Below, in pieces: positions 1 to 64,000 of a DNA stretch of 64,000 nt (position 1 is its first letter; each line of letters opens with the position of its first letter). The DNA is taken from contig CM102287.1 of assembly GCA_046563655.1 (NCBI GenBank), positions 9,858,001-9,922,000 on the forward strand, given 5' to 3'. The translations under genes were made by a program, and so were the position numbers. Under the pieces are notes generated by a model. The model worked only from the letters and a program-made list of their open reading frames with translations, was not told the origin of the DNA and did no database searches. The DNA is from Yuukianura sp. NJ FZ-2021. Taxonomy: Eukaryota.

Positions 1-2315
1 TCGATTTTCCAATTTCAAGGATTCTAATGCTTTCACTTCTGCTTTCACTCCAGTACTAAAACATGGTGGAACACACCAGTCACCAAAGTTAACGCTAAAG
101 AAAGCAGCTAGTTTTGATAGCAGTTTCCTAAGGAAGAGATTTACAACTTTCTAAATTTCTCTTCTACAAAAATCTTAGAAAAGAATTCTCATGAGAAGAT
201 TTTGGCAAAAAATTCTAACATTTTTGCCAAAGTTCTGGTTTTAATAGCTTTTTAGAGCAAAGAAATCAAAGGAAACTTTCACTTTTCATTTTTTGTAGTT
301 ACTCCCTCCACCCGTTTTCAAAACATTTTCAGAAAATCTGTTTTTGTTTTAGGTTTTTGTTGGCTATTTTTTGAGAATTAGTTTGGTTTAATTTCATTTT
401 CATGTGAGTCCAAATCTGTGAAGCTACAATAAATTTTGGTTTGGAGAAAATTAAATTCCAAATTTGGTTCGTTTCAATTCACACCCGAATTTTCTCGTTC
501 TGGACGAGAATTCCAATGAGCTGCTTTGTACTTTCCCTCTCCGTTGTTCTGCATTTCATGTCAATTTGTTTCTCTCCAGCCTTCTGTTTGAACAGAATGA
601 CGTCCCGCTCGTTTCTGTTTGAACAAAATTGAACATTTTCTAAAAAAGAGTTTGGAACAAGAATGATTCCAGCCCACGTTCATTTCCTTTTGTAAAGGCT
701 GCTGCTGATGGGCAGCATCTGCCTCCTCTATCTCCCCCATTCCCCAAAATCATCATTTCAAACAGATAACACTTTCACTTTCACTACGGAAATTACACGC
801 TTCAAAACAACTTTCGCCCCACCCATCAAAGAAATTTCAAAAACCAAAAAAGAATGTCAAAATTTCAAAATGTTCATACTATACATACTACATCTAAGTA
901 CGAAAATGGTGATGGACTACAATGAACTAGGCATAAAGAACAAAGCTAAGCTTGAGGAATTTCTGGGATTTTAAAAGGCACTAAATCCAATTTTGAAAAA
1001 AAAATGAAAATTTTGCGAACAAATTAATTTTGTTTTGAAAAGAAAGTTTTGCCAAGGTTTTCAAAAGTTTTGGACAGGAGAAAGTGAGTTAGATGGATTT
1101 TTGAACTTTTTGTGTGTTTTGTGAGCAATGAGAAATGGGTTTGTGCCAAAGTTTTGTAGAGCGAGAGAAAGTTGACCTTTGACATTTTGTGCAGATTCGA
1201 CACTGGATTGTGATTGGCTGGAAGTAAAGAATCTTGGCTCCGCCTCTTTTGCTGAATTCCGGCACCAGGGAAGCCCACTTTCTCCGCCTTTCACTTTAGA
1301 TTGCTTGGCGGGACATGCGTCTTTGGCGCGAAAGTTCGCTTTCTCCAACTTTTACTTTGAAATTCCTCTAGTGCCAGCCTCCTCGTTCCTAACATAACGT
1401 CAGTCCATGTTCGACTGGCTCCAGCATCACTTTCTGTTTCTTCTTTTCTTCCGTGACCTTTGACCTTCTTCACACTTCTCTTCTATTTCCTTTTCTTTTC
1501 TCTTTTTCTGTTCTCTTGTATCTCGACTCTACAGCCGGCTGTTGGATTCCCAGTAAGTTGAAATTTTAACTTCTTAAATCTAATTTTTAAGTTTTTTGAT
1601 ACTTAAAATGTGTTTGAACATGTTTGAACAACTGGTTTAAAAAAAATAAGTTTAAGGACAACAGTTGTGGTTTCTCAGATTGTTTTCTTGGAGAACAAAA
1701 CCTCAAAATACTTTGGAAAAAGGCACTGTCGAGTGAAATTTTTACTCTGAATTTCCAAAAAGTACGAAAATAGAAATTGCTGCACAGAGTGACCAAATGC
1801 TAATTTTTTAGCAATGAAAATAAACACAGGGATAATAAAAATGAGGGAAAACGTTTGTTCTATTGTCCATTTTTTTTACTGTGCAGTTGTTGAAGTTTTC
1901 CTTATGTCAACCTAGCACGTTTTTCGGGATGACGCTTCAAAAGTTACTATCAACAACTGCACAGAATAAAAAAATGAACTATAAAAATTGTACTTTTGTT
2001 CAAATAAAATTTGGAAAATGGTTAGTTGCGAACTAGAAGTCACTGTGAAAAGTTTCAAGTCTTCAACATCTCAAACATTATTTATTTATACAATTTATTA
2101 AATAACTAATTTATTTTTTAGTATTTATTAAAGTATGGATTTGTTCCTTCCCGATTTTGATCAAGATAGTTGGTATTTGGTGAGGAATTGAAAACGACAA
2201 GCTCTAATAGCTACTTCTTTCGGTTTCTCATACTTTTCAAATGTTAAAAAGTTAATGCAATGTTTGAAATGGCAAAAAGTTAAAAGTTAAACGTTATTTT
2301 TCGTTCTTTTAGAAA

Positions 2316-5300
2316 ATGAGTTCAATTTCTAAGACGATTTCTGATGCGACGACGACAGTTCGAGAGTCCATGAAGACTGCTCTGAACATGGGCATGACAA
2401 TGGGCAGTGGAACCAAGGACGTCGGGACACTTCACTACAACGGTAAGTTCAATTTCACCACGACAGGTCAAAGCTCAAGGTCACCCAAAGGTCACGCGGT
2501 CAAAGGTCAACTATTTAGTTTCATGCAGTATAAACTCAACTTTGTAAAACGCCAAACAACTTTTTTTATGATGCGCCACAGATTCCAACCTTGGTATAGT
2601 AGGTTAGCCATCGCTTTCAGAATTTTCTTCTAATTTCAGCTAATTTCAAAATTAAACTTCTTTTCACAAAATGAAAACTTTCACCTAAAAAAAAACTGTA
2701 AATTTTGAATTTGGAAAGTTGGACTTTGTGCTATGGAATGTTGGGAATGCGGGAGAGATTAGGGCTAGAGTTTATTGTTTAAGCGGTCCCCCTCCCTGTT
2801 TGTGACAGTAACAGATTTGGAACATTCACAGAAGAAGCATTTGGAGGGAGTAACTATTTTATTACACTTTTGCCCCGCTCTTTTTCAAATTTTATGCGTC
2901 CGGGTAACAGACGGTTCCTGCCTGTCGTTTCTCCCAAGTGGAAGATCACATTTAATTAAATTCTTGCTCACCCTCACTCAATCTCTCTAATCTCCCAGAA
3001 ATAACAAACTGACTGGACAGATACTACACAAAGGCATGCACGGGCATCAAAATTTACAAAATTTGAATTCGAAATTTTGAAAATTTGAATTTTATCGTTC
3101 CCTCTCTTTTCTTGCTGAGAGGGGGAGGGAGGGTGTTGATTGAGTGAAAGTCAAGTGAAAGTGGATTTGGGTTGGCAAACAATGAGGCTGGAAGTGACAA
3201 TGTGCAGGGAGTGGCTGCCTATCTCCCGTCTCCAGGGAAAAAGGCTTCATTTCCTTCCAAATTCAATTTTCAATTGAAAAGTAACCACCAGGGGTAACCT
3301 CAAGTAACCACTGAAGTAACCACCAGTAACCAACCAGAGATGCACAGACTAGATTCCGTTTTTTAAAAAAGATGCTTCTGGGAGGGAAAGTTTTTGAAAA
3401 GAAAGTTCCTCCAATGTTGTGAAGCCTCGGAGGGGAAAACCCACACAATTCAATTCTGATTGTAACTCAAACACCGGAAAAACACTTCCGCATCCGTCCA
3501 CCCCCCCCCCTCAAACCCCTTCCCCCCGTTTAGAGGGGGGGGGGGTGACATAAAACGTGAACAACAAATCTTAAAATGTATTTTAACTTTTTAAATAACT
3601 ATTAATTTATGTTATTAGATAATGTAAGACAGTGTATTTGAGTAGTGTTTAAAGCTAATGTTGAATCGCTGTTAGTCTCGTGGGAGTTTAAGTGGAAATG
3701 AATGTAGTGGAAGGAGGCTTAAGGGCTTTTCTCCTGTCAATATTCCATTTTCCCACACAAATCCAACTCCTTTCACTCTCGTCATGAACTTTGACATGAA
3801 CAGTTCGACGCTCCAAGTGCTCAAAATGACGGGAAAGAGCCAGCTGAGCCCTGTCAATCACTTTCACGCTCTAACTCTTAAGCCTTAATGCATAGGAATA
3901 GTTACTCCCTCCAAAAGATTCTAAAGTCTCAGAAACTTTTAGCAAAATGATTACTTTCTCTAAAAGATTCCACAATTTTAGATTCCGCTTGAATAGTTAC
4001 TCCCTCCAAAAAAAATCCAACTAAACTGGCAAGACTTTTTCTAAAGTATTCCAGACTTCTCTGCCGTTGTAAAATTAGTAACTTCCTCCAAAATATTGGA
4101 GTTTTTTGTTGAATTGAAGTTAGTTGATACGTCCAAGATTTAAAATTTTTTGGTTGAATTGAAATTAGTTACTCCCTCCTAAGGTCGTAATATTTTAAGT
4201 TTACAGTGACTTAGTTAGTTACTCCCTCCAAATAAAATCAACCTTCAGGGAAAGTTTTCTCTTCGGGGTTGTAGAAATCCTGTTTTTTTGAAAATTTAAA
4301 ATTTTGAACTTTTTTTTAGATCTGCTTCCATGGAACAGCAATGGAAGCAAGGAGACACACGACTTTTACAACAAGTTGACCCCAATTTTACTTGATTTCA
4401 TTGACAAGTCGAATGATCGGAACGAAAAGATCCTGGACTTTCACCATCCAGACCAACTCATGGATGTTATGGACTTAACTCTTCCAGAAGAACCACAAAA
4501 CCTGGATCAAATCCTCACTGACTGCAAGGATGCTCTCAAGTATCAAGTCAAAACAGGTAAAACATAACCTTAATCAAAAACTATTCACAAAAACAGTTTA
4601 CTCTCAATCAGTATCAAAACAAACAAAAAACTTTCTCTTTTACTTTCTACTTTGTCTATTGTTAGTTTTTGGGATTGTTCTGGATTTGACATTTGTTTTT
4701 GAAAAAGCGGGTTTTATTCCCGCCTTTTGTGAGGGTGCCCGGAGTAGTGGTGGGTTTAAGGCGATTACAAGTTGAAATCGGGGTCTGAGGAATTAGGGTT
4801 GGTTGACTGCCTTTCAAAAGGCACTCGGAGGAACACATTAGACTCAAGAGATCCTCCGGAGTGAAGAGGAGGAGGAGGGGGAGCTCTTGAGCCGTCCAGT
4901 GAAGCATGGAAATATCAAAATAATCCACTTTTTAGGAGGGAGGAAGAGGAATTCCTGGAGAAAGTAGGAATGAGCACAATTGGAATTCCTGCGTGGGAGC
5001 TTGGAAAAGTGGAGGCAACTTCTGTTCGTTTACTTTCTCAATTCTTTGGCTCTAAATCTTCCCCACCCTCAAACAGCCTGTCACTCACAGATGCTTCCCC
5101 AGCACACTCCCCCTCTCACTTCTTTTATTATCCAAATTTTGATTTTGGCATTAATGACACAAGGCACACTTTGGTCAAAGCACAAAAGCATTAAAGCCAA
5201 TCGCTCACATTAAATCTACGCGAAAGTGAAAGTGACAACTGCCAAAATCGGCGAAAAACTGCGAAATCTGCGGTGAAAAGACGAAAAACCAGCGAAATTC

Positions 5301-8300
5301 GCGACAAAACTAACGAAAAACTATAAACTAAAAAATCACAAAGGTGAAAGTTGGGGAAATAAAAAAGAAGTTTTGCTGTCTGGAACTTTGTAGTGGCAAG
5401 AAATAGAAACGCGAAAAAAATTTTAGTTTCGAATTTTCAAATTTTGCACGAAGATTTAGAACGTTGCTTCTTAACGAAATTGAACATTTTCAACGAAATC
5501 GAAACTCGAAAGAAAAGTTTTTGTTTCGTTTTTAGTAATTGGGAGGCTTTACTTGAGCCTTTTTCTTCCTGATTAAAAGCTTTTTTCCACTTTTCCCTCG
5601 ACTGTGGGAAAAACCCGGGAAGAAAACAAAACTTTTTTCTCCATTTGAAGAAAAGAGGCAGCAGTTGTTTTAAAAGATTTTTTTAGATTCGTTCCCCTCT
5701 CCATCGGATTTTCATTTGGTTCACTGCAGAAATGTTCAGTAATTACCCACACACTTTTCCCCCTTGAGCAAACCTTTTCCCCAAGAGACCCATTTTCCCA
5801 CCCAAGAAAAAAAATAGTGACGGTAGGATTTGAACTGACGACCACACCAGGGTGAGTGATGATGATTTTATGCCTGGCTCTCCTGGAAATCCGAAATTCG
5901 GGTGGGTTAGTTTGAATTCCCGCGAGAAAAGATGTGATCCGGGTAGAAGAAAGAGAAAGTAAATCCCGGGTTTTCCTTCTCGGAGTCTCTCACAATATGA
6001 CATCCAATTAGGCCTCTTCTTCCCACATATGCTCCCTCTCCCTAGTTCATTGATTAGGTTAAGGTTAGGCTAAGGTTAGGTTTTGATTAGGTTTCATTCA
6101 ATACTGTTTGATAGAAAAAAGTTTCAATTCACGTTCGATCTGATGTAACCACGACCGTATTTTTCCAAAAACAGCTCAATCAACTTTCACTTAAAAAAAA
6201 GCAAAAGCTACTTTATGGTTGACATTGTCTGTCTGTCTGTCTGTCTGCCTGCCTGTCTGTCTGTCTGTCTGTGTGACTGCTAAAAACAGTGGGGAAAAAA
6301 TGCAGAAGCTACTTTACGGTTTGACATTCTCTGTCTGTACGTCTGTCTGTCTGATAAAAACAGAGTAGGGGTAAATTTTGATTATTTCTTTTTTTTTGTC
6401 ATAGTTGTGTTCATTTGGGTAGAAAATCGAGAGACAAAGGATCTTCTGAGCTTTTGTGTATTTGAAAACAATTTTGTGAAGAGGTCAAAGGTCAGTGAGC
6501 TGCATAATAGATTTCCTGGATCAACCAATGGGAATCCCCCATTCTTCTGCTCCGACGAACCAACAATCACTTCATCCCCCACAAATCACAATGCATCAGA
6601 ACAATACAAAAACTCATCTCGAGACAGAATCTCTCAAAATCTCATCCTACCAAAAAAAAATTCATGAAAACCCTAAAAAGTTCATTTGCTGTTTGTTGCT
6701 GAATGCTGAGAATAAAAAAAAAAAGATTTTTTAGAATTCCACTTCAAAATTCAAAATTCGAATTTTGTTATGAAAATTCCAAACATCCTAAAAATTTTGC
6801 GCACAGAAGAGAAGTATGGGCAAAAAAAACTTCAAACTAAGCCATTTTCTTTGTTAAACGACAAAATATTCCTTATTTTTTTCCCCGGGTTTTAAATTGG
6901 AAAGGGCATTTTTTTAAAATAAAGCTCTAAAATAAAGTTTTTGTTCTAAATTTGTTTTAAATTTCTATTTGAACAGGTCACCCTCACTTTTTCAATCAGT
7001 TGTCGACTGGACTGGACACGGTGTCCCTTGCTGGAGAGTGGCTCACTGCCACGGCCAACACGAACATGTTTACATACGAAATAGCTCCTGTTTTCATCAT
7101 GATGGAGGACATTGTGCTGAAGAAGATGCGGGAAATCATTGGATTCCCCCAGGGGGACTCCATTCTGGCACCAGGCAAGCAAAACCCACTTTATGACCCA
7201 CCATTACCATAAATCCCACCATTAAGACCCACCAAACCCACCTTATCTCTTCAAATACCCATAAACCCATTCAAATTGAAACACAGAACCCCTCTTCCAG
7301 CTCAATTACTCAGTAATTCAAAAGGAATTACTCCGTAATTACTTTGTAATTGGTGAATTACGTAATTACTGGAGTAATTAATTACTTGTGTTTCCCAGGT
7401 GGAAGCATTTCCAATTTGTATGCAATTATTGTGGCGAGACACAAAATGTTTCCAGACTACAAGAAAAAGGGGCTCAGAGCTCTTCCGTCTGGACTCGTCA
7501 TGTTCACATCAGAAATGGTAAGGTCAATGACCTTTGACCTCAGGTCAATGACCTTGAATTGACCTTTTACGTTTGACCTTTAGTGTCACTACTCAATCAA
7601 AAGTGCAGCGATGGTCACTGGCCTTGGAATGGAGAATTGTGTAGAAGTTCCAGCGGATGAGCGGTAATTTTTCACTTTTGTTCAAAATTTCGAAATTCTG
7701 AAATTCAGTGACCTTTGACCTTTGATTTTTGCGTGACCTTTGACCTTTTTAGAGGTCGGATGATTCCAGCGCAGTTGGAGAGGTTGGTGCTGAAAGCTAA
7801 AGCGGAAGGAAAACATCCGTACTTTGTGAATTGTACTTCCGGAACAACAGTTTTTGGAGCCTTTGACCCCATCAACGAAATTGCAGACATTTGTGAAAAA
7901 CATGGTCTCTGGCTACACATTGACGTAAGAACAACAATTTCAAAAAAAGTTCAAATTTTCAAAAACAGAAAAGTTTCTGAAAACTTCAAATTTTTACTTT
8001 CTCCAGGGAGCGTGGGGTGCCAGCGTCCTCATGTCGAAGAAATACAGACATCCAAGATTCACTGGGGTGGAGAGGTAAAGTTGAGGGGAGAAGTTTTAGA
8101 AAATGTTTTTGAAAAAGTGTTCGTTTTTTTTTTTGAAAACCTAAATTTTGAAATTTAAATTGACCTTTGACAGTTGAAAAGCCTCGAAGTAATTGATTAG
8201 CACTTTCTCTTTTGAATTAATTGTAGAGCTGACTCCCTCAGCTGGAACCCACACAAACTCCTGTCGAGTCTCCTCCAGTGCTCCACCGTTCACTTCAAAG

Positions 8301-9176
8301 AAAGTGTAAGTCACGACTAATTAACACTAGTAATTAATTAATCCAAAAGTAATTAAGTAATTCATCAATCCAAAAGTAATTCATCAATGTCAAAGTCACG
8401 TGACCCTGATTTGCATAATTCCTAGGGTGGATTGGTAAGCTGTAATCACATGGGTGCAGACTACTTGTTCCAGCAGGACAAGCACTACGACGTCCGATTC
8501 GACACGGGCGACAAGGTCATTCAATGTGGTCGTCACAACGACATTTTCAAGTTCTGGTTGCAGTGGCGTGCCAAGGTGAGGTCAATGACCTTTGACCTTT
8601 TGGATTTTGACCTTTTATCTTGACTTTCATCTTTGATTGATCTTGACTTTTGACCTTTGATTTTGACCTTCATCTTTGTTGATCTTGACATTCATCTTTG
8701 ACCTTTTGTTTTTACTTTCACCTTTGAATTGATCTTTGACCTGTGATCATCACTTTCACATTTGACCTTTGACCTTCAGCTTTGAATTGACCTTTGACCT
8801 TTAGGGAACGAGTGGCCTGGAGAAGCACGTTGATTCGTTGATCGAGCTGTCCGAGTACATGGTGGAGCGGATGAAGTCAATGCCTCAGAAGTTCTACCTC
8901 CTCGTGCCAGAACCAGAACTGGTCAACGTCTGTTTCTGGTACATTCCGCTGCGCCTGCGCGGAATGAGTCACGGACCAGAACGTGTCAAACTCCTAGGCG
9001 ACATCACTCCGAAGATCAAAGCACGCATGATGGAAGCAGGGACGTTGATGATTGGCTACCAGCCACAAGGCGACATTCCCAACTTCTTCCGCAACATCAT
9101 CTCCAATCCAGCAGTCAAGAGAGCAGATGTAGACTTCCTTCTGGCAGAAATCGATCGGTTAGGACAAGATCTCTAA
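2316..9176 (+). CDS. Gad1: Glutamate decarboxylase (group II PLP-dependent decarboxylase), 533 aa, 10 coding exons: 2316-2442, 4320-4556, 6977-7174, 7399-7517, 7584-7663, 7753-7924, 8007-8074, 8227-8305, 8426-8575, 8805-9176
   Basis: Exons join in phase (1602 nt). The product has GAD hallmarks: [79 protein letters not shown], the PLP-lysine motif [35 protein letters not shown] and NFFRNIISN. Intron 3 is GC-AG. Confidence 0.96.
6227..6272. repeat. (GTCT)n microsatellite, slightly interrupted, in Gad1 intron 2
   Basis: gtctgtctgtctgtctgtctgcctgcctgtctgtctgtctgtctgt seen directly, with a shorter echo near 6331-6353. Confidence 0.9.
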
Positions 9177-11904
9177 ACAAATAGAAGAAATGATGACCTT
9201 GACCTTCAAAAGGTCAAAGGTCAACATCTTAGTCCGAAATTAGATACTATATGAAAAACATAAAGTCGAAATATTTAGAAAAACTATACTAAACTATCTA
9301 GAAAAGAAAATTAGTTTGGGTCACTAAGGTCACCAAAGAGGAGAAAGTTGAAAGTGAGTGAAAGTGGAGAAATGCCGACTTCTGCATTTTCACTTGCACA
9401 ACAAATGTTTCGTTTACGAAAATTTTCATTAGAAAAAACTTTCGTTTCAAAAATTTTTTGAACATTGTGGATTGCGAAAACTTAAAAATGAGTTCATGAA
9501 ATTAGTTTCCAAAAGAAATGCCGACTTCTTTTGGAAACTAAATTGAAAATGGAAGTTTAAATGAAATGAAAAGTTAATTGTAATGGTAATTAAGTTAATT
9601 AATTAATGAAACTTAATTGTTAGAAAACTGTAACAAATGAGTGCTTCCAAAGGTACCTGTGCACAAGTTAAACACCTAAAAACTATTTAGCAAAAACTTT
9701 AATTAATTTCAGACCATTATGTATAGTTTAACAATCTTTCAGATGTGAATTCTCTTCAAAATTCTCGAAATTAGAATTTAAAAGGCCATTTTTTAAATTC
9801 TGATTGAAGAATTGAAATTTTTGAAAATCGAAACTTGGATTATTCAATTTTTTGTTCTCTCTTTTGAATTTGAAATTTTGAGTTTAAGGTGAAGTTGGAT
9901 TTTGATCCCATGTGCCGACAGGATCAAAATCAAACTAACCAACTCTTTTTTTTTTTCATTTCTAAATTTTGAGTTGAAAAGTTGCAATGTGATTAACTAC
10001 ATAAACGTAAAACCGTAAAAGTTGTGTGTAAATTGTAAATGTTTACGTAAAATTTACGTCGTAAATGTTAACTGTATAGAAAATGGTAGCAGTAAGAAGC
10101 CAATCAGAGAGACGTGTGCTTCCGGTAGGCAATAACTTGTGAACTTGTAAATGGACCTTGTAGTTAGTTAACCTTTGACCTTTACCTTAGCAAATCACAA
10201 AGGATACAGTCATAATCATTGCTTGTGTATCATAGACAATAACAAAAGGGTCAACAGCAATTTACTCAACATCAATTTGATCAACAACGTCTTAAGCAAC
10301 TGGGTTTATCTCTCCTTGTACCCAAAGGATACGAAAGCCTGTGAACCTGACAATAATCGTCGACAAATAATTGTAATCCAAGAGATTAACTAATTAAACT
10401 AAATTAAAATAATTAATTAAACTTTAATTAATTAAACTTAATTAAAATTTTATCTTAAGTTAGGCTAACAAATGAGCCGTATTCCTGAGGAAGTCACTCC
10501 AAACTCACTCCGTATTAAATGTATCTGGTTTAGGTACCAAGTCAATGAACTTGGTACCTAAATAGCTAACCAGAAACCAGATTAGGCTAACCAGAGGTAC
10601 CACATTAGTTTAGGTACAAGTGTGTTGGTCTGCGTGTCAATCAGTATTATTTTGGAGAGGATCTATAGACTTTATGAAGATGTTAAATCAGAAAAGTTCA
10701 CAAAAAGTCTACAAACTAGCGTTAACTCTTCGCTTATTTCCTGAATTGTAATTGGTTGAGTGTGAATTGTATAATTAATTATGTAACTAGTTAAGGTGTA
10801 ATTCAGAAGTAATTAGGAAGGAGTTCAATAGCTCGATTCAAATGGATCCAAGTATCCAGACAATAAAATCAAAGTCTTCCAGAACTATAAAGAGAAACTA
10901 AAGTTAAAGTTAAGGTAAAACCTAAAATTAGTTAAGGTTAGTTCATCTTGTTTAGCATTTTAGTTGGTAAAATAACGTCCGAAATGTCTACTTTCCTTTG
11001 TGTCCAAAATTTGAATTGGAATTTTCTTATAATTTTTGTGATAATTTTTAATTTCAGTAATGCCGTGTTTAATTGTTAAACAGTTGTTGTTTTTGTGTCA
11101 ATTGTTAAAGTAGCATACAATTGCATTATTATTGGTTGGTTTGACCTTTGACCTTGTGCCGTGTGAGGTTTAGTTGTTGAGTCCTGAGCAGAAGTTATAA
11201 TAAAGTTAAAACTACTATTTTAAATTACAGCCCGTGTAAAAAAAATTGTTATGTTCGGTACTCAGAAATTGATTCTGAAGTTATAAAAATTTCTACGAGT
11301 TTCATGAATTTAATTTTTATGAATGGCGTTTAAATTATGAATTTCATGCAGATAAGCTGAAAAGACGCTAAATTCAAATTTGGCGCCACACAAAAACCAA
11401 ATTTAAAAAAACCCGGGAATCAAAATTCAAAAATTGAGAGTTGAAAATTGTAAAAGTAGAGTTTACATTTATTAATTTTATATTTAGATTTAATTAATTG
11501 TGTTTAATTAGTTAATCCCAACTGCCAGTACCATGTACTAATCGACGGATTGCTTGCTTGGGTTGGATGATTGACTACCCGGACAGGGACAGATTCACTG
11601 TTCGTGACTTCCCACATGTGTTGGCATGACATCTAAGAAGAGGTAATACAGGTCAAAAGGTCAGGTCACAATTTAGTTGAAATTCAATTAATCTGATTGT
11701 TTACTTTATGTAGTTCAAGTGCAGAGTCATAAGTCATCTGTGGTGATTGACACAAGGCGACAGACAGACGTTGTGAAGTTCTTGTTCGTTGGTGTCGCGA
11801 GTTTTGAAGGAAGTCAGTAATCAAATCACTAATCAGTTACAATCTAAACCAGGGTGGATCCGAATAATCCGAAATCTTCAGCTGGAAGAGGAGCTACAAC
11901 TGTC

Positions 11905-12329
11905 ATGGGTTCAATTGAAGAAGAATTTGACAAGGCCATAAAGTACATTCAGGAGTTGCCCAAGGAAGGTGAATCATCCAATTGAATCATATTTACACCG
12001 AATGAGTGCCGTCGGTGGTGTCCAAAGTCCAAACATACGAGGAGACTTAAAATGTTGTTACTAATAATTTCTGTTGACATTTTGTAGGCCCTTACAAACT
12101 GAAAGATGACGAGAAGAGGAGACTTTATGGTCTTTTTAGACAAGCCAAAGATGGACCCTGTAAAGATGCCAAACCCAAAGGATTTTTCCAGTTTTCTGCC
12201 AGGGCTAAATGGGATGCGTGGGCAGTTCTTGGTCAAATGACCAAAGAAGATGCCATGTCGCAATACGTTGACGAGTTCAAGAAACTACGCAGTCGATTTG
12301 AAACGGCTTCAGCTGCTCAGGAAAGCTAA
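11905..12329 (+). CDS. Small acyl-CoA-binding (ACB) domain protein, ~101 aa, exons 11905-11968 and 12088-12329 (missed by the ORF track)
   Basis: Spliced product MGSIEEEFDKAIKYIQELPKEG|PYKLKDDEKRRLYGLFRQAKDGPCKDAKPKGFFQFSARAKWDAWAVLGQMTKEDAMSQYVDEFKKL... has the ACBP pattern F..A, LY.L..QA..G, AKWDAW, AM..Y. The intron is canonical GT-AG, phase 1. Confidence 0.9.
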
Positions 12330-13389
12330 CACATCCAACTTCGAAACCAATACAACTCAAGTGTTCCAAAGACTGAACAACATCGTGCAAGTATTCTTAC
12401 TTCTGGAAGCAGCTAAACTCCAGTATTCTACCGTCCACTGCGGCTGCTATTAGTTGACTAAAAGTTAGTCTTGCCATTTTAGTGTTAACCATTCATAAGT
12501 ATTTTGGGATTACGAGGCAAAGGAGTATTACCATTTGCTCATTCTATTTACTCTACTGCCATGGCCTCTATTTTCATAAAAGATAATGTTTTTCTTGTTG
12601 TGCTAAAACCTTAGGTTATCCATTATCAATCTTAGTTCGCGTTATCAATTAAGTTAGGCCTTGCGAAATCTAACTTACTATTACGTAAGTTGAACTTCTC
12701 AAGAACATGAAATAAAATGTTGCTGGTCATTTGATACTTTGTGCATCATTGCATCTGTTCCATTTTTGTCAGTTTAAGCCTCAATTAGTTGACTAAAATT
12801 TTAATTTTTAATTACAAGCTAAACAATTTGCAAAGTTTTCAGCTCACTGTGCTATTTTTATCCGGGTTTTCCGGGAAGTTAGCCGTGCCGTGCCATCTTC
12901 CATTCCATCTCCGAAGGCCAACTGCATCAGGTGATTTTGTTTTGACTCAAATCAGCAAATCTTTGCTCATTTTTATTCAATTGACATTGATTAGACTTAT
13001 TGGTACACTTAATTGTAATTAACTAGTCAAAAACTTAATTAAGGTCAGATCTCGAGCAGTGCTGTGGAGACATCGGTTCTTGTTCAGTGGAATCCAATAA
13101 TCTCGGAAAGGTAATTACGTGATCTGTTTATAGCGTAGGCGATTCAATCGATTAGATTATGCATTGCATGTTGCTTAATCGTAAGCTTAAACTAGGAATT
13201 GAGGTTGACGTTATGTGAAATGACCATCAATCATGTTTTATTCATAGCTTAGTTCAGAAATTGTTTGCAGAATATTTAAAGACCATTCCAGCTCAGATAC
13301 TTTATCATGTGTGTTGATCGATCCATTATTCATTCCATTCCTATTTAAATACTTGTCTTTTCCAGGAAACGGACATTGTACTTGGAACC

Positions 13390-15102
13390 ATGGACGTGTC
13401 AAGGAATATCAGAGGATGGAGACATGCTGGACCACTGAATACATTAGTGAAGTCAATGCTCATAACTCTGCTGTGTTGCGGTCGCTACTTGCTACAAAGA
13501 CGATATACTTACTGGAACAGGATCTCCAGTCTCAAATTACTTATTGGCATCATCTTCAGAAGGACGACGACAACCTCTGGCCAAGTTATGGAAAGTGTCG
13601 ACTGCCAAAATACAGGAGTAGCTAAGAATGACGAGGAACAGGAATTACAAGTGACATGTGGAGGTGTTGATGACAAGGAAGACCGTTTGCAGCAAATGTT
13701 TGATGCAGCAGTCAAAGTCATTCAGCGATTGCCAAAAGACGGTATACCAATACTAATTAATCGAAACTTTCAATTAGTTTTTCTTAATTTATCGATTTTT
13801 GTTCTTCCAGGCCCCTACCAGCCCTCGAACTCAACCAAACTCCGATTTTACAGTTTGTATAAACAAGTGACAGAAGGAAAGTGTACTCAGCAACAACCTT
13901 ATCGATTCCAAATGGTGGACAGAGCCAAGTGGGACGCCTGGAACGGCTTAGGTGACATGACCAAGGTTGATGCCATGACAGAATATGTCGAGGAGCTCAA
14001 AAAAGTTAGTTGTCAGTTCTGTCCAGTTGCGATTTCGTTATGCTTTAGCTCCCACTATTCTAGATTGTGATTTTTTTTCTAGATTGTCGAAACCATGTCG
14101 TTTAGTGGCGAAGTTCAAGAATTCCTGGACACTGTCAATCCCTTTTACGAATTTGTGGCTCTACAAGATCAAGGTCAAGAAAAAATCTCCAATGTCAAGG
14201 AATCTCTGGATCAAAATCAATGGAACTCGTCTGATACGGACGTCAGTTCCACAAATACGTCAATTCATCCTACACCTATCCACATTCCTGAACAAATCGT
14301 CACATCTACGTTCATCACCAGTAACGGCTGGCCCAAACACAATGAACTCGGGAACGGAAACGTTTCTGCTGGAAACGGAGGATACTTGATGGCTAACGGA
14401 CACGTTCCACTGGATATGGATAAAGAATCGCTTGAAGACTCGCTGAACGTGGACAAGGAATCGCTGGAAGATTCGCCAACGAAGATCAATCGTCACAGTT
14501 TCGCTTCTTCTTTTCACCCTCCGTCGGCTCCAATTCATCGCCGCAGTATAACTGGCTGTACTTCGTCGGATTTTGATGACTCATTTCGACCTGTTTCCGA
14601 GGACGCTAAGCACGAAGATGTGCTGAAAGTTGATTTAGACGAATCTCAAGCCGTTACTTCCCTAACAGCTCGTCTCTCAGCTGATAACTTAACGTCACCT
14701 TCCGAGAGTGAACGATACTACAGCGGAGAGAGTGAACCCGACATAGACAGTACTATAAAAACGGCTCCTCCGGAACCGCTGTACTCCCTGCCAGGAAGCT
14801 CTTCATCGACGGTCCGTTTCAGACAAAACAGTACGATCGAAGTTAATCGGATTCTGCAAAATACGGTAGACAGACTCAATCGAGATGTTGATCACATCGT
14901 GGCTAGAATTCGACTTCTGGAAGCCGCTTATGCCACAAATGAACAGCTCAACCTTACCAACAGCTTGGTCAATCGCAGGAGGTCACTCTTTGGGGTCAGC
15001 CGATCTGCTTTGGCACTCATCTTGACATGGCCATTTGTTGCCTTCTTTATCATCGAACTGGTCAAACGGTGGTTGAGAAGACGTCGACGCGGAAGATTTT
15101 GA
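13390..15102 (+). CDS. ACBD5: ACBD4/ACBD5-like acyl-CoA-binding, tail-anchored membrane protein, ~521 aa; exons 13390-13741, 13811-14004, 14083-15102 (start could instead be ATG 13588)
   Basis: ACB domain (FDAAVKVIQRLPKDGPYQPS...FYSLYKQVTEG...RAKWDAW...AMTEYVEELKKIVETM), an acidic Ser-rich linker, a coiled coil (LNRDVDHIVARIRLLE) and a C-terminal TM (ALALILTWPFVAFFII) followed by a basic tail. This is the ACBD4/5 architecture. Confidence 0.85.
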
Positions 15103-15749
15103 ATTTTTGAATTTGGACTGAAACGCTCCCGCCAAAACGAATCAAAGCAAGTTACCATTTTTTATTTAATTTTTAACTTATTTTGTTCTCATTTTACCAG
15201 AGCTTATTTTCAGAGGGTTTACTTAATTACAGTTACCAAGTTATTTAATTAACTAATTCAATTAAGTGATTCAAGTCATTCAACTAATTCAATAAGTTCA
15301 GTTACAGAAACTAGAGAAAGTGTAAGTGCAAGACAAATAGTGAACCAGTCAGAAATAAAAAATGGGTGCTGAAGTCCTTTAGGACATCACACTTTCAAAA
15401 AATTTTAAAACAACTTTTCAAAATTTCGACAACTTAAATAGCAAAAACATTTTTTAACTGATTACGAGAACGCTTGGATTTTATTTATCTAAAAGTTACA
15501 TTTTTTCTGGATTCACACTGTTTTAATTTTTGGATGGTAGCAAAATCTTACAATTTTTTGAAATTTCGAAACTTAGAGTCGGAAAAAACCGTTTTAGGCT
15601 AACAAATTCTCTAAAGTTTAACTTCCTCAGTCATGGAAAAGCTAAAAATTTTCTAAATTTTACTTTTTTTAAAACACCATCACATCTAACTTTGAAGTTT
15701 TTGTTGACTTCCAGCGCCGACGCTGGAGCGTTGATCTCTGTCTGCTCAA

Positions 15750-15817
15750 GCCCTTATCAGTTCTCCGTCCAGTTGAAGTGTTACAACAACGAACACCGGA
15801 CAGGCGAATTGATAAGG
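15750..15817 (-). ncRNA. mir-184: microRNA mir-184 precursor; mature miR-184-3p = 15771..15750
   Basis: Reverse complement of 15750-15771 is TGGACGGAGAACTGATAAGGGC, identical to arthropod miR-184-3p as I know it. The other arm CCTTATCAATTCGCCTGTCCGGT (15817..15795) pairs with it and begins like miR-184-5p. The loop is ~23 nt. Confidence 0.95.
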
Positions 15818-16031
15818 AGTCGAAACAGATCATTTCCAGCATCCTAGACCTTCAAAATTTCCAGAATTTCCAGAAAAGCGTCTTCCAGATCTTCACTTTC
15901 CGAAATTTTTCAGCGCCAGCAGCGTCTTCCAGTTCCAAATTCCAGTTTTTCCTCAAATTCTCTCAAACGCCTGAACCTGGAACCTCAAAAACAAAAAAGT
16001 GACACCTTTATGACAAGTGACAGTTTTGTGA

Positions 16032-18983
16032 TTAATAATTTAGTTCTTCCAGACACTTCTCCAGGAAAGGTGGCTGGAAAGCGTCCAGGTTCCAGCGCTG
16101 TACTGCTTCCAGCCCCACTTTGACGCTGAAACAGCTGCTGACTGTGCTGGTGCTCCAATCGCTGCAACGTGGCGCTTGTAGTATCTCTGCCACACACATT
16201 AGGAGAAGGAGAGCCAACCTAGATAGAGAGACCACAGAAAGTTTAAATTAGAGGAATGAGGAAGTGAGTAATTAATTGTTGAGACTATCACCCTGGCCTC
16301 AATTGGTGATAGACAGACCGTGCCCACCGCGGTGGGTTGACACGCCGCCGCGGTGGGCACGGTCAGAGGTCAATTATTTTCAAAATTGTTAACAATGAGG
16401 AGGGGGGAGGTTGGGGGCGGTGGGTGGAAGATCAAAGGAGAACCAATTTGGAAAGCATCATTCTTAATTTGAGGAGAAAGTGAAGGGGCTCTTCTTGACG
16501 CTTCTTCGCTTCCATCGATTTTTATCTTTTTTTTCCTCATCTCTGCCTCGCCGCTGCTTCGATTCCAGCCGGCCTCGCTTTCTCTTCTTCCTCTACCAAA
16601 AAAAAAAGTTGGTCTGTTCCAACTTCCAGCGTTGTTTGAAATCCCAGAGCTCCCCAGCCTTTCTTCTGCACAAAAAAAGTAGAATTGAGTCCAACTTGAG
16701 AGTGGAGTGAGTCGTTCCATTCATTGAGTCTCAAAAGAACCACACAGAATAAGCTTCTGGCCAAAAAACTACATCAGACGAACGATGACCTTTGACCTTT
16801 TGGCAACTCTCACTCCAGTTTCTTCGAACATCCAACTGCCAAAAATCGCTGAATCGCTGATCGCTAACTTCCAGAATCCAAGCGATTTCTAGAACGCCAG
16901 AATTCTAGAATTCCAGAATTCTTCAGTTTCAGAATCTCTGAAAAAAATAAAAACAATCAATCACAAATCAAACTTTCACTTAAATTATTCAACTTAAAAA
17001 TTCAAAATTCCTCAAAAATATTGAGGAATTTCTTAAAAATCGGTTTTCATGAATTTTTTTTTTAATATTCATCGAACTGGATCAACAAGGAACTGGTAGC
17101 CTCGTCTGGAAAAGTTTTTTTTTCCGCGCCCGAAGCGCGGAATTTTTTATTGAAAATTTTCAATGAAACGAGATAAAATTTGGGAATTGACGGGGTCAAA
17201 AGTCTTTGTGGAGGTCAAGTGCTAAAGTGTGAACATTTTTCCACTCGACTCTTATTTCATCTTCGTCAAGTGTGAAACTTTTTTTCCTTTCGGAAAAGTT
17301 CTTCTGTTACCCGTATTTTTCCCAGAAAAAGAGAAAAGACGATAGTGAAAGTTCCGTTTTTTGTGTGTTCTTTCACTCTCCTGCTGCGTTGACTAGACTT
17401 TTTTTTTTTATACAAGGGTAAGGAATTGATCCTGATCTTTCGATTTCCTCTAGAAACCGAAGAAGAGGAGCAAAAGATGACATGACAGGATAAGATACGT
17501 TATAGTACGTTACGCCAAGATTCCCAAAAAAGGCGGGAAAACGGAGAAGGAGAAAAGACTTTTTGAATTAGGCGATATTTGTCTCACTTCCGCCCAACCA
17601 ACTTTCGTCGCCTTATTTGTCCTTTACTTTGTGCATTGCAAGACTTTTCCCCCCATTTCCCACTTTTCCCCAACTCTTTTCTCTTTTTCTTCTCTTTAAT
17701 TAAGATTCTTAGCCCAGATGCCTTTGCTCACTTTCAAATTTTCAAAACTTTTCTTCCTCTTCTTCTTCCCGGGTTTTGAAACTCTTTTGCTCGAATTCTC
17801 CCAAACTTAAGATTTTGTGTGAGAAGAATTTTGAAAAGAGACTTGAAATGAGAGACTTTCTTTTCTTGAATGCTTTTGTGTTTTTGAGACTACTCTTTTT
17901 GAAGGTTGGAAATTTGAGAAGCCGGGAGCGCTCAATTGAGTTTTCTTCCACAAATTCTTATACTGTTGGAGGGACAAACAAAATTTAACAAAAACGGAAA
18001 GTAGTAGGAGGGAAGGCAATTAACGGCACAAAGCAAACTTCAAATATTTTCTTAGGCTTGTTCCATTTCTGATCATTCCTACGTTCAGTCTGCTCAATTT
18101 TGGACGATGAGTAACAATGGCCAAAAACTAACAATGAAAATGTCTCTTGAGGCTTATGGGGAAACTATTTTAAGAAATTGTAACAAAAATTTTGAAAAAA
18201 ATTTTGACGAAAACGTAAAGTTCAAGTCTATCTTCCCGATTTTGATTTTGGTTCGAAACTGAAACATTTCTAGAAAATCTCTCCTCTTCTTGAGATTTTC
18301 TAGAACTCTTTCAGAGATGAAGGTGAAAAAATCTCGAGTTTGAAAAGTTCCAGAGATTTTAATTTTATTAAAAAGTCAAACCAGATCAGGACTTTGAGAA
18401 ATGAAGGAAAACGAGCAAAAGAGGGAAAACTTCATTAACTTTTCAGTTTCTTTTTCCAAAAAACTAACTTTTTCATGTTTCAGGACTTGAAAAATTCGAA
18501 ATAGCACTGCGTAAGAGTCTGAAAACTTGATTAACAGATTTAAATTAAGTTAAAAACTAACGTTTTTCAAAGATCCGTCATTAGTAAAAAAAAACAGAAA
18601 CACTGCATTGATCCATCTCAGTATGAGTTCCATTTGGGTTTAAAATTGTTGTTAATTTTTGTTATTTGGCAAATATTTGCAGAATTTCTTAGCTTGGCAG
18701 CACAGAGTAGTACTGCGGCAGTACTTCCTGCTGAAAATGTGCTGGCAGTATTTTCAAGTTTCTAGAAAGTAGAATTGGTTTGTATCGCTTACCAACTTTT
18801 AGCGATGATTTGGCCTTGGTGGTGGTTAGGACGATGAAGATGCGTGGTTTGTTGAGAAATGATGTCATGAGTGGTGCTAATCCTTGATGTTGGAAGCTGA
18901 AGAGTGTGGATTTGGCCTGACACTGGCCTGGATGTTAATTGAGAGAGTGATGCTGTCTGGAGTTGCTGGATGGAGTGATGCAT
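16032..18983 (-). CDS. Putative 125-aa spliced ORF in the likely mir-184 host transcript (exons 18983-18793 and 16218-16032); may be non-coding
   Basis: Strong donor (TG|GTAAGC at 18792) and pyrimidine-rich acceptor (TCTCTCTATCTAG|G at 16219) are phase-compatible, giving ...IIAKSW|LALLLLMCVAEILQAPRCSDW...EELNY*. No family recognised. Confidence 0.35.
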
Positions 18984-21900
18984 GCTGGAAGCGAGGCGGT
19001 GAGGAAATGGAGGCCAAACCTCTGGCTACAATTTATATCTCCCAATTCCTATCACACAACATGAAAAAATAAAGAGTCGGTTGGTGGTTGTTATTTAACG
19101 AACCACTTTAACCTCCTTATTTATATAACTCCTTTATCTGCCCAATACACCGCACATGTCGTAGGGAACAGTTTAACATGGCCACAAATACTCACCAGAG
19201 TCTGGCCAGGTCAAAGGTCACGCACTTTTAAAACGGGCAGCAAATCCACAAGGAATGTAAACACTTCTTTGTTTTCTGTGAATCCTGCTGCGTCTGCGTC
19301 AAAGTGCTTTTGGCTTTCCGGTTTTTGCGAATGACAGTCACGAAATTTCAAATTTTTAGAAAATTTAGGTTTTACATAGATTCCTGGACATTCTAAAGTC
19401 GAGGACTGTCTTATGTCATGTCCGTGTATCAAAATTGAACCTTGGGCAACGCGGTAGCGTTTGAATTTTAAAAATTTCTCGAAAATTTTGATTTAAAAAA
19501 AAACGAATAGAAAATTTTGGAACCGTTGAGTTGGCATACTTTGAAAAAAAAAGAACAAATTTTTAGTCTTTTAGCGAAATCTTTAGTCGTGTCGTCAGAG
19601 GTGAGATTTGGTTAGCCTGAAACACGAGATTATTAGTAACCAAGTGAAAGTAGTAACCACTCTTGGGAAGTCCATCCAGGAAATGGTTACGAATCAGTTG
19701 TGTGAGGTTACCTGTGGTAACCACCGTGTCAGTGGTTACCATAAGAGTTCCTTAATGACTTTGTCTTGCTGTCATCATTTTGTGACATGTGGTTTGTGGC
19801 CACTCATTAAGGCTTGTCCTCATTGTCTTTTAATTACTCCCCACCTTAAGACCAAATGTTTCCAAAATTAGCACTCTGAGCCTCTCAACTTAACATTTGA
19901 ATTGAATACTTAACAGAAACTGACATTGAACACTTTGAAAAAGTTCTGGAAGTTCTCCATGCTAATCATGACTCAAATGTTACAATTTTGGAATTGACTT
20001 TCACTTTCTCCTGGAAGGAAAAGTTGACCTTCCAGCCAAAATAAGTCTCAGAATAGAGTCATTTTCAGTCCAGTTTCAAATGTCAGGAAAAGACAATTCA
20101 AACCTCCCCGCTACTCCCATTTTGGCAACATTTCAAAAAAAGTATCGATTTCATGAAATCAAATCCAAAATCGTTTTCTGACTGTCTAGAACATTTTCCC
20201 TCCAATTTTCAAAATTTTCTCGGCGCCATTTCAAAAAATTGCAGGAAATTCTCGTGCAAATTCTTTGATTTTTTTGAAGTTCTCTTTCCAAGATTTGTCA
20301 ACTTTTTCTTTATAGAAATGAATACTTTAGATTCAACACTTAAGGAAAATGATTATTTCGAAATTTTGAAAAAGTGAATTTTGAAATTGAAGTGAAAGCA
20401 TGTACGTAGAGGATAGAGTGTTAACTTTTTTGTAATCTTGTGGCTGTTTGAATGTGTTGAAACCGCAGGAAAGAGTGTTTGGAGCCCTTAATTTTAAGGG
20501 CCTGGCAAAAGATGGGCAAGAGGAAGTTGATAAATTTCCAAAGCCACAAACTGAAAGAACAAAAGACTCAAATTTCCCGGCCCATTTTTAGAGATTAAAA
20601 CTTTTAAGTTTTAATTACAATTAATCCAAAACCGCAACACCAAAACCCAGATTAGGAAAAACTTGGCCAAAACCTCCGCCTAATTGACATTTCCGCTACT
20701 AAACCAGTCATATCCAACGTCTATAATTATGCTTAGCCTAACTTGAACTTCAACTCTCAACTTTTTGATCACAAGAGATCCAAATTTCAAAATTTTCATT
20801 CCAAGTACAAAAAAAAACGAAATTTTATGATTCTACAAATTGCAAATGTCGAATTCCAAGAAAATTGAGTGAAAGTGTTGCAACGTTGAAACACCGTGTT
20901 AAAATTTTCTGAAAACTGATTTGGAAAATTTTCATTTCTGAATCAAAGGTTGGGTTTTGTAGAAATTGTGAAAACATTTGTTGAAAAATGAGACTTTTGC
21001 GTTCAAAATTTTTCAAAATTTGGACAAAAAAGTACGAAATTTTAGTTTCCTCTAGTTTTTTGTTTGTATTTTTGAATGAATCTGTGCGTGGTGTGAGTTG
21101 ATTGATGGTGATCATAGGGAGCGTTTTTGTGCTTCTAATTTTTTGTGATGATTTGAGGGTGGTTAGGCAGGAGAAGGCTTGTTTGAGCGAGATAAAGGAA
21201 GCTGTGAATGGCTTTTCCCCTTCCACAACAAGGAATTTATATAATATATTTATATAAATATAAATATAGAAATGTATTAAGTCTCAAAAGCCCACAGATC
21301 AATTTTTTAACAAAGACTTTTCATCTGTCCTCTTTCCTTCCTACTCCGCAGTCTCTCTCTCCCCACTTCCACGCTCCCTTTTCTTCTAACAGTGCTTTGA
21401 CTTTTTAAAATACTGAGCCAAAATTCTCATCGATTCAAAATTTAACAAAATTTTAAAATTTTGGTTCTATTTTTGTAAAAAAAACTTGGTTGCGCAATAT
21501 GAACTGGCATTGAACTTGAGCAAAAATTTCACGGGATTTTCATAGAAAAATGTGAGCGGCGTTGAAGCAAAATCAAAATTCAGAAAAGAAAATCCATCTT
21601 ACCGAAATTTTTGGAGTTTTCGATGAATTTTCAGCTTCAAAATCCCCATTTTCGGTGTAAATTTTAGGTTTTCTTGGAGAAAAGCCTATTTTTTGTCCAC
21701 CGTAAGCGTGTGCGGAAGATGCTGATTAGTTACTCCCTGCGTTTTGGTGGGTTTTGGGGTGTGAGCGTGACGTGGAGCACTTTGGGAGGCTGAAGCTCAG
21801 TTTCCGTCATCACCCTCCGACGTATCCGGACTTCCTAGTTCCAGTTGAGGCTTCGGAAGAAAGCGACTTTCTCCCTCCACTTTCTCCCTTCAGCATACTC

Positions 21901-23329
21901 TCCGCCATCTGCTCCAACCTCCACTCCCTCACAACTCCAAACAACCATACAAGATGCCCCTCTGTCACAAATAACACCAAAATACACTCCATTTTACTCT
22001 AAAAACTAACCTGATCCAACAAAAACGTAACCTAACTAGCCTAATTTCCAGCCTAACTAGCCTAATTTCCAACAAAACTAGCCTAAAATTTGCTTCTACT
22101 CAAAGAAAAAACTGCTAAAAAGTTAATTTTTTAAATAGTTTGACTTACCGTAAAGATTCTTTGTGGAGCCCAGAGTAGGTTGAAGTTAATTTTCAGAAGT
22201 TGAGTAATTTTGGCCTAAATTAGGCTATTAACCTAACAATTTGTTAGCCTAACAATACTTTGGCTTGAGATTTAGGTTTTGGTCCATGAGGGATGCTGGG
22301 GTGGAAAGATGGTGGAGTGGAGGGAGATGACGAGAGAATGGAGCCGCTGCCTTTGCAGTCCCACTTTTTTGAGTCTCCCGAATCCGGGTAGTTTGAGGGT
22401 TCTGAAGGGAGATGTTCAGCTGCTGCATCTTCCCCCTCCTGGTCCATGCGCTTTCCCTTCTCTCTACCTTCCACGTCACTACCATAACCTAACCCCAACC
22501 TAACTTTTAGGTTATTCTCTTAGCCTAACTTAGGATGGACAAATACAGAGGAATCAGAGGGAAAGGTCTCAAATCTCTCCAGCCATCCATTACTCCTCCT
22601 GCTGCAGAGGATGCACGAAATAATGCTAAAGTTCATCCATATGCTTAGTCACTTCATCCCAGACCAACAACACGGGGCTCAAGAGGTCCTCAACCCCGAA
22701 CACCCCCCCCCCATCTAGAAGGGGGGGGGGTCATGCATAAGTAAACGGTCACCAGTACACTGATTAATTCCTGCAACCCCCCCCCCCCTTCGCTTGGACA
22801 GAGACAAAAGGCGGGTATTTTTCGGGGGAAAAGAAAAAGTTTCGGAGGGAAAACAAAAATTTGGGGGCGGGAGAGACAATTTTCGGGTGAAAACAAAACA
22901 AAAATGGAAATTTTTCCAAAAATTTTGAATTTTAAATGAAGCAAAGTTAGAAAGTTTCAGAAATTTTGTACAAGTAGGAGCCGGGCGCTAAAAGAAGCTT
23001 TACGGTAATCGGAACGACGAAAATGGATGGATCGGTTTAAGACCTAAACTCGGAAGAGGAACAGATGAACTAAATTTTTCATTTTTGTTGTAAATCTTTT
23101 GAAAATTTTTTGTAGTCTCTTCACTTTAGCGTTCCTGTGAGACTGAAGTGAATAATTTAAAAGTGCCATTTAGTTTTTAAACTCTGAGAAAGTAGCAACT
23201 GATCTCCATTCCACCCGATCACTTTCACTCCATCTTAACACGCCGACCACTCAAGGAACAAAGTACAGTCTTAATTGACGTCTCTCTCATACTAATTACA
23301 CTCCAATTCTACTATTCTCCAATTAACAC

Positions 23330-23685
23330 TTCTTTTACACGCATTTTACACGTATTTTTACACACATTTCCATTTACACACATTCTGCTCCCTGATTTAC
23401 AAATGGTAGTACACTGTTTACACACAGTTTTCAAGGTACACACAGATTTCCTTCTACACGCAATTTTCACTTTACACACAGTTTTCACTTCACGTGCAAT
23501 TTTTATTACACATACAGTTTTCGCTTTACACTCAATTCTCACTTTACACGCAGTTTTCAATTTAACACGCAGTTTTCACTTTACACGCAATTTTTGCTTT
23601 ACACTCAATTTCACTACACACACAATCTTCACTTTACACACAGTTTTAACGTTACACGCAACTTTCATTATACACGCATTTTTTG
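23330..23685. repeat. Degenerate ~18-bp minisatellite (consensus about TTTTCACTTTACACRCAR)
   Basis: Recurrent ttttcactttacacacag/ttttcactttacacgcaa units. They explain the spurious repetitive ORFs on both strands. Confidence 0.85.
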
Positions 23686-26600
23686 TTTTATGCAGAAATT
23701 TTGTCTTTGTTTCCGTTTTAATTTCAAATGCTGATTCTTTTCCGTTTTTAGAACTATTTGAACAGTGGGTTGTTGAGTTTGATTTAGATGGAAAAGAGAA
23801 GTTGGATGGGAATGAATGGACAAAGTTGTAGGCTGTCACTGTAATTAATTAATCCTGGTCTAAGCTCAGTGGTGAGAGGGAAAAGCTTTCATTAAGTTCA
23901 CAAACACAAAGTTACGCACAAACTTTGGTTTCAAGTGAACGCTAACTGGAGTGCCGACGTCTGGCTAAAGAGGACGTTAGGCCATTACAGTCTAATTACA
24001 TCCAATCCAATCACTCTCGCATCAGTCGTCGGCACAATCACTTTAAAAAAAAACAGTTCAAAATGAAAAGTGGCATCACTTTTATCATAATTCTAAACTA
24101 AAATTACTAAAAATAACTTTCAAAATCAGTTTTCTCTCAATCTTTCACTTTTCTTTCAAACTTTTTCAAAACTGTCACCATTCGCACCTGTGCAGCCCAA
24201 AACAGCAAACACTTATGAAATTCCTGAAAAATGAAAAAATCAAGTTTTTGAACACTTTTCAAAAAAGTTGGCGCTCTAATGCTCTGAATAGCTTGAATTT
24301 AATTATTAGCATTACAATGAACTTTCAAACTTTCTCTTTCCATTGTTTCCGGATTTGGAAGTTTCTTTTGGCGTTTTGAACCAAACGGCTTCTTTTTCTA
24401 ACCGACTGGAGATGGAGCAAAAACTTAAAAAAATGAGGGAAATTCAAAAAAAGTCGTTTTTAAGCGTCTTACTTTTTTCACTGCTGGATTTTGGAACAAG
24501 AATGAAAATGAAGTTCGTGCTTTGATTGTGTAATGCTAATGCACTTTCTTCTTTCTTTTTTCCATAATTACATTGTGTCTCCTTCCGCATAGCCTAACTT
24601 CAAGTTATAACTTTAGCCTAACCATAAGAAAAAGTTGAAAGATAAAAATTGATTTATTCTGACGCACGCATCTTTTCAGCTTCTCAGCAGAGATTGACTT
24701 GAGCCTTTAAGTTTTTTGAGTTTACTTTGTCAATTGTTTTTACAAAAACTTGACACCTTATCCATCATAAATCCCATCACAAAAAAAATTGCACCAAAAA
24801 ACAACGCAACTTTCTCTTTCAGAAAAAGTTTTTTAAAAAAGTTAAATTAAAAAACAACTTTGGTTTTTATCCCCGAGTTCGATTTTTTAAATTGTTTTCC
24901 AGAAAAATGCAATTTCGACTCGATTTTTGTATAGGAACGGAATAGTTTTTTTTTCAAATATAGGCAGAAAAAATTGAAATTTCTTTTTTTGAAACCATTT
25001 TGAATTCCCAAGTGCCTTGTTCTAAAAATCCTTCTTTTTTTGAAATTTTGAAATTCTGTAGAAAATGGGGACTGATTGCCGCTTTTTTCCGTTTGAGTGC
25101 GAGTGGGAACACTTTATGGTTTTGGATTTAGGTTTTTCTGGGAGTGATTACATTGCAGCACGTTCTTTCTTTTTTAAGAATTCAAAAACTCCCGCCACTT
25201 TCTTCTCTCTTGGTTTCGTTTTTCATTGTAACTGTATGTGTGCTGGTCCAAGTGAGTGAAAGTGGACGTGGGAAAACTCAAAAGCAGCACAGCATTCCCA
25301 TTTAGGCAATGAAACTTCTACAAAAAGAAAAAAATTCTCCTTTTTTCAAATTTTTCTGCTTTTTTTGAAAATGTAGCAACCACCAGCGTCAACGTGTGTT
25401 TACATCTCCAATTCGGGTGACACTTGCTCAAAATGCATGGAAAATAAAAAACAGGCAAAATTCAAAAACTTTTAAAAATTCAAGGAGAAATTTCAAAAAA
25501 AGAAAACTGATCACAGAAACCCCTCCGGTCACACTTCATCTACTTTACATGGATTTTCACTCTCAAAAGATCTAAAAAAAAAGTCTTTTTCTTGGCGCGT
25601 TTTTCAAAATTGTGAAAGTAGCTAGAGAAAGCAGAGGCGAGAAAACTACTTTCACCAACGGCCACCGCCGATGCTATCCCAATGCTAATAACACCCTTAG
25701 GATATTCACACTTTCCACCACAAAAACCTGCACTCAAAGGACATCTTCTTGCATATAATAACCTTTGACCTTTTCCAAAAATTCAAAAAACTGAAATTTT
25801 TAACAAATTTTGAAACATTTTCTAATAACAAACTTAACAAATTAAGCCAAATCCATCGCAAATAACAAATTTTCTCCAATTTTAGTTTTTCTACTTTCAC
25901 CGTTTCTTACTTTTTTCTTGTTTCAAAAGTGGTGTAAGTCTCAAGCTCAAAATTTTGAAATGGTTTAAATAGTTTGAAAAGCTGTATTTTTGGAAAGTGC
26001 TTGTTTTTGAAAAAAAAGTTGGAAATCATTTTTCATTGCTTATCCAAATAGGAAGTGAGTTGAGGGATGGACTTGGTGACATTTTGTGGAGAAAGGATGT
26101 TCAGATTTCATTGATTTTCTGCCTCTTTTTCCACTCTTTTGCTTCTCCGCACTTCCTGCTTCGTTCTTCTTCTTCAACTTAAGAATTTTGAGGGAAAATT
26201 CAAAGTTGGAGAAAGCTAATGCTCCATTTTAAAACTTTGTGGATTGAAGAAGAGCGGGAAGAGAAGCGACTTTCTCTACATTTCATTTCTTCTGCCCAAG
26301 AAAGAGACTCTTCCGACTGGAAGATGAAGAAAAGACTGTGGGAATTGAACGCACACTTTTCATTTCCGTTCCTCTATCGAAGGAATCTCCAAATTGATTT
26401 CTCCTCCACTTTCTCCTGCCCCACCACTTTGCTCCACCAGACTCTGCCCCACCATTTGCTCCATCAAACTCTGCCCCACCACTTTCCAATCACCCACTGG
26501 ATGGAATTGAGTCAGAGGCACAACACTCAAATTAAATGGCAACAATTCAAAAAGTAAACGTGAGTTTTTAAACAAAAGAAGTAAGGTTTAATCTCATTCC

Positions 26601-28720
26601 TACCTGTTTGTTTTCTAAATTAGCAATTTTTGTAAAACGTTTTTAATTTTTAGTGGAACTTTGGATGTTGTAGGACCCTGTACTTCATTTTTTGAAAAGT
26701 TATTAAAAAGTTTGGAATCCATTTAAAGCCGAGAGAAAGCTCATTTCCCTAAAAACTTGTAATTTTCTTAATGCAGAAGCCCAGGACGCACGGCAGCTGC
26801 TCAAAATTGGTTTAGCAAACGAAAGCGCTCTTCAGCTTTTCCCTTGTTTTACAAAACAGAAACTCATGTCTAGAATTTTCAAAAAATTAAACAGAATTTT
26901 AAAAACGAAGAACCCAAAAAATTCCTGACAGAAGCAAAGATTTGAACTCGTTTGCGTTCACTTCAAATCCAAGAAAAAGAAAAAGTTGTGCAACACGAAA
27001 GTTATTGTTGCAAATTTTTTGAGTTCTTTAAAAATTCCGTGAATTTTGAATGGTGAAGAGAGAAAACGCTTTTGAGTTTTTACTTTTTAGTGTCAGAGAA
27101 AGTTGAAACCGAACGAATTTGTGACATTTGTGATTCGACTAAAGTTGTTAATTGAAAGCGGCAGACTAACATTTGTGCTTGCCTAACAAACGTTCCTGTT
27201 TAGCTATTCAGAGCAAGTCTGCACTCGCTTCTGTGTTGTCCATTGTGTCATTCTCCGTCCTTTAATTTCCTGTGACTAATGGAAAATAATAAGAACAGGC
27301 ACAAACCATTTCCATAATGGAATATTGTTTCGCTTTCTCTTAACCTAAACAACCTAACATTAACCTAACCATTCCTATTCACAACAGTCCCTCACCTAAT
27401 AGGAATTAAGCTCCGACTTTCAAAGGCTCTTACGAGGTAGGAGGTCACACAAGTTGTGAACATTGAGAAAGTTACACTTCGGAAAACCCGCGTCCAAAGT
27501 GAAAGTCGTAAGGAAGTAAATGAGTGCCCAGCTTCTCTCGAAAGTAAATCTGAAGAAAGTGTCGTTGGATTAAGACTGGCCTAACTTAATGTAAAGTGTA
27601 GAACTTTAGCCTAACTTTAGCCTAACGGAGACTGCTGGCTTCTGATAGGCCATTGTGCACTGAAGGAGAAAGTGCAGAAAGCAGGCGTCTTTTCTCATTT
27701 ATTATTACCCAAAATCTCCTTTACAGCATCTCTATTCAAGCTTAGTTTCCGAATTAACCTAATCTTAGCCTAACTTATGCCACTCAGCCTAACATAACTC
27801 ATTTTCTTTTCAAAATTAAAAACCTAATGTAACATTAGCCTAACTTTCTACAAAAGTAGACTATTGATTTGCCCAAACTAAAATATTTTGGGTTTTTAGT
27901 GTTTTTTTTTTTGAAACTGGAGTGGTTTAAGTGTTTATTTTTTTGAAATAGTGCTGTTTTCTGTCCTTTTTTTTGTAATGTTAAAAGAGAAAGTTGATTT
28001 TGAGTAAGGCCGAAATGAAATGAGTGGAAGAATTAAATGGGTGCGCCTTTCGTCTGCAACCACGACTTCCACGGTGTTTCACCGTGGCGCCAAGCAGTCT
28101 GCTGGAATCCAATTGAACCCCCCGCTTCCCCGCCCCCGTTTCTGCTTTCCTGGAGCATCTGGAGAAGATCATTTGAGATTCCAGTGAGCTCCAGCAGCCT
28201 CCCTTCGGTCGATGAGGCTGCCACGCAGGCACACCACTTTCCCTTCCAGCAACTTTCCACGGAAAGCAGAATTTAGCCAGGGTTCAGCATTTCCTTTTGA
28301 GGATTTCCTCAAATTCAAATCAAAACTAATTCTCAAAAAATAAAAATAATTTTTTTTTTGAAATTTTAGTCCAAAACAATCATCCTTATCTTAAAATCTT
28401 CTGCAGAGTAAATTAGTCTTGGTATTCAAAACAGGAAAAAGTTTTTGGCTTTCACGTTGGACGCTTGAATATGCAATTCTAGGTAACTTTAACTTTCCAT
28501 GTTAGGTTAAAGAAAGTTAGATTACCTTAATCTAGTCAAAGATTTTAGTACAAAGTGAGGACTGTCATTTTGAGGACTTCTCACTTACATAAAGTGACTA
28601 TTATTTTGAGGACTTCCTCATTTACACTTAGTTTGGTGTCTCATCTCTGTTCTGAGTCTGGAGCGAGAGTGCGAGTGTCGGAAAGAGCCGAAGGGAGAAA
28701 GTGGACCAAAAAGGAGGCTA

Positions 28721-28800
28721 AAAATAGAACGCTGGCAGGATTCGAACCCACAGCCCACACGCTACAGCATATACAGACGCTTTGATCTCGAGGCAGGACG
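28721..28800 (-). mobile_element. Degraded tRNA-derived (SINE-head-like) fragment
   Basis: Minus strand has a B box, GTGGGTTCGAATCCTGCCAGC, followed by CTATTTTT. No intact cloverleaf. A related fragment is at 5811-5846. Confidence 0.4.
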
Positions 28801-29154
28801 GTATGATGGAAAAGGAACAAGACACAGAGAATGACAATAAAAAGCAACCTCATACTGTGTCCAGGAATTCATCATCATCATGCATCCACAGGACACTGCA
28901 CTTCATAAAAAATCAACATTCAAAAAAGATTAGTCCCGTTATTTTCAAAATAAGGTTTCCTAAAATTTCTGAAATTTTACAGGGTTCAGTTCACAAAAGA
29001 AAATTTCATTTTGAAAAGCTTTTAAAACTTGCCGCTTTCTCTGATCATTTTCCCGCCTTTCCTTTCCTTAGCAACTAAAAACATCCAGCCCCTGGCACTT
29101 TCTCTCTTCCTTTGACTTTCTCCAAATTAATCTCCGTCTGCTAAATTACCTGTA

Positions 29155-29840
29155 CGCCAACCAATCAAATCATTTCTAACAAAAACGCCAAAAGCATGGA
29201 CCAATCAGATACTTTCAGCATTGCGCCTCCAAGTAACGTTCAAAATGTCCAACTCAGCGATCAAGTTCAAAATCTTGAGCTCAGTGTCCAATCATATAAC
29301 TTCAAAAGTCTTTAGCGAGTTACCAATCAAATCACTTCAAATTTTTTTGCCGATGACCAATCAAAAGCTGCTTCAAAATTTCCAGCCAGCAACCAATCAG
29401 AAGCTTTAAAATTTCCAGCCTAGTGACCAAGCTAGTTGCTTCCAGCATTACGCCTCAAGCGTTTTTCAACTTTTAGCAACCAATCAAATCCCTTCAATTG
29501 TTCAGCCTTGCAGCCAATCAAATTTTTCTAACAAAAAGTCTAGCCAATCGACCAATCAAACAGTTCCGACTAATCAATGGCATTTGTACCACAATTTTCA
29601 ACCAATCAAAATCTTCGTTTTCCAACTTTTAGCAACCAATCAGCGAATCACACACCATTGTACGTTCAAAATGTCTAGCATTACAGCCAATCAAATTTCT
29701 TCTAACAAAATGTCTAGCCAATGGACCAATCAAAAAGGTTCCGTGTGCCCCCCGTATGCATTTGTACCATAATTTCAACCAATCAATTTGTCTCTAGCGT
29801 TGTGCCTGAGGCTATTTCCAACGCAGCGCCCAATCAAGTA
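29155..29840. repeat. Degenerate repeat block rich in CCAATCA boxes
   Basis: About 16 co-oriented CCAATC motifs counted by eye, plus an internal duplication (29526-29610 versus 29700-29786). Confidence 0.75.
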
Positions 29841-30924
29841 GCTTGAAGCGACTGCAAGGGAAAAGCGACAGGCGAAATCCTAGGTTTACGTTGTCATTCC
29901 TCCAGCCTGCTCTTTTTCTCTGTTTCTGTTTGTGAGTAGAATTATGGGCTTAAGGATCTACTTTCTCCCCGGCTGGATCTCCCCCGAAAAGTGGATCTTT
30001 TTTTCTCTTTTTGGAATCCAGGATATTTTTCTCCTGTTTTACTCCGAGTTCCGTCTGAAGTAGAGTTGCGGAATAATGCATTAGTGGAGACGCATAAATA
30101 CACACGGAGGGGAGAGATGCAGAGAAAGGTGAGTGTCAGGGGAAAGGGATTCATTTGAGTCCACTTGTCAGAAGGCAGCTTCTGCAGCCAAACCATCTCC
30201 ATCTATTTTTCATATGCGTTGAAGGTGAGTTTTTGGTGGAGCTGCAACTTGAAAAGTGGGGCCGGTGGAGCTGGAAATGCTGGAAGTGGACCTGGAGATG
30301 CTGGCAATGCTGGAAATGCTGGAGGTAGAATGCGATTAAAGTAGAAGTTAGGTTTAGGAGGAAGGTGGTCCGTGTTAAAATCAATAGTAATCTACCTAAG
30401 AGCACTTTCTATCCTCATTCCGAGTCCACCAGAATTCCTACGCTTTTGCTCTAACCTAAGTTAACGTAGGCTATTCAGAATTCAACTGAGGAAACTACTC
30501 ACACACGCCCACTCCACAATATTCCACTTTCCAAAGGAAGATGAGGTTCCTCTGGCTGAGGATATTAAGTTCTACCGGCCCACAAGTTCACTTTCTCTCT
30601 CTCATGCTCCAGCTACTGTCCAAATCAAATGAAATTGAACACTTCCACTGTCTAGTACAAACAACCGACACACTAAATTGAACCACCAACAAAAATTACT
30701 TTCAGCCCAAACACACTTTCACCTGAACCACACTCACAAATCAACCAAAAAGTTACAGTCTTCACAAAGTTACAAAGAATCTAACATTAACTTTTACTTA
30801 AGAGTAGTCTGCAGAATTACTTTTCCGGCGAAAAGGCTCCCGCTTTTTGAGGAACGTTTTGATTTTCTTCAAAAACCTTTCTACTTTCTTTAGAAACGTT
30901 TCTACTTTGCTCAAAAACGTTTCT

Positions 30925-31304
30925 ATTTGGAATTATGTTATTTAAAAAGAGTGATTTTCCTACTAAATTTTTAACTTTTTGGAATTTGGAATTATGTTAT
31001 TTAAAAAGAGTGATTTTCCTACTAAATTTTTAACTTTTTGGAATTTGGAATTATGTTATTTAAAAAGAGTGATTTTCCTACTAAATTTTTAACGTTTTGG
31101 AATTTGGAATTATGTTATTTAAAAAGAGTGATTTTCCTACTAAATTTTAAACTTTTTAGAATTTGGAATTATGTTATTTAAAAAGAGTGATTTTCCTACT
31201 AAATTTTTAACTTTTTGGAATTTGGAATTATGTTATTTAAAAAGAGTGATTTTCCTACTAAATTTTTAACTTTTTGGAATTTGGAATTATGTTAAAAAGA
31301 GTGA
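30925..31304. repeat. 59-bp tandem repeat, six full copies plus a partial seventh
   Basis: Unit ATTTGGAATTATGTTATTTAAAAAGAGTGATTTTCCTACTAAATTTTTAACTTTTTGGA starts at 30925, 30984, 31043, 31102, 31161, 31220 and 31279, with near-identical copies. Confidence 0.97.
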
Positions 31305-34300
31305 CAACATAAACTAGCCTAAATGGGTTAAGCAAGCGTTTTCAGCCTTTTACAAAACGTTTTCACTCTTTTGCAATACGCTTTTACTCTTTTGCAGCAG
31401 CGTTTTCATTCTTTCGGAGAAAGTTTTCTACTTCAGCAGGAAGTCGTATTACGTTTTGAACATGTTTTACTTTTTTCTACTATTTTTTTTGAAAATTAGT
31501 TTTGTGTGTAAGTTGCATGGAGTGAAAGTGAAGTACGGTGGGTTTAGATCGAAACGAATTGGATTTGAATTGAAGTTAGTAAGTGGCTGCTTCGCTTTTT
31601 TTGGATTAGGTTTTACGTTGTGTTGGGTTAAGATTGAAGAGCCTACAGTTGTAATTAGGTTCTCCATTTAGGAAATCCATTATTTCTCGCCCTGTGCACA
31701 CCAGTCCAATTTGAACTTATGGAGGGAAGTAGGAGAGGAAGGACGGAAGTTCCTTAAGGTTTTTAGCAGAACAACGTCAAGCGGAAGAGAAAATCTGCTT
31801 GCGACGTTTCTCCCCTCACTTTATGTCAATCAAAATTAAAATGAAACACTCAAATACTAACTACTTTTTCACAAAAATTAACATTTTTACAAAAACTTTC
31901 TCTTTTTCCAGTTCAAAATTCACGTTTGTCCAAGAATAAAAAAATAATTAAAACTTCCAACTCATCATACACAAAATTTTAAGTTTTCAGAATCCACAAC
32001 TTTCCCCCGAATAAAGTAAAAATAAGAAAATCTTCCCAAATCCTAAAATATCAGAAATCATAAAAGTGCAGGATTCTTGGTGTCATGAAATTCCAAAATT
32101 TTCAATTTCTGAAAAATCTCTAAAAACTTCTGAATTGTCCAACAATAAGAACACAATGCACAACCTGATAAACTTAAAATGAAAAAATGAAGCAGAACTG
32201 GTTGTAAAGAGACGTTGTTACTTTGGTAGTGAAAGTTGTCGTGAACATGTACTTTGGTAGTGAACGTGTAGTTGCGTTGTGAAAGTTGTGAACGTGGAAC
32301 TGAAGGAAATAAAGGCTGAGAAAATGATTTGGAGGAAGAAAAGAAAGCAAGTTCAGCGGAGCTTGTACAATTTGGACCGCTCTGCTCTCGACAACGTTTC
32401 ATTCTGGAATTGACGGTTACTGAGGACCTGGAAATGAATTAAAAGCCACCCGACTCTGCTCAACCAGTCACAAATATTATGAAACTCAACTAAAATTTAA
32501 TAGAAACTATCAACCTAACTCACAACCTAATGTAATACAACCTAACATTACAAAATAACTTTATGCAATGTACAAAACTGATATTCCCAACAACAACTTT
32601 CACTCCAAATTGATCAATCTTGGCAAACCTTCAGGTTGGCCGAACTTTTTTTTTGTCTAAATTTCAACACTTTCGTTTTCTTTTAGGTCCGGTCTTGTTC
32701 AACTCGAAAATTTAAGATAGTAGAATACGAAAATTTTGAATTCAAAATTTTTTAAACTTTTTTGAAAAGTGGGTGGAGGAGACAACTGTTGAGGAGTTGT
32801 ATGGCTGTAGAGCTGGATGGGCTGGAGACACAAAGTCTTCCAGATCAAACGAACCCTGTAAAAAACTTTCTGGAGAAAACTGGAGAAAGCTCTTCGCCAC
32901 GCGCCAGAGGCAGCTCCGGCTTCGAAAGCAAACAGCTCAAAATTGCCAACAAAAATCCAACTTTCGTAAAACATAAAAAATGTAAAATTCAAAATTGATA
33001 TTTTGGAAAACCGTAACCTTGAAACAGGTTATTGGAAAAACTAACTTGAAACTATAAGAGAAATGGCAGGAAAGAGGAGAGAGAGTTTGGAGAAAGTGAT
33101 TTAGACGTTTTCCAAAGCCATTTCTCAATTGTTTTTCTCTTGTCTTGACACGGAATGAGTCTCTTGTGGCCTCTTTTCTCTCTGGTGACCTTTCTTATGA
33201 CCCCCCCCCCCTCTACACTAACCCCCCCTATACTTGGAGGGGGGGGGGTGAAAAACGGCATCTGGGGTCATTCTAAACCTCGGATTTCGGATTTGGGATT
33301 CTGGATGTCTCGTTTTTTCCTGAGAAGAGAAAATCTAAGACTCTGTTCAATGGTCAATTCCCGTGGAAAAGTAATGAAGGGCTGCCTAATGGACAGAAAC
33401 ACGGAAAAGGTGAAATGGATTCAGACAGATTGTAAGATCCTGCCATTTACAGTAAGAAAGAAAGCTTTCATGACCTTTGACCTCTACAATTTTATAAAAA
33501 GGTAGAAACAGGAGGGGGGACTTTGACGGGGCGGAGTGGTCCCTTGAGGGTTCCAGTCATCCTCCAAGAGCCCTTCATCCATTATGCACAAGCCAACTAG
33601 ACCATCAACGCCAACTTTTACCCGTCTCGCACGTTTTTACAGACCAATTCTGAAATTGAACTTAAAAAAAGTGTAAAAAAAAACACGGGAAAAGCAGAAG
33701 AAAGTCGGAAATTCAAAAAATTCTAAACACTGACTTTCCTAATCAATTTTAAACTTTAAATTTGTTAAATTAAAATGTTGTCAAATGTTTGATTTTTCAA
33801 CTTGGATCGAACTTTGACTTGGACTTGAATTTTGGTGAATCTTGTGCAGTTTTAAAAAGCTTTTTCAAAAAACTTTTGTTTTTTGAAATTTTGTAACACT
33901 TTGTAACTAAAAACGAGAAAAGTTGGGTTAGACTTGAAGAATTATTGATGAAAGCTAGTCGTGGAGAGCTGAATTGTGTGGTATTGTCCCTGTGCAGAGC
34001 AGAATTACGCCTTTCATTACGTTTTATGAGCTTCGTCTCGGTCTCTCATGCCAAATAAATGACTTGGTGCTTTCACTCACTTTCTCCTGCGGAGGCACGG
34101 AGGAGGAGGAGGAGGAGGGAGGAAGGAGGTTTGACTTTTTGAATTCCCCGGAGGAGTGTGGAGTCTTATGCCTCCCTGGATGGACCCATACCAAACGTCA
34201 TCTTACATCTTCCTTCCTCTGGACGTAAAATGCAAGGTGATTGTCGTCCAATTTCACTTTCACTTCCACTTAAACCCGGAAATGGACCGGGGGAAGAAAA

Positions 34301-34917
34301 AAGCGGGAGAAAAGAGGAATTGGTAATTCAAATAATAATTCCAGTGCTATTAGTGCCAAGGCAGAACACAAAGATTTATGACAATTACATTCGAATAACT
34401 ACAAAAGAATTACGAACTACGAACTACCACGAATTACTTTTCTTCAAACAATCAATTTTCAAAATTAAATTAAAAAGAAAGAATTAAATAAAATAAATAA
34501 AAGAATTAAAAGAATTAAAAAGAAAAAAAAAAAAAAAAAATCAATTTTCCCTCTAAACAAAATTTTCTTCCTCCTCCCAAGCTATTTCCAATTTCTCAAA
34601 TGATCAACTTTTTCAAAATTTTCAATTTTTTAAAATTTTGAACAAATCTCAAAGGTTTTAAAACAGATAACAACGTTTATTCTATAATAAGCTGCCCATG
34701 TATTTCCAAATGTGAAAGGTCAAGTGTCGGAATAGGTAGAAGAGCGGGAGCGGCGGGATTTAAAATTCGTATCGGTTGCCATGACAACCGATACGAAAAG
34801 CCGCTTCCTTATTTGCCTAAATCCGACTTCGTTTTTTAGTTGAAATTGGACCTGACTTTTCCTCGTCTTTTTTTCGTTGGTCATTTTTTCTCTTCCTTTT
34901 TTTTTGAAAAAGTGGAA

Positions 34918-35913
34918 ATGGAAGGTGAAAGCTTGGAAGCGAAGGTGGAAGAAGCTGCTGGGGGCTCAGGAAATGAAAAAGTGAAAGTCAAACACAATAC
35001 TAAAATCCGCTTCTCTTCCTCCTCTCTCCTCCTTAGCATTTATTTCCAATTCCAGCACGGATCCTCACAAGTCCGAATCTCAAAACCCCGAATTCGGAGT
35101 TTTCGGAGTTGTCCAGGGCTGGTTGTGCTGCTTGTGCTAAGTGCCCTGCCTCAATCCGCTTATCTTTACGACAATGGGCTCCAACCTCATCCGCCTCCTT
35201 CTGGAAACATCAGAATCACGGAAACGATTTCAAAAAACGACAATCATCGCAACCAGCCACAACAAGAACAAAAACCACCAAAGTTTACAATCAAAAACGT
35301 TTTTGTGAGACGTCCAGAGGACGCTGGTATACCAAGGTCAGGTGACATCGGCTGGACCAATCAGAGGCGTTCTGAGGCAGAATGGACCAATCAGAGGCGT
35401 TCTGAGGAAAGTCGTGGCTGGACCAATCAGAAACTGTCTGGAGCTGATCGAAAATACAATGACGTTCGAATGCAAAATGAAGTTCAGCGAAAAAACGAAT
35501 TTGAGTTGAAAAATTTAGAATTTCAAAAAGCTGAAAAGCGATTGGCTGAGGCTCAATTCAAGTCAGAAGTTCGGTCAGAAGTGGATTTCGTTGTTGCTGA
35601 AATTCTAAAACGCGCTGATTCGCTGTACTTGGATCTTTCGGGTCAGAAAAATCCGAAGTCTGCCGAATCGTCACCCCCTGTAAAACCGTCTGCTTTGAAG
35701 AGTTATGGCTGGAGTGAAGACAGGAGTGACATCAATTTTCCTGACGCTTCGGATACTGCTGGTGGACGTTTAGGAGACATCAACGAGGCACTTCGCATTT
35801 CAAAAGCCGCACTCGCAAATCTCCAAATCCTGGACACTTCCATTCTTTCCAAGATGAAATCACGCGAGGTCAAAGGTCACGCTGTTGCAAGTGATTGTCA
35901 CTCACAGGACTAA
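34918..35913 (+). CDS. Uncharacterised, probably secreted protein (long open frame; true 5' end uncertain)
   Basis: The ~1 kb open frame is less AT-rich than its flanks. It has a signal-like stretch GLVVLLVLSALPQSAYL, internal WTNQRRSE repeats and several dibasic sites. No known domain recognised. Confidence 0.6.
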   Translation: MEGESLEAKVEEAAGGSGNEKVKVKHNTKIRFSSSSLLLSIYFQFQHGSSQVRISKPRIRSFRSCPGLVVLLVLSALPQSAYLYDNGLQPHPPPSGNIRITETISKNDNHRNQPQQEQKPPKFTIKNVFVRRPEDAGIPRSGDIGWTNQRRSEAEWTNQRRSEESRGWTNQKLSGADRKYNDVRMQNEVQRKNEFELKNLEFQKAEKRLAEAQFKSEVRSEVDFVVAEILKRADSLYLDLSGQKNPKSAESSPPVKPSALKSYGWSEDRSDINFPDASDTAGGRLGDINEALRISKAALANLQILDTSILSKMKSREVKGHAVASDCHSQD

Positions 35914-36229
35914 AGCTAAAGATAACAAAAGATACTTTATAGTTGGGGCAACCAAAATAGACCCAAGTTTTTGTAGAGGATACTCGCACTCACACCTCTG
36001 TAATAAAGCTTGTGGCAGTCTCTTCTTAGATGGGAGGTTCATTTTGGAGTTGAGTGGAGAAGCGGGTGCCAGTTGGAGAAGGTTGAAGTTTTATAGTTGA
36101 CTAATTCTAAGAAAGTGTCTAAAACCGTAAAAATTTAAATAAAAAAATATTCTTATTCTAAACCTGAAGATATTCTTAGCTTCTAAAAATTTTGTGAGCT
36201 AGAAGTGTCAGTGACCTTTCAAATGTCAA

Positions 36230-36292
36230 AGGTCATTGACCTCAGGAATTTTTGAGGTCATTGACCCCAGAAATTTTTGAGGTCAATGACCT
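36230..36292. promoter_or_regulatory. Three tandem IR1 nuclear-receptor (EcR/RXR-type) elements
   Basis: AGGTCAtTGACCT (36230), AGGTCAtTGACCC (36255) and AGGTCAaTGACCT (36280), period 25 bp. Sequence match only; function is not shown. Confidence 0.5.
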
Positions 36293-36914
36293 TTAGTATC
36301 GTTAAAAGTGAGATTTAGTTGAATCATGTGTATGTTGTGCTGTTTTTGGTAATCATTTTAGTATGGATTTTGTGTAGCGGGAGAAAGCAGGAAATTGGGG
36401 ATTTGCGAGCGTCGGAGATTTTTGTTGTTTCAGAGGTTTTGCATAAAGAAATAATAAGGGAGAAAGCATCAGGAGGCTCATAAGGGCTCCTGTTAGATTC
36501 CACAACCTAAAACCTAACTTCAATGTTAGGCTAACGTTAGGTTTTAGGTTGCTAACCTAACGGCAGCATCATGTAAGGCTCTAAACCTAGAAGAGTCAAC
36601 AGGCAAGAACACATAAATCGATGATTTTTTCCAAAATAGGAGATTTTTTTTCTTCAAAAATTGGAAACCTGAGAACGTGGTGATAAATTATGATGATGCT
36701 CCATAGTTGGTCCATAGAAGAAAGCTTTCTTTCTTCACTTTTTCATTTTTCTTTACTTTTTTGGGTTTTTGTTGCACAAAATGAAAATGTGGAATGACGG
36801 AGTCCCGTTCCCTGCTGTGCTGCTTGTTCCTTGTGGAATCATAATGGAGACAAAGGAGGTGAAAGAGGTAGAAAAAATATCACCTGAAGAAAATGAGCTC
36901 CAACTTTCTTCCTC

Positions 36915-37026
36915 TTTTCAAAATCTCGCCCTCTGACTTTCATTTTTTCAAAATCTCATACTCTGACTTTCATTTTTTCAAAATCTCGGGCTCTGACTTT
37001 CATTTTTTCAAAATCCCGGGCTCTGA
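36915..37026. repeat. 30-bp tandem repeat, ~3.7 copies
   Basis: TTTTCAAAATCTCnnnCTCTGACTTTCATT repeats with period 30; copies differ almost only in the bases just after AAATC. Confidence 0.9.
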
Positions 37027-38566
37027 TTGGTTGTCAGCTGCTTACTTTCTTTGTCTTGAGAAGAAGTGAAAGTGTTCCATAATGAGACAAAGTAACTTCA
37101 TAGTCAAAAGTCACGTTTTTGATATAAAAAGTTAAGACAAGGAGCGGAAGAGGTCAAGGGTCATGACCAATAGCTGATTTTTTGAAAAAAAAAGTGACAT
37201 TCTTCGAAATTTTGAGACAGAAAACTTTTTTTTTTCTGAAGAGAGATAATTGAAAAAGAAAGGGCGGGAGCGGAGCGAAAGTTGAGTAAACTTTCTCCAG
37301 TGGCCGATTCTCGGTCCTTAAAAAAGGAAATGGAACAAATCCGCCCTTCCGTCGTAATGCTCCAACTTTGTCCATTGTTAGGCTAACTTACTTCTTCAAC
37401 CTAATCTTAACCTAACATAAACCTAACCATTTTCTCTATAGCATGGCACTCTAACTTTTGAAAACGGAAGACTTGGCGCATCTTCCAGAACCAAAATGGA
37501 GTTTAAAAAGAAGAAGCTCAAGGAAAACCTGTTGGATTCTCTCTTTTTTCCAAAATTCGCTCTCAACTTTTTAGTTTTTGGACTTCCATGCTTCTTTTTT
37601 TCCTGCAATGTTAACTTATGCAATTTTCAATTTGCAGATTGAGGTCAATGTCAGTTTGCAAAAAAAGAGTTTAACCTTTGCCAAAATTTTGCGAATTTCC
37701 AATTTTCCCATTGTCGAAGATTGACAACTTCCGGTATTTTGCGGTCAATCCAAGGTTTGACATTTATCCTCCATGATTTGCTTTTTCCGATGCTTTTGTT
37801 CTTTGGAAATTGATAGTTGTCAAACCATGCCAAAAAAATCGAAAGGAATTTGCCAATTTTTGCAAATTGCAAAAACAATTCCAAGAACTTTTTAACACTT
37901 TGACCTTCTTCGCCTACAGAAACCGTCAAATTCATTGACAAGGTTTTTAATTTTCGAAATTCCCACTTTAGTTTACAGTCTTTTGTTGGTTGGTTTTTTT
38001 GAAGGTTTGGATTTTTCCAAGTTTTTGTCCTCGGAGGGAGTAACTACTCCTCTAATTGCAAATTCACACAAAAACCAACCCTCTTTTTTATTACTTCCGC
38101 AGTAAGTGCTAAAATCAACAGAAAGGAATTGCGGGGATGAGATTTTGAAACAAGTTGTACAAATTTTTTGGAAAAATGTAACACATTTTATTAATTAAAA
38201 CTAAAATTAGTTATAATTACATTAATTTACTGTATTTTAATGAAATTTGCAGGAAGGAATTTTATGTTTCTATTCTGGTTTAGTTTGGATTGCGATGCAT
38301 GTCAATTTATGCCATGAGCAAAATGAGATTGCGTTTGGCCCACATTGCTCAACGCTTTGAAAGGGAAACTCTTTGTGCAAAAAGTGTTTTCATCTGAAGA
38401 GATCAAAGTTAGTTTGAAGCAGACAGCAACAATCATCTCAACAATGGAACTTGTAGTAAGGTCAGTGGGTGGGGATGTTAACAATAGAATAGAGCAGACC
38501 CCCCCCATACACCTAGAGGGGGGGGGGTTACTCAGAGGGGGGGGGGTCTACTTAGCAAAGGACTTA

Positions 38567-38575
38567 TTATAAAAG
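38567..38575 (+). promoter_or_regulatory. Candidate TATA box of the Kunitz gene
   Basis: TATAAAAG about 215 nt upstream of the ATG, just after a poly-C/poly-G element. Confidence 0.5.
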
Positions 38576-38785
38576 GTCCTTCCCAAAAATTGCACAACAT
38601 CACACCAACCCACGTTTTCGCAAAATTCAATTTCCTCACTTGCAGTTTCATCTCGCATCGCACAGTGTTCGAACAACTTACGTCTGCACGTCTCTACATC
38701 ACTTTTTAAGGCAGTTTTTTGAAAAAACTTTTGCAAGAACGTTTTGAAAACGTTGACCTTTGACCTGGAACTTTTTTTTTCAAAA

Positions 38786-41522
38786 ATGACCGCCAGAGTG
38801 TTGTTCGCGGTGGTCACAGTGCTGATTCTGGTCAGTGTTGAGGCATACCCAACAGTTCCAGAGATCGCAATTCTCAAACCCGCCGATCCATCGGCCGATC
38901 CGACCCTGGCCGTTCCGGTTCTGAAACCAGCCGATCCGGATCTCTCAGAAATGTCAAAGGTCATGGAGGATACTGAGAGGTCAGAGGTCACAGACGATCT
39001 GGATGCCATTGTTGGTAAGATTCACTAAAATGATTAATGGCATTTCAAATGATTAATTAAAGTTCATTCCAAATGTTAGCCTAACCTCTCCTAAACCTAA
39101 TGTGTGCTGAGTGTTAACCTAACATTTTAGCCTAACGTTAACCTAACCATAATGGTTGTTCTTATCATACACTCTCATACTCTTGTTCCTGTCTCGGAAT
39201 TGATGTTTCGGATCCATTACAGCCTCTGTTCCTCACAAAGTGTAAATTACAAACACTTTGGGGAGAGCGCAATAATGCTTTCTGCTGCTCCGCTGGAACT
39301 TTATTGGAAAATTATACTTTTCCTCCGCTTTTCAAAGTCCATAAAACACAAGAAAGATTGATGAGGTCAGAGGTCATCAAAACTTGGCTTTACTTTTACT
39401 AAGGAAAAGAAAACAGAGAGGGAGAGAATCTCTAACAAAAGAAAAAAAGAGACTTTCATCCACTTTCACTTTAATCTCAAGCAGCCACTGCTGGCGGATC
39501 GGCCCCACCATGGTGGGGCACAAGGTGGCTCCACTTTCATTTTGTTTAGGTGGGGCAGCAGGTGGAAGTTGTGGTGGAGCTTGCATATTTTTAATTTGAA
39601 AGCAGATGATCTAAGGAGACAGGGGGATTTATGGCAGCTTTTCTAAATCATCTTGCTTTTACTTTCTCCTGAACACACACACAGGAGAAAGTGGAAGTCT
39701 AATTAAAGCAGACGTGGAAAGGGCGCCAAAGTTTAAAATTTAAAAATTTTTGAAATTTTGAAAAAACGAAACCTACCACAACTACTTTAAGTATAGGAGT
39801 GACTGAAAATAGTTCAAAACTGTTAAAAATGGCACTCATCAAAGGAATCGATTTTTTTTGTAATTTTTTGAACTCCCATTTCGATTTTTTTGAATGTTAA
39901 AAGTTTAATTTTGGTAAAACTGTCAAGAATTTTCGCTTTCTTTCAATCGATTAACCTAAAAGGTTTTTGGGAACTCGAAGAAATTTTTTTACGAAAAAAA
40001 ATCACTCTAAAAATCTTCCAGTTCAATTTTCTTACTCGATGCTCCTACTCTTCCACTCCATTTCAAAATTCTTTTTACCTCATTTTCAATTTTAAAAAAA
40101 AAGTGAACAGTTTTTGAAAATATGAAAATAAAAATCGTTTTTTCAAAAACCTCTCCCATGTTACTGGTCAAAATGATCCAAATTAGGTGAAGCGTGTTTT
40201 TCAGTTCCATTTTTCCCGTTTTTCTTTTAAAAAGCACAAAAAAATGAAAATGATCATCTCAATTTCTCCGTTATTTTTTTTTCTCCCGTGAAGCCAAAAC
40301 CACAAAAATGGAGCAGCGTGCAACGTCTCTTGTTGGAAATTGAATTTGAGTTTACCAAAGTGCTTTCACTCGAAACCGTAAAAATAAAAACAGCGATTCC
40401 AGGACGGGCTGGAAACATGATCGCTTTTTCCTTCCTTCCAGCTTTTCCAGCGTTTCGGTATTTTGAAAAAAAAAAGTTCCAGGAAAAAAATGGAAAGTCC
40501 AGTGAAAACGGAGGGGAAAGCTGAACTAAAAATTGAGTTGAGGCAGAGCCAGAGTCCATTTGCTCTCTGGCGGCTTAATCCTTGATTGATTTCTCTTTTC
40601 TCCACTCTTTTTCTTGTTTTGTGCAGTTGGAGAGGGAGAGACGACGACATTCCAGCCATTCGATCCAAGCGATTGCTCTCTGCCGAAAGAAAGAGGTCCA
40701 TGTCGAGCCCTTCTTGACGCCTACTTTTTCAATTCAGCCACCAAAACTTGTGAAGTCTTCTCATGGTCAGGATGTGGAGGCAATGCAAATCGCTTCTCGA
40801 CGCTCCAGCGATGTGAAGCCGCCTGCAACGAACTAATGGACCAGAAGCTTAGCAATCAACAATCGCTGCCCACTGCTTCAATCGCTTCAGAATCACTGCC
40901 AACTGCTTCGATCGCTTCAGAAAATTCAACAATTTCTGAAGATTCGGCTCTTGCTCCGGAAAATGCAACGATTTCTGGTGATTCGACTCTTGCTCCGGAA
41001 AATTCTACGATTTCTGGTGATTCGGCCGCCGTGAAACCGAAACCGAAGTTACCGGTTTGTCCGAAATTCGGTGGATGTGGACCGAAGTGTGTGATAATCC
41101 AGGACAGATCGGACCGTGGATGCAAGCGGTGTCTCTGTGGAGATCCAGTTGATGCTGCCAAGCACATTCCAGGTTCAGTCGTTGTGTCTTCTGGAAACAT
41201 CACGGTGTCCAAGAGCACTGGATCTGTATCGGGGCTGCCGAAAGATGCCGAGGAAGAACCGATTTCAGGTACAAATCTGAAAAAAGAACAAAACTTTTTT
41301 GAAAAAAGTGTTTTTTGAAATGACATTTTGAAAATTTTAGGAAATCCGTCTGAAAATTGTAAGTTACCGACGAAAAGAGGAAACTGTCGTGGCATGATGA
41401 CGAGATACCACTATGATCCAGCTATTAAAGACTGCACTGTTTTCCACTATGGCGGCTGTGATGGAAACTTGAACAACTTTGTGTCGAAGGAGAAGTGTCT
41501 CGAATATTGCAAAGGACAGTGA
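38786..41522 (+). CDS. Secreted two-Kunitz-domain serine protease inhibitor, 350 aa; exons 38786-39014, 40627-41268, 41341-41522
   Basis: Signal peptide MTARVLFAVVTVLILVSVEA; Kunitz 1 CSLPKERGPCRAL...CEVFSWSGCGGNANRF...CEAAC; Kunitz 2 CKLPTKRGNCRGM...CTVFHYGGCDGNLNNF...CLEYC. Both introns are phase 1 and in frame. Confidence 0.9.
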
Positions 41523-41888
41523 ACAAAATAGTCGCTGACCTTGGCCTAACTGGTCACCCAGTCAACTTGACCTCAATTACTAATTAAATTAACTAGTTTC
41601 AGTTTCATAATGAATGGAGACAACTTGTTTTAACATAACTTGCAATTTCTTGTGACAAAATAAGAGCATAAATTATTTCTGTCCTAAAAGCTTCGCTGAA
41701 TAGAGAAACCTTTAATTGACTTTTGACTAAATAAAGAAAATGATTCAACGTTACAGAGACGTTAAATTATCATACCATTGTAGATAAACTTTACCGTCAA
41801 CTTCTGAAGTATTAATTGAAGCAATTTAAGCAATTGAAGTGCTGGAGCAAATGGAGGATGATTAATTGATTAATTGATTAGTGACAAA

Positions 41889-42634
41889 TCACATTCCAGG
41901 TCCAGAGAGGGATTTGTCCATGAACTTCTTCTTGCTGAAACACAACCACCACTTTGACGGTTTCCCATCTTCAGTACTAAATACTTTTTCGCAAACTCGA
42001 ATTCCACATTCTTGACGGAGTTGTTTCAAGTAGTCTCTCAGGAATTCTGGAAGCATTGAAATTCAATTAGGTATAACTTGAAACTGATTGAGTTTTAGAA
42101 AATAGATTACCAATTATAACTTACCACCATCTTGAGCACTTGCTGGTTTTCCATAGACTGAATTGAGGATAAATCCTGGATCACCTGGAATGTCAAACTT
42201 GCTAATAGCAAGTGAATGCATCTCCTGAAGTCCTTGGTTCTTGTTGGTACATTTGGCCAGTTTCTTGAGACACTCACTGATATAAAGTGTGATGTAAATC
42301 ATGAGTCTGTCTCCTTCGCTCTGAAGAGTTCAAAACATCATGATTGATAGTTGTACATCAATTGACATCAGATTGATAATCTAGCTCCTCCGTTACCTTG
42401 ATCTCGTATGTTCGGAAGAAGACGTTTGCTTTGAAGTAGTACAGTGCTTCATCGATGATATCGTAATCAGAATTGTCTGGAATCGCTGGACCACGGGTTT
42501 TGGTTCTTATGGGTAAAATGGCCATGTTCCCAACCACCTTCCCGGAACTCGTAAATTGTGTATGGTAAGCCTAAAGGGCCTGATTTTTAGTAATTCAAAC
42601 CAAAAATTTAGCGTTTCAGGAATTGACTTACCAT
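41889..42634 (-). CDS. ARPC3: Actin-related protein 2/3 complex subunit 3 (p21-Arc), 176 aa; exons 42634-42632, 42570-42397, 42320-42125, 42046-41889
   Basis: Spliced product M|AYHTQF...[17 protein letters not shown]...[43 protein letters not shown]...[12 protein letters not shown]...[21 protein letters not shown]...[24 protein letters not shown] is full-length ARPC3. Confidence 0.96.
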
Positions 42635-43622
42635 TTTAAGATGTAACCATCCAACTCAAGGAATCAAACCGAACTTGAAAGAGTACGAACAAATGGACTA
42701 ACCAAATTAATTACAGAGTTAATTTGTCGTTCCCAAATAATTTATGTAACTTTGCGATTTCGGATTTACTTTTAGCAAAAAATTATGAATGACACATCTT
42801 TCCGGTTTAGGGTGTGTAAACAAACCAAAGCCCACAACTCACCACGCACCTCACCCTTCCACACCGCTCCTGCTTTTTCACATTTTAACCCATCCAAACT
42901 GCTACTGAATTAAGCTTAACTAACATTAACCTGTAACATTTTATTTATAATATAATTTTGAAAGTAATTACTACTAATCTATTCAATTAATTACATAATT
43001 AGTTGTTTTAAAGTACTTTGCTGCTTGTCAGTGGAGGGTGGTGGTCAGGGGTGGCTTTTCTCCACTCTCCTTATTTTAAATTTACCCCCACAACAAAACT
43101 CTTTACGTCAGCCAGGAATGGGCATGTGGAGCAAAGTTATTTTTATTTTTTAACAGAATTAACTTAACAAGTTCAGTTATAAATGTAATTAAAACTCAGA
43201 ACTAAAATTAGGATGATGATAAATCATGCTTCCTACCCTCATTCGAACTACTATTTTGTGTATTTTCCAATAACCAGGTTTAAGAGCTAAATCAACTATG
43301 ATGTCAGAGTAGCTTTTTGTACAGCCAGCGTCTCTTATCACACAAGAATTTCTGGAATTTCATTCAAACGAAAGATGCGCAATAGATAACAAGGAAGCAA
43401 GCCGAGGGAAGAGCGAAGACGAGGCCGGGAACATAGAACAGTGGACGAGGGGCAAGATTGACCTGAAGCTTACCAATCGGCAGTATTACTGGATTAACAA
43501 GTTAATTGATCGGATCGTCATCGTTTCGTTGGAAGAAGGTCAGAGGACACAGAAATTAGAAGACGATAACTACTCAAGTTGAATTGATTGTTTTTACAGA
43601 ATCCAAGAGGCCATTTTGGAGA

Positions 43623-44654
43623 ATGCAGCGATTCCAGAACCTATCAGGGACGTCAGCGCTGGACGAAGCTAGAAGACCAGCGGCAGCCCCCATGGACCCC
43701 AATCGTCCTCGAGCTGCACCGATGCTGATGCCCCGTCGTCCTGGAGCATCATTGGCCAATCCATCTCCACAATCGTTTGATGGAGTTCTGAAGGCAATGA
43801 ATCAGCACAACGGAGGTCGTATCCAGAAACCATCTGCAGGAGCAATGATGATCATGAATCAGTACCGGAACAATGGAGCCCTTCTCAGTGCAAGTTTCCA
43901 GAATGGTGGAATTGGTAAGCATAGAATTCAAGAATTTGTTCAAGCACAATTTGATTGTCTCTGACTCTATCTAAAGGTGGAGAGACTGATTCTTCATCTG
44001 TGGATAACATTGGGCCAATTCGAATTCGTTCACGGGTGCTCAACAAGGACAACTCCCAACAGGCTCCGATCATTGTCATCAATTCAGTTTACAACACTAC
44101 TACTCCTAACGGACAAAGCGGAGGCATTCGAGTTCGCAGCAACCGGAACCTCATCCAGTCAAGAACTACCGCTGGATCATTGATGTTGGGTGCTGGACAT
44201 GGACATGGTGCCGCTTTTAGCGGATTTCGCCAAGCCAGTAACCGTAAGTGGTATGAGAGAAGCAATGGATCCAATAACGGAGGAAACAACAGGCCTCAGA
44301 GAAAAGTTCACGTTGGCTTGCCCATCACTGGATCCTGGAAGGACGTTAACATCACCAAAGACGATTTGGATGACGATCTCGATGCTGTAAGCAAACGAAT
44401 TTAAAACGATTTCATCTTCTCTCACTTTTTTGTTTACACTTTCATTTTCTGCAACATTTGCTTGAAAATTGTGCAAAAACTCATGTTTTCTGTTGACTTT
44501 GCAGTACATGGCAAAGGCTTCCGGTGGCCTTGCGAAGGTGAAGCTTGGTAACTGCGAAAAAGTGAGCAGCAATGACAGCACTGAGGAATCTCCACGTTCT
44601 GTCACCCCGGTCCTCAATCCGTTCGATATGGATGACATGGACGACTACGATTAA
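43623..44654 (+). CDS. CHTOP/ALYREF-like protein with a C-terminal UAP56-binding (FoP-duplication-type) motif, ~283 aa; exons 43623-43914, 43977-44386, 44505-44654
   Basis: Splicing reconstitutes ITKDDLDDDLDA|YMAKA, matching the T.EELDAELDAYM motif of ALY/REF and CHTOP. The rest is low-complexity R/G/N-rich, with no RRM visible. Confidence 0.7.
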
Positions 44655-44974
44655 ACCGTACTTCAACCGACCACAAGAGAAACGTTTTCATTTCGATTTT
44701 TAATAAATTAGACACGTAAGATCCAAAAATACAAACTGAAATTGAAAATAAGTAATTAACTACAGAATTTAAGAGAAGATGTGCCTAAAATGTGCTAATT
44801 TTTGTACAATTTCAGGAAAAGAAAGAAGAATTTGACAAGAGGATGTGCATCACAGTTGAGAAGAAATGAAGATTAGATGTGAATAAGTTAATTACAAAAA
44901 TAGAGTAGAGCTTAACTTTATTGTTTTTGGGACGGTTAATTAATTTCTGGGTAGAGTGAATGTTAGATGTTGTT

Positions 44975-45652
44975 TTAGAAGTGACCGTGTCCCCCATAGC
45001 CATGTCCATGTCCATGACCGTATCCTGTCCAAATTAATGAATTAGTTAACACTTTTTAGATTTTAAGGTTAGTGGTTTGGCTAAGTAGCTGTGAAGATTG
45101 AGTTTTTGAGTTACCGTGATGTACTACTGGGAGAGCAGCGACTACTGGCTGTACATATTTGACGACTGGTACCTACACCATTAGTAAAAATTAATTGTTT
45201 CCGTTGTCAACTAATTTTTCAGTCAATGGCTTTCAGGTTTTCAAAATTTTGGAATTCATTTTATCAAAATTTCAAATTCAAATTTTGTTCAAAATTTCAA
45301 TTTCAAATTTCTTACAGCTTTGACTACTGGGACGACTGGGTGGTACGTTCTGTACTCATGTTGGTAGCTCGTTGCAACTGGAACCTAAAACAATTAATCA
45401 CATGTAATTACTTAATTACTTGCAAGTAATTACTGGTAATTACTTAATTACAGGTAATTACCAAGTCTCAAATTTTTAACTGCAGTTAAAACTTAATCAT
45501 TAATTAACTTTTGTAATTACTTTGACAGGGACGACAGGTACGACAGCATGAGCGTAGTGTCCGTGTCCATGTCCATGTCCATAGCTGTCTCCAAGGTAAC
45601 CAGCGACGCTGGAAGCAATCAGGACTGAAAGTACTGCAAAAACTGCCTTCAT
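44975..45652 (-). CDS. Small secreted His/Gly/Val/Pro-rich cuticle-protein-like peptide, 102 aa; exons 45652-45521, 45384-45316, 45172-45115, 45024-44975 (missed by the ORF track)
   Basis: MKAVFAVLSVLIASSVAG-YLGDSYGHGHGHGHYAHAVVPVVPVK|VPVATSYQHEYRTYHPVVPVVKA|VPVVKYVQPVVAALPVVHHG|YGHGHGHGYGGHGHF*. All introns are GT-AG and in phase, and there is a signal peptide. Confidence 0.88.
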
Positions 45653-45712
45653 TTTTACTTTTCAATTTCGCACTTTCGAAAAATTGCAATTTTCTGTGAG
45701 GAACTGATTTTT

Positions 45713-45750
45713 GCACTGAATTTTGCACAAACTGATCCTCCACTTTTATA
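45713..45750 (-). promoter_or_regulatory. TATA box plus initiator of the His-rich peptide gene
   Basis: On the minus strand TATAAAAG (45750-45743) lies ~30 nt upstream of an arthropod Inr-like TCAGTG (45719-45714). Confidence 0.65.
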
Positions 45751-47425
45751 CCAACGCTTGTTTGAAATGTAGGAACAATTTGCAAAAAATTGGCAAAGAA
45801 ATTTGTAAAGGGGGTTCTTGTGAGTTAGTGGAGGGAGACTTAGCACCTTCCCCAATAACTCAAGGGAATGCACAATTGATTTCAATTTGCGAATTTTTTG
45901 CAAAAATTTCAGAATTTCAAAATTCTCATAATTTTTTTGTCCTGATGACAATTGCAATTACAAATCGTTTTTTTCTGAATTCGAAACTCGGACATGAAAT
46001 CGGAGCATTGAAATTGGAAAGTGAAAAACACGCCTTTTCCTTTGAATTTGAGTTGAAGAAGGTGAGAATTAGATCAAATGTGATTAACTAATGAACCAAT
46101 TTTTTAATTAATGTCACTCTCACATTGTTTTTCACACTTTTGTCTTCTTTTTACAAAAAAATTCCCTCCGTATGAGAATGGGTGGCTAAAATTGTGCAAT
46201 TTTTGGTTTGGCCATGCCCAAGGCATTTTTTTTATAATGTCACACATTACCTTCTGTGAAGCTTAAATCTGTTCGTCATTGGTCTAACTTAAATTGAAAG
46301 TCCAAATTTATCAAAATCGTGCATAATTAAATGCATTTGTGGGTTAGTTATACGCTTGGCCTTCAGATTTTGCAAAGAAAATTTGCGAAATTTTGCAATG
46401 TGGTTTAAATCTTTGTCCAAATCGTCTTCTTGTCCCCTACATCATCAATTTTGGCCAAATTAAATCTCAATCTTGTCTTAAGCCATAACATTCAGTAGTT
46501 GGATTGAAGTTTGCAAAATTCGCAAATTCAGTTTGCAAAAAATTCATTGCACATTGCGAATTTGAAAACAGTAATACGTTGCTTTACTTTTAAAAGAGGT
46601 GATAATTAAGAAAAAACAAAGAGGAAATTCACATCAACAAAATTTTGTACGATTGCGTTTCTGTTTTTCCTTGAGAGAAACGGAAATTGCATCAAATGTG
46701 CGAAAACACAAGTCCGAGGGAGGTGACGCTTAAGTTGCATTGTTTTTTGCAAGTAAATGTTAAAATTTTTGTTAAAAAAAATTAAAAGAAAAATTCAAGA
46801 TTCATGGAGTGGAGGATTGGGGTCAAGGACTTCAATTCACAAAAAATTCATTCTGCCAATAATGCACGAAAAAAGTGCCAAATTCTTTGTGTAAAAAAAA
46901 CAACAATGGAAAATTAGTGAGATTTGATCGTGATTAGAGATGAAGTTGTTAAGTGTTTCCTTGAAGTAGTGGATTCAAGTGATTGAGGATTAATTACTCA
47001 ATTTAATGTATTATAATTAAAAACAAACATTTTATATAATTTTGATTAAAACTCTTCCAAACTAGTTTTTGGAGAATTTTGACACTTGAATATCGTAAAA
47101 GTAAGGAGAAATTAAAATTTTGATTTCGAAATGTCGTGAGAAGTGGAACGAATTCCTCTGCGTTATAATTAAGTGTCAATTGAGTAAAAACATGGGAAAC
47201 ATGATACATCTAATCCTACTAATTAATTAATCTAATTTAATTAGTTTAACATTTTAATTAATCCTGTTTAGAATAAGTTGTCATACCAACTTAAACATTT
47301 TTTTTAAAACTTTTCATAAAACTACAAATGTTTTACCATTTTTTCCAGTTTTGTATGAACTTCATTTTTGATTCAGATTCAATCGTCAATTTGGGTTTTT
47401 CTTGATCTTTGATCTTTTACCTCAA

Positions 47426-49104
47426 ATGCAAATGCAAATGGACGCGAATTTTCAATTTCGCGCCGCGGAGGCAGAATTGAACGAGCGTCGTCGTCGTCTG
47501 AAACTGACCAATCGCTGGTCGCCATTTGAGACGTCTCCGATAAAATGGCATCGCTTCGAACCACAACTCTACGCTGATGTTCATCGGAAGCTCCAGTACT
47601 TCCAGGGTGCTGGAGCTGCTTGCATACTTTTGACCTTGACCTGTTGGTAAGACACCATTTCAATTCCAGCGATCAGCGATTTCAATTTCAGCGATTCCCT
47701 TTTTCCGTTTTTAGGTCCTGCTATGACCAATTCCCAGCCAGAGATTGGACTTCCACCACAACTTTTGTTCTGTGCTTCCCCAAGCAAATTTTTTGTCCTG
47801 ACCTTTGAAATTTTGATTTTCTTTAAAAAATTTTTGCATTTTTTTCAGAGTCGAGATACTTGCGACGCTGCTCGTTGGATACCTAATGGGTTCGAGCCGA
47901 ATCCCAGTCAACTACATCTCCCTCATGCTAATCGTGATTTTCTAAAATTTGACGAAAATTAAATTTTGAAATTTCAAAATTTTGATTTTTTGACATGTCA
48001 CGTTTTTGATTTTTAGTGGTTCCTCGTTTTCTACTTTCCTTTAGAGGTCAAATCGCTGCCCTGGAGCAGCGACTGGATTTCTTCGGCAACAGGCCACTCT
48101 TTGGCCATTGCCGCCGCTGCAGTAGCCACGTCCTGTTTCATTGGCTCACGCTCCAAGGTAAATTTGCACACAAAATTTGCAAAAATTGGCAATATTTGCA
48201 AAAAATTGGCAATATTGGCAATTTATTGAATCTCATGATGGAGACTTGTGATTATAAAAGGTTCACCTCGTAAATCCAACAATTCAATCTCTAACGCTCG
48301 TGTCTCCAAACCTTGATTTGTGTAGATTCAAGTGATTTTAAGCCAAATTGGTTGTAATTTTTTGCAATTTGAGTTTCCTCTTTTTTGCACTCGATGATGA
48401 TCCCAATAATGATAATTATGACATGACCTCTTTTTCCTCACGTAAAAACTAACAATTCACAAACCAAAACTGGGTCACGCTCACGAATGAGAGAATTTCG
48501 TCTTTGGAAAAATGTGTCAGGTCGAAGGTCAAACTTTTTTGAATTTTTTTATGTTCTAAATTTTTGTGTCTGTCTTTTTGCAGTTACAAATTGGTCAAAG
48601 TGGAATTGGAATTTTAGTGACAAATACACTTGGAACGAGTCTCTCTGCAGGACTTGTGTTCCTGTCAATCGTGATTCTTGGATCACATGACCTTGACGAG
48701 GAGAGGTCACGCCAGTTGACCTCTAAGCACTTCCGCATGACACTACTTTGGGCCTATGTCACAACTGCCATCACCTTCTGTGTCAGTCACCACCACTTTT
48801 CAATGTCATTGTCACTAAAAAGTTAATCAGTCATGCTTCTTTGAACTTTTTTTAGAACTTGGGATTTGTTCTGAGAACAGTTTTGGTGTCAGTGAAGCGG
48901 AAGCGATTTCCAGGTCAATTGATGAAGAAAACGATACTGGAAGCGTTGATTTGGGCCATGACGACGCTCATTCCAGTTCCTTATGTCGCTGCAATTCAGC
49001 CTCAACTGACCTTGGACAAAGTCTACTCTTCGTCATCAGTGCAAACTCTACTTGAATATCTATGGTTTATGCCTTTTCCTGTACTTGAAACATGTGACAA
49101 GTGA
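47426..49104 (+). CDS. Multi-pass membrane protein, possibly a very divergent TMBIM/Bax-inhibitor-1 family member, ~320 aa; exons 47426-47646, 47715-~47783, 47849-47933, 48017-48157, 48584-48781, 48856-49104
   Basis: Six exons join in frame and give about 6-7 hydrophobic segments. RIPVNYISLMLIW resembles the lifeguard P.NYILL segment. The donor of intron 2 is uncertain (GC at 47784 or a weak GT at 47771). Family call is weak. Confidence 0.6.
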
Positions 49105-49830
49105 CGATATGAATTCTGAACTTCAAAATGACAAATGTGACCTGTGACCTTCGATTTTTTAACGCCTGAGACAATTAGAAGCTTCTCATTATTGTTTCAA
49201 AGTATATTTTTACGTATTGATCGTGTTTCACCCTGTACATGAAATGAGCGGGAAAATAAGATTTGAATTTGCAATTTATTTATTTTATTGGTTGGAGTAA
49301 GGTTTAATGGCAGCCGGTGTATCCTTGAAGTTTTATCCTTTGCAGCTATAATAGTGACTATTCTTTGCGGTAATTTATATAGTAGCCACTTTGAGGTTAT
49401 GTTAGCTGAAAGTGGCTACAGAAGTTGCCACTAAGGTGTAGTTGGTTACTGTAGCGACAAAGGACGGCAACCGGAGTGGCTACAATGCATGAACATTTGG
49501 ATGGCCGTTCATCCTTACTGCAACCGTTTTATTTTTATACTTTGCTTTGCAATTTGTTGCAATTTCGAAAAAAGTTTTGAGAGAATCGTTTTGAATTTGA
49601 ATTTGAATTGTTCAGTTAATTAATTCAGCGTTGATCAATTAAATACAGCTTACTGCTGTCTACTTCGATGAGAGTAGAATCGCAATCGGTGGAATTTGTT
49701 ATACTTTTGTAAACTTGTTGTTTTTTACTCAAAACTCAAATGGTAACATCTAACATGAAGATTTGTTAAAGTTCAAAGTCAAAGAAATGGTTTTCTAAAA
49801 ATCGGGCACATTGTTTTTTTTAATAGAAAA

Positions 49831-51030
49831 ATGCCAAAGGTTAGGAAAGGGAAGGGTGGGAAGAAACCAAAACTGCAAGAAAATCAACAAAATCGTTCGT
49901 CTCCAGCTCCACAACCACTAAAAGCTTCACAATCTTCACAACAATTGAAATCAGTCCCAACCAAAGTAAAGACAAAATCCACAAAACAGGGCCGCGATGC
50001 TTCAGCGATTGTATCAGCACCAGCAAAAATACTGACAGCCGTAGCAGCTCCTGTGCCAACTCCAACTCCTTACGTTCCTGTGATTATAAAGACGGAAGAT
50101 CACATTGAAGCAGCCACAGGTCAACGACGTGCGGGGTTACGATTGGGTCAATCAGTCGGAGACGTTTTGATGCCCGGGGATGAATTTGTGGTTGAGTCAA
50201 GTGATGGACCAGTCATTCTTGGACCAGGACTTCAAGTCAAAGTGACATGTGATGAGAGTAAGAAGGATAAGATCGTTAGTGTCACCAAAGCAGGAGTTCT
50301 CATTCAACGAAAGCCTCAGACGTTCTACATTGACATGACTGCTAGAAGTGTAAGTTTGGAATTGACTCCAATCAGATTAATCGATCAACTTTTTTAATTG
50401 ACTTTCTTATGCTTCAGTATCTTCCATGTAAACATGATGATGTTGTTGGGGTCATAACGAAAAGGTCAGGCGATCAATATGTCGTTGACATCGGAACGCG
50501 AGATCGAGTCACTCTGTCAAAATTTGCTTTTGAAGGTGCGACAAAAAAGAATAAGCCAGAGCTGAAGGTGCCAATTTTTTAAAATTTTCGAAAATTTTGC
50601 AAGCATAGAATCACTTTTTTTATCGTTTTTTTAGATTGGTGATATCGTGTTTGGTCGATTTATGGACGTTCCAAGCGACTTTCCATTTGAAATCACGTGC
50701 GTGACAGCATCCGGGAAAGCTATGGGCCTTGGACCCCTCGAGGGTGGATTCCTCTTTCAAATTCCTTCACCCTCAATCAAAGTTCTTCAAACAACAAAGA
50801 AGCAAGGTGGATCAGATATCATCAAAAGACTAGGTCAAATTCTGCCATTTGAAATTACACTAGGGGTCAACGGGTACATTTGGGTCAAAAGTAACTATGA
50901 CCTGGCAAACATCCTCATTGCACGCACAATTGAATCTGCCAGTAATTTACCTCCGGAAGAACATGACCAATTACTTTCAGCGTTTCGTACTTCCTTAGAA
51001 TCTGTCCAAGGTATCATGACTTCTAAATAA
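49831..51030 (+). CDS. EXOSC3: Exosome complex component RRP40 with a long N-terminal extension, 354 aa; exons 49831-50349, 50418-50567, 50635-51030
   Basis: VLMPGD, ILGPGL, VTKAGVL, YLPCKHDDVVGVI, YVVDIG, AFEGATKKNKPELKIGDIVFG, GLGPL, PFEITLGVNGYIWV: the S1 and KH domains with the GxNG motif typical of RRP40. Confidence 0.93.
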
Positions 51031-51241
51031 ATTTTGCAGGCTTCAAGCAACTAATTGGTTAAGGACTTGATTAATCTAATCATGATTCTCGGAAAGTTGT
51101 TCTTGGCAACTATCGTTTCTTTTCCTAACAAGAGTAAAAACAAATCCAAATTGGGAAACTTTCTGCCATTTTTGATTCAAAATTTTTCTCGAAAACTAAA
51201 AAAAAAGCTATTTTGTTGATCTGAGCGTCGTCGGAATAAAA

Positions 51242-52903
51242 ATGGAGCGTCCAGATCCAGATTCTTTGAGGAATTCGAACTCCAGGACTTCCAGGTACAC
51301 CTTTTAATTATGTTTTTAATTACTAATTTCTAATTAATCGATTAACACGATAAGTAATTCCTAATTTATTCCAGATCTGGTTCTGTGAGCAATTCCATCA
51401 TGGCTCTGCATGACCTTGACCTTGAGTCGTCGACTTATGCTCATTCCATCAAAGTGGAAAAAGATTTCTTTGATCAAAATTTCAACACGACCACAACTTC
51501 CTTCGACAGTTTGAATTTCGATGAAGAGGATGCCGACAGTGACAACTGGGGCATTTGGTCTCCAGAGACCGAAAAGTACTGGACTCTGCAGTACATGGAT
51601 GTCAAGGCAGCCTTGGACAAGTTCGGCGACGATGGAGATGACCTTCCGGAAGGTCAAAGGTCACGCAACGACGATGTCGCCATTTTGGTTGACGAAAATG
51701 GACACAATCAACAACTTCCTCAAAAGTTTCAAGGAGATCACTCTGACCCGGGTTTCTCCAAATCTCCTCCGCCGCCACCACCGCCTCAAAACGTTTCCAA
51801 TCTCCGCCGCGTTACTTTTTGGGTGAGCCACTAAAACACTAAACAGTCAGAAACGGCTGAATTACATTGAATTGCTTTGTGGAATTAGTGTAATTACTGT
51901 AATTACTTTGTGGAATTAGTGTAATTACTTGTGTAATTCAGGTATGTTCAATGCCAACACAACCAGTGGATGCAGAGTATGACAATCCAGCGATTCGTGC
52001 TCGGTTTACAGCCAAAGTCCTGCTGCTCAAAACTGTGCAGTTGCTGATAATTTTTTCAGCGATTTTGGGCATGAGTCGCTCCGTTCGGCTGGAAAAGTTT
52101 CATCGCAGACATGCTTTTCCAATTTGGACTGCGGCGTAAGCATGTTGAATTCATCAGAATTTTTCAAATTTCGAGTCTAAAATTTCTACTTTTCCTTAGG
52201 GCCACGTACGTCATGCTCCTCCTGGCAGTGAAAGCAAATTTGATTGGTTTAACAAAACGTGGAGCAGCAGTTTGCCTTTTTGTTCAAGTAAAATTTTGGA
52301 ATTTGAAAATTTGGAATTTCAAAAAGATTTTTTTCTTTGAATTTTTTTTGTAGACGATTTGCCTCATTGAAATTTGCTTCACGGTCACCGCAGCGTCGGA
52401 TCCGTTCGTCCTAGGTTCTGTTCTGCTGGTTCTCAGCATGTCCTATCTCACTCTCGCTGCGTTTTGTCGTTTTGCTACAGTAAGGTGACCTTTGACCTTT
52501 CGAAAACTATGATGACCTTTTAAAAATTGACCTTTGACCTTTGTAGCTTGACCTGGTCAACTCCAACAACCTGTTTGGCCTAACATGGGTTATGGTATTT
52601 GCGACCAGCATTGCAGTAATTGGAGCTCTGAGTCATTTGTCATCTAAAGTCGGACGATCATTGCCCGCTGCCGTTGGACACTACTGGATTCCTACTCTAC
52701 TCTGCTCTGAAACAGCAGTTTTGGTAAACAGCATTTTCATCAAAAAGGATTCAATTTTGAAAAATTGAGCTAAATTTTTGTTGACCTAATTCTTGTTGAA
52801 CTAGTTGACGATTGCTGAACTGTATCAAATCCTACAAGGAAATCGGATTCCTTTACTTAACTCTCAATTCGACTGGATCCAAGCCACAGCTCAGTTGTAT
52901 TGA
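51242..52903 (+). CDS. Divergent lifeguard/TMBIM (Bax inhibitor-1 family) membrane protein, ~394 aa; exons 51242-51294, 51375-51822, 51942-52135, 52200-52287, 52354-52479, 52547-52723, 52805-52903
   Basis: YDNPAIRARFTAKVLLLKTVQLLI matches the lifeguard F.D..IR..FIRKVY.IL..QL motif, and the end AELYQILQGNR...DWIQATAQLY matches YDTQLI.G...EYIFAAL.LY. There is a long acidic, Pro-rich N-terminus. All exons are in phase and AATAAA follows at 52922. Confidence 0.75.
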
Positions 52904-53142
52904 ACGAATTGGAAAATTCAAAATAAAAATGTTTTTTGGACATTTTTTGTTTAAAACGCCCCAGGCATTTTTCTCTTCTAATTTTAGAAAAGATTCCTTG
53001 AAGTTACACGTCCGCAGAAGGATTTACAACAGAATATTGGACAAACCGTTTTTTCTGTCGTTTTTTTTTCGAAACGTTTTAAAATTTGCAACAAACTGAG
53101 ACAAGTGGAATCCGAGGACTAATTGAAGACGAGGACGAAAGC

Positions 53143-53679
53143 ATGAAAACCAAGGTAAGTTTCCGTAAAAGTCTTTAGTTGTAACCTAATTTGTTAAAAA
53201 CAAAATCCGGGTTGAAGTAAAGTCAAGTTGCATCCATTGTAACCACACAGCGTAACTACCGACCCCTAACTTCCACAGTTATAAAAAACAAAAATTTTCT
53301 AAAGCATTCTTCTTTTTAAAGCTCCGTCTAATTTTCTAGGGTATTACTTTTAGAAAAAAGTGGTTTAAATTGTTGTATGTAAATAAAAATTAAGTAAAAA
53401 GGTAATTATATTATTAATATTAACTTATAATAATAGGACAGAGCTATTGGAAATGGAAAAGCACTGAAGCGTGGGGTGAGGAGACTCCGGCGAATTGTGT
53501 ACCAACAGGCACACTTCCTTTTTAGGCTGGATAGGGAGATTCGGCTGGAGAGAGCAGAAGCAGGGGATGGTCTGTCTCAGTCTATAATTGACAAGGAAGC
53601 CGTTGTGGCTGAGCGCAAAGAAATTTTTTACATTTTGGACGACCTCTTTCTTATGCTGAAGCGGGAGATGAGTATTTAA
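53143..53679 (+). CDS. Putative small orphan protein, 84 aa; exons 53143-53154 and 53437-53679
   Basis: ATGAAAACCAAG|GTAAGT donor joins in phase to TAG|GACAGAGCT..., giving MKTKDRAIGNGKALKRGVRRLRR...LMLKREMSI*. AATAAA at ~53706. No family recognised. Confidence 0.45.
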
Positions 53680-53716
53680 TTCCTTTAATATTTTTTTTCA
53701 AAAGAAATAAAAAGAC

Positions 53717-53771
53717 ACTTGGATTTTTACTATTGTGGTGCGGTGAGCGTAATTGCAATTTGTGGAATTTC
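53717..53771 (-). pseudogene. Remnant duplicate of the last codons and 3' flank of the neighbouring 4-TM gene
   Basis: Aligns by eye with 54527-54581 (both begin CACTTGGATTTT). It encodes EIPQIAITLTAPQ* versus EVPPITITLMPPQQ*, with an in-frame TGA a few codons upstream. Confidence 0.55.
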
Positions 53772-54536
53772 GGTGGTTACAATGGATGGAATTCAGCTTT
53801 ACCCCAACCGAACCCAAATAATATAAATTATACAATTCTGTAAAATAATAATAGGGAAATGTAAACTAAAATATAACAGGGAAACTTTCGGAATCCGGAT
53901 ATGGCATTGAAACAGTTCGAAGAATTCATCGGCGAAGCGACAATGAGGCTTGTTTTGCTGGAATATGAGATTGAGCACCAAGGAACATTTGAATACGAGC
54001 CTATTCATGACTTGAAACGTTTAGGCTTCTACGTCTTTACAACAGTTGAATTACGTAAGTGACATTTATGTAAGTGAAAGTTACATCAGTATGCAATTAC
54101 ATCCAAAGGAATTAATAGGCAATTTCATTCACTTAATTTCATCTCTAATAACCTCTAACTCTTTGTGTGAAAAATTCTTGGTTACTGATGTAATGACTGC
54201 TACGACGTGTAGGGGCTGAAGCGTTCCGCACTTTGCACATCCTCCAAGATACTCTCCAATTTTTGAAACGGGAAATGGATCTCTGATTTGTGCATTTTGA
54301 AAACAAGATACAAATAAAATTTCAAAATGTGCCTTATTAAAAAAAACGAAACTCCATGGATCATTGGTACCCTCGTTTTGATGCGATGGGTACAATAGGT
54401 AGGTACCACTAGAGCAGCAAGGAATTTTGAACGGGTGGGTACAGGCGGGGAGTCTAAGTTTACTTCAACCCGCTTCTACTTTTTATAGTAAACTCAATAA
54501 AACATTCAATTCAATTCAGGGTAAAACACTTGGATT

Positions 54537-55631
54537 TTATTGTTGTGGTGGCATTAACGTAATTGTGATTGGTGGAACTTCTATTCCGCCGGGAGTGACC
54601 TCGTGACCTTGTCCGGGGTCAAGCAGTGTCACTTCCGCTTGTTCTTGTTGACTTCCAAGCACTGCGCCTGCGCTGGATGGAATCGCTGTGGGCGGTCCTT
54701 CCATGGTCACCAACCAATGGAACATGCGCACCACTTCCAGGAAGTAGAGGTGCGCAATTGTCCAGGGAAGGAGAGCCACGTTGGAAGCACATTGGTACCA
54801 AACACCAGCCAAAGTCACGCGACCCACCGTCGTCATCAATACAGTCACCATGTACACCCGAATGAAGTTCAGAGACCTCTGTAATTACAAGGTAATTACA
54901 ATTACAATGAATTAGTTTTATGTAATTATGTAATTACTTTTCGTTTTCCCAGGAAGAGGACTAGAGCGAAAGTGGCCGTGAGGAGACTCAAGGCAGCTTG
55001 AATGAGGCTACTGTTGGGTGATGGACAGAACTTGAAGCCATAGGCTAAAAATGATACAGCAATTAGGTCAAAATCAATTAGTTCAACGTCAATTGATTCA
55101 ACAACTAACAGTATGATCAACTGTGTAATTACGTCGGTGGAGATGATGGTGTGTGAAATTTGAAGTGGTCGAACTGTTTTGGCCGACCAGACTCCGGTTT
55201 TCAAAATTTCTGTTTTCAAAATTTTGAAAAAATGGCATCCAGTTCATGTGTGACGAAACTGAAAAAAACTCCAACAGGAAGAGCGCACAAAGCACAATTT
55301 CGAGTCCAATTTCAACCAAGATGAGGACGTCTACCAAAGGGGGGACTTTTGGGCGCCATTTTTTAGGAAATTTGAAAAGCCCGCAAAATTTTGGAGCACG
55401 TCTTTGGGCATGAGCAAAGAGAGAGATGGACTCGTCATGTTGAACGTGTCTCCAAACAATGTGGAGTTGCGTTGTGGTGAGAGATGGACTGGGGTCATCG
55501 AGGTCAAGGTCACGCCGATGACGCTCAAAGGTCAATTCGTCATCTTGTGACGAAACTCCAGTTTGCGGAGTTTGCAGAGTGTCACTGCTTCTAGAAGGGA
55601 TGTCACCAGCCGCTGAATTTGTATTGGCCAT
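54537..55631 (-). CDS. Four-TM membrane protein (LAPTM/DUF4728-like topology), ~315 aa; exons 55631-55133, 55044-54938, 54878-54537
   Basis: Exons join in phase and give four hydrophobic segments (VLILVEIGLEIVLCALFLL; AALSLLTATFALVLFLG; VYMVTVLMTTVG; ALLPWTIAHLYFLEVV) with low-complexity termini. Confidence 0.7.
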
Positions 55632-56352
55632 TTCTTTATCCAAAAATTTAAAAATTTTGAGAATTTTGTCACTCACAAAACCTGTAACCTGAAACTTTGA
55701 TTTCCAGTTTTTTCAACATCCGAGAAATATTTTGGCATGTGAACGGCGTCGAAATGGAACAATTTCTTCATTAATTTTATCTTCTCGGAAGCATTTAGCA
55801 AAATGATAAAAATTTGTCTCGTGTTGCAAAATTTTTGCATAGTTTGCAAAAACGTGTGAAGCGAAGCGAAGCCCGTATTGATGAAAACATTTCCTTTTCA
55901 AATTGCACGAGAATTGTCAAGTATCACTTTTCAAAATCTACGCTAATTTTTCTGTCACCATTTTGTAAAATTTTGCAAAAATGGTTGTTGATATTGTAGA
56001 AAAGATAATGTACAATTAAAAAGTACACGTAACACATGTCAACACGGGGAGAACCATATTGCGTTTTTTGGGGATTTTAATTGAAAAGTACAAAAATTTA
56101 CATTTTTGCAAATTTTGGGGAAAAAAAATTGATGAATTGCAAAAAGTTGGCGGAATTGTTGGTGGTCACCTGAAGTGGGCATGGGTGAGGCGAAAGGGAA
56201 AGTGGCCGCGTGGAACACACTAACATGTTCATCCAAATGTCACTTTGGTCACAGTCACCTTTTGGTCCTTGACCACGACGTCTGCGCAGTGACCAACCAA
56301 AAAACGACTTCTGCGCAGTGATCGACCAATCACAGACTAGACGCCAACCGAA

Positions 56353-59300
56353 ATGGCAACGACGCCAACCTTCGTTGTTTTCTGGAGGTCAAAGTTCGTG
56401 ACGCTCTTTTTCCTCTCTTTCCTTCTCGTAAGTCTATTTTTTCAAAATCAAAACAAAAATTTTTACTTTAACTAAAAATATCGAAAATGAAAAATAGTAA
56501 AAAAAAAAAAGTTAAGAAAACTGTGTAAAAAAAATTTGACTACTCCAAAAAGGCAATTCATCTAGGAGTTAAATTTTTAAAGAGTTTTTTTTCAATGAAG
56601 TTTTTCGAATTGGCACAAACTTGCATAACTTTGCAAAAACTTCTGACTTTTTCCGTGGAAAAAAATGAAATGCCGTTTTTTGTTTAAAAAACTGACGTGT
56701 CTGTTGCTTAATACAAAAGTACTTCTACTTCTTGTAACATCACCGAAAATTTTCATCAACTTTCGATTACTTTGTAACATGCGAATTTCTTTTCTCTAGT
56801 ACACCTTGTTGTTATTTGCATTCATTCTGCACAGTTCTGTGAAGTGATTGATTCACCGTAATACTTAAAATTCTCAAACGTGTTTTCCATCTCGTTACAT
56901 GAATTTCTGCACATCCTCCTTTTTTGCCAATTTCACTTTCCTTTAAGCACATTCACTTTTGATTACGATTTCGCACAATTGCCAAAAAATTATTAGAGCC
57001 ATGCACAATTGGTGGCTCTTAATTACGCTCTCTGCGTATGTCATCCTCCACCCCCCTTGATCTTCCAAGGAAAAACCAGTTAAAATTTCAAATTTTACAG
57101 TCTTTATTCCAAACTCTCTCGAAAAAGTGACTAAAAAGTTGCTGAGTGATGGACATGTATAAAGGATGATGAGTGCTCATCTGCCCATGCGCAGAGATGA
57201 ATTTTGGTGTCAAATTTACATGCATTTTCTACTCTAATTTTAGGCCCCATGGGTAACCAAGGGAGAGAACATGCCCCCTCTGCCCCCTGGAGTGGAAATT
57301 GTGAGCCCAAAAGTAAGCAAAATTTGTGTCACTTCCACTTTTCTTTTGGATTTCGTCAAATTCTAAAATTTCGAATGACTTTTGTTTCAAATTTTGAAAA
57401 AAAAATGCATTTTTGGAATTTTAGGAACTCGGTTTGTCGGAGGAGGAAATTGACAAGTTTTTGGGAAAAGTGAGTTCGATGAACGGAAATAACGCTAAAG
57501 GGTGAGAAAATTTTGAAAACTATTGCTAAAATTTTTAAAAATGAAGATTTCTGAATTTCTTTTTTTTTTTGAAATTTTTGAATTTTAGACCGAAAACTCA
57601 AATTCTGACGGTGGGATTTGATGCCAACGAGAAGATAAATTTGGACCAATTTCAAACTCATCCAGAAGGGCTTTCGGCAGCGGATAAATTGGTGACAGAA
57701 ATTGCCGTAAAAGGATTGGAAAACCGAAACCAAAATAAATTTGGCGACAAACTGAAACAGAACACTCCAAATTTCGGCAACATTTTGGTCGTGCCGACTC
57801 GTTTACCGTTGACTACCAAAGCGACATCTCCGGAATCACGTCAGAAACGGCCTAAAGCTGAACCGGAACCCAAACCGGTATCTTCAGAATCACGGCAGAA
57901 ATGGCCCCAAGTTGAGCCGCAACCGAAACCCGCCAAAAATTCGAACCGTGAAACCCAGCCGAAGACAAAGTCCACTGGAGAAGCATTTTTAGAAAATGTA
58001 AATAGAGAACTGAATCGTCAAATTTTAGAAACAATGAAAAATCACGAACAGCAAATAACCGAACTCGAAACGAAACAGCAAAAAATTATACCGGTCAAAA
58101 AGTCGAAAGATGCCGAAAAAGATCGTCTCAAAGGTCAACCATCTGAACCGGCCAAATCTCAGCTTCTGCCGGAAGGCAAGACTAAAATTCAGCATTCAGC
58201 AGAGGGCAAGACTAAAATTCAGCATTCTGCAGAGGGGAAGACTAAAACTCTGAAAACGACGGAAAATAATACCGGAACGCTGGAAGTATTTCCAGCAACG
58301 ACAGTTCCGGTACTTCCAGCGGTACCGCCAAAAGGCAAGTATCCCCAAGTTCCGGTTTCAGTTTCGCCGAAACCGTTTCCTGAAAAAATCGAAATTTTGA
58401 ATGTCGCCACCGAACCGGGGAAACCGCCAGCACATATTGTGCTTACCAGTACTACTGGACAAGCACAGAAACTGGATTCGGCCCAACAGAATCAAATTCT
58501 TGGAGACGTTCAGCAACAGGGACCGATTTTGTTTACGAATCAACCAAACGGAACAATAGTTGCAGTTGAAGCGCATTCGCAACAAGTTTTTCCACCTCCA
58601 CAGAGCCACCAGCATGTCCAGTTTATGCCAGGCCCAATATTTGTCCAGCATCAGCATCAGCATCCATTCCATCAAATGATGATTCATCAGCAGCCACAAC
58701 CTCCACAAATGATGTATCCTCCTCAACAGTTTTTTGTTCAACAGGAACAACCTCAACAGTTTCCTGTTTACCCCCAGGGGGCGGAGTTTCCTGGTCAAGG
58801 TCAACCACCTCCGCAACAGTTTGTTTTTGCTCCTCAAGGTCAACAGGGTCAAATTCAAGGTCAAGTGGGCCACCAGTATTTAGGGGAAGTACCTCCGCAA
58901 TCTGTTGCTTACCAAGGTCAACCACAACCCTTCCCGGGTCAAACTCAGCAACAACCAATAGAATATCAGCAAGTTCAGCTACAGCGACCTCAGGAATTTC
59001 AAGGTCAGCCACAACAAGTTTTCCAGGGTCAACCACCGCAGGAATTTCAAGGTCAGCCACAAATTGGTCAGCCACCACAAGTTTTCGAGGGGCAGCCTCA
59101 GCCAGCACAAGTTTTCCAGGTTCAGCCACCTCAGGAATTTCAAGGTCAGCAAATGCAAGTTTTCCAGGGACAACCACCTCAGGAATTTCAAGGTCAGCCA
59201 CCACAAGTTTTCCAGGGGCAGCCACTTCAGGAATTTCAAAGTCAGCAGCCGTTCCCGGGTCAACATCAAGCTATGCAAGAATTCCAGCAGTATCCAGGCC

Positions 59301-60379
59301 GACAACCTCCGCAGCATCAGCAAACTGATCAAATCCAGTACGTCCAAGTCCACCATCACCAAGAAGTACAAGCTCCTGAGCAGCATTACTTCCAGCAACC
59401 TCATCCTCAACCGCATCCTCAACCTCAGCAGTATTTTCCTCAAGCATCCCCCTCCCCCTCACCCCCACCATTTTACCCCTCCCCCCAACCCCCACCACAG
59501 CAATATTATCGCCAATCACTTCCGTTCCCCTCACCACCCCCCACACAAGCCGAGGTCATCTACGGTCAACCTCAAGGTCACGCATCTCCTGCCTACACGA
59601 CACGCGAAATCTATTCTCTACCACCACAAACCGTGACATACTCAACTCCCGGTCAAGGTCAAGCTGACATGCGAGGTCAAATTGACACGCGAGGTCAACT
59701 TGATATGCGAGGTCAACCTATGTACGCTCCAGCATTTGCGTCAAGTTCAAATCCCGAAATAGTTGGAGATCAGCGTGAAATGAACTACCGCGAAGCCATG
59801 AAATACTTGCACCAGAGTCCACAAAATTCAATTTTCGAATCTTCTCACGATTCCCGCCAAAAACCTTACGTTCCGAATCCAACGCCATCGTTTTTTGAAA
59901 GCGATTATTTCCTGCGTCAATTCCAACAAGAAAAAGAACGAGAACGAGATTCAGTTGCTCTGCGCAGTTCTTACTCATTTGGATCCAGTAAAGCTGCGCA
60001 ACCGGAGTACAGTTTCTTCAAACCACAAACCGATACCGGTTTCAAATTTCCCGAACCATTATCAGAAGGTTCGAATCGACCGGTAACATTTTTCGGAACA
60101 ACTCAGCGACCGTTCGACCTCACTCCGTCAATTCCAATGGTCAAAATCTCAAGTCCGGAAAACGTTGTACGCAGCGCTGATTTCAAGGTTCAAAGCAGCG
60201 ATTTGAGGCCGACGCTGCAATCGCTGTATGACCAATCACGCTCAGAGTCTACGGTGGTACCAGTAGCACTAGGAAACCGTGGAACGCATTACAACAAAAA
60301 TTTGGATCCACTTTTTTCCCAGGGAAATTTGAAATCGCTGGCGGCACAAGCACTTCGACACTCTGGTTCCGTAGCATAA
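56353..60379 (+). CDS. Large secreted Gln/Pro-rich repeat protein (~1000 aa); probable exons 56353-56427, 57244-57312, 57425-57456/57469, 57589-60379
   Basis: A 2.8 kb open frame with PQEFQGQPPQVFQGQ-type tandem repeats. Upstream mini-exons with strong GTAAG donors build a signal peptide MATTPTFVVFWRSKFVTLFFLSFLL|APWVTKG. The junction into the last exon has a phase problem (see findings). Confidence 0.85.
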
Positions 60380-60962
60380 CAGCGGTACCGTTTCGAAAAT
60401 TTTGAGGTAGTACCGTGTTTCACTGTTTCACGGAATGAAATTTACCGTATTTCACGAAAGGCTACTTTTTTTATCGATTGTTGTAATTTATGGCTAAGTT
60501 GTTTTTTCTTTTAATAAAAATGAAAAGTGAAAGTTTTTTGGACAAGAAAGTCTACAGAATTTTAAAATTTTGAAAATTTTAACATTGGTTTAGTAGAAAC
60601 TTGAAAGAAATTGAAAAAATTGAAAGAAAAACAAAAATTTTGACTGCTATAACTCAAACGCCAGATAAAAATTAATTAAAAACCTAACAGGTTTGTATTA
60701 ATGTTTGCACGACAATAATTTGCATTGCGAGAGATAGGGAAGGAGATAGAAAAAATACATGGGAGAAAACGGACAACTCCAAAAAAAATCATTGTTGAAA
60801 AATTAAATATTTTATATGACGTCGAAACTAAACTAAAAAAATGACAAAAATCTTCTTTTTTTTTTTTTTACAAACACACGAAAACCTCATAACTTTTTAA
60901 TCTCAGACTTCAAAATAGACTTTTTATAAAGTTTTTATTAATTTTATTAAAAATTTAATTGA

Positions 60963-61867
60963 TTAAATTTGAGCACTGGATTCAATCACGACGATCCGAC
61001 TTTCGTCAAAAGTTGAAGCACTTTGGGCGCGTGTTCGAGTCACACCAGAGGCAACTTTTTTGACATTCTTAGCTGCCTTGACCTTCTTGAAGAGTGAGAT
61101 ACAAAAGGTCACGACGACCCAGAGTTTGTACAAGGTCAGGAAGAAGAGGATGAATTGGAAGATGACAAAGTACAGCTTGTTGTAGAAGACAATGACTATG
61201 GCAATGTCACCAATCGCAACTGCGATCGTAATCGATATCCAGGCGATGCACAGCCACCGATTCTCCTGAAAACAAAGGTCAATGACCTTAAGTGTAGAGG
61301 TCAAAGGTCAACGACCTCCAAATTGCCGGTCAAAGGTCAAATTTTGTACCAGTAAAGCTGCTGTGAGCAGAATGTAGTTGACTGGAGTCAGAACCAGAGT
61401 GGCAATAAAGACAGCCATCGCTCCAGTCCTCACTAATTCCAAAACCAATTAACACAGAACGTTAATTAATCTTAAATGCTCAAATTAATCGATTAACGCT
61501 TAGAATCTTAACGAAGCATGCGCAGATTGCTTACTCAGTTCAGTATCGCCCATGAGCCAGTAGTCCAAGGCAATGAACATGAATGCTGGATGGCTAAACT
61601 GAAATGTTTTTTACCATTTGAGTAAACGAAGTTGGTGACCTTGAAATTGAGCCAGGTCAAAGGTCAAAGGTCAAAGGTCAAACTTACAATTCCAATGAGT
61701 GCTACAATGATGGTTCCAGTGCGTAGTGACACGTCTTCCAGGAACCAGCAGGGGTCATTGTTCACTTCTGTCCGGGTCACATGACTCGGAATGCCAGTCA
61801 AACGCCCTGTCTGCAATGTACTCACGGTTGTCCTACCTTCTAACGCAGTCTCCTCTTCCTCGTTCAT
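60963..61867 (-). CDS. Four-TM membrane protein (DUF4728/LAPTM-like), 209 aa; exons 61867-61688, 61598-61535, 61432-61350, 61265-60963
   Basis: In-phase GT-AG exons. The product has CWFLEDVSLRTGTIIVALIGI, then LLTAALL|ENRWLCIAWI and YKLWVVVTF, the usual pattern of arthropod small tetraspan proteins. Confidence 0.8.
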
Positions 61868-62560
61868 GCTCAACTTTTCTAAAAAAAAAAAAGTAGTTTT
61901 TTAAAAAATAAAATTGAAATTTTGAAAGAAGGTCAAAGGCCAAACTTTTCCTCCTTTGTTAAAGATACCGTCGCGTTTCTGTGGTAGCTCCATTCCATTT
62001 TTAGTACAATTTGAAATCTAAATTTAACAGAAACGCCCGAGGCGTTTTCAAATTTCTTTGGATTGCATTAGAGGAGTATTCTATTTACCTTGGGATTGCA
62101 TTAGATTTTTTTACCTCCCCAAACCAGCAGGTACCCATTTTTCAAAAGTTGAAATTTTGAAAAGTTCCTATAACACCGATTTTGAAAAGTCGAAATTTTG
62201 AAAATGTACAACAACATTAGTTGTAGTGAAGTTAAGAATCTGAAGAAACTAATAGTCAGCGTGGCAGTACTATGGTTTGATATTACGGAAGAATTGGACA
62301 GGTTAAGAGAGGGCATGTCGTCGCCTCAAGATTTCGAGTCATTCTATACGGCAAAAACGAACAAACGAGTTGTTGAAAAGTTATATGTACAGCTTAAGAA
62401 CGTCGTAGGAAGAGTTAACGAAGAATAAGATTTACAAAACCTAATTTTTTATAAAAGATTAGCCTCATTTTGTTTTCGTTTTACAGTTAAAACGTTTACT
62501 TTTAAATAAAATTTTTACGTAAACTCATTTTGAAGAGCGTGCAATTTCTAAAAATTTACA

Positions 62561-63516
62561 CTACGGTTGATTATGGTGAGTTTCTGGCGTTTTTTTGTTA
62601 GGGTCAGCCGGGGTCACTGGATTTGTGTCCACTTTGACTTGGTTGATGGATTCCAGTTGTTCTGGAGGAATGTTGGCCTGTGATTGGTCCAGATTTGCCT
62701 CCGAAGGCGGGGCATTCGTTGGCTGTACTGCACTGCGAGTCTTCTTCAGCTTGATGTCCTTGATGAGCAGAAACATGAGCACTGCGTCCAAAATTCGAAA
62801 TGCCAAGATGACGCCAAGCATTCCCCAGTAAGCCACTTTTTCCAAAGCCGTGACATTGCCGAACGTAAAGATGTAGCTGCATGGCACAAAGTTCAGCACG
62901 GTAATCACAACAATCACGAAACACCAAGCACGACCCATTGTGTGGTTTTCCTGAAACAAAAACAAGGCCAAAGGTCAAAAGTTTTTCCAAAAAAAAAAGT
63001 TTGAAGTGTTACCTGCCAGCCAGCAAAGGTGTAGACAATGTACACCATGACAGAGAGAGTGAAGATGATGACTTGCCAAGTCCAAAAAATCACTAAAATG
63101 AAACATTTTTTCAACAAACGGTTTCAAAATTTTGAAATTCCAAGATGACCTTTGACCTCTGCGTGGACTTACCACGAACAGTGACCCCAATGACTTCGTG
63201 CAGGCGCTCTTGGACATAATCTTTGGTGAAGGTGGAGGACGGTTTTGTACAATTGTCATGGATTGACAGCGCTTCCTTTTCAGTGTCCCGTTTTTTTTCG
63301 GCGTTAGACAGGTACACGGCAGACACAATCGTCAGAATGACATAGAGGAGCTGGAAGGTCAAATCAAAATTTTGAAAACCGAAATTTTGAAAAATGGATT
63401 TTTAAAATTTTGAAACTCACCAAACCCAGTCCTCCGGCGATCATCACCCATTGACCCTTGGTCAACTGCGACAGCGATTTCCGTTTCCTCTTCGGCAGTG
63501 TTTTAGGTGGAGCCAT
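62561..63516 (-). CDS. Four-TM membrane protein, probable paralogue of the adjacent gene, 247 aa; exons 63516-63421, 63350-63173, 63092-63013, 62950-62561
   Basis: In-phase exons with the same intron phase pattern (0,1,0) as the neighbour and the same last junction (AGWQ|ENHTMGRAW versus AALL|ENRWLCIAW). Four hydrophobic segments. Confidence 0.78.
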
Positions 63517-64000
63517 TTTTAAAGTTTAGAAAATCCTAAAAATCTTAGAAGAGTTTCTAAAAAATTTCGAAATTCTAAAATTCACTTCCAAAGGTTGAGT
63601 GAAAAGACACTTTGCGTTTGATAGAAAAATGAAAATGGATAACTGTTGCGTGTTTGCCAGGACATAAAAAAGTCAATAAAATGTTATTTTTAAACAAAAT
63701 CAAAGAAACTCGTGAGAAATTGTTGGTTGCTACGACAACAACAACCAATGGGAAACGGAATTTGGTTTCTGAAATGATCTGGTATGGTTTTGGCTAAACC
63801 AAATCTGGTACAAAACCAGAAATTTTGGTAACTACTGCTCAAGTTGGTTCCTAGCTATGAATCTGTCCAGAATTTCTTGTCTCAGCGCTGCTTCCTGTTC
63901 ATCTGACCAGATTTCTGTCGTGAATGCTGACACAACCGTGATTTCCAAAATCGATCGAACAACGTTCCAAGTCAAACTGTAGAAGTCCAGTTGCGGATAA

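Follow-up and report, generated by a model that had tools for sequence, protein, structure and literature searches.

Described hairpins that act on the mRNAs carrying them offer the closest comparison for the elements reported here. The IRE has a CAGUGN loop and, five pairs down the stem, a bulged C; the SRE read by Smaug/Vts1 has a CNGGN loop, and the MAT2A hairpins, a vertebrate system involving METTL16, have the loop motif UACAGAGAA. A further loop hexamer, (U/G)CCCG(A/G), defines the NRE of nucleolin, a pre-rRNA and SELEX element recognized through tandem RRMs. Glutamate decarboxylase determines GABA supply, and to our knowledge little has been described of the post-transcriptional control of its mRNA in arthropods. 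Here, we analyzed a 64-kb stretch of DNA (the window, meaning the whole stretch) that holds a Gad1 gene followed by three hairpins, H1 to H3, together with four metagenome contigs that carry Gad1 (L001, L002, L003, and L006), making five species with the window, three of them on short contigs. The hexamer UGCCGA was identical in 11 of 11 hairpins from the five species, on unrelated stems. An earlier note on this DNA had stated that the loop corresponds to no IRE, SRE, or MAT2A motif, and this was borne out, since neither CAGUGN nor CNGG appeared in any of the 11 loops and the MAT2A motif differs from UGCCGA. The best reading is that H1 to H3 are repeated candidate sites at which an RNA-binding factor specific for the loop would dock.

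Gad1 and its downstream region

The last coding exon of the Gad1-type glutamate decarboxylase lies at 8805..9176 on the + strand, as an open frame ending in a TAA stop at 9174-9176. Its top match among solved structures was human GAD67 (E 7.5e-38, with the C-terminal end of the chain aligned), its matches from named sources were mostly glutamate decarboxylase, and an upstream exon of the gene (7712-8155) matched the Pfam family Pyridoxal_deC. In the window and in L001, Gad1 is followed by the same gene, which encodes an ACBP domain.

Neither AATAAA nor ATTAAA was found from 9177 to 10392, and the first signal after the stop is the ATTAAA at 10393, which agrees with the earlier claim that no poly(A) signal separates the stop from the hairpins. 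This hexamer opens a cluster of five ATTAAA (10393..10446, +), the first canonical poly(A) signals past the Gad1 stop, which would mark the 3' end region of the Gad1 mRNA. A conserved stretch of ca. 1.2 kb runs from near the stop to just before these signals, with blocks 89 to 98% identical between the window and L001 (blastn-short), and in the pairwise alignment the similarity continues to about 10375. Because the hairpins lie inside this stretch, which ends right before the first ATTAAA, 9357-9936 is probably transcribed as part of the Gad1 3' UTR.

The sequencing runs for this DNA comprised five rows, all of DNA, from 2 studies. DNA contigs placed on the window were fragmented and polymorphic; its low-complexity AT-rich parts drew unrelated contigs, and the summed depth was uneven across bins. 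A second organism, X5, was represented by a single contig across 9500-10600, in which 57 letters differ and 48 are gaps.

UGCCGA hairpins tied to the Gad1 downstream region

H1 (9354..9397, +; -21.5 kcal/mol, z -5.04) has its UGCCGA at 9373-9378, 197 nt past the stop. Its arms, 9357-9371 and 9380-9394 (extendable to 9354-9397), are interrupted by a single G.G mismatch, include one G.U pair, and enclose the loop 9372-9379, ATGCCGAC (as RNA AUGCCGAC); the antisense fold is much weaker than the sense fold (-13.7 versus -21.5 kcal/mol). H2 (9499..9544, +; -19.5 kcal/mol, z -7.06; UGCCGA at 9519-9524) has a perfect 16-bp stem, 9502-9517 and 9526-9541 (core 9502-9541), around the loop AUGCCGAC at 9518-9525, and extends to arms of 19 nt with 95% complementarity at 9499-9544. 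H3 (9893..9936, +; -18.9 kcal/mol, z -5.64; UGCCGA at 9913-9918) has a perfect 11-bp stem, 9898-9908 and 9921-9931, with the loop 9909-9920, CAUGUGCCGACA, and is extendable to 9893-9936. The three hairpins lie where the earlier note had placed them and agree with it letter for letter. Folded as RNA, they were far more stable than their shuffles (z -5.0 to -7.1), with 0 of 200 shuffles matching the real energy for each and all z values at or below -5. Two parts of the original description had to be narrowed. The stems had been called unrelated, and their arms do differ, but H1 and H2 have an identical 16-nt core, AGAAATGCCGACTTCT, comprising the loop and four inner base pairs. Similarly, TGCCGAC had been considered invariant; the 6-mer UGCCGA is fixed across species, but the seventh base, C, varies.

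Short inverted repeats (stem ≥9 bp) are five times more frequent in the window than in shuffles (42 versus 7.7 expected), and therefore a hairpin alone is not special in this genome. The count of TGCCGAC in the 64 kb (7 versus 2.57 expected) is also weak evidence by itself, since 2 of 100 shuffles reach 7. The exact TGCCGAC sites with a flanking inverted repeat in the window are only those of H1, H2, and H3, and none of the remaining four is located in an apical loop. Past the Gad1 stops of the five species (5,046 nt), UGCCGA appeared 11 times in sense against 0.42 expected by composition (Poisson 1e-12, on sites that are phylogenetically non-independent) and 0 times in antisense. We considered a site an apical hairpin when the motif center was unpaired, the terminal loop was ≤15 nt, and the helix had ≥8 pairs. 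By this test, 10 of the 11 UGCCGA sites after Gad1 stops were apical hairpins, compared to 1 of 29 elsewhere (Fisher 1.4e-7) in 126,898 bases, covering the window plus 17 loci on both strands; the sole failing Gad1 site, in L003, has a helix of 7 pairs. The base rate of such hairpins across all positions of the downstream regions was 9.7% (480/4,938). Within these 126,898 bases, UGCCGA hairpins are thus not scattered as a dispersed repeat would be but belong to the sequence that follows Gad1.

The protein encoded by the last exon is 84% identical to that of the window in L001, 75% in L002, 67% in L003, and 77% in L006 (partial). Across the six pairings of the window, L001, L002, and L003, identity at third codon positions was 0.37 to 0.49; neutral sites are therefore close to saturated. 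Even so, all four contigs, with last exons at least 67% identical, carry one to three sense hairpins tipped by UGCCGA within 1 kb past the Gad1 stop, on differing stems. Seven of the eight orthologous hairpins had z values of -2.4 or below, and one stood at -1.77. H3 has orthologues at 2031-2079 of L001 and, less regular, at about 1783-1844 of L003, while at the expected position in L006 the motif has decayed to UGCGGA. In seven more divergent GAD loci whose stop codon could be placed (41 to 58% identity; L004, L005, L007 to L010, and L017), the 99 to 931 nt available past the stop held no sense UGCCGA, so the element is either restricted to a clade or located past the contig ends.

The ten regular hairpins have loops of 8 to 13 nt, in which the hexamer is offset by 1 to 5 nt on the 5' side and 0 to 5 nt on the 3' side, a spread easier to reconcile with the reading of a hexamer exposed as single strand than with a loop of fixed geometry. 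When the five downstream regions were aligned by MAFFT, the result was reliable for the window versus L001 only, and the alignment of eight hairpins was anchored on the motif with arms out of register, since the hexamer offset differs among loops. Stem covariation was consequently counted in pairs of hairpins. Between H2 and its L001 counterpart (L001-b, 1585-1622), of 12 pairs, 9 were unchanged, 2 had compensatory double changes, and 1, beside the loop, was lost; sliding the partner by 1 to 3 columns gave 0 compensatory pairs. H3 and L001-c differ by two double changes (G-C to U-A and C-G to G-C), counted by eye because the 5' arm sits one column out of register in the pairwise alignment. A covariance model trained on H1 and H2 alone, too specific to serve as a family model (it learns AGAA/UUCU), was used as a cross-check and found nothing in the window besides these two. 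Searched against 11 kb covering the orthologous Gad1 loci, it gave 18 matches, of which the best four were all UGCCGA hairpins in sense: L001-b (E 2.5e-5), L001-c (0.016), L006-b (0.11), and L002-b (0.38). Judged by these comparisons, selection acts on both the loop hexamer and the pairing of the stem across the five diverged species.

Other conserved elements lie in the same region. A second class of hairpin, with GGCCAU in the loop (9769..9805, +; z -4.43), has orthologues in L001 (1879-1913, z -5.53) and L003 (1561-1601, z -4.07); the three have this loop motif in common on differing stems, and in two of the three species it widens to the palindrome UGGCCA. An unstructured block, GUAACAAAUGAGUGCUUCCAAAGGUACCUG (9630..9659, +), is 90% identical to L001 1712-1741, with related stretches in L003 and L006, and showed no significant fold (z +0.46). 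Further downstream on the + strand are a distal block at 10102..10145 (97.7% identity over 44 nt to L001 2238-2281), another at 10196..10242 (89% over 47 nt to L001 and 91% over 22 nt to L006), and a final one before the poly(A) signals at 10302..10363 (95% over 62 nt to L001 2432-2493). Densely conserved over about 1.2 kb, the Gad1 3' region of these animals would form a regulatory unit that includes at least two classes of hairpin.

What may read the loop

We propose, with a probability of roughly 0.6, that these are conserved stem-loops of the Gad1 3' UTR read by a trans-acting factor, several copies setting the fate of the mRNA. Each Gad1 mRNA would carry two or three copies of the hairpin, with UGCCGA in the apical loop and a stem of about 9 to 20 bp whose sequence would be free as long as pairing holds. 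The trans-acting factor, most plausibly an RNA-binding protein, would read the single-stranded loop hexamer, and the copies would jointly set stability, translation, or localization of the GABA-synthesis mRNA, by analogy with IRE, SRE, or MAT2A hairpins acting on their own mRNAs. The earlier suggestion of an RNA regulatory element therefore stands as regards a selected and structured element; that the reader is a protein, and that the outcome for the Gad1 mRNA is regulatory, through its stability, localization, or translation, we infer. None of the RNA-binding motifs compared fits UGCCGA loops. A scan of 8800-13300 against Rfam 15 (E ≤10) gave four matches, all at about 17 to 19 bits versus thresholds of 40 to 90, and none of the RF00037 type. 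The full-text literature on UGCCGA or TGCCGAC loops or hairpins included nothing relevant among the matches listed, and we found nothing there uniting Gad1, 3' UTR, stem-loop, and RNA-binding protein. By literature search and Rfam, the UGCCGA-loop hairpin looks undescribed.

It is unlikely, though worth some weight, that the loops are instead substrates of an enzyme, either an IRE1-type loop endonuclease or an enzyme that modifies one of the loop bases. IRE1alpha cuts within CUGCAG in a stem-loop, with a strictly conserved G at the third position, and sites one base from the consensus are still cleaved (PMC2952871). Loops of the form NUGCCG have U2, G3, C4, and G6 in common with that consensus, and the several copies per mRNA and the conserved stem fit as well. 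IRE1 sites (XBP1, CD59, and others) likewise combine a loop hexamer with a UGC..G core and at least two hairpins per mRNA. However, the consensus CUGCAG (PMC2952871) was found in 0 of 11 loops; one (L006-b, CUGCCG) is a single mismatch away and the other ten are two mismatches away, the fifth base being always C and the first base C in 1 of 11. The length of the loop, which varies in the ten regular hairpins (8 to 13 nt), also speaks against such a substrate. Besides, GAD is a cytosolic enzyme while IRE1 acts at the ER, so GAD mRNA would not be expected where IRE1 is. As for modifying enzymes, we know of no modification motif that fits a UGCCGA loop.

Pairing of UGCCGA with another RNA, be it a small RNA with the seed UCGGCA or a remote segment of this or a different mRNA, is improbable. 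A conserved single-stranded 6-mer at the tip of a hairpin is accessible, and the GGCCAU-loop hairpin in the same UTR could engage in self-kissing through its UGGCCA palindrome (two of three species). However, sense UCGGCA is absent from all five downstream regions, and therefore the UTR provides no pairing partner. UGCCGA is not self-complementary, the bases flanking it vary, leaving at most a 6-mer seed match, and we know of no small RNA with a UCGGCA seed.

Also improbable is an element acting as DNA, namely, a conserved enhancer, protein-binding, or cruciform site downstream of Gad1. Conserved non-coding blocks are common near neuronal genes, transcription of the hairpin region is itself deduced from sequence, and the two strands fold about equally well: among the 11 hairpins the sense strand was better in 6, worse in 4, and equal in 1, and the 14 G.U pairs in sense versus 9 in antisense give a weak lean only, from a biased method. 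Against this, dimeric DNA-binding proteins keep their half-sites and vary the spacer, while here the arms vary and the center is fixed. Compensatory changes in the arms would be needless for a double-stranded DNA site, and the extent of the conserved stretch, from the vicinity of the stop codon to the first poly(A) signals, is UTR-like. The same wrong pattern, free arms and a fixed center, led us to reject a dimeric transcription-factor site, a Helitron or rolling-circle origin hairpin, and a recombinase site.

We consider it very doubtful that H1 to H3 mimic the anticodon loop of tRNA-Gly(GCC) (U33-G-C-C) and are recognized by glycyl-tRNA synthetase or by some other enzyme that binds tRNA. 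Glycine is the other inhibitory transmitter, and such mimicry, if true, would couple GABA synthesis to glycine status and represent a cellular counterpart of the GARS-binding hairpins of picornaviruses. These are small 5'/3' UTR hairpins whose loops carry the glycine anticodon NCC (e.g., AAGCCA), which bind glycyl-tRNA synthetase and stimulate translation; their motif is CCA (C35, C36, and A37) at positions 4 to 6 of a 6-nt loop, where A37 touches the enzyme (PMC12781879). The loops described here likewise carry U-GCC, equal to U33 plus the anticodon of tRNA-Gly(GCC), but compared to that motif they have CCG-A in 11 of 11 cases and CCA in 0 of the 10 regular loops, which are 8 to 13 nt long.

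The least credible possibility, functionless copies of a mobile or dispersed inverted repeat or by-products of palindrome-making mutation, could draw on the excess of short inverted repeats and the 16-nt core common to H1 and H2, but mobile-element copies have arms in common whereas here it is the loop, neither the 64-kb window nor the 17 loci hold extra copies, and between species with near-saturated silent sites a neutral sequence would not have persisted at corresponding positions. A MITE or dispersed inverted repeat was rejected for the same reasons (differing arms, the loop alone in common, and no extra copy in the window plus 17 loci). A microRNA precursor, a hairpin of roughly at least 55 nt with conserved arms and a variable loop, was discarded too because the pattern here is reversed, with a fixed loop and free arms; the sole microRNA match in Rfam (mir-7359 at 9772-9804, 19.4 bits versus a gathering threshold of 90) lies off H1 to H3.

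If the hairpins are indeed binding sites for a loop-reading factor, an RNA of 30 to 40 nt with a six-base loop motif could act as a short bait for finding the reader protein. The hairpins would also give experimental access to how inhibitory neurotransmission is regulated in mites and their relatives, which include pests and vectors and in which the GABA system is a pesticide target.

Comparison with known loop-specific stem-loops

Among the described elements, the NRE has the most similar hexamer, in that UGCCGA is one base from UCCCGA, although the change falls in the conserved core and 0 of 11 loops match. The SRE, often present in several copies per 3' UTR, likewise combines a short motif in the loop with a stem of no specific sequence and is recognized by shape and a few bases, but with CNGG, absent from the 11 loops. 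In the MAT2A/METTL16 system, repeated conserved 3' UTR hairpins with one loop motif are also found on the mRNA of a metabolic enzyme. Those hairpins form a feedback sensor for the product of the enzyme and carry UACAGAGAA in the loop, not UGCCGA. As in the class of loop-specific 3' UTR stem-loops, the loop is conserved (11 of 11) and the stem varies while still pairing, with compensatory changes in H2 and H3. The arrangement is that of IRE/IRP in the transferrin-receptor 3' UTR, where several fixed-loop hairpins on variable stems lie in one UTR and the copies are read together, on a different gene and with CAGUGN in place of UGCCGA. A repeated fixed-loop hairpin kept despite scrambled silent sites would be the signature of a dedicated, IRE-like RNA-protein switch.

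Gad1 and its orthologous loci

The frame at 8805 to 9176 ends in ...DRLGQDL followed by TAA (9174 to 9176), and its best relative among solved structures was human GAD67 (E 7.5e-38, aligned to the chain end), which outscored CSAD, GAD65, and GADL1; an upstream exon matched Pfam Pyridoxal_deC. The nearest named proteins to this last exon come from a trombidid mite (69%), a springtail (68%), and insects (near 60 to 65%), with metagenome proteins up to 78 to 84% identical. We read the source organism as a small arthropod, probably a mite or something similar. Scanning metagenome contigs with the exon yielded 17 loci, in four of which it was at least 67% identical and ended in a stop at the matching position: L001 (84% identity, with 5 kb of downstream sequence), L002 (75%, 277 nt), L003 (67%, 1.1 kb), and L006 (77% over residues 61 to 122, 1.46 kb). 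Between the window and L001, identity at the first, second, and third codon positions was 0.83, 0.93, and 0.48, and third-position identity was 0.37 to 0.49 in each of the six comparisons that pair the window, L001, L002, and L003; judged from these values, the species compared are well diverged. The window and L001 loci are syntenic, with the Gad1-ACBP order conserved, because the next gene 3' of Gad1 on the same strand encodes in both an ACBP-domain protein (PF00887; window 13318 to 15102, E 6e-25; L001 3681 to 4296, E 3e-10).

Hairpins with a UGCCGA loop

An earlier note had placed three hairpins (H1 to H3) after the Gad1 stop, and rereading the sequence confirmed their positions to the base. 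H1 has arms at 9357 to 9371 and 9380 to 9394, with one G.G mismatch, around the loop AUGCCGAC (9372 to 9379). H2 is a perfect 16-bp stem (9502 to 9517 and 9526 to 9541, arms extendable to 19 nt) around an identical 8-nt loop (9518 to 9525), and H3 an 11-bp stem (9898 to 9908 and 9921 to 9931, extending to 9893 to 9936) around a 12-nt loop (9909 to 9920). RNA folding energies were -21.5, -19.5, and -18.9 kcal/mol for H1, H2, and H3, with z values against shuffled sequence of -5.04, -7.06, and -5.64; no fold among 200 shuffles equaled that of any hairpin. The heptamer TGCCGAC has seven occurrences in the window where 2.57 are expected, an excess that by itself is weak because 2 of 100 shuffles reach seven. 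Only three of these sites, all after the Gad1 stop, are in an inverted-repeat setting; in the remaining four the motif is not in an apical loop. Two of the four fall within inverted copies of the 9-mer GTGCCGACG (23951 to 23959 and 24027 to 24035, 67 nt apart); here the motifs are part of the stem rather than of a loop (z of -3.0 for the surrounding 116 nt), and a relation of this pair to the Gad1 hairpins is unlikely.

We then searched for the hexamer UGCCGA alone and folded 70 nt around each match. Every sense-strand occurrence within 1 kb after the Gad1 stop formed a hairpin tip, at 197, 343, and 737 nt past the stop in the window and likewise in all four contigs (223, 313, and 766 nt in L001; 123 and 197 nt in L002; 979 nt in L003; 166 and 262 nt in L006). 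These five downstream regions (5,046 nt) hold 11 sense copies, against 0.42 expected from base composition, and no antisense copy. Energies of the eight orthologous hairpins ranged from -8.7 to -30.0 kcal/mol and z from -1.77 to -6.76 (-2.4 or lower in seven). A fixed apical test called for an unpaired motif centre within a terminal loop no longer than 15 nt, on a helix of 8 or more pairs. Of the 11 post-Gad1 sites, 10 passed, the sole failure being the irregular L003 hairpin with 7 pairs, whereas elsewhere in the 126,898 bases of the window and 17 GAD loci (both strands) only 1 of 29 did (Fisher 1.4e-7; the sites share ancestry, so such p-values overstate independence). Taking every position of the five downstream regions, the base rate was 480/4,938. 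The association of UGCCGA with hairpin tips after the Gad1 stop is unambiguous as a pattern, and within these bases it is not the equally frequent, dispersed repeat that the earlier note had named as a counter-explanation.

The loop described there as an invariant TGCCGAC shortens to the 6-mer UGCCGA, invariant across species, since the seventh base varies (C 6, A 2, U 2, and G 1 among the 11); just 5' of the hexamer, the base is A five times, G four times, and U and C once each. In the ten regular hairpins (eight aligned), the hexamer is offset by 1 to 5 nt on the 5' side of the loop and 0 to 5 nt on the 3' side. Its U and A could pair around a GCCG tetraloop in every hairpin, and the minimum-energy folds of H3 and the first L002 hairpin show this tetraloop closed; recognition of a single-stranded hexamer is favored over that of a rigid loop fold because its placement varies in loops of 8 to 13 nt. 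Possible decayed copies are a 7-bp hairpin in L003 (937 to 958, loop CUCCUGAC, about 110 nt past the stop) and a UGCGGA at the position expected for H3 in L006 (about 920 to 960).

H2 and the second L001 hairpin are plainly orthologous. Nine of their 12 pairs are the same, two are double changes (C-G to U-A and A-U to G-C), and one, adjoining the loop, is lost; when the partner strand was slid by 1 to 3 columns, no compensatory pairs were left and pairing fell from 96% to 39 to 70%. H3 and the third L001 hairpin differ by two double changes (G-C to U-A and C-G to G-C), read directly from the sequences because the MAFFT alignment was one column out of register. H1 and H2, which the earlier note had listed with unrelated stems, have an identical 16-nt core (the loop and four inner pairs) in common; the stems of the remaining hairpins have no recognizable similarity to one another. 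For a covariance model trained on H1 and H2 only, the best four of 18 matches were orthologous hairpins, all sense (11 kb of L001, L002, L003, and L006); over 106,503 bases of the window and loci it found nothing further except the reverse strand of H1.

The surrounding downstream region

Four blocks nearly identical between the window and L001 follow the hairpin zone (9630 to 9659, 90%; 10102 to 10145, 98%; 10196 to 10242, 89%; 10302 to 10363, 95%), parts of them visible in L003 and L006. The similarity ends at about 10375, and AATAAA/ATTAAA appears for the first time past the stop at 10393, with four more ATTAAA up to 10446; on this arrangement, H1 to H3 would lie inside a putative selected 3' UTR of 1.2 kb. 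The blocks at 9630 to 9659 and 10102 to 10145, among the best-conserved unstructured ones (no significant fold), both hold GUGCUUCC and, a few bases on, GGUA, and may serve as linear sites bound by a small RNA or a protein. Between H2 and H3 there is a second conserved hairpin class (window 9769 to 9805, z -4.4; L001 1879 to 1913, z -5.5; L003 1561 to 1601, z -4.1), with GGCCAU in the loops (UGGCCAU in L001 and L003) of three unrelated stems; UGGCCA is a palindrome, and therefore a kissing-loop dimer could form. Just past the ATTAAA cluster, a perfect 15-bp hairpin (10528 to 10563, loop CAAUGA, z -4.85) had no match in L001 or the other loci.

The window as a whole has 42 inverted repeats with a perfect stem of at least 9 bp and a loop of 3 to 15 nt (7.7 in dinucleotide shuffles) and 17 with stems of at least 11 bp (0.8 in shuffles), five of the latter within 1.4 kb after the Gad1 stop. 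Others are at 16316 to 16364 (17-bp GC-rich stem), 18268 to 18305, 34766 to 34797, and 36255 to 36292. Short TGACCTT/AAGGTCA-type repeats fill the last intron (8700 to 8800) and recur just after the stop (9194 to 9226) and at 10167 to 10190, and a 17-nt pair, 94% complementary (9209 to 9225 with 10167 to 10183), brackets most of the conserved region. Loose contig ends at 9192, 9224, and 10183 suggest scattered copies of this motif across the genome; in L001 it is not conserved. One DNA contig (run X1) lacks 74 nt of the interval separating H1 from H2 (9411 to 9484, joining 9410 to 9485) with both hairpins intact, and another (run X4) carries a C>G change at 9509, within the H2 5' arm, weak indications of polymorphism, as low-likeness joints can come from other organisms.

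A candidate loop-specific element

A fixed loop hexamer, stems that vary but stay paired, and multiple copies in a single orientation at a single gene make up a pattern that matches loop-specific mRNA hairpin elements, and for this reason we read the hairpins as docking sites for a factor acting in trans. With a probability of roughly 0.6, they would be repeated sites for a predicted factor, most likely a protein, that would recognize the exposed UGCCGA and, once bound, control the fate of Gad1 mRNA. Of the three outcomes that the earlier note had set as refuting its interpretation, two were checked and did not arise: orthologues do carry such stems, and no dispersed repeat was seen in the bases of the window and 17 loci. 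The interpretation is in this way partly supported, and its regulatory binding protein is still a prediction.

It is unlikely that the loops are instead an enzyme substrate, for example, of IRE1-type cutting. IRE1alpha cleaves hairpin loops inside a CUGCAG sequence (PMC2952871); the NUGCCG loops share four of six positions with that site, but none of the 11 matches it, and just one comes as close as a single mismatch. Action by RNA-RNA pairing is harder still to credit, as the complementary UCGGCA does not occur in the UTRs (sense strand, five downstream regions). We hold a DNA-level site to be just as improbable: both strands fold about equally well, but the arms are free around a fixed centre and carry compensatory changes. 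A dispersed or mutational palindrome, to which the five-fold excess of short inverted repeats in the window might point, is very improbable, since repeat copies have their arms in common rather than their loops, and the divergence of these species would have erased neutral DNA.

Rfam 15 gave no useful match for the hairpin region, and no UGCCGA-loop Gad1 element was described among the full-text literature matches listed; the hairpins thus appear to form a loop-specific 3' UTR element new to both. The loops, as sequenced, do not fit the IRE, SRE, METTL16, and nucleolin NRE motifs. In print, the closest formal resemblance we came across was to the GARS-binding element of picornavirus UTRs, whose hairpin loop mimics the tRNA-Gly anticodon loop (e.g., AAGCCA) and requires CCA (PMC12781879). 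That element needs A37, whereas in the U-GCC-G-A loops a G displaces it; on this account, we rejected the hairpins as GARS-binding elements (CCG-A replaces the required CCA), and mimicry of an anticodon loop has a low probability. By analogy, the pattern of the hairpins is that of loop-specific mRNA elements such as IREs, Smaug elements, and the MAT2A hairpins.
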